Shown in pieces: positions 1 through 64,000 of a stretch of 64,000 nucleotides of DNA; position 1 is the stretch's first letter, and every line of letters starts with the position of its first letter. Source of the DNA: Selaginella moellendorffii (taxonomy: Eukaryota > Plantae > Lycopodiophyta). The notes beneath the pieces are model-generated. The model did not search any database, was not told where the DNA came from, and saw only the letters and a list, made by a program, of their open reading frames with translations. The DNA is taken from assembly GCF_000143415.4 (NCBI RefSeq), contig NW_003314292.1, forward strand, positions 737,325 to 801,324, given 5' to 3'. A program made the translations under genes and the position numbers.

Positions 1-149
1 ATCGGCTTGGATTCGATCCCGAACTCTATCTTGAACTCAGTCTCAAAGTTGGTCTTAGACTTGATCTCAAACTGAGACTCTTTATTATTTATGTCGTGCT
101 TTCGAGGATTGTTTAGCCTACAACACCTTAGGGAGTTGGTTCCTTACAA

Positions 150-315
150 CCTCGGACTCCATGTTAGGTCCATATCGAACTCCATCTCAAACTCTATCTT
201 AGGTCCATCTCAAGTCTATATTGACTCCATCTTAGACTCCATTTCAGGTCCATCTCAGGTCCATATCGAATTCCATCTCGGATTCCTTCTCAAACTCCTT
301 CTTGAACTCCTTCTT
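150..315. repeat. degenerate ~12-bp minisatellite (actccatctcag/ggtccatctcaa-like units)
   Basis: Repeated imperfect ACTCCATC/GGTCCATC units. Confidence 0.5.
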
Positions 316-429
316 GTGTCACTTTTTTAAAGACTTATTCATCGATTGCTTCGTGCTTATTCCTCAAGTATTTTGTTCAGAGTTCCACTCCCACTCTCAA
401 CTTTCCAAGTTGGAGCTTTTGGTTCAAAT

Positions 430-1157
430 ATGTTATGGTTGTTAGACTTCCACTACTATGTGGCACCTTTTTTGCTTCATTTTGGGGCTTAAGAACTTGT
501 GTCTCACACAATCTTTATGAGTGGCTGCACTCAAACCATTATACCATTGCAATGTCGTCCCTTGGAAATATGTGGGAAATTCATGCAAATACTGAGCATC
601 ATTCCAAGAATGATATGTGGCAATCATTATAAAGTGATTAAACCAATGATACACATCATCTTTAAGACTGCCATGAAAGCACTCCGACCAAACACAAGGA
701 TTAGCAGCAAGAGCAAAAGAAGCTGTACTATGTAGCATAAATGTTGCTATAAATTGAGTCTGATTGTTCAATTATAACTATATAGCATCAACCAAATGCA
801 CTAACTACTGTTCCAAAGTCAAAGGAGGAGAAGGGTATTACTTTGCTATGAAGATGAATGAAAAGGAAAAAAAATAAATAAATAAATTGAAAAAGCTAAA
901 GGAAAAGGATATTTAGACAATGCAAAAGTTAAATCTAAATCAATCCAACTACTCTTTAAAGACAATCAAAGTTGATCTTTACCTCCACTAATGTGAGTGT
1001 ATGGAATATAAAAATGAAATACAGAAATATGTATATCAATTAGCCTAAAAACATTAATTTATATACAGGAGCAAGTGGTTTAGATTGAAATCCATCCGAC
1101 AGATATCAAATAACACTATGCTAATGTTAATATACGGCATTGTACTTAAACCTCATA
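430..1157 (-). mobile_element. 5' part of a degenerate Ty3/gypsy element (LTR 992-1157 plus gag remnant), same family as 18336-41040
   Basis: 992-1157 is the reverse complement of the LTR at 40871-41040; gag remnant 442-771 (DDVYHWFNHF..YHSWNDA) matches 18957-19260. Confidence 0.75.
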
Positions 1158-1202
1158 ATTATAAATTCACGGACCTTTATGGTTGTTAAACTTGGTTGAT
1201 AC

Positions 1203-1473
1203 TTTATTTCGTTAAAGTGGGACTTTTCATTATCCCACTTATGGTGTGTGGCCACATGCCATTTTTATAACAACAATAAAAAATTGAAGTTTTAACTTTA
1301 TAATTTATAAATTAAAAACTTTTCATATGATTTTGTGTTATAATATTGTGAAATATAAAAAAATAAATTAAAAAACTGATAGAAATATTAATAAATATTA
1401 ATTAAGTACTAGGAAATGCACATGCTAGTTAATGTCCCACTTTACTGAATAAGTCCCACTTTAACGAAATAAA
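1203..1473. mobile_element. MITE-like element
   Basis: Perfect 23-bp inverted termini tttatttcgttaaagtgggactt (1203-1225) / aagtcccactttaacgaaataaa (1451-1473) around an AT-rich non-coding core. Confidence 0.6.
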
Positions 1474-1486
1474 ACATGTTGTTAAA

Positions 1487-1628
1487 CTTGCTTAGTTCCT
1501 GCTCAACATGCGGCTGCTTCTCCATCCAAGACTGATCAAATTCCGTATCTGGGCTTGAAAAAATCTCCACAAGAAACTCTTCATCCATTTCCTCATTGGA
1601 ATCAAACCTATAAATCCCTCAAGGCTAC
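1487..1628 (-). pseudogene. fragment of the acidic C-terminal region of the double-MADS family
   Basis: Reverse complement of ~4527-4668 (MDEEF.EIFSSPD.EFDQSWMEKQPHVEQE). Confidence 0.7.
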
Positions 1629-2901
1629 CACTTTTCAATCATGTTTCTTTCTCTCCAGGTCTTCTGTTTTTCTTGTGTCTCTGCTTGAGAAAACCCTTTC
1701 CTTTGCCCTTCTTCTTGCACCTCAAGCATTCTCTCGTTCGTGGAGCCACATTTGGCAGCAAGGTTGCTGGTGGTATCCATGTGTCTCAGCTCAGAAGCAT
1801 CATGAAGATGTCCATGGAAAAATACCACACTTGATTGCTTGGGCTTTTTCCTTGTTCTTGGACTCTCTTGTGCAAAACAAATGATGAACTAACAAAAGAG
1901 AACTTGGAAAAATACTTTGATATTCTGCAAAATTTTGAATTTGCATCAGCATTAGTGCTAGGCCGAGCTTGGCACTTTTTTGTTGCATGTTCGTGTCCAC
2001 TTCACTCGACATTGAGATAACGGACTTGGATTCAACCGGGCCTTGATCATCATCAGGGCGTCCAGGCCATTACATCCCACTGATGGAGAAGGTGTTCGCC
2101 TTGGTGGACAGCTTGTGGGATATCTCGGTTCCAATGGTGGTCCTCGTGAATGGGCTCACAAGGTGCGAGTACGAGGTATTGTCTCCATCAACAGCAGCAT
2201 TGAACAGTTTAATGGTCGGCCTGATGCAGAAGTTTTGACAGTTCACGACTTGGAGTTTGTCAACCGGCCACCATGTAATCTCTACCGTGCATCTCTTCAG
2301 TGCCAGCAGCTCAGCCAGGTGGCATCTTAATAACCAATCGATAAAAGGAAATTTTCAATTCGTACAGGCAAAAAAATCCGATCGAATTGCTTTAGACAAC
2401 TCAATTGTATTATTATTCTTCGCAAGCACCTGTGATTCTCGTTCTTTCAAAGAAAAGACTCTTAAGAAAACTCTTCGACATAGACAGATCTTTGATATAA
2501 GCCTTCACGATCTGTCATTCCCAATAAGCTTGTGCCACTTGGACGCAAACTCTGTGGCGTTGCCCAACGAAATGCGACGGGCGACGCTTGCTCTCGATCA
2601 TCTGGAGCTCTGCGTGGATGTGATGCGTCGCATCCCCACAAAGACGATGGAACTGTCCCCGCTTGCTCCTTCTTCACTCCTCACAACTCGGCCACCTTAT
2701 GAGGTTTCATTCCCACGCCATCTTCGATCTCATCGGGCGATCTCCTGGCTCCTGGCTCCTGGCTTGGCATTTCGATACACCAGCAGCTGAACCACGCCCG
2801 CAAACTTCTTCCCGCTCGCCGCATAGATGCTCCACCTCTAGTCTCCAATGCGTTGACCGGTGGCAGATTGCCAACGCTGGCGTTGACCAGGAGGCGCTGG
2901 T

Positions 2902-4478
2902 TCACGCACACGCCTCCGTGTTCTCGTCGAAACCTGCGCACCGGTGGTGGATTGCAGTGTAGGGCGCCTCCGAATCAAGCTTGGGCTTCATGCAGCGCCA
3001 GACAACGCCGCAGTGCGGTGGCATGCCAAAGCGGATGGGATGCACCTTGACACGACCGGGGAACGCTGTGCCCAGCTCCACGATCGCCGGAGGCACCTGG
3101 GGCCGGAATTCAGGCGGCTCCTCAATGCACACAATGCCTGTTACTTCGAGCTGCGTCACACAGCTGCTGCTCACCACCAGCTCCTGCACAAACTCGATCT
3201 CGTCACTGTCCCAGCACGGCACCCGCTTGTTCGAGTAGGAGGTGTCAATGTGCACGCGCAGTGGCGCGTGCCTGCTGCTCCACCCCGCAAGGCTCAAGCT
3301 CTGAAACACAAAAACGAGTCCCAAGTTTGTAACTGGTACACAATATGGATACGATCCTTGAGAAAAAAAAATATATGTACCTTGATGGTGAGACGAGCAA
3401 TGTAAAGCGCCTCCAGGCCATGGAACGGCTCCAAGAGCTGTGCGAGGTTAACGGATCTGGGCTCGAAGTCGGCCGAATCCATAAACAGGTCGAGCTGCTT
3501 GATGCCACTGATGCTCGACGTCCTCAAAACAAACGGCTCGAGAATTAGCTCGACGTGGGCATTGCCTCGGAAGGTATTGGTGACCGTGAGCCTGTTGAGC
3601 TTGGACATGACCAAGCCCTGGATGATTCGCACTTGCCCATGCAGCTGCACCCATTCCACGTTGCACGTAGACGGCGAGAGCTCCACGCGGGGTACCGCGT
3701 TGACAAACATCCACCGGAGCTTGGGCATGTCGAGCGCGAGAGAAAATTTGGTAACGCTCCTGCCGCGGACCCTGCTGGCGCGAATCACCAGGCAGTCGAG
3801 GCTGTGACTCTTGAGCAAATGCGTCCCAGCAGACTCCACAAGCAGCTGGGTCAGCCGGAAGTAGACGAGCGAGGGGCACAACTCGAGGAGCTGCGTCGTT
3901 GTGGCCACGTCCAAGCGTGTGCGTATGAAGCAGTAGACAAGCGCGGGAAGAATTGGAGCCGCTGCCTTGGTCGTGAGCGGGCCACCAAGCTCGACACCAT
4001 CGTTGATATGGAGACACCGTAGCTGCTGGCAGGCGAGAATGCTGGACCAGAAACCATCCACACTGACGCTGATGGTAAGGGAGTGGAGGGTTTTTCCAAT
4101 CACCGGTAGCCAGTCAAGACAAGAGCGTGGCTGCTTTGAAAAACCTGTCAAAGACAGGGAGCGGAGATTGCTGCTGCTGCTGCTGCCAAACCAGGAAAGG
4201 AGACCCTGTTGCTCATGCTCACCGGACGATTCCAACCTGAAGTGCGAGACTAGCCTTGCCAGACGCGCCCACCTCTTGCTCACCAGGCTACACCAATACA
4301 ATTGGCGCGAGGAGGCGAGCAGGGACAGGATCCGGATGAGAACGTCGTCGGGAAGGTCGCCCATGGAGCACACATTGTTGCGCCTCTCGGCGATCCTCAT
4401 CCGATCGACCAAGAAGAGCAGCTCGCTGTGCTGAATCTCGTCCGGAAGATCATCCAAGGCGCTCCTCGGCCTTTTCAT
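2902..4478 (-). CDS. F-box protein with LRR-like C-terminal region, ~498 aa; exons 4478-3381 and 3300-2902
   Basis: F-box motif LPDDVLIRILSLL..LYWCSLVSKRW; GT-AG intron 3380-3301 joins two ORFs in frame; close paralogue at 13712-15268. Confidence 0.85.
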
Positions 4479-4539
4479 CCCAGTGCCCTAAAATCTTGCC
4501 CTAAAATCTTGCCCTAAAACAATTAAGTAGCCTCGAGGA

Positions 4540-5015
4540 ATTTATAGGTTCGATACCAGCGAGGAAATGGATGAAGAGTTTCTTGAGGAGATTTTTTCAA
4601 GCCCAGACATGGAATTTGATCAGTCTTGGATGGAGAAGCAGCCACATGTCGAGCAGGAGCTAAGCAAGGGGCTGCCACCACCGCAGACCTATATTCCCCA
4701 ACAGCAATATGAATCTGGAATAAGCATGGATGGGGCGCGCACAAACACTTTCAGTGAATGATGTGTTGCAACACTTTTTTTTAAGGCAGAGTGTAATTTA
4801 AATTTTGCAAAATTTATAAATTTGTGAAGAAAAAACAGCTGGCGAAAATATACATTGCCACCGCAAGCACATCTATGGAATCACAATGTTATTGGAGCTA
4901 TACTACAACTACAAGATTTAATTAAGTAACATCTTTGACACAGGCAAGAGCTATTCCTTTAACACTAACATTGGCCTTGATCTCAAGACTTCGCCACCTC
5001 AAATGAAAATCATTT
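4540..5015 (+). pseudogene. double-MADS family remnant (acidic tail fragment followed by a frameshifted MADS-1 fragment)
   Basis: EEFLEEIFSSPD..QSWME..PPPQTYIPQQQYESG, then aaaacagctgg..ccgcaagcacatctatggaatcac..ttggccttgatctcaagac, both matching 44610-45600. Confidence 0.7.
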
Positions 5016-5129
5016 TTAAGCAGCTTTTTGCCACGTCATTGTTTGAATGCTACGTGGATAAAATCCGGCGGTGAGCATTGAACGCCGCGGATTTTGCCAC
5101 GTAATAGAAAAATTTATATAAAAATGCTT

Positions 5130-5213
5130 TGTCAGAAGTGGGGTTCGAACCCACGCCCTCGGTAGAGGACCAGAACTTGAGTCTGGCGCCTTAGACCACT
5201 CGGCCATCCTGAC
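5130..5213 (-). tRNA. trnL-CAA: tRNA-Leu(CAA)
   Basis: GTCAGGATGGCCGAGTGGTCTAAGGCGCCAGACTCAAGTTCTGG..GGTTCGAACCCCACTTCTGACA; long variable arm, A/B boxes, downstream T-run. Confidence 0.96.
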
Positions 5214-5338
5214 TGACTCCCGTTCAATCTCAACGTTACAATTGCCTCCAACGAATGATTGGGCTGAGTTAAAAGCGACTATAGATTCCTCTTTTTATTC
5301 CCTCCTCCTCTAGGGTTTTCTCTCTCTGCGGCTACGCG

Positions 5339-5737
5339 ATGGGCCTGCCGCTTCCTCCCTCTCTGGCGGTCGCCGCCGCCGCAGCGATTGCCGCCGCGGA
5401 GGCCAAGCACCTCCAACAGCAGCAGCAGCAGCGCGCGCCTCTGGAGGAGGAATTCGACGCGATGGACGAGGGGGATGATGATGAGGAGGAGGAGGAACAG
5501 GAAGAACAGGAGGAAGAGGAGGAAGAGGAGGAAGGGGAGGAGCCCGAAGCGTATGATTTCGAGGAGGATAATCAACAACAGCAGCCACAGGCGGCGCCGC
5601 GAGAGGAGGTCACGCTCATGTGGCTAGGGTTCCAAGTGACGATGAATTCTTCGCGAGATTCCCAGAGCGAGAAGGAAGAGGAAGCGGCCTCGGAATCATC
5701 CGCGGCCCCAGAAGCAGCGGCATCGGCAGCGATTTGA
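5339..5737 (+). CDS. small acidic low-complexity protein of unknown function (132 aa)
   Basis: ATG-initiated ORF preceded by a telo-box-like TAGGGTTT and CT-rich leader; Glu/Asp, Gln and Ala tracts. Confidence 0.45.
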   Translation: MGLPLPPSLAVAAAAAIAAAEAKHLQQQQQQRAPLEEEFDAMDEGDDDEEEEEQEEQEEEEEEEEGEEPEAYDFEEDNQQQQPQAAPREEVTLMWLGFQVTMNSSRDSQSEKEEEAASESSAAPEAAASAAI

Positions 5738-6522
5738 GGAAAGGAAAGAAATTTCTCTCGTTGAATCCCTCTTTTCGTCGCGGCGGCCATGGCTGTGTGC
5801 TTGCTTTTTGTTCCATCTAGAGAGCATTTTCTCTCCAATGTAACAGCGCGGGGTTCGATTCTCTCGTGTAGCAAGAAAAAATTTGTACTGTGGGGTCAGA
5901 CGGCCAGGATTGGGCCACGTTGACGCGGGGTCAGATAAATGGTTTTTCTTTTCAAATGTTTCTTAGTCGCGCATCTAACGGTTGTGACGGCGCCACGCAA
6001 GTGTGAGTGTGGTATATTTTGGGAATATCTCGAGTTTTTCTCTATCGTAAAACCTCTTGGGTAAAAACGTTATTTCTTTTGGGGTGTGTATAGCTACGCG
6101 CCTAGCGCTGCAAGTATTTTGCCGGCTGCGCAAGCGATAGATAGCGCTAGGGCATCGCGATTCGAGCGCTCCGCCAGGGACTCGAGGCGCCATCGCCAAT
6201 CCAGCTCCCGGAAGAAGGCGCAGCGACCTCGGCGAAATCGAGCAGCGAAATGGCTGCGGTTGGGGTTTTGGAATCGTCGTGATCAGATCAGCGCTGATGC
6301 CAGGTTCTTGTAGCTAGCCAAGCTCCCGAGCTTCCTAAATTTTGGTGTTTTGTCCAAGAGCTTGCAGATCGCCGCCGTGATTCATACACCAGAAGCTGGG
6401 GCTGGATCCCAAATCCGCTGTGAATGAATCGATCTGGCGGCATGGAATGGGTCTAGCCTAGTCTAGAGCGGGGTTTGCAAGGGGGCATTTCTTCGATACA
6501 GGCGTACGATCTCTTGCCAGGT

Positions 6523-8211
6523 ATGAAAAAGAGATGGAGAAACTTCTTTCCGGTCAAGAGCTCTTCATCAAAGATCGACAACTCTTCCGGCGGGGACAAC
6601 AAGCCCTCCAGCAATCCATCGCCACTCCACAGCAATGGTAGAAGCCAGGGATATGTAGCACAACAAGGAACAGTGGCTGTGCCGCGATGGAGTACTCCCA
6701 ATGACGTCATGAACTCCAATTCGATCACTCTTGGGATGGTGATGGGCAGCAAACAGGATCTTAGACACCTTCCTGGGTCGCCTGTAGATGGGCCGCCTGC
6801 GAATTCCTCTTCCGGATTTGAGCACTTACCTTCGTTCAAGGACGTGCCTAGCTCGGAGAAGCTGGCGCTGCTCGGGAGGAAACTCAAGCTTTGCAGTGTT
6901 CTATCTGACTTCACGGATCCCTCGAAGAACATCAAGGAGAAGGAGGTGAAACGGCAGACTTTGGTCGAGACGGTGGATTTTATAGGCTCTCCAGGGAACA
7001 TCAAGCTCAACGAGGTGGCGTACGAAGAGATCGTGAAGATGGTTTCGGTGAACTTGTTCCGGTCATTGCCACCTTCGCCGCATTCTAGCTCTGTCTCCGA
7101 AGGGCATGATCCGGAAGAAGAGGAGCCAACCATGGATCCGGCATGGCCTCATCTCTCACTCGTCTATGAGCTCCTCCTGAGATTTGTTGCGTCACCGGAA
7201 ACGGATGCAAAGCAGGCTAAGAGGTACATTGATCATGCATTCGTACTGAGGCTGCTGGATCTCTTTGATTCGGAGGACCCGCGCGAGAGAGATTACTTGA
7301 AGACCATCCTTCACCGGATTTACGGGAAGTTCATGGTCCACCGTCCATTCATCAGGAAGGCTATCAACAACATTTTCTACAGGTTCATCTTTGAGACGGA
7401 AAAGCACAATGGCATTGCCGAGCTTCTTGAGATCTTGGGGAGCATAATCAACGGCTTTGCGCTGCCACTCAAGGAAGAGCACAAGTTGTTTCTCGTCAGG
7501 GCGCTGATTCCATTGCACAAGCCGAAATGTGTGTCACTCTACCACCAGCAGCTTTCTTACTGCATCACTCAGTTTGTGGAGAAAGATATGAAGCTGGCGG
7601 ACACGGTGATCCGGGGCTTACTCAAGTACTGGCCGATCACTAACAGTCAGAAGGAGGTGCTGTTTCTTGCCGAGTTGGAGGAGGTTTTAGAGGCGACTCA
7701 AGCACCAGAGTTCCAACGCTGTATGCTGCCGTTGTTTCGGCAAGTCAGTCGCTGTCTCAACAGTTCGCATTTCCAGGTACATTTTGGTGTTTCCCCTTGG
7801 TTTCTTTTGGTTTGCGGTCTGATTTGCTGGTTTTTATAGGTGGCGGAACGTGCTCTGTTCTTGTGGAACAATGATCATATTATCAGCCTGGTGACTCAGA
7901 ACCGTCAAACAGTGCTGCCTCTCGTGTTCTCAGCATTGGAGAGAAACACCAGGAATCACTGGAACCAGACCGTGCACGGGTTAACTGTCAACGTACGGAA
8001 GATGTTTCTGGAGATGGACAAAGATCTTTTCGACGAGTGTCAGCGCAAGTATCTCGAGGAAGAGGAGAAGTCAAAGGGCCTGGAAGAAAAACGGGAGAAC
8101 AACTGGAAGCGGTTGGAAGCAGCTGCCGCGTCTAGGATCGAGGCTACGGGTGGTTCGAAGACCAACACGCTTGGTTTGCCGCTGGGTGTGATAGCTGTTG
8201 CTGGAAGCTGA
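6523..8211 (+). CDS. protein phosphatase 2A regulatory subunit B' (B56 family), ~541 aa; exons 6523-7776 and 7840-8211
   Basis: B56 motifs [53 protein letters not shown] and SSHFQ|VAERAL with a GT-AG intron 7777-7839. Confidence 0.95.
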
Positions 8212-8777
8212 GCAGGCCAGATGGATCCTCGTTCAGTTTCTTCTTCAGCGAGCTCGCGAACGTCCCAGGTATTTTGCCACGGGCGTTTTGCGTCGAGAGA
8301 GATCTTTGTGCTTACTCACGGGATCGTGTATCTATATTTACTAGCGCAGCTCCTTATGAGGTGGAGGATCAGCGACACGACTTGAGAGTGTGTTTCAAAT
8401 GAATCAAGGGGCTGTTTCTTGTATAAAGCAGATTTCTCTTACTTTATTGTGTATTTTTCCAGGCACATTTCTCGAAGTCTTGAGTCTTGAGTCATGGTGA
8501 CTTTGTGTGACGCTTGACCCGTCCCTCTCGAGTGAAGTGTTCTGGTAAGTTGTCTCATTTATTTGTTTGTTTGTTAGTTCTTGACATCTTGCTCGTACTT
8601 GTGTCAGGTGCCGTGCGTTTACAAAAGTTTTCGAGATTTATTGGCTCGAATGGGATGGCTGAGCATCACTTGCGATGGAAGATCGGCATCAAGCAGCAGT
8701 GGTTAAAGCTAGAGCATCCCCGAAAGAAAAATGAAGACGAAGAATTTCAGGTACAGTGAGATTCGGAAGCTCTCTTG

Positions 8778-9453
8778 TTACGACGACCACTTTATTGCGA
8801 GTATAGCGAGAGCAGCTGCTAAAAGAGGTACATGGTTTGTAAGACACAGGGATCCGGAGGAAGCCGCAGCAAATGTAGTGCCCGGCGGCAGCTGCACAGC
8901 TGTTGCGTATTGACGCTCTCGAGGATCAATAAGTCGAGGTGGTGCTGGAGGTGGTGGTACATCGTCGTCCGTATCATAACAGTAACTCAACTGCTGATGA
9001 CGGTGATGTTCTGAGGACACACAGCGTTAAAACAAGGTTTTGAGAAACTAGTCTGTCCCTGCTTTCGTTTCTCACCTCTATGGGTTTGGACAAGAGTTAC
9101 TGCTGCTGATGCTGCTGGTGCTGTATCTGGCCAGGAGAGAGTTGAGCTCTCGATCGCTAGAAACTGAACCACAGGTACGTACCTTGTTTGCATTGAACTT
9201 GTAGTTGTTCCATCTCACATTTTGCTGGCAGATCAACCGGGACAAAAGACTTGGTGGCGTTGAGAAGCACGTCGCAGGTGCAAGATTCGGCAATTCCCTG
9301 GAGATTGTCGCAGCAGGCCTGTGTCGGCCAGTCGTGCGGAGATTGGGAACACGGTTGCAACATCAGTGTTACTTGCTGGATGCTACACGCTCGTGAGCCA
9401 GCAACTGCAGCAGCAAGAACGAAGGATAGAGTGGCGACGAGTGTCAGAGCCAT
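8778..9453 (-). CDS. GPI-anchored non-specific lipid transfer protein-like (LTPG), ~184 aa; exons 9453-9183, 9126-9076 and 9010-8778
   Basis: Signal peptide, 8-Cys C-C-CC-CxC-C-C pattern, Pro-rich linker, hydrophobic C-terminal tail; two phase-1 GT-AG introns splice in frame. Confidence 0.8.
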
Positions 9454-9689
9454 GGAACGCCTTCACTTGCAGTCGTTCCTTTTTAAGTACAAACAAGACG
9501 TGAATTCCTGGGGTCGCAAAGCATCAGGTGCAACACAAGCGAGGTTCCAAGCGTACGAGGGTCTGTTAAAAAGTGATCACTGTTTGATTGTAATCGAGCT
9601 TATTTCCAGGACGAACAGCTTGGTCAAAGTGATCTCCTCTCGATCTTCCTGAGGTAAGCTTGGCAGATATCAACGATTTCCTATTTCTT

Positions 9690-10140
9690 GCAGAGACGCA
9701 CACCTTCGTGTATTGTCTCCATCGACAGTTCAATGGTCAGCCTATGGACATCGATCGGCTTTTGACGCAGAAGTCTTGAAAGTTCACGACTTGGAGTTCG
9801 CCAACCGGCCACAATGTAATCTCTACCGTGCATCTCTTCGGGGCCAGCAAGATCAGGAGGCGACGCCATGGTAGCTGCCACTACCTCTAGTCTCCAATGC
9901 GTTGACCGGTGGCACCAGGAGGCGCTGGTTCACGCACACACCTCTGTGTTCTCGTCGGAACCTGCGCACCGGTGGTGGATTGCAGTGTAGGGCGCCTCCG
10001 AATCAAGCTTGGGCTTCATGCAGCGCCAGACAACGCCGCAGCGCGGTGGCATGCCAAAGCGGATGGATACACCTTGACACGACCGGGGAACGCTGTGCCC
10101 AGCTCCACGATCGCCGGAGGCACCCGGGGCCGAAATCCCG
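9690..10140 (-). pseudogene. 3' fragment of the F-box gene family plus its downstream flank
   Basis: Near-copy of ~2180-2300 and ~2830-3110 with indels. Confidence 0.75.
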
Positions 10141-10689
10141 TGTCATGGAAAAACGCGAACGTATAACTAGCTGCTCAATATCCCGACAGAGATCAACAAG
10201 GCACGAGTAGCTGTTTGTCTTCGATTTTGTTTGCGAGCTCGTACCATCAACTAAAGCCTTGCATGCAAGCATTGAGAACACCACCCGAAACAATGCGGTA
10301 ATGGAGTCCACAGTCTGTGCACTCCCTTGTAAGAACTGGATAGAAGATAATTATTTCTTACCAAGAGCCCGATCGGCTTTCAGTCATTTTAGCCGCTAAG
10401 GCGATCAGAAGGTTGTATTGATGTTCGTGCGTGTATGCTCGAGCATGTACACAATCTGGAAAACCGAAAGTTACTCACGAGACCAATAGCTAAAACACTT
10501 ACGTTTGTCAAGAGCAGCTGTTGGATCCAGTCCAAACCTTTCCGCGATGGGAATGATTCGATCGGGACGGCTGCAAGCATCGTTTAGAATTCACAGCAAA
10601 GAAATTAAAGGAAAACGATCATACAATGCCATCTTGGTGTCGATGTCCACTTTTTACCATTAACTTCGTATAAGCCCAACGGCAGATGC

Positions 10690-11130
10690 TCGGCTTGCGC
10701 GAGCTGAGTTTTGCCAGTCCGGAATCGTTGCTCTCGCATGAGGAGGAGGACCTTTGAGACGATTGACAGGCGTCAGTCTTTAGATCGGTCTCTCGGCCTT
10801 CGAGATAACTTGTTCTTCCGGAATCAATGCCGGGGATGTGAAAAAGCTCCAGGACGCAGGAAGTCATACATGCAATGGACTGCAAACAAAGAAGGTGCGA
10901 ATCGATTGATCTTTTCTTTTTCCCTTATCGGATTTTCTTCTATCTGCCAGAGCTTAACGGGATTGTCCGAACCAAAGGTCGACAAGACGGCAGAAAAGAT
11001 AGTGGTAAGTGCCTTGGATCGCTTATTGCTATTTTCCAGCAAGTCGGCTATCTCACTGGGAATGAGGCTCTTCAAAGCGAAAATCCGTGACACTGGGAGC
11101 CAGCTTTTGGATGATCTTCTCGGTGGTATG
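10690..11130 (+). pseudogene. DMC1: DMC1 recombinase fragment (N-terminal exons on +, Walker-A piece inverted at ~10690-10730)
   Basis: [40 protein letters not shown]; RFRTGKTQLA on the minus strand; frameshifted. Confidence 0.75.

Positions 11131-11132
<2 letters not shown>

Positions 11133-11179
<47 letters not shown>
11133..11179. repeat. (CT)n microsatellite
   Basis: Perfect dinucleotide run. Confidence 0.95.
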
Positions 11180-11182
<3 letters not shown>

Positions 11183-11367
11183 GCGAACTTACATGGCGGC
11201 CGCGACCGGGATGTTCCTCATCACTGAAGCTCTGGGCAGGAAAGTAACCTTCAAAATGTGGCGGGAACGTGAACTTCTTGAGCTTGACAGGCCCTGGATG
11301 GTCCCCACGCCCCTGCTCTGCTTGATCCACTCGACGGCATGTAGACGGCAAGAGCTCCACGATTTTG

Positions 11368-11940
11368 TGGAAAACAACAGCTGGGAAATAAAAAATTTGC
11401 TAGAGTACATCTCCGATGCTGAGATAAGAAAGTGCCATGCTGAGATAAGAAAGTGTTGCGACCGCAAACGCATCTATGGAATCACGAAGAAGTTATGGAA
11501 GCTATACATACTCACGTCTACAAAGTCTAAACTTCTCTAGTAACTTCCCTGACACAGACAAATGCTATGTCTTCAACACCGAATCAACTTTGCCACCTCA
11601 AATGAAAATCATTGTCAAGCAGCTATCGATGCACTCGGTAACACAACAGGACCAAATGTCTTCGATCATCAAGGTATTTAATTTCTACACAGTTTCTTCT
11701 TTTAAGTTTTCCTTTGTTTAGAAAAAGACACCAGGGAAGAAAAAATCCGTTGAGACAAGAAAGAGTTGCTTCCGAAAGCTATGGAATCATGAAGAAAATA
11801 TGGGAGCAGACACATACTCATGGGTACAATACTTGATTTATCCTGTTACTTCCTGGACATGGTAAACACAAACATTGGCCTTGGTCTTGAGTCTTTGCCA
11901 TCTCAAATGAAAACTATTATCAGGCACCAATCGATGCGTG
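11368..11940 (+). pseudogene. double-MADS pseudogene copy
   Basis: [31 protein letters not shown]; second MADS exon after an intron; a ~21-bp internal duplication and frameshifts. Confidence 0.8.
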
Positions 11941-13711
11941 CATGCAAGACTTGTTATATCAATTGCTTTCAAACCTAATCTCATATGATAATGCTTGAGA
12001 AATGATGAATGTGAATTTTGAACTCTTATAAAGTATGAAATTCCAAATTGTCTAAACTTTGCAAACAAACAGTAGAGTCCAAGCTTATCATGACAATATT
12101 CCATATATTCTAGAAAATGCCTTTATTGAGCATTTGATTTTTCACTTATTTCCTTCAATAGACAAAGATACATTTGTTATAGCTTCTAATAAATCTTTTA
12201 GAATGGGATTACTGCTACTGTTTTGGGAACAAGAGCCACAATCTTTTAGACCATATGGTTCATCTAGATACTCTTCCATAGTCACATAACCATCCTCCTC
12301 TACATCTTTGTCTTTGATATTTTTTCCCTTTTATTTGAGCTCGTTACTAGAAGTTGGCTTAAACTATTGGCCACAAGCGTGTGGATGAAATTTAACCCCA
12401 TTGGCTAGAACCATAGACCTAGAGCCTTTCTATAGCCAAATCTTTACTTTATAAATTGAGTAAGATCCCTTCTAAAGCACCATACAATCTGGAAAACCCT
12501 TGACCTACTCCATGGAATAAGGAGAACAATTGATAGAGCCATATGAAAGAAGAATCAATGCAATGAAATATAGAAAAGAAGTTATTGTCTACTAGAGGAT
12601 GGACAACACTCCAATCTTTGAATAGTTCAGTCTTCCTGCCATGACGAACAACATACATTAGATAGTTTTGGCCCATCCTTGGCCCATCCTTGCTCATCCA
12701 AAACCCTAGATTTTCAATTTTTCACTACAATAGTTAGTACTTGCCTATTGACAAACTCTAAAAGCTTAGCTTATTTCTAAAGTTATAAAAGAAAATTTGG
12801 CATTTATATGAACTTATCTACTTTGTTAGCACTACCTTTCAGTTTGCTATTGCCTTTTAGTTTACCAGCAATTTCATGTTGCTATCTATAAGACAATCCT
12901 TGCACTTGTAGCTTTAGTAGGTTGAGTTCACATATTTATAAGATGGTCAAATGAAATTTTGGCAATTGCTATTAGTTGTAGTGCCTTATGTTTTGTTAAA
13001 GACCTTCCATAGTCCTTGCAGTTGGTTCAACTTACACTACAGTGCTATAGATGAGCAGTCATTAGATTCCAGGGAATATTTATGAATAATATTCCAGGAA
13101 TATCCAACTATATACACACAGTCTTGACTTGGAGTTAGCCAACCGGCCACCATATAATCTCTACCGTGCATCTCTTCAGTGCCAGCAAGCTCAGCCAGGT
13201 GGCATCTTAATAACCAATCGATAAAAGGAAAATTTCAGTAATACCTTTTTAAGCAAAGACATGGACAACTCATTGTATTATTATTCCTCAGAACAACCCG
13301 TGATTCTCGTTCCAAAGCTACGTTTTCAAAGAAAAGGCCCTTAAGAAAACTCCACCTTCAAGTTCTTTGACGTAGACAGATCTTTGATATGAGCCTTCAC
13401 GGATCTGTCATCCTCCTCCCAACAAGCTTGTGCCACTTGGACGCAAACTCTGTGGCGTCGCCCAAAGACATGCGACGGGCGACGCTTGCTCTCGATCATC
13501 TGGAGCTCTGCGTGGATGTGATGCGTCGCATCCCCACAAAAGACTTTCGATGGAACTGTAGCCGGGCTCTCTCCTCCTTCACTCCTCGCAGCTTGGCCAC
13601 CTTCTGCTTCTTCCCGCTCACCGTGTAGATGCTCCGAGCGCGTAGCTGCCAGTACCTCTACTCCCCAATGTGGCAGATTGCCAACGCCGGCGTTGACCAG
13701 GAGGCACTGGT

Positions 13712-15268
13712 TCACGCACACAACTCCGTGTTCTCGTCGAAACCTGCGCACCGGTGGTGGATTGCAGTGTAGGGCGCCTCCGAATCAAGCTTGGGCTTCA
13801 TGCAGCGCCAGACAACGCCGCAGTGCGGTGGCATGCCAAAGCGGATGGGATGCACCTTGACACGACCGGGGAACGCTGTGCCCAGCTCCACGATCGCCGG
13901 AGGCACCTGGGGCCGGAATTCAGGCGGCTCCTCAATGCACACAATGCCTGTTACTTCGAGCTGCGTCACACAGCTGCTGCTCACCACCAGCTCCTGTACA
14001 AACTCGATCTCGTCACTGTCCCAGCACGGCACCCGCTTGTTCGAGTAGGAGGTGTCAATGTGCACGCGCAGTGGCGCGTGCCTGCTGCTCCACCCCGCAA
14101 GGCTCAAGCTCTGAAACACAAAAAGAGGAAGTTCTGGTACACAAATATAGATACGATCCTTGAGAAAACCAATATGTACCTTGATGGTGAGGCGAGCAAT
14201 GTAAAGCGCCTCAAGGCCATGGAACGGCTCCAAGAGCTGTGCGAGGTTAACGGATCTGGGCTCGAAGTCGGCCGAATCCATAAACAGGTCGAGCTGCTTG
14301 ATGCCACTGATGCTCGACGTCCTGCAAACAAACGGCTCGAGAATTCGCTCGACGTGGGCATTGCCTCGGAAGGTATTGCTGAGCGTGAGCCTGTTGAGCT
14401 TGGACATGACCAAACCCTGGATGATTCGCACTTGCCCATGCAGCTTCACCCATTCCACGTTGCACGTAGACGGCGCGAGCTCCACGCGCGGTACCACGGT
14501 GACAGACATCCACCGGAGCTTGGGCATGTCGAGCGCGAGAGAAAAGTTGGTAACGCTCCTGCCGGGGACCCTGTGGGCGCGAATCACCAGGGAGTCGAGG
14601 CTGTGACTCTTGAGCAAATGCGTCCCGGCCGACTCCACAAGCAGCTGGGTCAGCCGGAAGTAGACGAGCGAGGGGCACAACTCGAGGAGCTGCTTCGTCG
14701 TGGCCACGTCCAAGCGTGTGCGTATGAAGCAGTAGACGAGATTGGGAAGGATTGGAGGCGCTGCCGTCGTCGTGAGAGGGCCACCAAGCTCGACACCATC
14801 GTTGATATGGAGGCACCGTAGCTGCTGGCAGGCGAGAATGCTGGACCAGAAACCATCCACACTGACGCTGATGGTAAGGGAGTGGAGGGTTTTTCCAATC
14901 ACCGGTAGCCAGTCAAGACAAGAGCATAGCTGTTTTGAGGAACCTGTCAAAGACAGGGAGCGGAGATTGCTGCTGCTGCTGCTGCCAAACCAGGAAAGGA
15001 GACCCTGTTGCTCATACGATTCCAACCTGAAGTGCGTGACTAGCCTTGCCAGACGCGCCCACCTCTTGCTCACCAGGCTACAGCGATACAATTGGCGCGA
15101 GGAGACGAGCAGGGATAGGATCCGGATGAGAACGTCGTCGGGAAGATCGTCCATGGAGCACAGATTGTTGCGCCTCTTGGTGATCCTCATCTGCTCCACC
15201 AAGAAGAGCAGCTCGCTGTGCTGCATCTCGTCGGGAAGATCATCCAAGGCGCTCCTCGGCCTTTTCAT
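13712..15268 (-). CDS. F-box protein paralogue, ~495 aa; exons 15268-14180 and 14110-13712
   Basis: Highly similar to 2902-4478 with the same intron position; part of a segmental duplication 13120-15300 ~ 2240-4520. Confidence 0.85.
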   Translation of the reverse strand: MKRPRSALDDLPDEMQHSELLFLVEQMRITKRRNNLCSMDDLPDDVLIRILSLLVSSRQLYRCSLVSKRWARLARLVTHFRLESYEQQGLLSWFGSSSSSNLRSLSLTGSSKQLCSCLDWLPVIGKTLHSLTISVSVDGFWSSILACQQLRCLHINDGVELGGPLTTTAAPPILPNLVYCFIRTRLDVATTKQLLELCPSLVYFRLTQLLVESAGTHLLKSHSLDSLVIRAHRVPGRSVTNFSLALDMPKLRWMSVTVVPRVELAPSTCNVEWVKLHGQVRIIQGLVMSKLNRLTLSNTFRGNAHVERILEPFVCRTSSISGIKQLDLFMDSADFEPRSVNLAQLLEPFHGLEALYIARLTIKVHIGFLKDRIYICVPELPLFVFQSLSLAGWSSRHAPLRVHIDTSYSNKRVPCWDSDEIEFVQELVVSSSCVTQLEVTGIVCIEEPPEFRPQVPPAIVELGTAFPGRVKVHPIRFGMPPHCGVVWRCMKPKLDSEAPYTAIHHRCAGFDENTELCA

Positions 15269-15959
15269 CCCCAGTGTCCTACAATCTTGCCCTAAAATAA
15301 TTACACCCAAGTATATGCGTAGATTCTCCAATCTTCGGCGGAGGTTCGATACCTGCTCGGCGCATCAATGTTGCCGAGATCACGACTAGCTGTTTGTCTT
15401 TGATTTTGTTTGCAAGCTAGTACCATCAATTAAAGCCTTGCATTCAAGTATTGAGAACACCACCATTGCTTCTTGCTTCGGCTCAAAGCCTCTGCCATAG
15501 GACAGTCCATACTATGATAGAAAATCTTTGTGTTCACGTATGAAAATATAAAATATACCTTTTAATATCCTTAAGATATACCTTTTGATTGAGTACGGTT
15601 TTTACCAGTGAACTCCATTAATGACCTTGCTGCAAAATGTGGCTCCAGATAATGGAGTATATTGTCTTCCTTGTAAGCCTAATCTGTCCTTCAGTCATTT
15701 TAGCCGCTAAGGCGATCAGAAAGTTGATGCTCGAGCATGGAAAACTGAAAGTTACTCACGGGACCAAGAGCTAAAACACTTACGTTTGTCAAGAGCAGCT
15801 GTTGGATCCAGTCCAAACATTTCTGTGATGGGAATGTCGATCAGGACTGCAAGCATCGTTTAGAATTCACAGCAAAGAAATTAAAGCAAAAGGAAAACGA
15901 TTATACAATGCCAGCTCAGTGTCGATGTAGGCCACTTTTTACCATTATGTAAGCCCAAG

Positions 15960-16355
15960 TGCGGCAGTGTGCGCGAAATGAGTTTTGCCACTCCGGAATT
16001 CGCCAAAGACTTTGGTGAGTGCCATCGTTTCTATACCACCTGGTGCGAGAGAGAGAGAGAGAGAGAGGATATGGATCACGGATTTTCGCTTGTGAAGAGC
16101 CTCATTCCCAGTGATACTGGAAAGCCAGAAGAAAAATCCAGAGTTGCGATCCAAGGCACTTACCACTATCGTTTCTGCCGCTTCCAGGATCTTGTCGTCA
16201 ATCCCGTTAAGCTCTGACAGATAGAAGAAAATCCGATAAGGGAAAAAGAAAAGATGGATCGATTCGCACCTTTTTTGTTTGCATGATCAGTCCATTGCAT
16301 GTACGACTTCCCGCATCCTGAAGCTTTTTCACATCCCCGGCATTGATTCCCTGGG
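15960..16355 (-). pseudogene. DMC1: DMC1 fragment with introns
   Basis: [68 protein letters not shown]. Confidence 0.8.
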
Positions 16356-16396
16356 CGGTGACTGGAAGAACAAGAAATCTAGAAGGCCGAGCGATT

Positions 16397-16470
16397 GGCT
16401 TGCCTGTGAGCCTCTCGATCGAGGTGAACCTGCGAGTACCTCCCATTCTTGTAGTCCTTCTGTTGAGGAA
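16397..16470 (-). pseudogene. captured RPS18 fragment
   Basis: ggcttgcctg..gagcctctcga..aacctgcgagtacctccc.t.cttgtagtccttc..tgttgaggaa matches 50161-50274 ([11 protein letters not shown]). Confidence 0.7.
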
Positions 16471-16769
16471 GATCTTCAGCTGGCGGGAACGTGAACTTCT
16501 TGAACTTGACAGGTCTCCATACCCCTGTGCTGCTTGATCTACTCGACGTTGCACGTAGACAGCGAGAGCTCCACAAGCCCGGCACCTTGATGACTGATGG
16601 CGAGAGAAAAGGTCCGCAAGAGAATCGAGGCTGTGGCTTTTGAGCAAATACTTCCCGGGGGATTCCACCAGCAGCAGGCTCAGACGAGCGAGGGGGCACA
16701 ACTCGAGGAGCTGGGCACAGACGAGATTGGTGCTGCTTCCGCCGTCGTGAGAGGGCCGCCACTTGATTT

Positions 16770-17460
16770 CTGTAGAAAAAAAACAGCTGGGAAACAAAAA
16801 AACTCCACTAGAGTACATCTCCGATGCTGAGATAAGAAAGTGTTGCCACCGCAAGCGCATCTGTGGAATCACGAAGAAGTTATGGGAGTTATACATGCTC
16901 ACAGCTACAAGTCTAAACTTCTCCAGTAACTTCCCTGACACGGTGCTTTCAACACCAATGTTGGCCTTGATCTCAAGACTTTGCCACCTCAAATGAAAAC
17001 ATTGTCAAGCAGCTATGGATGCACTTGGTAACGCAACAGGGCCAAACTGGCGATATTAATCAAATGTCTCCGATCATCAAGGTATTTAATTTCTACATGG
17101 TTTCTTTTTAAGTTCTTCTTTGTCAGGGAAGAAAAAAATCCAGATAAGAGTACATCTCCTACGGTGAGACAAGAAAGAGCTGCTTCTGAAAGCACATCTA
17201 TGGAATCATGAAGAAAATATGTGAGTGTACACATACTCACTAGTACAATACTTGATTTATCCTGTTACTTCCCAAAGAGTACATCCTCAACACAAAAATT
17301 GGCCTTGATCTTAAGACTTTGCCACCTTAAATGGAAACCATTGTTAAGTAGCAATTGATGCACACGTTAAAGCAAGTCAGTGATAACCAAAAGCTGGCAG
17401 ATCATAACTTGAAAGGTTTAGAGCCAGAGGAGCTAAGATTCAACAAGGACTCGCTCTTGG
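16770..17460 (+). pseudogene. double-MADS pseudogene, 5' half (continues at ~41125)
   Basis: Both MADS exons and the intron present with indels; similarity to the intact gene stops at caacaaggactcg (~45310 equivalent). Confidence 0.8.
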
Positions 17461-20400
17461 GGCTGTGTAATTTAATCTTTTATCCAGTTTTACAGCATTC
17501 AATATCCACTTTAGTGTATATTTGAAACATATACTTCAAATATGTAGTGAAAGGTTTAAAGATGTACAGTATTATTATAAGAATTCCATTTTTCACTAAA
17601 ATATAGAGATCATCGCAAGCAAATTCCAATGTAATCACTCATAATATACTTGAATGATAAAAAGGTGGCAGTGTGGGTCTTCCCTGACTTTATGTATTCT
17701 ATGACAAAAATAACAACTTTTCTCTTCTACCGAATGGTAGGGCACCTGAAATACAAATGGTGTTTAAGGCACCTTTGAAAAATTGATTGATGTTTAAGGC
17801 CAGATTGAGCAAAGGTCACAGTTTGTGTTCATATCACAGACTGTTCTAAAAGTCTTACAATTTCTTTGCATTCAATCATCTTTTAGGGCTATTATTAATC
17901 ACTAAAAAAATAGGATTGGGCCAATAATGTAATTTTTTTCAGTTTTGGAATATTATTTTGCATTTAGTGGCCAAATGATTTTACTTGGGTGGCACTGTTT
18001 GGTTTTGTATAGATGGATATTAAATAATCTTGCGTACTTAATGTAGCAGAAATAATATAGTGGAGGAAGTGTTTCCTCTCTGTTAGTTAATACAAAAATT
18101 AAGTTGTGTAATATTCTCATGACTTTGTCACAAAATTAGAGTACTTAGAAGTTTTGTTTTTGAGAAATGTTGCTAATTATCAATGTTTTACATTTGATTT
18201 TACCTCCATTCATATAGAGGGGATTAAAAAGTTGTAGAAGTTGCTTACACATCATAGTTTCTATATCAACTGCTATGAAAGATTCTTTGTTACCATTATT
18301 AGTTTTTTTTAATTATTCTTTAAGATAATTTAGTATGTGAGGTCCAAGTGTACAACTACAATGCCATATACTATCCAAAGGTAATAACCAAGCTATAATG
18401 AAATCAACGTAGGGACAAGTCCAAACCTTAAGAACAATGCAACAGTGTAGGCAAGCAAAGTTGCTATGGTATCACTCCAAGAGAATGTCTAGAAGGAACC
18501 ACCTTTGCTAAACCTACAAGACTTTAATTCTTCCAGATTAATATTAGCATAATGGGATTTTGGTAGCTGTTAGATTGGTTTCAATCCGGACCATTTGCTC
18601 TTATATATAAACTAGGGATTTTGGGCTAATTGATATGCACATTTTTTATATTCTTTTTCCATAGTCCATGCACTCACATTGGTGGAAAAGAAGGGCACCT
18701 TTGATTGCCCTTGAGAAGTGTTTGGATTTGGGATTTTGGTTTAGATTAAACTTTTGCATCGTTTAGATCTAGCTTTTTCCATTTCCTTTCTTTTGTTCTT
18801 TCCTTTTAGGATTTTGGTTTAAATTTAACTTTTTGCATTGTCTAGATCTCCCTTTCCTTCTAGTATTTTTTTCATTTTTCTTCTTTTGCTCTTTCCTTTT
18901 CGTTCATCTTCATGACAAATCAGCAATCTCCTCCTCCTTTGACTCCAGAGTAGCAATTGGTACAATTGCTTGATGCTATGCAATTGCAATTGAACAACCA
19001 AACTCAATTAATGGCGGCATTCATGGCACGTGGTACAACTCCTCTTGCTCTTGGTGCCAATCCTCATGTTCAACCAGAGTTCTTTCGCAGGAATCTTAGG
19101 GATGATGTATACCATTTGTTCGATCACTTCACAGTGATTGCCACATATCATTCTTGGGATGATGCTTGACGTTTGCATGAGTTTCCCACGTGTCTCTAAA
19201 GGACAGTGTTGCAGTGGTACAATGGTTTGAGTGCAGCCATTCATGGGAATTGGAGTGTTCTCCCGGATGTATTCAAACGCATATTCGGATATGCCAATGA
19301 TTGTGATGATGCCTTCCAACAATTGCATCATTTTTGTCAAGGGCCATCTAAGTTAGTAATGCAATTTGACATTCGTTTCTAAAGTCTTTCGCTTTGTGTG
19401 GAGCCAAATATATCAGAGCAAATCAAGCAAGGAATGTTGTGGCTAGCACTTCGTCAAAATCTTGTCGTACTTGTGCATGCACTTGCTCCCACCACCCTTG
19501 ATGATGCTTTTCACTTGGCACAACATTATGAAATGTCGCCTCTTCCATTTTTCACTGCATGTCCTTCAACTCCACTTTCTGAGGGTGATGGTCCTGTTCC
19601 AATGGAGGTTGATGCTGCTACTTGTCAAAACCCCCAACAAAATCAAGACTGGAAAATGTAGAAGACAAATAGAAAAGCTAGTGGAAATGAAGAAAGGGCC
19701 TTAGACTGGCATTGATTTAGATTGTGGAGAAATGGAACAAGGCTAACCTATATATACTATAAGTTGATGAGGCTTCACCACTCTTGGATCGAGGATGACC
19801 TAAATATAGTTGAGGTCGAGGAGGCACCACGTTATTATCAAGAATGTGGTTCAAGACTCAGGAATCATATGGGAAATCAAAGAGTCAGGAATAGGGAAGT
19901 GTTTCGAGAATATGGTTTGTATGTTTGTATGTCAGGAATCCGGCGAGAGTCAGGAATGTGTCAAGAATTGGGGGATTCTTGACAACACCCCCTCCTCAAG
20001 AATGAGTGGAACAAGGATGTGAATGAGAATGAAGAGGAGGATGAGATGGGTGGCGAGGGATGGGAAAGGGAGAATGAAAAGAATGAGGACTAGGACAAGA
20101 AAGATAGCGGCGGTGGAAATCTTGAACAAGGTCAATAGAATAAATCAGGTTATTTACAGGTTCCTAAGTGCGTTCCTCAAGTTCGTAAACCTTCTAGTCT
20201 ACAAGATAGTAGAGTTTAGACCATGGGATCTTGGAATCAAGAATGTCCTAAACCTCGTACTCAGACCCATCCTTGAGCTGCACTAATGGAGGTAGAAGAA
20301 TGGCCTGATTTGGAATAGGACTGGGAATATAAAGTTTAAGGAGAGAGGAGTGAAAAACGGGGTGAATTTGATATAAGGAGGGAAGTGCAAGGTGATAAGT

Positions 20401-23400
20401 GATAGGATTAATGATGGCAATGATAGAGAAAGGACTGAGGCATTTGAATTGAGTTTAGGACATGGCCTGGTGGTGGAGATATTTCACTTGAGGAGCCAAA
20501 CTTTATCCCCGATATTGTAAGGAGGACAATCTTGACGATGGACATTGGTGAATGTTTTGTGAGATTCCTGAGCACAATGGAGGTGGAAGGAGATGGAGTT
20601 GTGGATTTCCTAGAGGTTGGAGATAAATGCCTCAGAGCGGGGATTTGAATGAGAGGATTTGGATGGAGAAGGAAGTGAGAGATTGAATCGAGGATTTCAG
20701 CTAGAGTTTGCAAAGAAGGGGGAAACTTGAAGGGAGGAATGAACAGAGTTGTTATAGGAGAACTTAGCAAGGGAAGGATATCGAATCAGTCATCCTGATG
20801 ATAGTTGATGAAGCACCTCAGGAATTATTCCAACGTCTGAATCGTTGACTCGGACTGTCTATCAGTTTGAGGATGATATGTCGAAGAGAGGTTGGCCTTC
20901 ACTCCAAGCAACTGCAAGAACCATTGCTAGAAATGAGAGATGAACTGAGGTCCCCGATCCGAAACCACATTTGCAGAAATCCCATGAAGTCGGAAAATTT
21001 CTTTGAATACCAATTTTGCCATGTCCTCACCCGAAAACTCCTTGGTACACGGCAGGAAGTGTGCCATCTTTTTAAAGCGATCCACCACAACTAAAATGTT
21101 GTTAAAGCCTCCAGAACTCGGAAGATCACTCAAGAAATCCATGGAGATGGATTCCCAAGGACTTAAAGGGACCGGGAGGGAACGAAACAAACTTGAAGGA
21201 AGGTGGTGAGGTACCTTATTTTAGGCGCAAGTGTCACAAAAGGTAACAAAAGCTTTGATGTAGTCGTCCATGTAGGGCCACCAAAAGTCCCATGCAACCA
21301 GCTCATAGGTTTTTGAAATGCCAAAGTGACTAACAATCGGGCTATCATGGCACACCATTAGGACCAACCTTCTAGCATCACCTTCAGGAATATAAAGTTA
21401 CTCCCCACAGTACAACAAGCCATCTAAGAACTCGAACTCATCAAATTGTTGACAGTCAGAAGTCACTAAGTGTCTAGCCGGAAGATGGGGGAAAATGTCG
21501 CTGGCGAGGTCATCAGATTGAAGATTGTTTCTGAATGCATCCATCAAGGAGGAGTCCTGAGGGGCCAGGGAAATTGCCATAACATGAAGTCGATCAGGAC
21601 TGAGGATAACTTGATCTTGTTGATCGAAGGTAGGATTACCAGGCCTGAGACTGAGATAGGAGTGCCTTGAAAGAGCATTAGGAAGGCCCTGAAGCTTTCC
21701 AAGTTTGTACTTGATAACAAAATCAAACCGACTTAGGAATTGTGCTCACCTTGCTTAATGATGGCTCAAAACTCAGGAAGTGGCAAAGTACTCAAGATTT
21801 TTATAATCCGTCCAGACCATTGTTTGATGGCTTGCCCCCTCCAAGAAATGACGCCACTCTCCAAAGGAATCCATGATGGCAAGGAGCTCCTTATCGTGGA
21901 TTTCATAATTGATCTCCACATGCTGGAATTTTTGAGAATGGAAAGCAATTGGATGAAATTCCTGATCCGCTCCGAGTTGAGACAGCACAGCACCGATGGC
22001 AAAGTTAGAGGCATCCGCCTCAATGAAGAAAGGTTGTGAGGGATTAGCGTGGATCAAGACGGGAGTAGAATTGAAAGCTGCCTTGAGTGTGTCGAAGGCG
22101 TACTGGGCAGCAATAGACCAAGAGAAGGGAACATCCTTGTGAGTGACATGCATGATAGGAAGGATAATATTAGAGTAGTGAGCAATGAATTTTTGGTAAA
22201 ACTTGGCAAAGCCAAAGAAAACTTAAATGTTTGACATTGATTGTGGAGGCTCCCATTCGAGAATAGTCTTGACTTTGGCAGGATCCATTGTGATACCCTC
22301 AGGAGTGACAATGTACCCAAGGAATTCCACAGACTCTTGATCGAAAGAACATTTCTCAAGCTTTGCATATAGGCCGTGTTCCCACAGCTTCACCAGCACC
22401 TTGCGCACATGCTTGTCGTGCTCCTTTTGAGTTTTTGAGTAGATAAGGATGTCATTAAGGTAGACAATCACCATTTAATCAAGAAACTCCCAAAAGACGT
22501 CATTCGCCATGTGTTGGAAAGTTGCTGGAGCATTTCTCAAGCCAAACAACATGATAGTGTACTCGAAGTGGCCATAGCAGGTTCAGAATGCAATCTTCCA
22601 TTCATTACTAAGCCGGATCCAGATTAGGTTGTATGCTTCATGGAGGTCGATCTTGGTGAAGAAGTGGGCACTGCCAAGGTGTTCCAATAGGTCCGAGATC
22701 AGGAGCAGTGGATAATGGTTCCGAACAATCACCTTGTTCAAACCTCGGTAATCGATGACTAGCCGCAAACTCCCATCCTTTTTCTTGACAAAGAAGACAA
22801 GCACTCCAGCTGGGGACTGCAAATGCTAAATGTACCCTGAGGTAAGGTTCTCATTCAAGTACTCTTTGAGGGCCTTAAGCTTGGATGGGGATAACCCGTA
22901 TGCCCCCACGGAGGTGACGCTCCTTCCTGTAAATCAATGGGACAGTTGTAAGGCCGATGAACAAGTAGTACACTAGCTTTTTTCTTATCAAACACATCCC
23001 CAAAATCATGATACTTCTCAGGAAGATTGATAAGAGAAACATGCAAAGCAAAAAGGAAAACATGTTCTTCATGAAGGAGTTCTTTCATAATGATTGTGGA
23101 GATAGGAGGAGGTGTATGACTGAATGGAATGATGAGACGTGGATACTGTCCAGTGTAAGATGGAAGAGAGGGGAAAGAAGAGGGTGAAAACTTCGTAGAG
23201 TCAGGAATAGAACCGTGGGAGATGGTGACGTGGGAGAGACAAACTGTAATTCCTTCCAATAGATCTGAGGCTGGTGCAATTGGAACCAAGGAAGGCTAAG
23301 CACCATAGAGGAGGACTTGCTGTTGATGATGTTGAAGGTGATATCAGTGACAGTGGACCCGTTGTGTACTCAAACAGGCAATGTTTCCCTAAGTCTAGAA

Positions 23401-24252
23401 GATGGAGACACAAAATGTCTACAGATGCCTTCAACCCTCAGATCCCATATAGTAGGAGAAAGAAGAACGTGATATCAGGCAGCAAAGTCCATGTCCATGA
23501 AGCAGGATGTTGCACCCGAGTCTAGTAGCGCCAGAGCCTTGAGTCCTGATTGTCCGGTGAAAGAAAGAAGACATAGGATACGAAAGTTGCAGGAATTGGT
23601 GGTGGCTTTGATGAAAGATGGTGAGGAGCTTGATAAAGAAGAAAAATGATTTTTATTCGGGGAGTCCAAACAGATAGCTCCTACTCTATTTGGACATGGT
23701 CGTTTCCCAACTGCAACGGAGGTGGATCTTGAGGTAGAGTGAACTTGAGCAGTCGGGGAGGCTTCTTGGGACACACAGCTGCTTTGTGATTAGGATCAAC
23801 ACAGTAGAGGCAAAGATTATGAGATACTCAATGTTGCTTCTCAACAGGACTCAACTTCCCTTTAATGAGTTAAGGAGTACCAAAGATATCCATTAGGATC
23901 GGAGCAGTAGGTTCAGGAGTATGCCCCAAAGACTCAAGCTAGGATTCCTGAGTCTGGGATGGGAAAACGGTGGTGCGGTGACTTTTCTGATGACATTCAA
24001 AGAGATGATTGTCGCATTGAACAGCTTTGTTGATGGCGTCCGACAGGTCCATAGGATCCTCCATGGTGAGCAACAAATTCTTGATACTGTTGTTGAGGCC
24101 GAAACGAAATTGATCAATCAAGGCCTACTCATCCCATTGAGTGTCCAATGCAAGGAGTTGGAACTCCGTAGCATAGATCAAGGCAGGACAAGACCCTTGA
24201 GAGAGATGTCTCATCTTTGTGGTGGCAGCCCAAACTTGATCCGTCTCGCCAA

Positions 24253-27200
24253 TGTAGGAATAATGATGAACACGACAAGCAGTCCGAATCGTGATCAGAT
24301 CTCTGGTGATTTCTGATTTGATTGAAGTTGTATATATATATACAGCTATATATGAATCAATGTGTGTTGAAGTGAAATCTGTTGTTCTTGCTCCACTTTT
24401 CTTTCTTGGTATCGGAGCGCTGGTTTCTGAACTCTTTCTTCTCCTTTCTTTGTGCCTCACATCATGAGCTGCAGCAAAGTTGGATTGATCTTGCTTCAGG
24501 GAGTCACTGCCTTTGATGGGAGGAGAGGGTTCAACACTTGGTCCGAGAAAATGATGCGCGTGCTGCAGATGGAAGAACTCTGGGAAATCGTTTCACCACC
24601 AACAATCGCTGCAGATGCTCGTACGCGGCGAGCCCTTGCTACGTTGGGAGCTTCAACTTCAGTGGAAGGAGAAGTCGTGGATGAAGAGGCAATTCATGCC
24701 TCTGTTGCAGCAGCTCGACAACAGCTTGATCCAGGGGAACAAGCTGTGCTGGAAAAGAAGGAATCTCGAGCAAAAGGATTGATTCTTTCTAAGCTTGCAG
24801 ATGCCCTTATGATGCGTTTGCGTCATAAGTGTGCTTGTGAGATCTGGGCTCATCTCCACAACAAGTATGCTGTTCTTTCCCTCTCCAAGATTAGCATGGT
24901 CGAGACTTGCATTCGTGAGACCCGTTTTCATCCAGGCGAGAACTTTGAAGAGTTCCTCGCCAAGATGCAAGATCTGTGGATGGAGCTTGAAGGCAGTCCA
25001 GCAGCGTTCAACGAAAGCAAGAAAGTTCTGGCACTTTGCGAGGCCATGCAAGATTCTTCTTTTAGTTCTTTCGTCCCTACCGTTCGCATGATGTCGCTCA
25101 ACTTTGAACAAGCTGAGCAAACGTTACGCTCGGAGCTGGCTGCGAGAGGTTTGATTGTGGACTTTGATCAAAGGCCTTCCCATGTTTTGATCTCACAGTC
25201 TACATCAAATGCTTCTGCATCAAGCAATCAGTCAGGGACTGATTCAGCTCTGTGGGATGGAAATCATCGAGGCAGAGGAGGCCGCGGAAGAGGAGGACGA
25301 GGCAGAGGTTGCGGGTTTAGGGGAAATCCGCAGCAGCAGCAGAATTCAGGGAATTCTGGTAAAGAAGCAGCACTTCGGGATTGTTTTGTGGGCAAGAACA
25401 AACAGGAATGCTGGACCTGTGGGATGCCAGGGCACTACTCCAAGGATTGCCCAGTTGCAGCTTGGCTGCAGCGCATGAACATAGGGCTCGCAGCAAATGC
25501 TCAGGAAGGGGAAACACAGGAACTTGCGGCATCATCTGAGGTAGCAGTTCCAAACGTTTCTGAAAAACTGACCATCGATTCAGGTTCAGAGAGACACCTA
25601 ATGCAAAGCGGGTCGAACTTTGTGCAGTTGCGTGCTGCAAAAGGGAAGTGCATTCGTGTGGGAGATGGAAGCATTTTACCTGTTCGCGCAACTGGGGATG
25701 TGCGAGTTCCACTGGGAAGAAAGTCTCTGCTCTTGAAGAATGCGTGGTATGTTCCAAAGATAGTGAAGAATCTGGTTTCTGTAGCCAGGCTTACGGATGA
25801 AGGTCTGGATGTGAATTTCTCCAAACATCAATGTCAAGTTCTTGCAAATGGCCATCCATTACTGCATTTTCCCAGATGTGGTAACCTGTTTGAGAAGGAG
25901 ATAGCTTCTGGAGAAAAATCGAATGCTCCTGAGATATGCATGACTGCAGATAGCTCTCTCTGGCATTCTCGACTTGCACATGCCAATCCCCCTCTCATCA
26001 GGCGTATGCAGAAGCAGGAGCTTGTGGATGGCTTCAACGACCACGTTCTTCAAAGTTCAGCAAAATGTCACACTTGCATTCTTGGCAAGCAAACCCGTCG
26101 TACTTTCAAACCTGCTGTGACCAGAAGCACTCGTCCCTTGCAGCTCATTCACTCAGATGTTTGTGGACCCATGCGACTGTTTGCTCAGAATGGCACGAAG
26201 TATTTTGTGACATTTACAGATGATTTCTCCAGGCACACGGACGTCTTCTTTCTTTGTCACAAAGATGAAGTCTTTAGCAAATTCAAGCAATTCGTAGTAG
26301 AAGCCGAAGTGAAAACTGGTCAGAGGGTTGGTTGTTTACGTACTGATTCAGGAGGGGAATACGTCAACAAGTCCTTTCAGCAGTTCTATGCTGAACGAGG
26401 AATTCTTCATCAGCGTTCTTGCTCTCATACCCCTCAACAGAATGGAGTCTCTGAGCGCAAGAATAGGACAATCATGAACGCAGTTCGGTGCTTCCTTCAA
26501 GAATCAGGACTACCAAAATTCCTTTGGGCTGAAGCAGTTGGATCAGCTGTGCATATTCAAAACCTTCTCCCTCATTCTCGCAATCCCAACAAGATCCCAG
26601 AAGAGCTTTGGACTGGTCAAAGACAATCGGTGGTGCATCTCAGGCGTTTTGGTTGTTTAAGCTTTGCAAAAAGGGTGGATGAGCATCTTGGCAAGTTGGA
26701 GAGCAGAAGCAAGCTGGCCTTTCTTGTTGGATACGATTCCAATTCAAAAGGATATCGCCTGTACCAGCCTGGTAATCATCAAATTTTTGTAAGCACTGAT
26801 GTTTGTTTTGATGAAGGAACACTCTACAAAGATCATGTTCAAGAAGAAGGAAGCTCAGATCAGAACATGAACTGGACTCCAGAAGAATGGAGTTGGGATG
26901 GTGTTGAAGACGGTGATGAAGATGACGATGATCTGACAATCATCTATCCCTCATCTCCTTTAGCAGATGATCATCCAACACCAGTCTCTGGATCTTTTCT
27001 TCCTGAAGAACAGGGCGATGCTACTCATCGTGCACGAACTGGAGAAGTCGACAGGCTCACACGTGATCTACCATTCAATGTGGAGAACTATGGGCGGACA
27101 TCATCTGGACGATCAAGCAGAGCACCTCATCCCAAGCAATGGTCTTTTGCAGCAACAGAAATAGCTTCTGAACCAGTCAACTTTGAGCAGGCGATTCAAG

Positions 27201-28897
27201 CTCCTGATGCAGATAAGTGGATTTCAGCAATGCAAGATGAGTTGAATTCTCTTGATGAGAACCAGACTTATGACTTGGTGGAAGCTCCTGAAGGACGTGA
27301 AGTTGTTGGATCACGCTGGGTGTTCAAGCTTCACAGAAATCCTGATGGATCGGTACAGCGTTACAAAGCAAGACTTGTTGCTCAAGGATATTCACAAGTT
27401 CCTGGAGTGGATTTTGATGAGACGTTCTCACCAATTGTGAAGCAGACAAGTATCAGAATGCTTCTGGCTTTTACAGCGGAGTTTGGTTTGTGCGCACATC
27501 ACATGGACGTAAAAACAGCCTTCCTTAATGGGAACTTGAAGGAGGAGATATTTATGCGGCAACCCCCAGGCTTTGAGCTTTTTGGATCCGGTTGTTCCGA
27601 ACTCGTCTGCAAGCTTCGCAAGGCTCTTTATGGCCTTAAGCAGGCTTCCCGTCAGTGGTATGAATGTTTGGATTCTTTTCTTATGGATCTCGGTATGCAG
27701 AGGTTGAACAGCGATGGAAATTTATATCTGCTTCAGCAGGGTGATCACTTTGTTGTGATAGCAGTTTATGTGGACGACTGTTTGATTGTCAGCAACAATC
27801 ACACTGTTTTGAAGGATGTGAAGATCAAGCTTATGAACAGGTTTGTGATGAAGGACTTAGGAGCTGTGCGGCAGCTGTTAGGGATGGAAGTTGACAGGGA
27901 TGAAGCAGACAGGACAATCACCCTCACACAGTGCCAATATGTGAAGAAGCTTCTCAACCAGTTCAACATGACAAGTTGCAAATCCGTGGCTACACCAGTC
28001 GTCACTGGCATCAAGTTCACAAGCAAGATGGATGATTTATTTGATCAGCCCTCGGTCTACCGATCGCTTGTTGGAGGACTACTCTACCTCGCCAACATGA
28101 CTCGCCCCGACATCTCCTTTGCCGTTGGTCTCCTCAGCCGATACATGCAGTCTCCGAGTTGTTATCATTGGCAGATGGCGAAGAGAGTTTTGAGGTATTT
28201 GAAAGGAACGGCTGCTCATGGATTAGTTTACAAATGCTCAGGTCAATCCAAACTTGTTCTTCAAGCTTACTGCGATGCAGATTGGGCTGGCAACTTGGAT
28301 ACACGACATTCAACCTCCGGAATTTGCTGCATAATTGCCGGTGCTCCGGTTTCATGGGGAAGCAAGAAGCAAACGACAATTGCTCTTTCCAGTGCAGAAG
28401 CAGAATACGTAGCTGCCAGTACAGCAGCAAGGGAGATCATCTGGCTTCGTCGATTACTTGGAGAACTCAATCAACAGCAATCAGATGCGACCATTCTACA
28501 TTGCGACAGCAGAAGTGCAATCGCCATGTCAAAGAATCCTGTGTTTCATGCTCGTACGAAACATATAGACGTGCAGCATCACTTCATTCGCGAACATGTA
28601 GCAGCCGGAGATCTTCACCTGGAATACGTTCCTTCACAGTATCAGTTGGCGGACCTTCTAACCAAGCCACTTTTGGAGCTCACATTCATCAAGCTGAGGA
28701 ATCAACTTGGAGTGTCAAGCACACCCTCAGCTTGAAGGGGGAGTGTAGGAATAATGATGAACACGACAAGCAGTCCGAATCGTGATCAGATCTCTGGTGA
28801 TTTCTGATTTGATTGAAGTTGTATATATATATACAGCTATATATGAATCAATGTGTGTTGAAGTGAAATCTGTTGTTCTTGCTCCGCTTTTCTTTCT
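24253..28897 (+). mobile_element. intact Ty1/copia retrotransposon; 154-bp LTRs 24253-24406 and 28744-28897
   Basis: TSD GCCAA; LTRs differ at 1 nt; PBS TGGTATCGGAGC; PPT GAAGGGGGAG; termini TG..CT. Confidence 0.97.
24464..28735 (+). CDS. copia gag-pol polyprotein (1423 aa)
   Basis: CCHC knuckle CWTCGMPGHYSKDC, protease IDSGS, integrase HSDVCGP/RTDSGGEY/QNGVSER, RT YVDD, RNase H ADWAG..ADLLTK; no stops. Confidence 0.97.
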   Translation: MSCSKVGLILLQGVTAFDGRRGFNTWSEKMMRVLQMEELWEIVSPPTIAADARTRRALATLGASTSVEGEVVDEEAIHASVAAARQQLDPGEQAVLEKKESRAKGLILSKLADALMMRLRHKCACEIWAHLHNKYAVLSLSKISMVETCIRETRFHPGENFEEFLAKMQDLWMELEGSPAAFNESKKVLALCEAMQDSSFSSFVPTVRMMSLNFEQAEQTLRSELAARGLIVDFDQRPSHVLISQSTSNASASSNQSGTDSALWDGNHRGRGGRGRGGRGRGCGFRGNPQQQQNSGNSGKEAALRDCFVGKNKQECWTCGMPGHYSKDCPVAAWLQRMNIGLAANAQEGETQELAASSEVAVPNVSEKLTIDSGSERHLMQSGSNFVQLRAAKGKCIRVGDGSILPVRATGDVRVPLGRKSLLLKNAWYVPKIVKNLVSVARLTDEGLDVNFSKHQCQVLANGHPLLHFPRCGNLFEKEIASGEKSNAPEICMTADSSLWHSRLAHANPPLIRRMQKQELVDGFNDHVLQSSAKCHTCILGKQTRRTFKPAVTRSTRPLQLIHSDVCGPMRLFAQNGTKYFVTFTDDFSRHTDVFFLCHKDEVFSKFKQFVVEAEVKTGQRVGCLRTDSGGEYVNKSFQQFYAERGILHQRSCSHTPQQNGVSERKNRTIMNAVRCFLQESGLPKFLWAEAVGSAVHIQNLLPHSRNPNKIPEELWTGQRQSVVHLRRFGCLSFAKRVDEHLGKLESRSKLAFLVGYDSNSKGYRLYQPGNHQIFVSTDVCFDEGTLYKDHVQEEGSSDQNMNWTPEEWSWDGVEDGDEDDDDLTIIYPSSPLADDHPTPVSGSFLPEEQGDATHRARTGEVDRLTRDLPFNVENYGRTSSGRSSRAPHPKQWSFAATEIASEPVNFEQAIQAPDADKWISAMQDELNSLDENQTYDLVEAPEGREVVGSRWVFKLHRNPDGSVQRYKARLVAQGYSQVPGVDFDETFSPIVKQTSIRMLLAFTAEFGLCAHHMDVKTAFLNGNLKEEIFMRQPPGFELFGSGCSELVCKLRKALYGLKQASRQWYECLDSFLMDLGMQRLNSDGNLYLLQQGDHFVVIAVYVDDCLIVSNNHTVLKDVKIKLMNRFVMKDLGAVRQLLGMEVDRDEADRTITLTQCQYVKKLLNQFNMTSCKSVATPVVTGIKFTSKMDDLFDQPSVYRSLVGGLLYLANMTRPDISFAVGLLSRYMQSPSCYHWQMAKRVLRYLKGTAAHGLVYKCSGQSKLVLQAYCDADWAGNLDTRHSTSGICCIIAGAPVSWGSKKQTTIALSSAEAEYVAASTAAREIIWLRRLLGELNQQQSDATILHCDSRSAIAMSKNPVFHARTKHIDVQHHFIREHVAAGDLHLEYVPSQYQLADLLTKPLLELTFIKLRNQLGVSSTPSA

Positions 28898-30268
28898 GCC
28901 AAAACATGCTTCGAGCTTTTCTTTGAACAACTGAAGATCCATTAACTCCGGAACCACAACCCCTTTCATGCTCTTCTCCAGGAGAGGAGAAAACCATGAC
29001 AAAGTTGCACCTTCGAACAGCATCTTGATCGCACCGATTTGAGACTCGGGAGTGGGGTACCGCTAATGTTAAAGTGCGAAGATCAGCTCCATCTAGTTCA
29101 GGAATCCACGAAGCTCCAAACGCTTGCTTGAGAACTTCGCCGGGAAACTCACCTTCGGTTCAGGAACTCTGCTTGATCCTTGAGCCGAAAGTGAAGCAAG
29201 CTCTTGTTGCATATGAAGAAGGGTCACCTTCAGCTCGGTATTCTTATACTAGATTTTTGCAAGGGCTTCGGCAAAGAAATTAAGATGGCTTGGAGACTCC
29301 ATCGGCAAAGAGGAAAGAAAAGGGGGGAAAAAGGCAAAGGCAGTCAAACAATCAAAATGAGCTAAAGCAAAAGCAAAAAACACAATCTAAATCAAATTGT
29401 CAAGACCCCCAAGAGGATCAAGACTGGAAAATGTAGAAGACAAAGAGAAAAGTTAGTGGAAATGAAGAAAAGGCCTTAGACTGGCGTTGATTCAGATTGT
29501 GGAGAAATGGAACAAGGCTAACCTATATATACTATAGGTTGATGAAGCTCCACCACTCTTGGATCAAGGACAGCCTAAATATAGCTGAGGTCAAGGAGGC
29601 ACCACATCATCATCAAGAATGTGGTTCGAGACTCAGGAATCATACGGGAAATCAGAGAGTCAGGAATAGGGAAGTGTTTCGAGAGTCAGGAATATGGTCT
29701 ACGGGTCAGGAATCCGGTGAGAGTCAGGAATGTGGCAAGAATTGGGGGATTCCTGACACTACTGCTTGATTCTAAGGACAAGGGCGAGGCCATGGTCGTA
29801 GCTGTGATGTTTGTTGTTGGGCGTGTGATAAAGTTGGTCATATTTATTGGCGTTGTCTGTATTTTCCAGATTGGCCATTTCCTGGGTGAAGACCTTGGCG
29901 TCAACAACATCCTATTGGTGTTGTTGCAGTGGAAGGTTTAGACACTAAGATGCATATGGGAAACAAGGAGTCACACAAGTAACAGAGGGACCTTATGCGA
30001 ATAAGTCAATGACCCTTCCATCTTTCTTTTGGGAGTATCATCAAGGGAATCACTCGGCACCAGTTCATCTAGTGTTTACTTTCCAAGCTTGTTTTTATAA
30101 CAAACGGTCTCTTATCATTCTCTCCATGTTGGTTGATATAAGTTCGAGTTTATCTTTTATTGCTCGACCTGTTGCCACACATTGCTATTTACACTTGCGT
30201 CATGCAGTGGAGTCAGGTTTCATTCTTTATGGCAACTGCCGTACACATACATGTGCACGGGATGAGGT

Positions 30269-31414
30269 TGTAGTGCACATGGTTTTTACCCTTTATCCTA
30301 TGGTGATTTACCATAAGATAATACCACGAAGTGGAACCTAAACCCTCCATGTGCCACATGTCATATGCCATATGAGACATGCCATATGTCCAAAAGACAA
30401 TGGTGTGGAACATGAGGTTCAAGGCCTTGGGCCACTGAACGAAGGAATGGTGCCAAACCCCCAAGCATGGAGATAAGGAGTGATGGAACTAGACCACAAA
30501 GTAACTCCCAAGCATACAGCCCAAGGAGCGAAGGGACAGAAGCACAGAGTGACTTGAAACAATCCTAGAGCAACCAGCATCCCAATGCCAGGACTAGCAT
30601 GCAAAACGGAGCCAAATAGAGTCTAGCATTATTTCAGCATACTCATGGCCTAACACGAGGATATGGGTACTCTACTAGTTAGCATGGTGTGGAGCTTGGG
30701 CTTAGACCCAAGCCGGACGTAGAATAAGGACAGGCACACAAGTGAGAACTAAACTATGTCTCAGATTGGTTGGCCATGCCCAACCTCCCCACCATCCCTA
30801 CTATACATTTGAAACCCCCCACAGCACCCTTTTGCCCCCCCTCCCTTGAGGAACACACGCTTTGGGCTTTCACCCTAAGCCTCCCTTAGTACTAGGAATT
30901 AATCTCTAGGACAAGCTCAAAACTTACTAAATATAAAGTGTTTCTAGATTGTGAATTTAGACATGGGACAAACACCATTGTGTTCAGAACAATCTCTACA
31001 TTCTGTAAATATGCCAAATGAGCAGATTTAAACACTTTTTATAAATAGCATTTGGGACTGGAATGAAACTAACATAAAGGGCATGATAGTGAGGGTGTTT
31101 GGTAGACATGGTAAGCTATCATTTAGTGAATATTGAGGGGCCAAGCTCAATATCATAGGGGTTCCCAACACTAGCAAGTGCAAGTCAACAAATGAGTTTC
31201 TCTAACCAGGTCAAGTATGCTTAACTAATAACACTTAGAAATTCCGTCCTTATGCTCATCTGGTTAAGTGCACACGCAAAGATTAGTTTCTCAACTAGCT
31301 TAGGCAAAGATTGATAACAAGTCCAACAATACCGACTTCCTGGTAGTAAGGAAAGAATATCCGAAAGGACTAGCCGATAGGTAACTTTCGATACCCAAAG
31401 TCATATTTGCGATA
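30269..31414 (-). mobile_element. old solo LTR of the LARD family
   Basis: Diverged reverse complement of LTR 39397-40539; degenerate TSD GAGGT/AAGGC. Confidence 0.8.
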
Positions 31415-33538
31415 AAGGCAGACTTAGTTGTGCATGTGGGTGATCTCGAGCTTATGTTGCAATCACTGTAGGTGGTGCCGAGTCAAGCTTTTAACCTCAT
31501 CCTTTATATGGATTGATTGCAGCGCAATTATGCCAAGTGTGATTTTGAGGTTTCTCCCCTTGTTTCATACTTCTTTATATTTTATCCATTCTTCTCACTT
31601 CCGTACCTCTTCGTCCCTTTGCTTCTACTTCTGCTTCCATTACTTTTATCCCCCCACTACTTCCTCCTACGTTTCCATCATGCTTTACTCTTCCCTTTTC
31701 TGATCCCTCTGACAATCTTTGTGTTGTAGCGGTTGACTGGATCATGAAGGAGTATTCTGATCTCTTTGAATTTGACCTATTGTTTGGGGCCAAGATTGCC
31801 ACACGTCATCTGATTCTAATCAAGGATGCTCATACAATCAAGGTTCCTATTCATTATTGGTCACCCACTGCACCATTGTGAGTGTTACTGAAGTCATCAA
31901 CGTCTTATTTCATCTAGCCTTTGGATTGTGAGTGGGCATTCATGGATCTCAAAGAGCTATTGTTGACTCCCCCAGTTTTGGCATATTCTGATTACATTTG
32001 ACCTTTTATTTTGTGCATGGATACTTCTGATATTGGTCTTGGAGGTGTGTTGATGCAAGAGAACCTAAGTGTACTTGGTCAATGCCATCCCATTGCATAT
32101 ATAAGCCATACATTACAACAAGTGGAGGTGAACTACTCCATAATAGAGGAGTGTTTAGCAACAGTCTAGGGTTTCAAGAAACTTCATGCATATTTATATG
32201 GTTCTCAGACATTACTTAAAGGTGATCATGCTGCCGTTACTTCATTATTGAAGTGAAAGAACTTAGTTGATCATACTACTTAATGGGCTTTGAAGCTTCA
32301 AATATATAATTTTGATGTTGTTCATCACCCAGGGAGTTCTATGGCTGATGTTAATGCCCTTTCTCGAACTCCTCTTCCTTCTCCACTCTCTCTCATGTTT
32401 TTGACAAGCTTGCTATTGCAGCATCTATGGATTTTCTAGACAAGGATTCTGTGTTGTTAGCGATTGTTATACTTGACATTTAGTATTCATAAAGTGCAAA
32501 GCAAGATTTACCTTCTCTTGATGAGGTTTATGAGGCTCAAAATATTGAGCCGTGGATTTGAAAGCTTTGAGATGGGTTTGAGAATCCTACATCACTTGCT
32601 GATGACTTGCCTTTTAGGCATTTACATTCTCAATATTGCTTTGAAGACCGCCTTTTTTATTTTGTGGGGACGGATTTTAATGATCATTTACGGCTAGTGG
32701 TGCCTTCAATATTTATTCTATGGTTTCTCTATGCCTACCATAATTCTCCTATTTTAGGTGGGCATATGGGACATTGTTGTATGACTGAGAAGCTATGCAA
32801 GTCTTTCTATTGGCCAAAGATGCAACATGATGTTATCCGTTATGTGCGTAGCTGCGTTTTGTGCCAAGCTCGTAATACTCCCCCTCATGCCGCGGAAGGA
32901 TGGTTAAAGTCAATTGTAGTTTCCCATCCATTTGAGTTGGTGGTGTTTAATCTTATGGGACATTTTCCATGATCGACTACTGATAATGAATATGTTATTA
33001 TTGCTTCTGACTATTTAACTCGTTGAGTGGAAGTTGGTGCTCTTGCTAGCACCTCTACAACTATTGTTGGATACTTCCTCCTTAATCAAGTGGTATTCTA
33101 GTATTTTTGTCTAGAGTAGATTCTTTTAGATAATAGTCCCGCATTTATGGTTAATGCATTTCATGTTTTAACATCTCAATTGGGGATATGCCACACTTTC
33201 GCAAGTGCTTATCATCCACAGTCAGACAGTTTGGTGGAACGGTTTGTTCGGAACTTTAAAGGAATAATTGTGAAGTACATGAACTTTTAGCATTCGGATT
33301 GAGATGGTTATTTACCGCCTCTTCGGTATACATATATCACAGAAGTGCCGAGTTTTGTTAGTGCTTTGCCATATAAATTTTTATATGGTCATGATCCAAT
33401 ATTACTAACGAAGTTGGGTTTACTTTTGCGATTGCCACAAGCTGCCGATGCTAGGTTTTGGGATCAGTATTTGACGAACATTCTTCCATTTGTCTGAGCA
33501 GAGTTTATTGAACACTTAGGCCATAGATCTCTAGGTGA

Positions 33539-36500
33539 TGTCGCGAATGTGACTTCGGGTATCGAAAGTTACCTGTCGGCCAATCCTTACGGACACTCTT
33601 ACCTTACTGCCACGACGGCAGGAGGTCGGTATTGCTGGACCCGTTATTAGTCTCCGCCTAAGCTAGTTGAGAAACTGGTCCTCGCGTGTGCACTTGACCA
33701 GATGGGCATAAGGACGGAATTCCTAAGTGCTATTAGTCAAGCATACTTGACTTGGTTAGAGAAACTCATTCGTTGACTTGCACTTGCTAGTGTTGGGAAC
33801 CCCCGCGATATTGAGCTTGGTCCCTCAACATCGCTATATGATAGCTTACCGTGTCTGCCAAACACCCTCGCTATCATGCCCTTTGTGTTAGTCTCAATTT
33901 GTCCCAGATGCTATTTATGGAAAGTGTCCAGATTTGCTCATTTGGCATATCTACGGAATGTAGAGATTGGCCTGAACACAATGGTGTTCGTCCCGTGTCC
34001 AAATTCGCAATCTAAGGACATTCCATATTTAGTAAGTTTCGAGCGTCCGGCTTGGGTCTAAGCCCAAGTTCCATTCTATGCTAGTTGGTGGAGTACCCAT
34101 ATCCTCGTGTTAGGCCACCGGTATGCCGAAATAGCGCCAGACTCCGTTTGGCTCCATTTTGCGTGCTGGTCCTGGCATTGGGATGCTGGTTGCTCTAGGA
34201 CTGTTCCAAGTCGCTCCGGGCCCCTGTCCCTTCGCTCCTTGGGCTATATGCTCGGGAGTTGCTCCGTGGTCCGGTTTCATCACTCCTTGGCGTCACGCTT
34301 GGGAGTTTGGCACTGTTCCTTCGTTCAGTGGCCCAAGGCCCTGAACCTCGGGTTCCTATGGACACGTGGCACGGACACGTGGTATGTGACACGTGGCATC
34401 TGTCACGTGGCACAAAGAGGGTTTAGGTTCCGCTTCGTGGTGTTATCCTATGGTAAATCACCATAGGATAAAGGGTCAAAACCACGTGCGCTACATTTGG
34501 TATCAGAGGATGAGTCTCAGCGAGTACTATTCAATGAGATTGGGCAACTAGTCTTGTTGCATACGCAGAGATGAAAACGATGATCCGAGTGGGTACACGT
34601 TTGGGTGCAAAGACTTCGCAATCGTTCCTTGGGTATGGATTCGGTTACCTTCTTGTACCGTAATTATGTGAGCTTGCTCTTGGGCTCATAAGATGGATTT
34701 GAGTTGTTCCAGTAGCACGAGTTTGCGCTTGGGCTCGTGAGTGAGGCACGTTAGCAACTCAAGGTTACACTTTGAGTTGGCAGGATTAATGTTAGCCTAT
34801 CATTGGTTCCATGAGTTATTCCTTGTACCATGGGTGAAAGCAAACCTACTTGGGTTTGCTATGAGTGGCAAATAGGCTGGTCCGTAGCTGTTTAGCACGG
34901 CACTAGTGGATCCTTCCTAGGCATGATTATAATTGGATCAGTCAAGACTGTAGGGAATAGTCTATTGGTGCAAGTAATCATTGCCATGCTCTCTCATAAA
35001 CTTTTCTTCGATTGAACTGAAGGCAGTGCGAAAGCAAGCTTGAGGTTTGGTCAAAGATGAGACCGAAAAGAGAGTCATCGGGGACGAAGGATCAAACACG
35101 TAAATCATTTTCTCTTCTTGGAGAGATGATTTGCAACGAGGTGTTAACTCATTGCTTGTGTTCACATCATGCAATCAAGAGTCCCTATCCTGATGCATGT
35201 TGGAGATGGTGGTTTTACAATGGTGAGTTGTGGGATGGATAGCAGTGAAGCGCTAAACCATTTTATCTAAGCTTGCTATTGGAAGACTTGGGTTGCAATG
35301 CTCAATTCTTTTCCGGGGAACCTTGCTATTGCTCCTTGAGTAGCTTGGTGTTGGATTAGTGTTGAGTTTGGTCAGAAAGAGAGTGGCATGAGCTTGTCCG
35401 TGTTATGAACAAAAGTTAGTGGTGTTGGGTGTCGTAAATCTCTATTGGTGGAGTGTGGCATTTATATTGCATTTTGTCGAATCGAGTTGGCATTTGATAC
35501 TCACATAAACGTTTAAAGTAATGACATAAGCCTTGCTCATTGCGTTACTCAATTGATGATCAAGTCATTGTGATTTATATCATATCCATGTGATAATGAG
35601 CAATGTGTTTACGAAGTTGCTTGGGTAAATGATGATCAACCCCAAAGTGGTTGATGGAGAAGCTAGTCTACTTGCACGAAGTAGCATTGTAGTAGCTTTG
35701 ACTGAATTCTCGGAGATGGTCCATTATGCTAAGCTTAAGTTGGTACCTTGTTTCCTTGAGGGTTTGCCCATAAGGTGTTAGGAATGGGTTGTAGCATTCA
35801 TTTGCTATAGCTCATATGTTGATCCGTTAGCACTTGGAGTAGATTATTGGATGGAGAAGGTGTGAGATGGATGCATTGACATCGCTAGCACTTGTGTTAG
35901 TGGAAGTGGCATTGTTGATTCGAGTGATGAGGAATTTTCCTTAGAGCTTGATTTTCCATGTCATTTTTCTTGTTAGTGTTTTGGCTTTACATTGGATCTT
36001 GAAGGTGGTTGAAGAAGAGTGTTAGTGCAATGTGGATATCTGAAGATGTGGTCTTCGTGATCAAGCCTTGGATGTTCATTTTGCATTTTGCAGATGTCGG
36101 TGTTGGATGTCGGAAAAATGGGCAAAGATGTTCGATGCTTAAGCATGTTGTTCGATCATGAGAATTTGTGTTGAGGTGAGCCTATGTGAAGTTGTTGGTA
36201 GGAGGAAGTTGGTTGAGTCTTGAAAGTTTGCATTCCTGGACTGAGAGTTATTCTTTCTCTAGGATGGAAATTTTCCACAAATTTTCTTAGACTTTTCCAA
36301 TGGCTGATCTATTGATCATTTTGTCCGAAAACCATTCCATTTTCGAAAGCCAGTACAAACTAGTGAAGGGGTTGGAGTTGACTTCGGTTGGCTTAGATCT
36401 TAGTAAGTAGTTTGTATGATGCAGCCCGAAAGGGATGCTGACTTTTGAGGCTAAGGCAATTAAGTTGGATAGAGTCTAGAGTTGGTATAGAAAAGTGGCC

Positions 36501-39500
36501 GTTACGCTTTTCTAAGAAGGGTGACCCTTGTGCCTTTCTTTTGTAGCATTATGCTCGGTGGCAGGTTGTACCTTGCATTACGTTAGACTCTATGAGAGTA
36601 GTGAGCTCTCACTGATCTTGACTTAGTCTTGGTAGCCCTGCACCTTGGCTGAGGATGGTGATGTCCAACTTAGTTGTTTGAGTTTGAGATGTTGGTACCC
36701 ATACTATAGCTTTGTCTATGAGGAGGTTGTGTACCAATATAGATCCATCTCATGGTCTTCACTTTAGTTTCAGCTGAGTGTTGATCATGCATAGCTAGCC
36801 TCTTCAAAGCATGCTCAGAGCTATTAGCTAAATGCATTGGTGAGCTTATTGCAGTTGAGTTGGATTCGAGTGGTCATTTAGTTTGTGCTTGTCAATGAAC
36901 TTTTATCTCATACCGAAGGTATCATGTTCATGTTGGACAAGTGTATGACTCGATGACGTGAGTTTAGTGTTTGGGTCTTGTAAAGACAAGTTGAAAGAGT
37001 GATTGTTAGTTGCTTTGCGACTAATGATTGCTTGTAGACTTTGTCAAGAGACTGTTGACACTTGCTTCACTCGATGATGATTTAGCAATGATAGGTTTGC
37101 TTTACCGGATGGTGTTGCGGAGGATCGTGTCGTTAGACTTACATGGTTTTTCCATGTTGACATGTCGACTCTATCTCTGTCGATATCATTTGGTTGCATT
37201 TAGTTCGTGGTGTTGGATTTCATTGAGTCTTGGATGTGGTGACTCACTCCTTGAGGAAGTGTTATCTGTAACTGAGTTTTGCTAAAGGATTGGTCTCGGT
37301 TACTAATTAAAGTATCTTCGACCTTGGTTAGCTTGGTTGCTGGAAAGCTCCGAGTGGTGATTCACTCATGCTTCCTTCTAGCTTTGTTTTGGTGTTGATG
37401 GCATTGAAGTGATGCTTTGTCATTGACATTGTTGATATTGAGATCTGAGTGAAATGAGATATCCTTCCAAAAGATTGATATTGAGTTTCATTAGTCTTGA
37501 TGAATATAGTATTGATGATTTGGCTATAGCTTTGTGTTGTTGGCATTCGTGCATTTGCTAGTTAGCAACTGTGTTGACGTTCAAACGAACTGAGTGGCAA
37601 GTTGAGTTAGTTGTGTTCTAGACGAGATTATTTAGTAGAGGGTTGAGCTTTAGCTTTTCCTTGAAAAATGATTTAGTCGTGGACTATGCTAACTCTACGA
37701 GAAGAAGAGTTAGTGATCGATATTAGAATGTTGAGTCCTTGCTGGATTTGAGTTCGGAATATAGCAATCATTAATGATTCTTTTTGAGCTTGTTATGAAG
37801 TGAGTTACGTTTTGCTATAGATGGATTCATGGAGGATCGTTTGATGATCACTTGTTAAGCATAGCTTCGTTATGCTTAGCTTTTGGATTGATGCAGAAAT
37901 GCTCTTCATTAGCTTTGGCATTATGAAGTTTGGCTTATGGATGTGTTGAGGAAGATATTGTGGGTTGCACCATGATTTCTTCTTTAGCATTGAAGTTAGC
38001 TTCTATGAGACTCGTGATCATTATTAGGCAAGACTTAGTTATAGGCTTCTTCGAGCTTTTGGTTCTTGAGTTTTGTGCTCATTGTTCCATTTGTTAGAAG
38101 TTGTTGGGGAAGGCATTTTGGCTCATTAGCTTCGATGTTGAAGTTGGTTTTTGCATCTGGCAATCATTGGTGATGATTAACTATCATGTTGGATAGTTGA
38201 TTATTCTTATCACTACATTGATGGGATGATTGATGATCTTTCATGATGGTTAGTTGTTCTCTTTGATGGCTTATGGCTTTTCGCAATACCACATGTTCTT
38301 TGTGGTTTGCTCTGGATTGGTCTCTTGGGTTTGAGACGTCAGTCGGATGTTGCTAACACTTGCTTAGGCAATTTAAGTTCCTTGGTATTGTTGGCTGGGA
38401 TCTATTCAGATTGGCTTTTGTGATAGTTGGCAGGCATGAGTGTTTGTTGGTCTTACCATATTCATTCTCTTCTGTTGATTGTTGCTCGAGTTAGTTTTGA
38501 TAGATTTGGATGTTATTTCCTTCGGGTGATACATTCGCGAGCATTGTGCTTGTTAGTCAATGATACTTTGTGTTCTTTGAGTTCTCTCTAGTAAGTTGTT
38601 GGCTTACTGTCTACTATCTTCGGTAGTTAAGTTTTATCATTGAGTTTACTTGATGATATACTTGCTATTGAATTTTGTTGGATGGTTAATCCTATGTTTT
38701 CCAATGATAGTGATCTTGGTGGTTCCTACACTATAAATACTAGTTTATCGGATGATAACTTATGTGGAATACTTTTGTGTTCTACTCTAAGATATAATCA
38801 CTAGTAATTAAGCTTCTCAGATATCATTGTTTATGACTTTGATATCGTCCCTATATATTGATCTTTGAGTTTGGGCCAGTATAGGCAGACTGGCTTCGGC
38901 ACTTCGTGTGCATGTTGAAATCTCTAGTCATGGGGTAGCTACTGTCGACTGGTCACATAACCCGCCTCTCTGTCGATGTTCCTTATTTTCGTTGAAAGGG
39001 CGTGACCGTGTAAACAACTCTAACTGCCTGTTGACAGTAGTCTATCTAAACCTTACCGACGGGTTTGGTTTCTTTGCTCAGGAGGGTTGGGGCCTCTGGC
39101 TTCTCTCTCTATGTCCCTGCGGGCAGGGCATATCACACTTTTGTAAGCTGGGTGACTCCCAGAGCAGCAGGGGTGGCTGACTCCATAGGTCATTTCCTTG
39201 TCGGTGACGGCCGGAAGGTGTCTGAGCTGGTAGCGCATCCGCGTTAGACAAAGAGGTTCCCCCTAACTCATTTAAGTTGGTGCATTTCTCACATAGTGTG
39301 AGTACTGTGAACTTTTTATGGAGTTGTTTCCTTGGCGGTATTCTAGACTGGAGTATGCATCGACGAGGACGTCGATCTTCCCCAAGGGGGGGAGAGTGTC
39401 GCGAATGTGACTTCGGGTATCGAAAGTTACCTGTCGGCCAGTCCTTACGGACACTCTTACCTTACTGCCACGACGGCAGGAGGTCGGTATTGCTGGACCC

Positions 39501-40539
39501 GTTATTAGTCTCCGCCTAAGCTAGTTGAGAAACTGGTCCTCGCGTGTGCACTTGACCAGATGGGCATAAGGACGGAATTCCTAAGTGCTATTAGTCAAGC
39601 ATACTTGACCTGGTTAGAGAAACTCATTCGTTGACTTGCACTTGCTAGTGTTGGGAACCCCCGCGATATTGAGCTTGGTCCCTCAACATCGCTATATGAT
39701 AGCTTACCGTGTCTGCCAAACACCCTCGCTATCATGCCCTTTGTGTTAGTCTCAATTTGTCCCAGATGCTATTTATGGAAAGTGTCCAGATTTGCTCATT
39801 TGGCATATCTACGGAATGTAGAGATCGGCCTGAACACAATGGTGTTCGTCCCGTGTCCAAATTCGCAATCTAAGGACATTCCATATTTAGTAAGTTTCGA
39901 GCTTGTCCCAGAGACTAACTCTTAATACTAAGGGAGGCTTAGGGTGAAAGCCCAAAGCGTGTGTTCCTCAAGGGGGGGGGGGCTGTGGGGGGTTCCAAAT
40001 GTATAGTAGGGATAGTGGGTAGGTCGGGCATGGCCGACCAACCTGAGGCATAGTCTAGCTCCCGCTTGCGTGTTTGTCCTTGTTCTGCGTCTGGCTTGGG
40101 TCTAAGCCCAAGTTCCATTCCATGCTAGTTGGTGGAGTACCCATATCCTCGCGTTAGGCCACCGGTATGCCGAAATAGCGCTAGACTCCGTTTGGCTCCA
40201 TTTTGCGTGCTGGTCCTGGCATTGGGATGCTGGTTGCTCTAGGACTGTTCCAAGTCGCTCCGGGCCCCTGTCCCTTCGCTCCTTGGGCTATATGCTCGGG
40301 AGTTGCTCCGTGGTCCGGTTTCATCACTCCTTGGCGTCACGCTTGGGAGTTTGGCACCGTTCCTTCGTTCAGTGGCCCAAGGCCCTGAACCTTGGGTTCC
40401 TATGGACATGTGGCACGGACACGTGGTATGTGACACGTGGCATCTGTCACGTGGCACAAAGAGGGTTTAGGTTCCGCTTCGTGGTGTTATCCTATGGTAA
40501 ATCACCATAGGATAAAGGGTCAAAACCACGTGCGCTACA
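33539..40539 (+). mobile_element. non-autonomous LTR element (LARD-like); LTRs 33539-34495 and 39397-40539
   Basis: TSD GGTGA; TG..CA termini; PBS TGGTATCAGAG (34498); PPT AAGGGGGGGAGAG; near-identical LTRs except a ~186-bp deletion in the 5' copy; 4.9-kb interior without a long ORF. Confidence 0.9.
34361..34412 (+). promoter_or_regulatory. cluster of four G-box/ABRE-like motifs in the LTR (also ~40405-40456)
   Basis: gaCACGTGgcacggaCACGTGgtatgtgaCACGTGgcatctgtCACGTGgc. Confidence 0.5.
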
Positions 40540-41124
40540 GGTGATATCAATTGTTCCTGATCCCTTTGTATGAAATGTTTTAACTGCTACATATGCACAA
40601 TTTATAGAGGATTGACTTGTTAGACATTATGCCAAACCTTATAAATTTGCGGTCCAACTTGCTATAACACCCAATATGGTCCTTTCCACTAAACAAGGAG
40701 CCCTTTAAATAAACCACATACCGTAAGATGGGGAAAATGGACTAACACTAAGTCATCCACTTTGTACTTTGTAGGTGGACGTCCCCTCCTCTTAGAATAA
40801 TGGAAGACCATTAGTTTTTTCTTGTAAATGGGTTAGAATTTGGAAGAACATCAGAAGGAGGCATTGGTGATGTAAGGTTCAAGTGTACATTTACGATGCC
40901 ATATACTAATATTAGCGTAATAGAATTAGCGTAAGATTGGTTTTAATCTAGACCACTCACTCCTGTATATAAGCTATGGTTTTTGGGCTAATTGATATGC
41001 ATATTTTCAATATTCCCTTTTCATATTCCATGCACTCACAAATACATTTATTTAAACTTTGTTAAAATATTCTAAATATATATAGCCAAACTGGATAAAT
41101 AAACCCTTAATTGTACACACAGCT

Positions 41125-41640
41125 TCATGAGTTCCATGAACTAGGATTTTGGGGATGGAATCGTTGAAGTGGCCAATATTTTCTAGCAGCAACATGATTT
41201 CAGTGGTGAGAAAACGTTTTCAATGGATGATGAGTTTCTGGGGAACCTCTTTCCTAGCCCCATTGGCAGCGGGGTGTTTGATCAATTGCGTGCCGGTTCT
41301 GCTTGTTTGAGAGCGGGTTCGCGCTCTTTTTTGCCTTCCTTATCAACGTCTGTGTTGAATGGAGAAGCAGCTGCTCGTCGAGCTTGATGAGTCCCCAGTT
41401 TTTTATGCCAATGTTTTTCAGCAGCAATTGCAACATGAATCTAGAAGCATGGATAGCACCGAAGAAATGGATGAAGAGTTTCTTGAGGAGATTTTTTCAA
41501 GCTCAGACACGGAGTTTGATCAGTTTGGATGGAGAAGCAGCCATATGTCGAGTTTGATGAGCCCCTGGAGCGGCCACCACTGGATGGGGCGCACAAACAC
41601 TTTCAGTGGATGTGTTTTTAATATAAAGTGTAATTTATTT
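41125..41640 (+). pseudogene. double-MADS pseudogene, 3' acidic half (continuation of 16770-17460)
   Basis: ttcatgagttccat..gagaaaacgttttcaatggatgatg..MDEEFLEEIFSSSDTEFDQ matches 45337 onward. Confidence 0.7.
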
Positions 41641-41649
41641 TGATATACA

Positions 41650-42490
41650 CAAAAACAGCTGGGAAAAAAATTGTACATTTCCGAGGCTGCAAGCACATCT
41701 ATGGAATCACAAAGTTATTGGAGCTATACTATGGCTACAAGACTTAATTAAGTAACATCCTTGACACGGTCAAGAGCTATGCCTCAACACCAACGTTGGC
41801 CTTGATCTCAAGACTTTGCCACCTCAAATGAAAACCATTATGAAGCAGCTATCGATGCACTCAGAAACGCAGCAGGCCAAGCTGGCGAAACGTCTACGAT
41901 CATCAAGGTATACATCTTCTTTTAAGTTCTCTTTCTTTATAAAAAGACAGCAGGGAAGAGAAAAATGCCAATAGAGCCAATGCTGCGAAAAGAAAGAGCT
42001 GCTTCCTAAATCCCATATATGGAATCACCAAGAAAATATAGGAGCTACTTGATTCGTGTTACTTCCGGGACATGGTCCAAGTGTTTACATCCTTAACACA
42101 AACACAATTGGCCTTGATCTCCCAAGATTTTGCCACCTCAAATGGAACCCATTGTCAAGCAGCAATCGATCACACGTTGACGCAGCAGGGCCAAGGTTGT
42201 GATGATCACAAGCTGGCAGATGAGGGTTTAGAGCCGGAGGAACTCGCCACCACCTAGTATCCTCACCTTCATTGAGTTTCATAGACGGGGATTTTGGAGA
42301 TGGAATCGTTCAAGATGGGCAAGAAGTTGCCAATGGTTTGCAGCCGTAGAAGCATGGGTAGTTGCTAGGAAATGTGACTACCCTCGTCATATATTCTATA
42401 AATCTTGGATGGCAAATACTTTCAGACGATGTGTTTTTGGAGGAGATCACGTCGATCACGGATAGCACCATTGGCAACATTTTGGAGCTG
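41650..42490 (+). pseudogene. double-MADS pseudogene copy
   Basis: Two decayed MADS exons, the intron and a partial acidic tail, colinear with 44610-45650. Confidence 0.75.
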
Positions 42491-42679
42491 TAATATTGTG
42501 GAAAATTTTGCAATAATTTGAAATATTATACATAAATTGTACTGATGATGGAAAGAATGAACAGGAAAATTTTACTACTTAAACGCTTGCTATACATGGA
42601 TTTATATATGCGTTTCCTAGATTCCTGCTGTTGATTCTAGCTGCATGGTTGATTCCAGCTGCTCCAACAGACGAAGTGG

Positions 42680-42951
42680 CGGAGCGCACTGGATGATCTT
42701 CCCGACGAGATGCATGAGCTACTCTTCTTGGTGGAGCGGATGAGGATCACCAAGAGGCGCAACAATCCGAGCTCCATGGACGATCTTCCCGACGACGTTC
42801 CCATCCGGATCCTGTCCCTGCTCATCTCCTCGCGCCAATTGTATTGGTGTAGCCTGGTGAGCAAGAGGTGGGCACAGCCGGCAAGGCTCGTCACGCATTT
42901 CAGGTTGGAATCGTCCGGTGAGCATGCGCAACGGGGTCTCCTTTCCTGGTT

Positions 42952-42984
<33 letters not shown>

Positions 42985-43950
42985 TCACAGGTTCCTCAAA
43001 GTGGCTATGCTCTTGTCTTGACTGGCTATCGGTGAATGGAAAAATCCTCCACTCCCTTACCATCAGCATCAATGTGGATCGCCATTCTCGCTACGGAGGC
43101 TCTGGAGACTATGGAGGGAGGTGCCTCCATATCAACGATGGTGTCGATCTTGGCGGCCCTCTCACGACCAAGGCAGCGGCTCTAATTCTTCCCGCGCTCG
43201 CCATACGCACACACTTGGACGTGGCCACGACGAAACAGCTCATCGAGTTGTGCCCACTCATATACTTCCCGCCGACCTATTTGCTCAAGAACCACAGCCT
43301 CCACTATTTGGGGATTCGCGCCCACAAGGGCCCCGGCTGGAGCGTTGCCAGCTTTTCTCTCGTGCTCAACATGCCCAAGCTCTGGTGGATGTGTACCTCA
43401 CGTGGAGCTCTCACTGTCTACGTGCAACGTGGAATGGTGGTGCTTCATGGGCAAGTTTGGATTGTTCAGGGCCTGGTCATGTCCCAGCTCAACACGCTCA
43501 CGCTCACCAATACCTCCTGAGGCAGTGCCCACGTCTAGAAAATTATCGAGCCGTTTGTCAGGAGGGCGAGCATCAGTGGCATCGAGCATCAGACAGGCGC
43601 CACTGCGTGTCCACATCGACGCATCCTACTCGAACAAGCGGGTGCCGTGCTGGGACAATGACGAGATCGACTTTGTACAGGAGTTCCGCAGCTGCGTGGT
43701 GCAGCTCGAAGTAACAGGCATTGTGTGCATTGAGGAGCCGCCTGAATTTCGGCCCCGGGTGCCTCCGGCGATCGTGGAGCTGGGCACAGCGTTCCCCGGT
43801 CGTGTCAAGGTGCATCCCATCCGCTTTGGCATGCCACCGCGCTGCGGCGTTGTCTGGCGCTGCATGAAGCCCAAGCTTGATTCGCCCTACACTGCAATCC
43901 ACCACTGGTGCGCAGTTTCGACGAGAACACGGAGTTGTGTGCGTGAACAA
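42680..43950 (+). pseudogene. F-box pseudogene (frameshifted paralogue, inverted relative to copies 1 and 2)
   Basis: LDDLPDEMHELLFLVERM..LPDDVPIRILSLL; multiple indels; expanded (CAG)n. Confidence 0.85.
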
Positions 43951-43951
43951 G

Positions 43952-43952
<1 letters not shown>

Positions 43953-43986
<34 letters not shown>
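43953..43986. repeat. (TG)n microsatellite
   Basis: Perfect dinucleotide run. Confidence 0.9.
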
Positions 43987-43987
<1 letters not shown>

Positions 43988-44544
43988 TTTTTTATGAATA
44001 CTTATTAACAATGGTTCGTATACAAGCCTGAAGCAAAGAATGAGAAATTGAGATCACATTTTTTAGCTCGCCCCTCGTCGGGAAGATCGTCCCCATGCAG
44101 CCACCTAATTTGACCTTGAAAGAAATGGACTTTTTTCACGACCATAAGACACGGCATCCCTCGATTATCAACGTTGGCCAGACAAAGTGAGACAGGAGCT
44201 GCGCAAGGGTGGCCATGCATCCATGAAAGGATTGGGCAGAGCGCTGTTGGCAAAGGATCGAGAGGCGGCCACGATGCTTGTCCTGAATTCGCATGGAAAG
44301 CGAGTGGAGGTTTTTGCCAATCGACCAAGGGACCAGCTCGGCGGTATGAGACATTTCAGTTGCGCAGAGAACACGATGCGGATGGATTAATTAACTATCA
44401 ACTAAACATAATAATAATACATTAATAAACATAAACATGCGATCTTCATAGATTTAAGGAAGATATCAAATCTTTGATTTTGCTAATAATTGAGGGAACA
44501 AGAATAAGGGTTTGTCCCCCAAACAACACACAAGGAAAATAACT

Positions 44545-45721
44545 ATGTCTCCGGTGATCAAGGTATTTCGTAACTTCACGTTTCACCTCTTATAAATGTT
44601 TCTTTGTAGAAAAAAACAGCTGGGAAACAAAAAATTCCACTAGAATACATCTTGGATGCTGAAATAAGAAAGTGTTGCCACCGCAAGCGCATCTTTGGAA
44701 TCACAAAGAAGTTATGGGAGCTTAACATACTCACGGCTACAAGACTCAATTTCTCAAGTAACTTTCCTGACACGGGCAAGAGCTATGCCTTCAACACCAA
44801 TGTTGGCCTTGATCTCAAGACATTGCCTCCTCAAATGATAACCATTGTCAAGCAGCAATCGATGCATTCGGTAACGCAACAGGGCCAAGTTAACCAAATA
44901 TCTCCTATCATCAAGGTATTAATAATTTCTAGATGGTTTTTCTTATAATTTTTTCTTTGTTGTTTCTCGTTCAGAAAAAGAGAGCAGGGAAGAAAAAAAT
45001 CCCGATAGAGTACATCTCCAATGCTGAGACAAGAAAGAGCTGCTTCCGAAAGCGCATCTATGGAATCATGAAGAAAATATGGGAGCTACACATACTCACG
45101 GGTACAATACTTGATTTCTCGTGTTACTTCCCGGACATGGTAAAGAGTTACACCCTCAACACAAACACTGGCCTTGATCCGAAGACTTTGCCACCTCAAA
45201 TGAAAACCATTGTCATACACACGTTAAAGCAGCAGGGCGATAACCAAAATTTGGCTGATGATCATAACGTGGAGGGTTTACAGCCGGAGGAGCTAAGATT
45301 CAACAAGGATTCTCCACCACCTCTAGTATCCTCACCTTCGATGAGCTCCATTGATGGGGAGCAACATAACTCTGGAAGCCTGGATGGGTGCGAGAAAACG
45401 TTTTCACTGGATGATGCCTTTCTGGAGGAGATCTTTTCAAGCCCAGAAAGCACTATTGACAATACAGAGTCTGGTCAGTCTTGGATGGAGCTCGTTGATT
45501 TTGACGAGTGTCCACCACCGCCAACCTATATTCCCCAGCAGGAATATGAATCTGGCATGGATGGCGGCGAGCAAACACTTTCAGTGGACAATATGCTTTT
45601 GGAGGAGCTCTTATTGATCCCAGATAGCACCATTGGGAACATGGAATTTATTCAGTCTTGGATGGAGCAACAGCCACCTGTGGAGTTTGATATTAACGAC
45701 ATGTACCTGGAAGTTCCTTGA
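44545..45721 (+). CDS. tandem double-MADS-domain (type I/SRF-like) transcription factor with acidic C-terminus, ~356 aa; exons 44545-44562, 44610-44915 and 44975-45721
   Basis: MADS1 [48 protein letters not shown]; MADS2 AGKKKIPIEYISNAETRKSCFRKRIYGIMKKIWELHILTGT; two phase-0 GT-AG introns (47 and 59 nt) give an uninterrupted frame. Confidence 0.8.
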
Positions 45722-46062
45722 GGACATTACAACACAATTTTGCGAATTGCAACATAGGCAGAGTGTAATTTATTTAGAGAGGGAAATTCCCCTTATGTAA
45801 CTTAGGAGCGTAATAGATATTTTTAAGGACTGATGAAGCTCGCTGTGATTGCCTTCGACGTTCTTGGTCACGGGTTTGAAAGACAGCAACCGCCGTTATG
45901 ATTGCAAAGAAAGGACATAAGGAACGTTTAAAGAACCACATCTCGATATTTTAGTACAGTATTAAAGGCCTGTTGCAAATGCCGATGCTGTGCTGTTGGA
46001 GTGAGAATCAGGTGGAAAAAATAATATGAAGATTTTCATTGTCTAAAATAATGTAATCATCA

Positions 46063-46119
46063 GTCATTGAAGTATAGTGGTAAGTATTTATGCCTGTCAC
46101 GCAGACGACGTGGCAATGG
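46063..46119 (+). pseudogene. tRNA-Asp(GTC) pseudogene lacking the T arm
   Basis: gtcattgaagtatagtggtaagtatttatgcctGTCacgcagacgac-tggcaatgg resembles plant tRNA-Asp with the TpsiC arm deleted. Confidence 0.7.
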
Positions 46120-47250
46120 TTTACTCTTTTATGTAGAGGACTGCCCTTTGGTAAAGTTGAGCTCTATTTTAACTAAGGTGATCTTGGTGGTGGGAACTAA
46201 TTCAACTGCAGCGACGTAAGTTGTATGAATTTTTCTGTATTCTACTACTTTATGTGGGTACTAATTAAAAATCTGCCATATTAGACAGCTGTTACATCTG
46301 ATCCGTCCATTCATGGTCTCTATGACAAAAGTGCTTGGTGTCGCAAAAACACTGAAGATCGTGGAATGACCCAGGAGCGCCAGATACCACCCGATCCATG
46401 CGCATCTGACTCCAGATCAGAAGGCTATTCGAGTAGCAGACTTCCTGAACGAGTGTCCTCTGAGTTAGATGTGTTCTTGGCTGCATAAATTTTTCCAAAG
46501 CTGAGAAATGAATCCACCAAAAAATAAAGCTGAGAACTTACCTTCGCTTGAAGCTAACAGAGCCCAAAACGCCATCCCCCAAGCTCGCAGCCACTCTAAC
46601 TCTAGTGCATACAAGACCAAATGCATCTTCTTTCACCGGGGTCAATGTGAAATGACATGTTCTTGCTGGGACTACTTTAAAAGAAAATAAAATCAACGTA
46701 ACTCTAATGTTAACTATGCGATGGATGTTTCCAACGTGCTTGTCCTCTCTACTCTTTTCCTGACGCCACTTATATTGGTCTAGTCGTCAAGATGGGTGCA
46801 ACTCGCAAGGGTCAGCACGCATTTCAGGTTGGAATCGTCCACAATCTCCTCTGGCAGTGAGCAGCATAGACCCAACTCGGCAGGGAATGACGTTGTCATT
46901 GGAGTTTAAAGATTCTTCCCGTTGATCGCAATGCTTCATTGGTCGAGCTCATCTCCTAGAAGAATCCACCCCATCTGTGGTAATCGCCACAATTATCTTA
47001 TTCAAGTCATGTTGACAAAGTTGATGATTCTCAATTTTAGCTGTATGCTGAAAATACTTCTAGTCACTAAACAAATTGTTTACATTATTATTATATTATT
47101 ATTAAGATCATGTAAAAAGACAATCGATACACTAGATTTTATTAGATAGTTTGCAAAATTTATCCAAGGCATGGACAGAATTAGCTATTGCCTTTGTATA
47201 AATGTCAAGGAAATTCTCAACAGAAAACATCAGTCAATTAATCTTTTCTA

Positions 47251-47812
47251 ATGGCAATTTCAGTGATGTCTTGCTTGATTCTCTGCTCCTTGTTAGCTCA
47301 AGCTACTGTTGGTTTGCTTGTACAATATGGCTCTGTCACGGTTGGGAATGGCAACTTCATCCCCTTGAGCAGCACTGACTCTGCCCCCACTGTTGACATT
47401 GAAGGATTCGGGAAGAATGGCACTACTCGTCTCTTCTCGGTTGTCATGGCAGATCAAAAGGCACTGTCAGTGCCAACTAAAGTATCAACTTTTGGATTGC
47501 AAACATTCCAGCAGGCAGCACCGGTGAGTGATATACTTCAAATCTTTATATGATCATGGTGGCTTGGCAGGAGCTGTGAAGGGCAGCATTTTGGAGCCTT
47601 ATGTATCTCCTTCCAACACTAGCAAGAACATTCCATACCCAAATCCATTCAATGCAAGGAACCACACGTATGATTTTGTGCTTGTTCCACAAAGGAATCC
47701 CTTGGTGAAGCCCATGGATAGCCGGCTTGTCAACTCGCTGGCTGATATCATCGGACAATACCACTGTGGAAGCCCTCTCCAGACCGTCTCCTTCACCACC
47801 TCTGTCCATTGA
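47251..47812 (+). pseudogene. divergent secreted PEBP-fold-like gene with a 1-nt frameshift near 47482
   Basis: Signal peptide; VQYGSVTVGNG..PTVDI..LFSVVMAD; shifted frame FWIANIPAG; intron ~47524-47570; YVSP..HTYDFVLVPQ. Confidence 0.55.
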
Positions 47813-47859
47813 TGTTAATCCACTAAAAAGTATTTGCCAATAAATTGAAAAATATTTGT

Positions 47860-48750
47860 TATCAGGATGAAGATAACCAAGATGCGCAACAATCTGAGCT
47901 CCTTGGATGATCTTCCCGACGAGGTGCTCTTCGGGATCCTGTTCCCGTCGCGCCACTTGTACCACTTGTATTGGGGTGTAGCGCGTCGTCACAAATTTCA
48001 GCCTGGAATCACACAATCACTGGTGAGGATGAGCGGCAGCAGGGCCTTCTTTCCTGGTTTGGCCGGTGCGGAAGCTGCACAAGCTCCGGTGGATGCTCGT
48101 CAATGATGCTCTCGCCGTCTACGTGCAACGTGGAGTGGATCAAGCTTCATGCGGAGGTGCGGAGCATCCAGGGCCTGTAAATGTCTAGGCTCAACAAGCT
48201 CACAAGCACCTTTCGAGGCTCGCCCAGCGAGAGGTCGCATCAGTGGCGTCGCAGCTCTGGATTCGGCCAAAGATCTCTCAACCTTGCCGCCGCCTTGAGG
48301 TGCTCGTATCTCCATGAAGGTTCATGGCTAACTTTTGGTGTCGTAGAGCTTGAGCCTCGAGGACTGGAGCAGCAGGCACGCACCTCTGCGCATGCACATC
48401 ACCGCCTCCTACCCCAAGGGACCGGGTGCCGAGCGGGTGAGAGACGAGATCGACTTTCTGCGGGAGCTCGTCATGAGCAGCTGCTGTGTGACGCAGCTCA
48501 AAGGAACGGGGGCTGTGTTGATTGGCCTGCCACCTGATTTTCAGTCCTCATGCCCACCTCATATGAGATTGAAAATCTTGAGAAATCTAGTTTCAATCTT
48601 AAGAGGAAGAGAGTTGCGATCGTGAAGCTGGGGACAGCCTGGGGGTGTTGAGGTGCATCCCCACCACTTTGGCCTGCCGCAGCACTGCGACGTTGTGTGG
48701 CGAGCCAAAGCTTGATTCGGAGTCGACTGCAATCCACCGTGCACGAAACC
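47860..48750 (+). pseudogene. highly decayed F-box pseudogene
   Basis: LDDLPDEVLFGIL, LSPSTCNVEWIKLH, WSSRHAPLRMHI, DEIDFLRELVMSSCCVTQL. Confidence 0.8.
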
Positions 48751-49023
48751 ATGATCGAAAACCAGTCAATGTTGGTAAAACTTTATCAGTCAATGGTTGT
48801 CAACACTTCTAGTCAACAAGAGAAAGAGTCAACTACCAGCATGATAAACAATTTGTATAGCTTTCGCGGGGTCGCAATGAATGCGCCTCAAAGATAGGTC
48901 AAAGAACTTCCACTATAACAGTGCTTGTAAGAATTGGCCAATGCTTCAACTTCTTTCAAACGTCTTGGCAGCTTTTATTCTTCTTTTTGACCAATTACTG
49001 TTATATAGATTTCATTCACATTG

Positions 49024-49719
49024 TTAAGCATCTCTCCAGGTGATGGACATCTGACCGTAGAGGGGGTCGCTGGAGCTAATGCCCAGCGCTTTCCACACAG
49101 CATCAGAGCCATCCACAATGTTATTCCGGCATGGTGGCTGCCAAGCATGAGGCTTGTCACAGCCCATTGTAGAATCACACTCGTCCACCACTTTGGCAGT
49201 GGTGGATCTCCCATTTGGAGCTGTGATACTGATGAACTTCAAGCACCGGGAGCCCCCGCTATACCATCCGGTTGAGAGAGCCACGACCCTCTCGGTGTTG
49301 GAGTGGAATTTCCCATCGCACTCCGAAGGATCTCCGCCATCGCCACCAGCTTGGAAGTCGTTGACAGTGAGAATTGCTTTGGTGCTCTGCGAGACTGGGG
49401 GCGAGCATCGATAGATCGGATAGTTTGTGTTGGCCTTGCAGCACTCGCCGCACTGGTGGGCCGAATTGCCCTTGAGAGTTCCACTCTGCTGGCAAGTTCC
49501 TGAGCCACCGCCACCGCCGCCGCCACTTCCAGCGCAGATGTGAGTTCCCAAATCCGGATCGTCTTGACAAGTGCGCCCCCCTCCACAGTAGAGCTGACCA
49601 TCGCAATCGTCGTTTGTGGAGCACGATTGCCCGCATCCCCTGGACTCGACGAGAAGATCACGAGAACATATCGAGAGGACGATCAAAACACGCACAATTG
49701 AGCCAATTCTTAAAGCCAT
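49024..49719 (-). CDS. kiwellin / ripening-related protein with N-terminal kissper-like domain (231 aa)
   Basis: Signal peptide; [25 protein letters not shown]; Gly linker; DPBB domain [41 protein letters not shown]. Confidence 0.92.
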
Positions 49720-49997
49720 TTGAATGCTTTGTGAATGAATGGATGTCTTGCTGTGATTATATATACTAAAGTTTGGTTTCTCTAACTTTGGGGAATCTTC
49801 GTGAGCAGCATCCCAGTCATTAAGGCACCGGTTTGACCAGGTCAATGGTAGTTGACTGGAGTGTTTCTCGGATTTCTACATTGGTTTTTTTTTCTTGAGA
49901 AAATAAAAGAGTTCTCGGCAAGAAAATAAGGATGCATTTGTCAAAAACTTAGGAGAAGAACCAAGCGATGCTCGTACAAAGCCATGGAGGATACTGT

Positions 49998-50763
49998 CTA
50001 TCGCTTCTTGGAGACTCCCACGGTTCTTCCACGGCGTCCGGTGGTCTTGGTGTGCTGCCCGCGGACGCGCAGACCCCAGTAGTGACGAAGACCACGGTGG
50101 TTCCTGTCAAACAATAAAGAAGTCAATCCATCCATCCCCAAGAGATTGAAAGGGAAAAACGGCTTGCCTGATCTTCTTGAGCCTCTCGAGGTCGTCCCTG
50201 AGCTTCATGTCCAGCGCGTTTGCCACAACCTGCGAGTACCTCCCGTCCTTGTAGTCCTTCTTCCTGTTGAGGAACCAGTCGGGGATCTTGAACTGGCGGG
50301 GGTTGGCAACGATCACCATGAGGTTCTCGAGCTCCGCAGCAGTGAGCTCACCAGCCCTGTTCGATGGAAGAGAAAGAAACAAAGAAAAATGATAAGCACA
50401 GATTTTTTTTTTCAAATCAATGAAGAAGCTCAATCAATCAATCCGAAAGATCAAGGAAGATAGTCATCCATAGAAGAAAATGACGAGAAAACAAGATCTT
50501 TCAGCTCACCAGCAGAGCAAGAGGAAAAGAAAGGGCAAACATACCTCTTGTTCATGTCCACATCCGCCTTCTTGCAGACGATGTTGGCGAATCGGCGCCC
50601 AATTCCCTTGATGGAAGTCAGCGCGAACATAATCTTCTGCCGCCCGTCCACATTCGTGTTGAGCACACGAAGAATGTGCTGGAACTCCTCATTGCTCACC
50701 AGAGACTGCCAAAACAGAGGCGCCGGAGGATTATTTCAACACCCAACACAAGAATCATACCAT
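49998..50763 (-). CDS. RPS18: 40S ribosomal protein S18 (uS13), 152 aa; exons 50763-50761, 50705-50545, 50356-50168 and 50103-49998
   Basis: [46 protein letters not shown]; spliced length 459 nt; telo-boxes upstream. Confidence 0.97.
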
Positions 50764-50908
50764 CTTGCCGCCGAGCGCCTCAGCTCCCGACCCGAGATCC
50801 CTTGCTCTTACTGGCGGCTGAAGAACCCTAATTCCAAAAACCCTAACACTTTGTTTAAGAATTAGGGCAAAACTTTCTCTTATTAATATATGTTAGTAGA
50901 GGTGTTCT

Positions 50909-52071
50909 CTAGCTACCAAACTGTGCTAAGTTGATATCTTGTAGAGATATAGTTCCAGATCTATCCACATCAAGCTCTTGGAATTGTCTCACAATCGCCT
51001 CTAAGTCCTCTTTCTCGAGCTTGCCCATCTCTTTGAGCTTATACACCATATACTCGGTGAGGCTGCAAAACAAAGAACACCAAGATCAAACGAGTCGTTC
51101 TTACTAGCAAACGCTGGAAAGCTTCGAAATAAGACAGCCCACCTGAGAGCTCCGTCGTCGTCCAGATCCGCCGCCTCGAAATCCGAGTAAGTGATCTTCC
51201 TGGAGAGAATCCACTTGGTGAGCGAATGCTGCCTTCCCTCCGTGACAAGCTCCGCGATGTAGAGGACGAACTGCGCAACACTAACCGTGCTCATCAAGAT
51301 CCACACCACCGCAAAGATCCTCCCGCCGGCGCTAGTGAAGCTGCGATCGCCATAGCCCAGCGTCGTCACCGTCACGGTCACGCAGTAGAACGCATCCAGG
51401 AAGCTCATCCCCTCCAGCTTCACCAACACCGAGATCCCGGCTCCAAACAGCACCAAAACCAGCCCCGCCGCCACCGCCACCTTGCAGTGAACTCTCCGGA
51501 TCCTCGCATCGGTGTCGGTGTTCTTGTGATGGAGGTACTTCTCTCTTTTCTCGATCGCTCTCTCCAGCAGCCTCTCCTGCTTCTCCACCAGATAGTTTGC
51601 AGCGTTGCCGAGCAGCAATCCAAAGATCGCGAAGCCCACGAAGACGAACAGGCACGTCATGAGCTTGGCCGTCGCTGTGGCTGGAACCAAGTCGCCATAG
51701 CCGACGGTGGTCATGGTGACCACGCAGAAGTACAAGGCGTCGACGAAGCTCAGGGTCTTGGTTCCATGGAGCTCGTCCCTGACGTGGACGAAGCAGAGGA
51801 TTCCAATGGCGAGGTAGAGCGCGAGAATGAGAGCCGCGGTCTTGCCTGGAGAGTAGGATTTGGTGGTCATTCCAAACGCGGGCGTTGGGGAGATGTTCTT
51901 GGGCCTCATCTTCATCGCTCCACAGTCGGAGGAGGGAGCGCTCCTGGATCTTCGGAGCTTACCACAATTTGAGATGGTGGGCATCGCCGATTCCTCATCG
52001 TGGTCCTGCAGGAGTGGCTCCTGGAGAAGGATCTCGAGCTTGGATGGCCTCCTCTTGGGCTTGCTGTGCAT
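50909..52071 (-). CDS. TPK: two-pore (TPK/KCO) potassium channel, ~360 aa; exons 52071-51143 and 51062-50909
   Basis: 14-3-3-type motif RSRSAP, two GYGD pores, four TM segments, two C-terminal EF-hand-like loops. Confidence 0.92.
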
Positions 52072-52121
52072 TCTGTGTGAATTCACAACCCAAACCTATT
52101 TTCCGATCAAATGGATCATGT

Positions 52122-52195
52122 TCATTTGACTTTGCGGCTGTGATTCTAATGTACTTCAAGCACCGTGACCCTCCGTTGTTGAAAAAGCCAGTCGT
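52122..52195 (-). pseudogene. kiwellin fragment
   Basis: TTGFFNNGGSRCLKYIRITA resembles [19 protein letters not shown] at ~49215-49275. Confidence 0.6.
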
Positions 52196-53609
52196 GTGAG
52201 AAGCATTCACCATCTCATCCACTTTTTCATCTAGAGTGAGCCTCGACCCAAAGTCTTGGATGCAAACATTAATGCTAAGCTTGGTGTCATAGAATGGAAA
52301 CAAGCCAAGGCTAACATTGCCAAAAACATTGCAAACATACCTCTTGAAACTCTCACATTTGAAAGAATCACCTCGTAAAATAGGTTTGGATGGAGACTTG
52401 AATTCACAAATGAAAAGCAAGCCCCAGAGGAGGATTGAGGCCCTTCTCTAGAAGCCTTTCAAGAGACATTCTTGCCAAACCACAACAACGCTCAATATTG
52501 TAAGCTCCAAAGATCTAGAACTCCATCCTCCTATTGTGGATTATTAAAGTTGAGGCACTCTCTCCAAAAAAGACTATGTGCTCGACTGTGGGTGCTCAAC
52601 TGGTTTTCGATAGAATGCTGTATCATGACATGGTTCTGTTTCTGTGGAATACAGAATAAAAATTATTTTATAACTTTTCGAATTTTACTAATATATTAAG
52701 TGGAGAATTTCTTCAATCTTTAAACTAACAATACAACTATAATATTGCACTATATTAAAGACTTAATAAGAGGCTGAAAAGATTTTTATATTTTACATAT
52801 AAAATACCCAAGCTAATCAAATTGAAAAAAAGGATTATAGTAATTTAGTTTAAAATAATTCAACAACTTTAATAATTTTAGAAATTTAACTATGTGAGTG
52901 TATAAAATATGGAAAGGGAATACAAAAAAAATGCATATCAATTAGCCCAAAAACTCTAATTTATATACAAAAGTGAGTGGTCTAGATTAAAACTAATATG
53001 ATGCCTACTAAAATCCCACTACGCTAATATTAGTATATGGCATTGTAGTCATACACTTGGACCTCATATTATCCCCTCCTCTCGAAATAATAGAAGACTA
53101 TAAAAGTTTTCTCATAGATGGGCCAGGATCTAGAGGAACATCAAAAGGAAGCATTAGTAAATTTATAGGTGGTATCAGTTGTTCTTGATCCTTTCGTATG
53201 AAATGTTTTAATTGTTGCATATGCATAATTTTTGAAGGATTAGCATGCTAAACATCATGCCAAACCTCATAAACTTGTGGTTCACCTTGCCACAACACCT
53301 AATATGGTCCTTTCCACTGAGTAAGGAGCCCCTTCGATAAACCACGTTTCGTAAGATAGGGAAAATGGCCTAACATTAATTCATCCATTTTGTACTTCAT
53401 AAGTGGATGATGATAGAAGTTGTAATGCCATTGTTGTCCCACTTGTACGCAACTTAGGTGTTCAATAAACTTTGCTTAGACAAATAGAAAAATGCTTGCC
53501 AAATACTAATCCCACAATTTAGTATTGGTAGCTTGTGGTAATTACAAAAGTAAACCTAGCTCCATTGGTAATATTGGATCATGACTATATAGGAGTTTAT
53601 ATGGTGAAG

Positions 53610-54186
53610 TGTAAATTCCTGAGTTTGAACTTCCCAGGAGGTCATCTAGCCCAGTACTATTCAAACCCAAGGACGCTTAACCCCAACTATCCCAAGACCC
53701 TTAACCAATTGGAAAAGGGGGTGCACTCTTATTCATGGGCGTTTTTTCTCTATATTTGAACCCCATGGATCGCCTCTCGAGTCGTTCCCTTTGGTTTCTT
53801 ACAATCCACCACACTTCCCTGCAAGTTCACGCCCTCGTAAACGGAAGCTGAGAGCCACAGCTCTCTTGACACCTTACCCCTCGGGTCGAGCCCAGCGGGA
53901 GCAAACTGGACCAGCCAGATGTTAATCAACATGTGGTGTGATTCCCTTCACCAACCAACAGAGTCGGACCCGAGACCCCTCTGATACCAAATGTAAGCTC
54001 CTGAATTTGGACTTCTCGGGAGGTCACCCAACCTAGTATTATTCAAACCCAAGGACATTTAACCCCAAAATATCCCAAGACCCTTAACTGATTGGAAAAG
54101 GGGGTGCACTTTTATTCATGGGCCCTTTCCCTCTATATTTGAACCCCATGGATCGCCTCTCGAGTCATTCCCTTTAGTTGTTTACA
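53610..54186 (-). mobile_element. Cassandra-type TRIM with 5S rRNA-derived LTR domain; LTRs 53992-54186 and 53610-53803
   Basis: TSD TGAAG; PBS TGGTATCAGAG; PPT; 188-bp non-coding interior; LTR contains GGTTAAGCGTCCTTGGG..TAGTACT..GACCTCCTGGGAAGT matching the 5S internal promoter region. Confidence 0.88.
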
Positions 54187-55263
54187 TGAAGCACCAACAA
54201 AACTCTACACCCCTATGACATATGTATACCAAAGAAATGGCAAATAACCATTCCAATCCAAATGCTGAAAGTTCACGTACTTCGCAATTATCCCTTTGAA
54301 TACCCAAAGGAGCCATTTCACAAAATTGTATGACTGTGTATGATAAACACTTATGAAAATGTGGCATATCCTCAAGTGAGACATCAAAACATGAAATGCT
54401 TCTACTATAAATGTGGGACCATTATCCAAAAGAATTCATTTCGCACAAAAATGTTAAAATACTGCTCAATTAAAGAGGAAGTATCTAATAGAAATTGCAA
54501 AGGTGCTAACAAGAGCACCAACTTCCACCCAATGAGTTAAGTAGTTAGAAGCAATAATAATATATTCATTACCAGTAATTGATTGTGAAATTTTTTTTGT
54601 AAAATCAAATACCACAAACTCAAACAAATGAGAAATTGCAATTGACTCCAACCATCCTTCTAAAGCATATGCCTAGAATAGAAGAAGCATGGTAAGCATC
54701 AAGAAACCATGGAATAAAGATTGAAGGCACCATACCCATAAATGATCATTAGAATCCATCCCCACAAAATGAAAAAGGCTATTTTCAAGATGATATTGAG
54801 AATGTAAATATCGGAATGGCAAGTTATCAGCAAGTGATATAAAATTCTCAAACCCATCTTGAAGCCTTCGAATTTATAATCTTTTGAGCTTTGCAAACCT
54901 CATCAAGAGAAGGTAGATCTTGCTTTGTACCTTATGGACACTGAATGTCAAGTATAACAATTGCTGATGGCATAGAATCCTCGTCTAGAAAATCCACAAA
55001 TGCTGGAATAATAGACTTGTCAAAAACATGAGAAGAGAACAAAAAAGGAAGAGGAGCTCGAGAAAAAGCATCAGCCATAAAACTCCCTAAGTGATTGAAC
55101 AACATTAAAATTATATATCTGAAGTTTCAAAGCCCATAGAATAGTACGATCAATTAAGTTCTTCCGCTTCAATAATGAAATAACGGCAACATAATCACAT
55201 TTTAGTAACGTCCGAGAACCATGTAGATATGCATGAAGTTTTTTTAAACCCCAGACTGTTGCT

Positions 55264-55458
55264 TGTAAGTTCCTAAATTTGGACTTCCCGGGAGGTCACC
55301 TAACCTAGTACTATTCAAACCCAAGGACATTTAACCCCAAAATATCCCAAGACCCTTAACCGATTGGAAAAGGGGGTGCACTTTTATTCATGGGTCCTTT
55401 CCCTTTATATTTGAACCCCATGGATCATCTCTCAAGTTGTTCCCTTTGGTTGCTTACA
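55264..55458 (-). mobile_element. Cassandra solo LTR
   Basis: Copy of the 195-bp LTR; TSD TTGCT/CTGCT. Confidence 0.85.
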
Positions 55459-56339
55459 CTGCTAAACACTCCTTCTTTGTTTTGAGGTAGTTCACTTTTG
55501 TCGGTTATAATGTATGGTTGATATATACAATGGGATGGCATTGATCACATACACTCGGGCTCTCTTGCATCAACATACATCCAAAACCAATATAAAAAAC
55601 ATCCACATGTAAAATAAAAGGTCAAGTATAGTCAGGATACACCAAAATTGGAAGAGTCGTCAATAGCTCTTTGATATCCATGACTGCCCGCTCATAGTCC
55701 ACAATCCAAATGAAAAATAATATTGATGATTTCAACAACACTCGCAATGGTATGATGTGATTAAAAAGATGATCCACAAAACAGTCAAGATATTGCACCT
55801 TGCCTAGAAAGTGTTGTACATCATTCACACACTTCAGAGTAAGGAACTTTAAAACAACCACAAGTTTGTTAGGATCAACTTACAAACCTTCACAAGCAAT
55901 ACAATACCCAAAATAAGTCATGTTCTTGGACCCAAACACGCACTTTAACTGCTTTAGCTTTAAAGCAACGTCCTGTAGCCAATCCAACACTTTACAAACA
56001 TCATGAACATCTCCTCCCATGTCCCCTTCGAGTGGATCAAGACATTATCAATGAAGTCAGCACTCACCTCTGGCATATCGCAAAGAACTTTGTCCATCAT
56101 TCACTAAGAAGTTGCTAAAGCACTGTTCAAACCAAATGGCATTACCAAGAACTTGTACAAACCAAATGGTGTACAAAAAACAATCTTATGAATATCTTTT
56201 TCGGCCATTAGTACTAGGCAGTACCCAAAAGCAAGATTTAGCTTAGTGAATTAATGATTTTTCTCTAAACAATCCAAGAGATTAGCAATGTGAGTAGTGT
56301 GACCAATGATATAGCACACCTGAATTTGGAGTTGAACTC

Positions 56340-56980
56340 TAAGTCCATTGCACTACGAAATAAGGGTCCAGTACAATCCCAAGAGCACCAACCCCCCATA
56401 TCCAGCTCCCCATATCCAGCACCTACATGCAAAATGATGTTAGATGGAGTGTGGCACAATTTTGGCATACCAGTGGTTTAACACGAGGAGGAGGGTACCC
56501 CATTGACTAGAGTAGCATGGAGTTTGGGCTTAAACCCAAGCCAGACACAGAATAAAGAGTGACACAGTCTAATGGGAGCCAAACTAATATCTCAGGTGGT
56601 TGGACATGCATTCCAACCACCATCCCTACTATACATTTGGAACCCCCTATGCCCCTCTCCCCCCCCTCCTCCTTAAGGAACACATGCTTTGGGCTTTCAC
56701 CCCAAACCTCCCTTAGTACCAGGAGTTAGTCTCTAGGACAAGTTCAAAACTTACTAAATATGGAATGTTCCTAGATTACAAATTTGGACACAGGATGAAT
56801 ACAATTATGTTCAGGCCGACCTCTACATTCCGTAGATATGCCAAATAAGTGAATCTAGACACTTTCCATAAATAGCATTTGAGACCGAAATGAGACTAAC
56901 ACAAAGGGTGTGATAGTGAGGGTGTTTGGTAGACACAGTAAGCTATCATCCAGCAATATTGAAGGACTAGTCTCAATACA
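56340..56980 (-). mobile_element. partial LARD-family LTR
   Basis: Colinear with ~30550-31150. Confidence 0.7.
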
Positions 56981-57288
56981 CAATGGATTTTGCCAAGCCA
57001 GTGCAAGAGAGAGCAAAGTAATTATTAAAGTGCAAGACAGAGCAAAGTAATTATTAAAACTATTTGTTAAGTAATAATTTCATGTTTACAGTTTTATGAT
57101 AGAATATTTAATCAGTATTACCATCAATAAAATTTTCAGTCATAATATTTATACTATATGTTTAGCCTTCTTGTATTATAAAATATTTTAGTAACTATTC
57201 ATTTTTAATTGATAAATATTCAATATATTATTAAATATAAATATTAGTATTATTTAGTGAAACCTAGAAGCATGTGAAGTTTTTCTAA

Positions 57289-58161
57289 TTATTTTGGAAC
57301 CCTCCATATTGAAGTTTGCTCAACAATATTAGAAACACTTATATGACCAGTATCTTCAACGCATAATGCCATTGGTTTCCAAATATTTTTCCAATAAATA
57401 TTATATGACCATATAACATTATGAAATTCATCATATAATACTAGATTACCATCAACTTGCATTGTTAAATAACAATTAGTTCCTTTATTTTCTGTATTAG
57501 TCTGCCATATGGTAATAGTTTCTTTATATAATATAACATTACAATTTAGTTGAACATGTAATGAGTATTTTTTATTTAAAGATTGCAGAAATTCTCCACT
57601 TAATAAATTAGAAAAGTTTGAAAAATTAGATGTACTTTTAATGCATGTACGCCTCCACATACAATCTTTATTTTGATTTAAATAACTTAAATAGTTTATC
57701 TTTTGTATACTTAGAATATAAGTATTTTCAACTACATATTCAATACTTAGTGTCCCTAAAATATATTCTGTAATACCATAGTGAATTATGTCATCATCAA
57801 TACGGATGTAATTATTATAAATTCTTTGAAATTCAGCTCTTAATGTCAAACCTTCCCATGGAGTAGTGTAATTTGGAAATAAACTACAAAGAAGTTGATA
57901 GCTAGGAGGAGATATTTCCGAATTCATACTAGATAATAATATCCTAATTCCATAATTCTGATAGTATCTTGTATATCCAGTGTAAAATGGAGCATTAACA
58001 TCTATTTGATCTATAGCCTCTCTTATTGCTCTTAAAATTAATAATTTTGTAGATAATGAGAGATTACTACGATTATCTCTTACAATAAGAGCTGCTAAGC
58101 TGTTATGACTAAATATTATCAGCAAAAATAAAACATATACTGTAATATAGCTATAAATCAT
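57289..58161 (-). CDS. secreted protein: unknown N-terminal domain plus C-terminal bulb-type (GNA/B) lectin domain, 290 aa
   Basis: Signal peptide; LSGEFL..LHVQLNCNVILY..IWQTNT..LTMQVDGNLVLYD..VIWS (QxDxNxVxY); intronless, very AT-rich. Confidence 0.7.
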   Translation of the reverse strand: MIYSYITVYVLFLLIIFSHNSLAALIVRDNRSNLSLSTKLLILRAIREAIDQIDVNAPFYTGYTRYYQNYGIRILLSSMNSEISPPSYQLLCSLFPNYTTPWEGLTLRAEFQRIYNNYIRIDDDIIHYGITEYILGTLSIEYVVENTYILSIQKINYLSYLNQNKDCMWRRTCIKSTSNFSNFSNLLSGEFLQSLNKKYSLHVQLNCNVILYKETITIWQTNTENKGTNCYLTMQVDGNLVLYDEFHNVIWSYNIYWKNIWKPMALCVEDTGHISVSNIVEQTSIWRVPK

Positions 58162-58559
58162 TATGATTTTTAGATTTAAACTTACAGCTAATCTATATTA
58201 ATAGTAGTGGAACACACTAGGCAACAGATTACTATTTTGGACTTGTTAAAATAAAATAAAATTTCTCTTAAAATAAATAATTTATGTTTTTGTGGTTATT
58301 TAGTTAGAAGTTAAAATAAGAAACAGGAACATCTACTACTATAGTAGATAAGGAGCAAACGCCGAACTTTGTGGGCCACCAGATCTGGCCAATCATAGCC
58401 GTCTGATAGGGGGTAACTGTAAAGGGGTTATTTCTTTAACCACGTGTTTGAGAATAATTGCACTGATGTTTGCTCCCGGCCAATGGGAGGTGGCCAAGCC
58501 GCGTGGTGGGAGAGGAAGGCCTAGCGACGCGTGGCACATGCAAAGTGTTGACCAGAGAT

Positions 58560-58780
58560 TGCTGCTCCAGGGCATCACTCCGGGCAGGATCAAGTAGGTT
58601 GCAGCCCTTGGAGCGTGCTGTGGATTGCAATTTCTTCCGGTGGGTAAGCAAATCCACTCCCAAATCATTGCTGCTGGCTGGGATTCGAGCTTGATCGTGT
58701 CTACTGCGCTGATTGACATGTATGCTGCGTGTGGCAGCTTGCGAGGCGCGATTCGTGTGTTCCAAGGGATGAAGACAGTA
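58560..58780 (+). pseudogene. PPR (PLS-class) gene fragment
   Basis: GKQIHSQIIAAGWDSSLIVSTALIDMYAACGSLRGAIRVF. Confidence 0.75.
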
Positions 58781-58819
58781 GTAGCAGGATTTTGCTCTTG
58801 GAAGAATTCTTTGTGGCCT

Positions 58820-59610
58820 GTGACAGGCATTACGAATGACAGCAGGGATCCCTGCGCCGACACCTTTTGCACAGCAACACTGCCAATGCTTAAGCACTTT
58901 GGTGTTCGAATCGAAGGCCTAGAACTCAAGGTTGCTGCTCGCGGAGCTCCTCCCTTGGGTGGCAGTGAAGTCGTCCTCAAAGTTCCCATTGTCCCCAAGA
59001 GCCTCACGGTCAGTTTCTCGAAACTCCTCTTCTTTTCTTTCTCTCCTCGCTAAGAATCCTTCGCCAGGCTGCTACATGGGTGGACGAGGGCATGGTGAAA
59101 TGTATCCGAGGAGTGAGTTACTCCACACGCGTCTCACCTCATATGGCCAATCGAATGTGGCGTGCTAAATCACTTGCTCCCCGATGTGTACATCTTTACT
59201 GATCACTACACTGGTTCGGAGTCCAGGAAGTAAGTTCCATGATTTTGTGCTGCAAGGTAAGCTTTTTTCATCTTGCTTCCTTTTTCATGGCACAGATCTC
59301 AGGGCTATGGGATCTCACTGGTGGCAGAAACGACCACCGGCTGCATTTTAAGCTCCGAGTGCGTGGCTACGCATTCTGGAGCATCCGAGCTTCAGCTTCC
59401 AAAGGACCTGGGGATGCAAGCAGCCATGTCCTTGCTATAGGAGATAAAGCTGGGAGGAGTTGTAGATTCAACTCACCAGGTATCTATCTATGAAGCTGGA
59501 AAAGAAAGAAGTCGATCTTACAAACTTTCCTATTTGCCATGCAAGGGTTGCTGTTCCCGACCATCAAAGATTTCCTGGGAGTGCAGTTTAGTATCAAGCC
59601 TGACTCAAAT
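58820..59610 (+). pseudogene. RCL1: RNA 3'-terminal phosphate cyclase-like (RCL1) fragment with introns
   Basis: GITNDSRDP..LELKVAARGAPPLGGSEV; WVDEGMVKCIRGVSYSTRVSP; LPDVYIFTDH; GYGISLVAETTTGC; GGVVDSTHQ; internal stop and deletions. Confidence 0.8.
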
Positions 59611-60472
59611 CAGTTACATGGAACTTTTTCTAGAAGCCATCGGTCTTTTCCAGCAGCAGCGCATCCACTCTCCTTGATGTGCACAGCAATTCGAGCTACG
59701 GCCTCAAACTCCAGCCAGCCATCCACGACGATCATCTGCCTCTCATTATCATCATCTGCTGATGCTCCCACTGAAGATAAGAAGCTGGAATACATTTTGG
59801 ACGCCTTCATCGAGCGAAATAGTTATTGCGAGTTTTTGCATATGCCTAATGACGTGGCAATAATTAAGCAGGCCTTTGGGCCAACGGTTGTGATTAACCC
59901 AAAGTTAATCAATTGCTTCATTCAGGATTGCCCTCTCCGATGGCAGCGGTAGCTAGTGATTCTGATGTGGGGTCTCAAGATCATGTAGATTACAATTACC
60001 AGCCATTGCCAGATGATGTTTCTTCACAGCAGCAACAAGTTCTAGGTGATGTAGAAATGGGTGGAGAGAGCAGTGAACCAGGTTTGTGTTTATCTTGATA
60101 AACCAGAATTTAATCACTTTTCTTTCCAGGATCTGAGCACCTTACACAACTTAGTGCTTTAGGTACTTAGTCTATCCCAATACAGTGCTTTACAGCTTAA
60201 CAAATAGGTGTACAAGAAGACTTCAAACAGCTGTTATAGCTGTTACATTTCCAAAGTCCTTTTGTTATTTTAGCAGGTACTGGCACTTGGCTTTTTTGCT
60301 TCATAAACCTTCTCTGTGGCCAAATCCAAGTGCTCAGACATAGACTTACAGCCAAGTGCCCTGTGGGATTATAGGAGGTACTACTCAATTTTAGAATTTT
60401 TTTTAGAGTTTGTAATGGGCTTTTTTAGTTAAGCGTAAATTATATAGCATTCAAGACCCTAGCGTATGGAAT

Positions 60473-61330
60473 TTGATTGCTTCTTCTGAGGAAACACAAT
60501 ATGCATGTGTTCATATTACGGATCTACAGCTCCATTCAGGTGGTGAGCCGCTTTTTATATATGTATTATCTCGGTACGATAGTTATGATTTCCAACATGA
60601 GATCTACTCAACAAGCATGGCATCAACATCAAGGTTCCTTAATATCGATTTCACTGATAGCTACGGCATGCACCTTGCAACAGCTTCAATGGCAGCCAAC
60701 GCTGCTGATAAATACAACCACCTTTTCAAGCCATCTAACTGGCTGTGTATTCAACACTACAAAGTCAGAGCTAAAAATCTGAAATATCATTTGGGGCTCC
60801 ATCGTCTCTTAGTAGATATTTCTATGGCCACACATGTTCGAGTATGGCCAGAGAAGGCTCCTCTAGTGCTTGATTTTGTTAGACCATCAGACATTGTTCC
60901 ACTGAGTCAGTTTGCAGTGGATGCTTCTGCTTATACTTCTTCAACGGTTGCTGCGGCAATCACTGGTGTAGATCAAACGCCTAACACTACAAACATCATA
61001 TTTATTGCTGATGATCTTGAAGCTGAAAACACCTATAAGGTATTTGTAATATTCTGACTGGATTTTTTGGTGAACTTCAAACATAGGTGCATGTGCTGGG
61101 TGATATGGACCATGTCTATCATGAGCTCAAATCATCATGGTTTGCTGGGGCCATGCCAAGTCGTATTTTCTACAATCTCCGAGGAACTAAAGATAAAAAT
61201 GTGTTTAGGATTGCACCCTCGACTATTGTCTTGAAAATTCCTGACGATACGCCTTGGGATCATATACAAAAGCAGTTGCACTCTATCTCATTCATATACA
61301 GAAAGAACTTCTTTGGGGTATGTCTCTCTT
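60473..61330 (+). CDS. RPA70-like OB-fold protein (Helitron-associated type); multi-exon, integrity uncertain
   Basis: IYVLSRYD..FLNIDFTDSYG..ATASM..ADKYNHLF..NWLCIQHYKVRAKN resembles the pattern of the RPA1 DBD-A fold. Confidence 0.45.
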
Positions 61331-64000
61331 GATGTATACCAGCCGTTCAAAACACATGTTTTGTCAATAGGTGCATGGCCATTTCATCCCTAAAAACCCT
61401 CGAACAATCTTTGTTTGTTGCGGCTGCCATGTTTGCAAAAAGTTTAGGGTCGAGAAACAAATGTGAGATATTAGTTGGTGCCACCATTGCAAGAATGAAC
61501 AAATGTTTTTTCAAACTTTGCGGGTCCATGGCAAATTCTATCCAGATACTAGCCACCCCCAAGACGTTTATATGGAGGACACTTATATAGACTAAGCATA
61601 TGGTCTCACTCCTGGCCAGTTTCTAAGAATGTTCACTTCTACTTGAATGCCTGAGGCAATCAAACTTTTGGAGACAAAGAAGCCACCAACAGACCACTTC
61701 TTATTTTTGACTGGTGCCGATCAAAGCTCACCACAAGTTATTGCGTTCAAGGCTGATTAGAGTACTGTGCACTTTTATTTCCTGTTCTAGTGTGCTTTTA
61801 TTTCCTGTTCCCGTGTGCTTTCATTTTCTATTTGTACAATGTATTGTCTACAAGCTTGATGCATAGTTGTTTATGGGATCCATTGTATTATTACAACCTC
61901 AAAGTCTCTTGCAAGACTCTCTGGAATGCGAGCTTCCCAATTGCTGCATTGCCCCACTTCTTGTAGCAAGCCAGCAACATCATCATGTCATGAAGCTGGG
62001 CTTGAAAGGCATCATCCGCCACGTCTAGAGCTTCCTGGATTGTTGCCTTGCACAAGGTTGTAACTTGCGTTAGATCAACAAAAACATTTTTTTTCAGGAA
62101 ACTTACGTGCATGCTGTGCTCATCAGTGTAAGATGACCTTCATGCAATGGATTAAAATCACCGGAAGGAACGACCCTTCTGCCGGTTCTATAGTCTTTGC
62201 TACCTGTATCACAACTTATGAAAAAACTAACCAGTGAGCAAATTTTGAAGTACCTTCACCAGGATAATCGACCATGGAGACATTTCCATGTATTAGCTGC
62301 TTGAGCTCTTCATCCTTTGTGTAATTCAGCCTAGAATCTCAAATTTCTTCCTCAGGGCTCTTCAATTCTCCCGGTACCGTATTCCCAATCTCACAAACAT
62401 CAACCATAGCCTAGACATAAATCAAAAGTTTGGGCAAACTAAAAAGCCTGGTCATAAAAATCATAACCTTGATCAGGAGCTGACTGGATAGACAATCCTC
62501 TCCAAAACAATCTCTATATCCCTGGAGATGAGAAAAACAATCGATTAAATTTGTTGCTGTAAATACACAAGACTTGTGATCTCCTCGCTTGGGACTCCCA
62601 GTCGTCAACGCACCAAAGTGCCTGCACTACATTCCAAGAAAAAATCCGCTTACTCGATCAAGAAAAAACTATCTGCATGCAGCACAAGTTATTTATAAAG
62701 CTTAAGAGCCGCCATCATTGAAAATTGTGGCTACGTTCAAGTGACATATTAGAGATGTTCCTAAGATATGATAAATGACAGTATACCTGACTTTCTCTAC
62801 AAATGAGACCGTTCATGAGGAGACATGGATACCAATTGCTTCCAAATGCTTCCTTTCTATAATCTTCACCATTCTTCAATTTGAAAAAAAACTCCATAGT
62901 GCTGGTTTCATTAGTCCTATATTTTATAAGCATTAGCATTGGAGTTCAAATTGACAGCAACAAAGAAAAGTTTACCCTGAGTGATTTAACAAATCCTTTA
63001 GCGAAGGGAAGTGGCCTCGGTATAGTTTTCTTCAGAATCTTCAGAATAAGAATCCAAAACCTACAAATGCAAAGAAGTCTCATAATACTGGAAATCCCAC
63101 CAAACTCTCATGTTTTTTAGAAAGGTTTTTACGATGCAGCAGATGAAATGTAATTCCCAAATGTAGCTGAAACGGATTCCTACACTTACGACATCAAACT
63201 AAAGCATAAGGAAGTTGGAGAAGAGTACCTGGTGTAGAACTACATTGCTGTGGCGATTTACTTGTTTTCTTGCAGTACCTGGCACTTGGTCTTGAAGAAG
63301 ATGACATGGGCGGAGCAAGAGCTACACTTGCTATGGACGCCATGATTGAAGCTAAGAGCCGGCAGGATTGGCTTCACTTGCGGCTCCTTGTGAATTCTCC
63401 ACACAGACGAGGCTGGCAGTGAAATCCCACTTCTGGGCGACAGCGCCGGCGAGGGCCTAGGGGTGCAGTTTAGTATCAAGCCTGACCCGAATCAGTTATG
63501 TGGAACTTTTTCTTACCACGCTAGAAGCCATTGGTCTTTTCCAGCAGCAGTGCGTCCACTCTCCTTGATGTGCATAGCAATTCGAGCTGCGGCCTCAAAC
63601 TCCAGATTCTTGAGCTATTGTGACAAGCTTGACACTGCTGTAGCTAGGGCAACGACATCTCGCAATGCCCTAGAAATCCCGCTCTCCCAAAAGCACCAGA
63701 TCCAATCTGTCACACTTTTTTTGCTAAATCTCACGATAACCCTAAATCTCACAATTAGGCTTTGGGCGATCCAAATTGGAGGTGCTGTGTCAACGCTGGT
63801 GTCTTTGCTCCTGAGAACCCCATCGCAAGTTGTTATTTGTGAGGAGTTCCATCAAAGCAAGGTATTTGTGGTGCATAGAATTTGTATGATCTTCATTCTT
63901 ACTCCACTGCCAGGAAATGGGACAAGGCGATTTAAGCTCTTAAATGCTTTGAAGCACATTCAGTCGGCACAGCCTTACGCACCTGGACGTGAAGCTTGAC

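Follow-up and report, generated by a model that had tools for sequence, protein, structure and literature searches.

In the textbook account, MADS-domain transcription factors bind DNA only as dimers, each chain contributing a single domain, and the regulatory diversity of the plant members arises from partner choice. Plant type I MADS genes usually possess a single coding exon that encodes one MADS domain. The SRF and MCM1 proteins (PDB 1SRS/1HBX and 1MNM) share with the gene described here the basic N-arm, the KR of helix α-I, the GI(M/T)KK..EL..LT signature and the β hairpin. However, they have one MADS domain per chain and form dimers between chains, whereas the Selaginella gene is predicted to encode two diverged domains per chain. 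In Selaginella moellendorffii, Gramzow et al. 2012 described SmMADS20 as a type I gene with one exon, the domains "NMC" and no EST, for which the reading frame was extended 5′ of the MADS box to reach a start (PMC3442193). The same authors noted a 1-nt insertion in SmMADS21 and an "N-terminal extension" (PMC3442193). In their Table 1, only SmMADS14 and SmMADS15 are labelled M-alpha, and SmMADS20 is given as plain Type I (PMC3442193).

The locus under study lies in a 64-kb stretch of S. moellendorffii DNA, which was analysed as a whole (the window). A 262-residue open reading frame (44933-45721) exactly matches an NCBI protein of this species (P0003) from scaffold GL377596.1 of assembly GCA_000143415.2. 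This protein clusters at 90% with EFJ25544.1 (262 aa) and EFJ25738.1 (286 aa), both of which are named "type I MADS-domain transcription factor". On the basis of the exact protein and cluster match, together with a kiwellin-like neighbour, the locus is assigned to the SmMADS20/SmMADS21 group of Gramzow et al. 2012 (PMC3442193). Every public model of 262 or 286 aa includes just the second of the two MADS units described below, which is also the only unit called in all three annotated loci. The first unit is absent from all proteins of 56-434 aa in a collection of 5.8 billion clusters; a word search restricted to unit 1 (candidates of 56-178 aa) gave no match, and a search with exon 3 retrieved only the known 262/286-aa and SmMADS19 clusters. 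The gene is thus already known as a single-MADS type I gene, yet it most likely encodes two MADS domains as the result of an internal duplication.

Splicing of two phase-0 GT-AG introns from the ATG at 44545 onwards gives an open reading frame of 356 residues (CDS of 1071 nt; Table 1). The unit SP(V/I)IK / intron / KK(T/R)AGK.KIP.EYI ... TLPPQM is present twice in this one frame, and the two units share 76% nucleotide identity over 275 nt (self-BLAST) and about 62% amino acid identity. The exons have a GC content of 0.42-0.46, compared to 0.32 and 0.24 for the AT-rich introns; AT-rich introns are the expectation in plants. Intron 1 varies between copies of the gene by a 1-nt indel and substitutions, with GT and AG retained. 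The original prediction had claimed two MADS units in a single spliced frame and a repeated acidic tail motif; the sequence, the introns and the 356-residue frame indeed read as described, and the tail motif recurs with 74% nucleotide identity (self-BLAST). With three exons and two MADS domains, the model departs from the usual type I layout, and it also differs from the published SmMADS20/21 models, which have one exon and one MADS domain. As far as gene structure alone is concerned, one gene encoding two MADS domains is the best-supported model, and we hold it with fairly high confidence.

Table 1. Features of the locus and its surroundings (positions are those of the window)
Feature	Position	Strand	Remarks
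F-box-like ORFs/pseudogenes	3294-4478; 13712-15331; 42681-43950	-; -; +	two ORFs and a degenerate third copy
Decayed fragment E	4552..5025	+	pieces of MADS unit and tail
PP2A B56 regulatory subunit	6475-7839	+	
Decayed copy D of two-unit locus	11364..11935	+	
Decayed copy C of two-unit locus	16771..17452	+	80% identical to 44605-45312; stops, 10-nt deletion
Copia LTR retrotransposon	24452-28735	+	uninterrupted 1427-aa gag-pol ORF (RVT_2, rve, gag_pre-integrs, Retrotran_gag_2)
Decayed copy B of two-unit locus	41689..42480	+	frameshifts and stops
5′ proximal region	44451..44522	+	two blocks common with the SmMADS19 upstream region (L002 alignment)
Upstream block 1	about 44451-44471		GATTTAAGG..AAGATAT
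Upstream block 2	44505-44522		TAAGGGTTTGTCCCCCAA; common motif also given as TAAGGGWTTGTCCCCC
Exon 1	44545..44562	+	mini-exon with start codon, MSPVIK, six codons; identical in L001 and L003
Intron 1	44563..44609	+	47 nt, GT..AG, phase 0, GC 0.32
Exon 2	44610..44915	+	102 codons; MADS unit 1 (LTAT) and post-MADS TLPPQM segment
Duplicated mini-exon relic within exon 2	44898-44915	+	ATA TCT CCT ATC ATC AAG
Intron 2	44916..44974	+	59 nt, GT..AG, phase 0, GC 0.24; duplicate of intron 1
Exon 3	44975..45721	+	MADS unit 2, Pro/Ser-rich region, two acidic/aromatic motifs, stop
MADS unit 2 in exon 3	about 44975-45274	+	
C-terminal motif copy 1	45378..45491	+	LDDAFLEEIFSSPESTI..QSWME
C-terminal motif copy 2	45555..45668	+	VDNMLLEELLLIPDSTI..QSWME
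Stop codon TGA	45719-45721	+	
Kiwellin-like gene (KWL1)	49024-49845	-	
Two-pore potassium-channel-like ORF	51001-52086	-	

We propose, with a probability of roughly 0.6, that the locus is a single type I gene of the SmMADS20/21 group whose 5′ coding segment was duplicated internally and which yields a two-MADS product. The start codon, the six-codon mini-exon, the short intron and the MADS-box exon to about codon 103 would have been duplicated inside the gene. As the duplicate runs from the ATG to an in-frame end, the outcome would be a gene with three exons, a single promoter and a single 3′ end. The predicted 356-residue product would consist of unit 1, a linker of about 40 residues, unit 2, a Pro/Ser-rich region and two acidic/hydrophobic C-terminal motifs.

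The gene was compared with two loci of GL377586.1 (L001 and L003, the latter being SmMADS21) and with SmMADS19 (L002). The window gene, L001 and L003 diverge by 2-3%, and the ATG, the four splice sites and the 356-residue frame are kept in all three. At the position corresponding to the start of unit 2, these intact copies have ATA, and the decayed copies (C and D of the window, and those upstream in L001 and L003) read ATG TCT CCG ATC ATC AAG gt. The duplicated segment has the start codon as its first codon and carries along essentially no upstream sequence, and the relic mini-exon directly abuts, in frame, a stretch with homology to unit 2's post-MADS region. Since the duplication starts at the ATG, unit 2 would have brought neither 5′ flank nor promoter, and its own start was lost in the intact copies.

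In L003, an additional C right after the intronic ATG (the equivalent of 44933) shifts this ATG out of frame, so that the public model of L003 has its start at MHSV, within unit 1, and runs on through intron 2. Owing to this extra C, exon 2, intron 2 and exon 3 are read as an unbroken open reading frame of 370 aa (L003:7749-8858). A two-MADS protein would therefore be encoded in L003 with or without splicing of intron 2, which also accounts for the "N-terminal extension" of EFJ25738.1. The published extension of SmMADS20/21 corresponds to intron 2 together with the last part of a complete MADS unit upstream, which a conserved mini-exon and intron connect to the start codon at 44545. The stretch around ATG 44933 tolerates indels, as an intron does.

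These differences among copies bear on the reading in which the public annotation is correct, namely that only unit 2 is translated from ATG 44933 (262 aa) and that unit 1 is an untranslated relic or leader. The NCBI/JGI models P0003 and P0001 exist, and ATG 44933 is conserved in the window and L001. However, this ATG sits within the T-rich intron 2 and is out of frame in L003 owing to the extra C, and the N-terminus that it would provide (MVFLIIFSLLFLVQ) derives from a T-rich tract (GC 0.24) with homology to both intron 1 and the intron of SmMADS19. Moreover, purifying selection on unit 1 equals that on unit 2, and the promoter-proximal motifs are found upstream of exon 1 only. We consider translation of unit 2 alone very improbable. 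Judged from sequence, the public models of 262 or 286 aa are mis-annotations, with a start placed either within intron 2 or at the end of unit 1. The published SmMADS20 and SmMADS21 gene models would thereby be corrected for a complete upstream MADS unit that was missed, and the puzzles of the "N-terminal extension" and the "1-nt insertion" of 2012 would be accounted for.

Alternatively, the locus might give two products, either by retention of intron 2 or by separate transcription of the units, in which case unit 1 would be a short MADS-only protein and possibly a dominant-negative partner. Intron retention is common in plants, and a retained intron 2 in the window gene gives an in-frame stop 10 codons in (ORF 44652..44948). 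Nevertheless, unit 2 has neither a promoter sequence of its own nor a start conserved in frame, and in L003 the retained intron 2 itself yields a fused two-MADS frame, which makes two products scarcely probable. Altogether, the comparison suggests that the single two-MADS spliced frame is the only reading that fits all three intact copies.

The paralog SmMADS19 (EFJ26274.1/EFJ14572.1) shares the MSP.IK mini-exon, the phase-0 intron, the KKTAGKKKIP exon, the TLPPQM segment, the acidic motif and the 5′ motifs. Its sequence runs ATG TCG CCA TCA ATC AAG, followed by a gt...ag intron and then AAA AAA ACA GCC GGA AAG AAG AAA ATC CCA, which reads MSPSIK, intron, KKTAGKKKIP. This same architecture indicates that exon 1 and intron 1 are ancestral in the subfamily, and the shared layout of mini-exon, intron and MADS exon argues that the exon-intron reading of the window gene is not due to chance. 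SmMADS19 differs in having only one MADS unit and one C-terminal motif, which would represent the layout before the internal duplications.

Upstream of the start codon, two blocks are common to the window gene and SmMADS19. The coding dS between SmMADS20-type genes and SmMADS19 exceeds 2 and is saturated, yet these blocks are conserved. The motif GGGWTTGTCCCCC has a single occurrence in the 64-kb window (44508-44520), and the shared 5′ motifs were found only upstream of exon 1, with none upstream of unit 2. The blocks may be putative promoter or 5′UTR elements, and possibly represent a shared cis-element. In SmMADS19, the conserved upstream block (L002:7883-7965) is preceded by the palindrome TTGTCCCCCCCATGGGGGGACAA. 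A (GT)n microsatellite lies about 560 bp upstream of the start codon of the window gene (43958-43990).

Comparison of unit 1 against unit 2 gave a dN/dS of 0.28 overall and 0.19 in the MADS core, with a dS of 0.74-0.89. When the amino acid changes were polarised with SmMADS19, nine fell in unit 1 and eight in unit 2. The near-equal numbers of changes and the low dN/dS argue that unit 1 evolved as constrained coding sequence and is no relic. In simulations at 0.37 substitutions per site, which ignored indels, a neutral unit of 306 nt stayed free of stops in about 6% of runs; copy C, at about 20% divergence, has already acquired stops and a frameshift in both of its units. The substitution pattern is that of purifying selection acting on each unit over the long term. 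Between the three intact copies, eight nonsynonymous and two synonymous changes are found in the MADS units, giving an omega of about 1 on small numbers. Over the whole coding sequence of these copies, dN/dS is about 0.5, with about 0.25-0.4 in the tail and a dS of 0.02-0.03. These values would fit a recent relaxation, or else rapid evolution, in the DNA-binding parts.

The eight-to-two ratio in the MADS units also speaks for a silent, recently dead or dying member of the cluster, whose reading frame was once functional and is open only because the divergence (dS 0.02-0.03) is recent. Four decayed copies in the same 64 kb, and more in L001 and L003, are in line with this. So is the expression record: no RNA was detected in any run, no EST is known (PMC3442193), and the expression of SmMADS19/20 was doubted by Gramzow et al. 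(PMC3442193). When about 12% of each of three RNA-seq runs of the species from 2026 was sampled, in which the presence of the organism was unconfirmed by a control stretch, no read fell on 44100-46200. A search of the record found no RNA-type sequencing run with the sequence, and fourteen probable RNA assemblies of the species contain next to none of the words of the locus. One contig (X1) that aligned to 44100-46200 is unspliced genomic DNA of an L001-type allele. By contrast, the indels among the three intact copies number four in about 307 nt of intron and flank and zero in 1071 nt of exon, and the tail still shows a dN/dS of about 0.25-0.4. Furthermore, type I MADS genes of flowering plants act mainly in female gametophytes, embryos and seeds (PMC3442193), and expression of type I genes is typically confined to gametophytes or embryos, tissues that the sampled runs may miss; that no reads turned up therefore says little about whether the gene is dead. 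Taken together, we regard a silent, dead or dying gene as possible and on the whole unlikely, and retain the two-MADS gene as the preferred reading.

In profile searches, both units matched the MADS family. The expected two matches to Pfam PF00319 (SRF-TF) in exons 2 and 3 were obtained, although at unequal strength: unit 2 scored 31.1 bits, above the gathering cut-off of 26, whereas unit 1 scored 17.1 bits (E 0.0039), under this cut-off. The matches cover only positions 1-32 of the 48 profile positions, and the hairpin region is divergent. Unit 1 bears odd residues, with His in place of the conserved Phe of TFSKR and LTAT in place of LTGT. No K-box or other family was found in exons 2 and 3 by Pfam at E up to 1, PF00319 being the only match. 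Searching the PDB by phmmer, we found that unit 1 best matches SRF (1HBX/1SRS, E 1.2e-4) over 64 residues including the β hairpin, and unit 2 best matches MCM1 (1MNM, E 3.6e-6) and SRF (E about 4e-6). The MEF2 chains gave weaker matches (E 1e-2 to 1e-4, versus 1e-4 to 4e-6 for SRF/MCM1), and plant MIKC structures were not among the PDB matches of either unit. A HMMER search with unit 2 against 1.84 billion representatives retrieved only 60 proteins at E <= 1e-3, mostly fungal Mcm1-like. The earlier suggestion of SRF/Mcm1-like rather than MIKC units thus agrees with SRF and MCM1 ranking top in the PDB, with the weaker MEF2 matches and with the lack of a K-box. As indicated by these matches, the SRF/Mcm1-like character is that of the published "type I" class.

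A structural model was predicted by AlphaFold2 from the continuous frame of L003 (L003:7749-8414; 222 aa), which comprises unit 1, 20 intron-encoded residues and unit 2. The linker in this proxy is read-through of intron 2, unlike that of the spliced 356-residue protein, and MAFFT put all homologues on unit 1, leaving unit 2 without alignment depth. Both cores were predicted with pLDDT > 90 and residues 85-131 with pLDDT < 50, at a pTM of 0.67. Both units have the MADS fold order α-β-β-α, with a long helix α-I, a two-stranded hairpin and helix α-II; these elements are H17-42, E45-51, E58-62 and H74-87 in unit 1, and H139-164, E167-174, E179-184 and H196-208 in unit 2. Structural similarity search using VIA-align revealed MEF2, MCM1 and SRF as the top matches of the model, with Z of 4.4-5.1 and a TM by target of about 0.6. 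Single MEF2, MCM1 or SRF chains align to ranges of the model that draw on both units, e.g. 5..211, which implies that the units are packed together in the model. The pTM of 0.67 was judged to exceed the expectation for two independent 75-residue domains on a floppy linker. The compact arrangement in the model is consistent with an intramolecular MADS-like pseudo-dimer, without being proof of it.

If the gene is expressed, one chain would bear both halves of a MADS dimer. In the likeliest arrangement, the two units would form an SRF-like pseudo-dimer within the chain and sit on a CArG-like site, with the C-terminal motifs recruiting the transcription machinery. Splicing, expression, intramolecular dimerization, DNA binding and the role of the tail as an activation domain are all inferred; the pTM of 0.67 and the alignments spanning both units are the backing for an intramolecular pseudo-heterodimer. 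A stronger version, in which a natural single-chain pseudo-heterodimer binds an asymmetric CArG-like site as a monomer, partner-free, in an unsampled reproductive or gametophytic tissue, is doubtful. If true, such tethering of two diverged MADS domains would make one "heterodimer" permanent in cis and would constitute a natural experiment in the evolution of dimer specificity and half-site asymmetry; the negative RNA searches limit the value of the finding.

Two MADS domains in one protein are unusual for the family. Four of the 60 library matches bear two PF00319 domains: Hibiscus KAE8678661.1, Nymphaea KAF3787359.1, Tulasnella KAG9024322.1 and the S. cerevisiae strain model CAD6644538.1. In addition, a survey of almond lists PdMADS15 with two MADS domains (PMC9601849). 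All of these belong to unrelated lineages and are uncharacterised automatic models that could be fused tandem genes. Part of the yeast model exactly matches the fragment of MCM1 in the crystal structure (1MNM), and hints that CAD6644538.1 is a merged gene pair. Text searches of the literature found no paper characterising a two-MADS protein. As unit 2 lost its start codon and promoter, the Selaginella case appears better supported as a true fusion than these automatic models, while being equally a prediction.

The window also contains several decayed copies of the two-unit locus. Because these carry two units, the two-unit architecture appears older than the local amplification, and the second mini-exon of copy C keeps the ATG. 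A processed-pseudogene origin of the decayed copies was ruled out, as intron 2 is retained. The pattern is that of a birth-and-death cluster in which most copies are dead, so that the lycophyte type I family would include a structurally dynamic cluster with several dead copies. F-box-like genes are found beside the MADS copies: each F-box copy of the window adjoins a two-MADS copy, and L001:11408-12789 bears the same F-box gene. From their arrangement, the MADS and F-box genes appear to have been duplicated together as a block, with differing orientations.

Between the decayed MADS copies and the intact gene lies a Copia element that looks young and possibly active. The gene is not part of this element or its LTRs, as self-BLAST of 41-50.5 kb revealed no similarity to the region of the element. 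Compared with the other intact copies, the window locus is syntenic with L003, having the same decayed copy upstream and, downstream, the same kiwellin-like gene and ribosomal S13 gene. No counterpart of the intact L001-type copy is present in the window, where pieces of the L001 flanks are found at 3-17 kb in rearranged order. The differences between L001 and the window point to structural differences between haplotypes or to assembly problems, as had been suspected by Gramzow et al. (PMC3442193).
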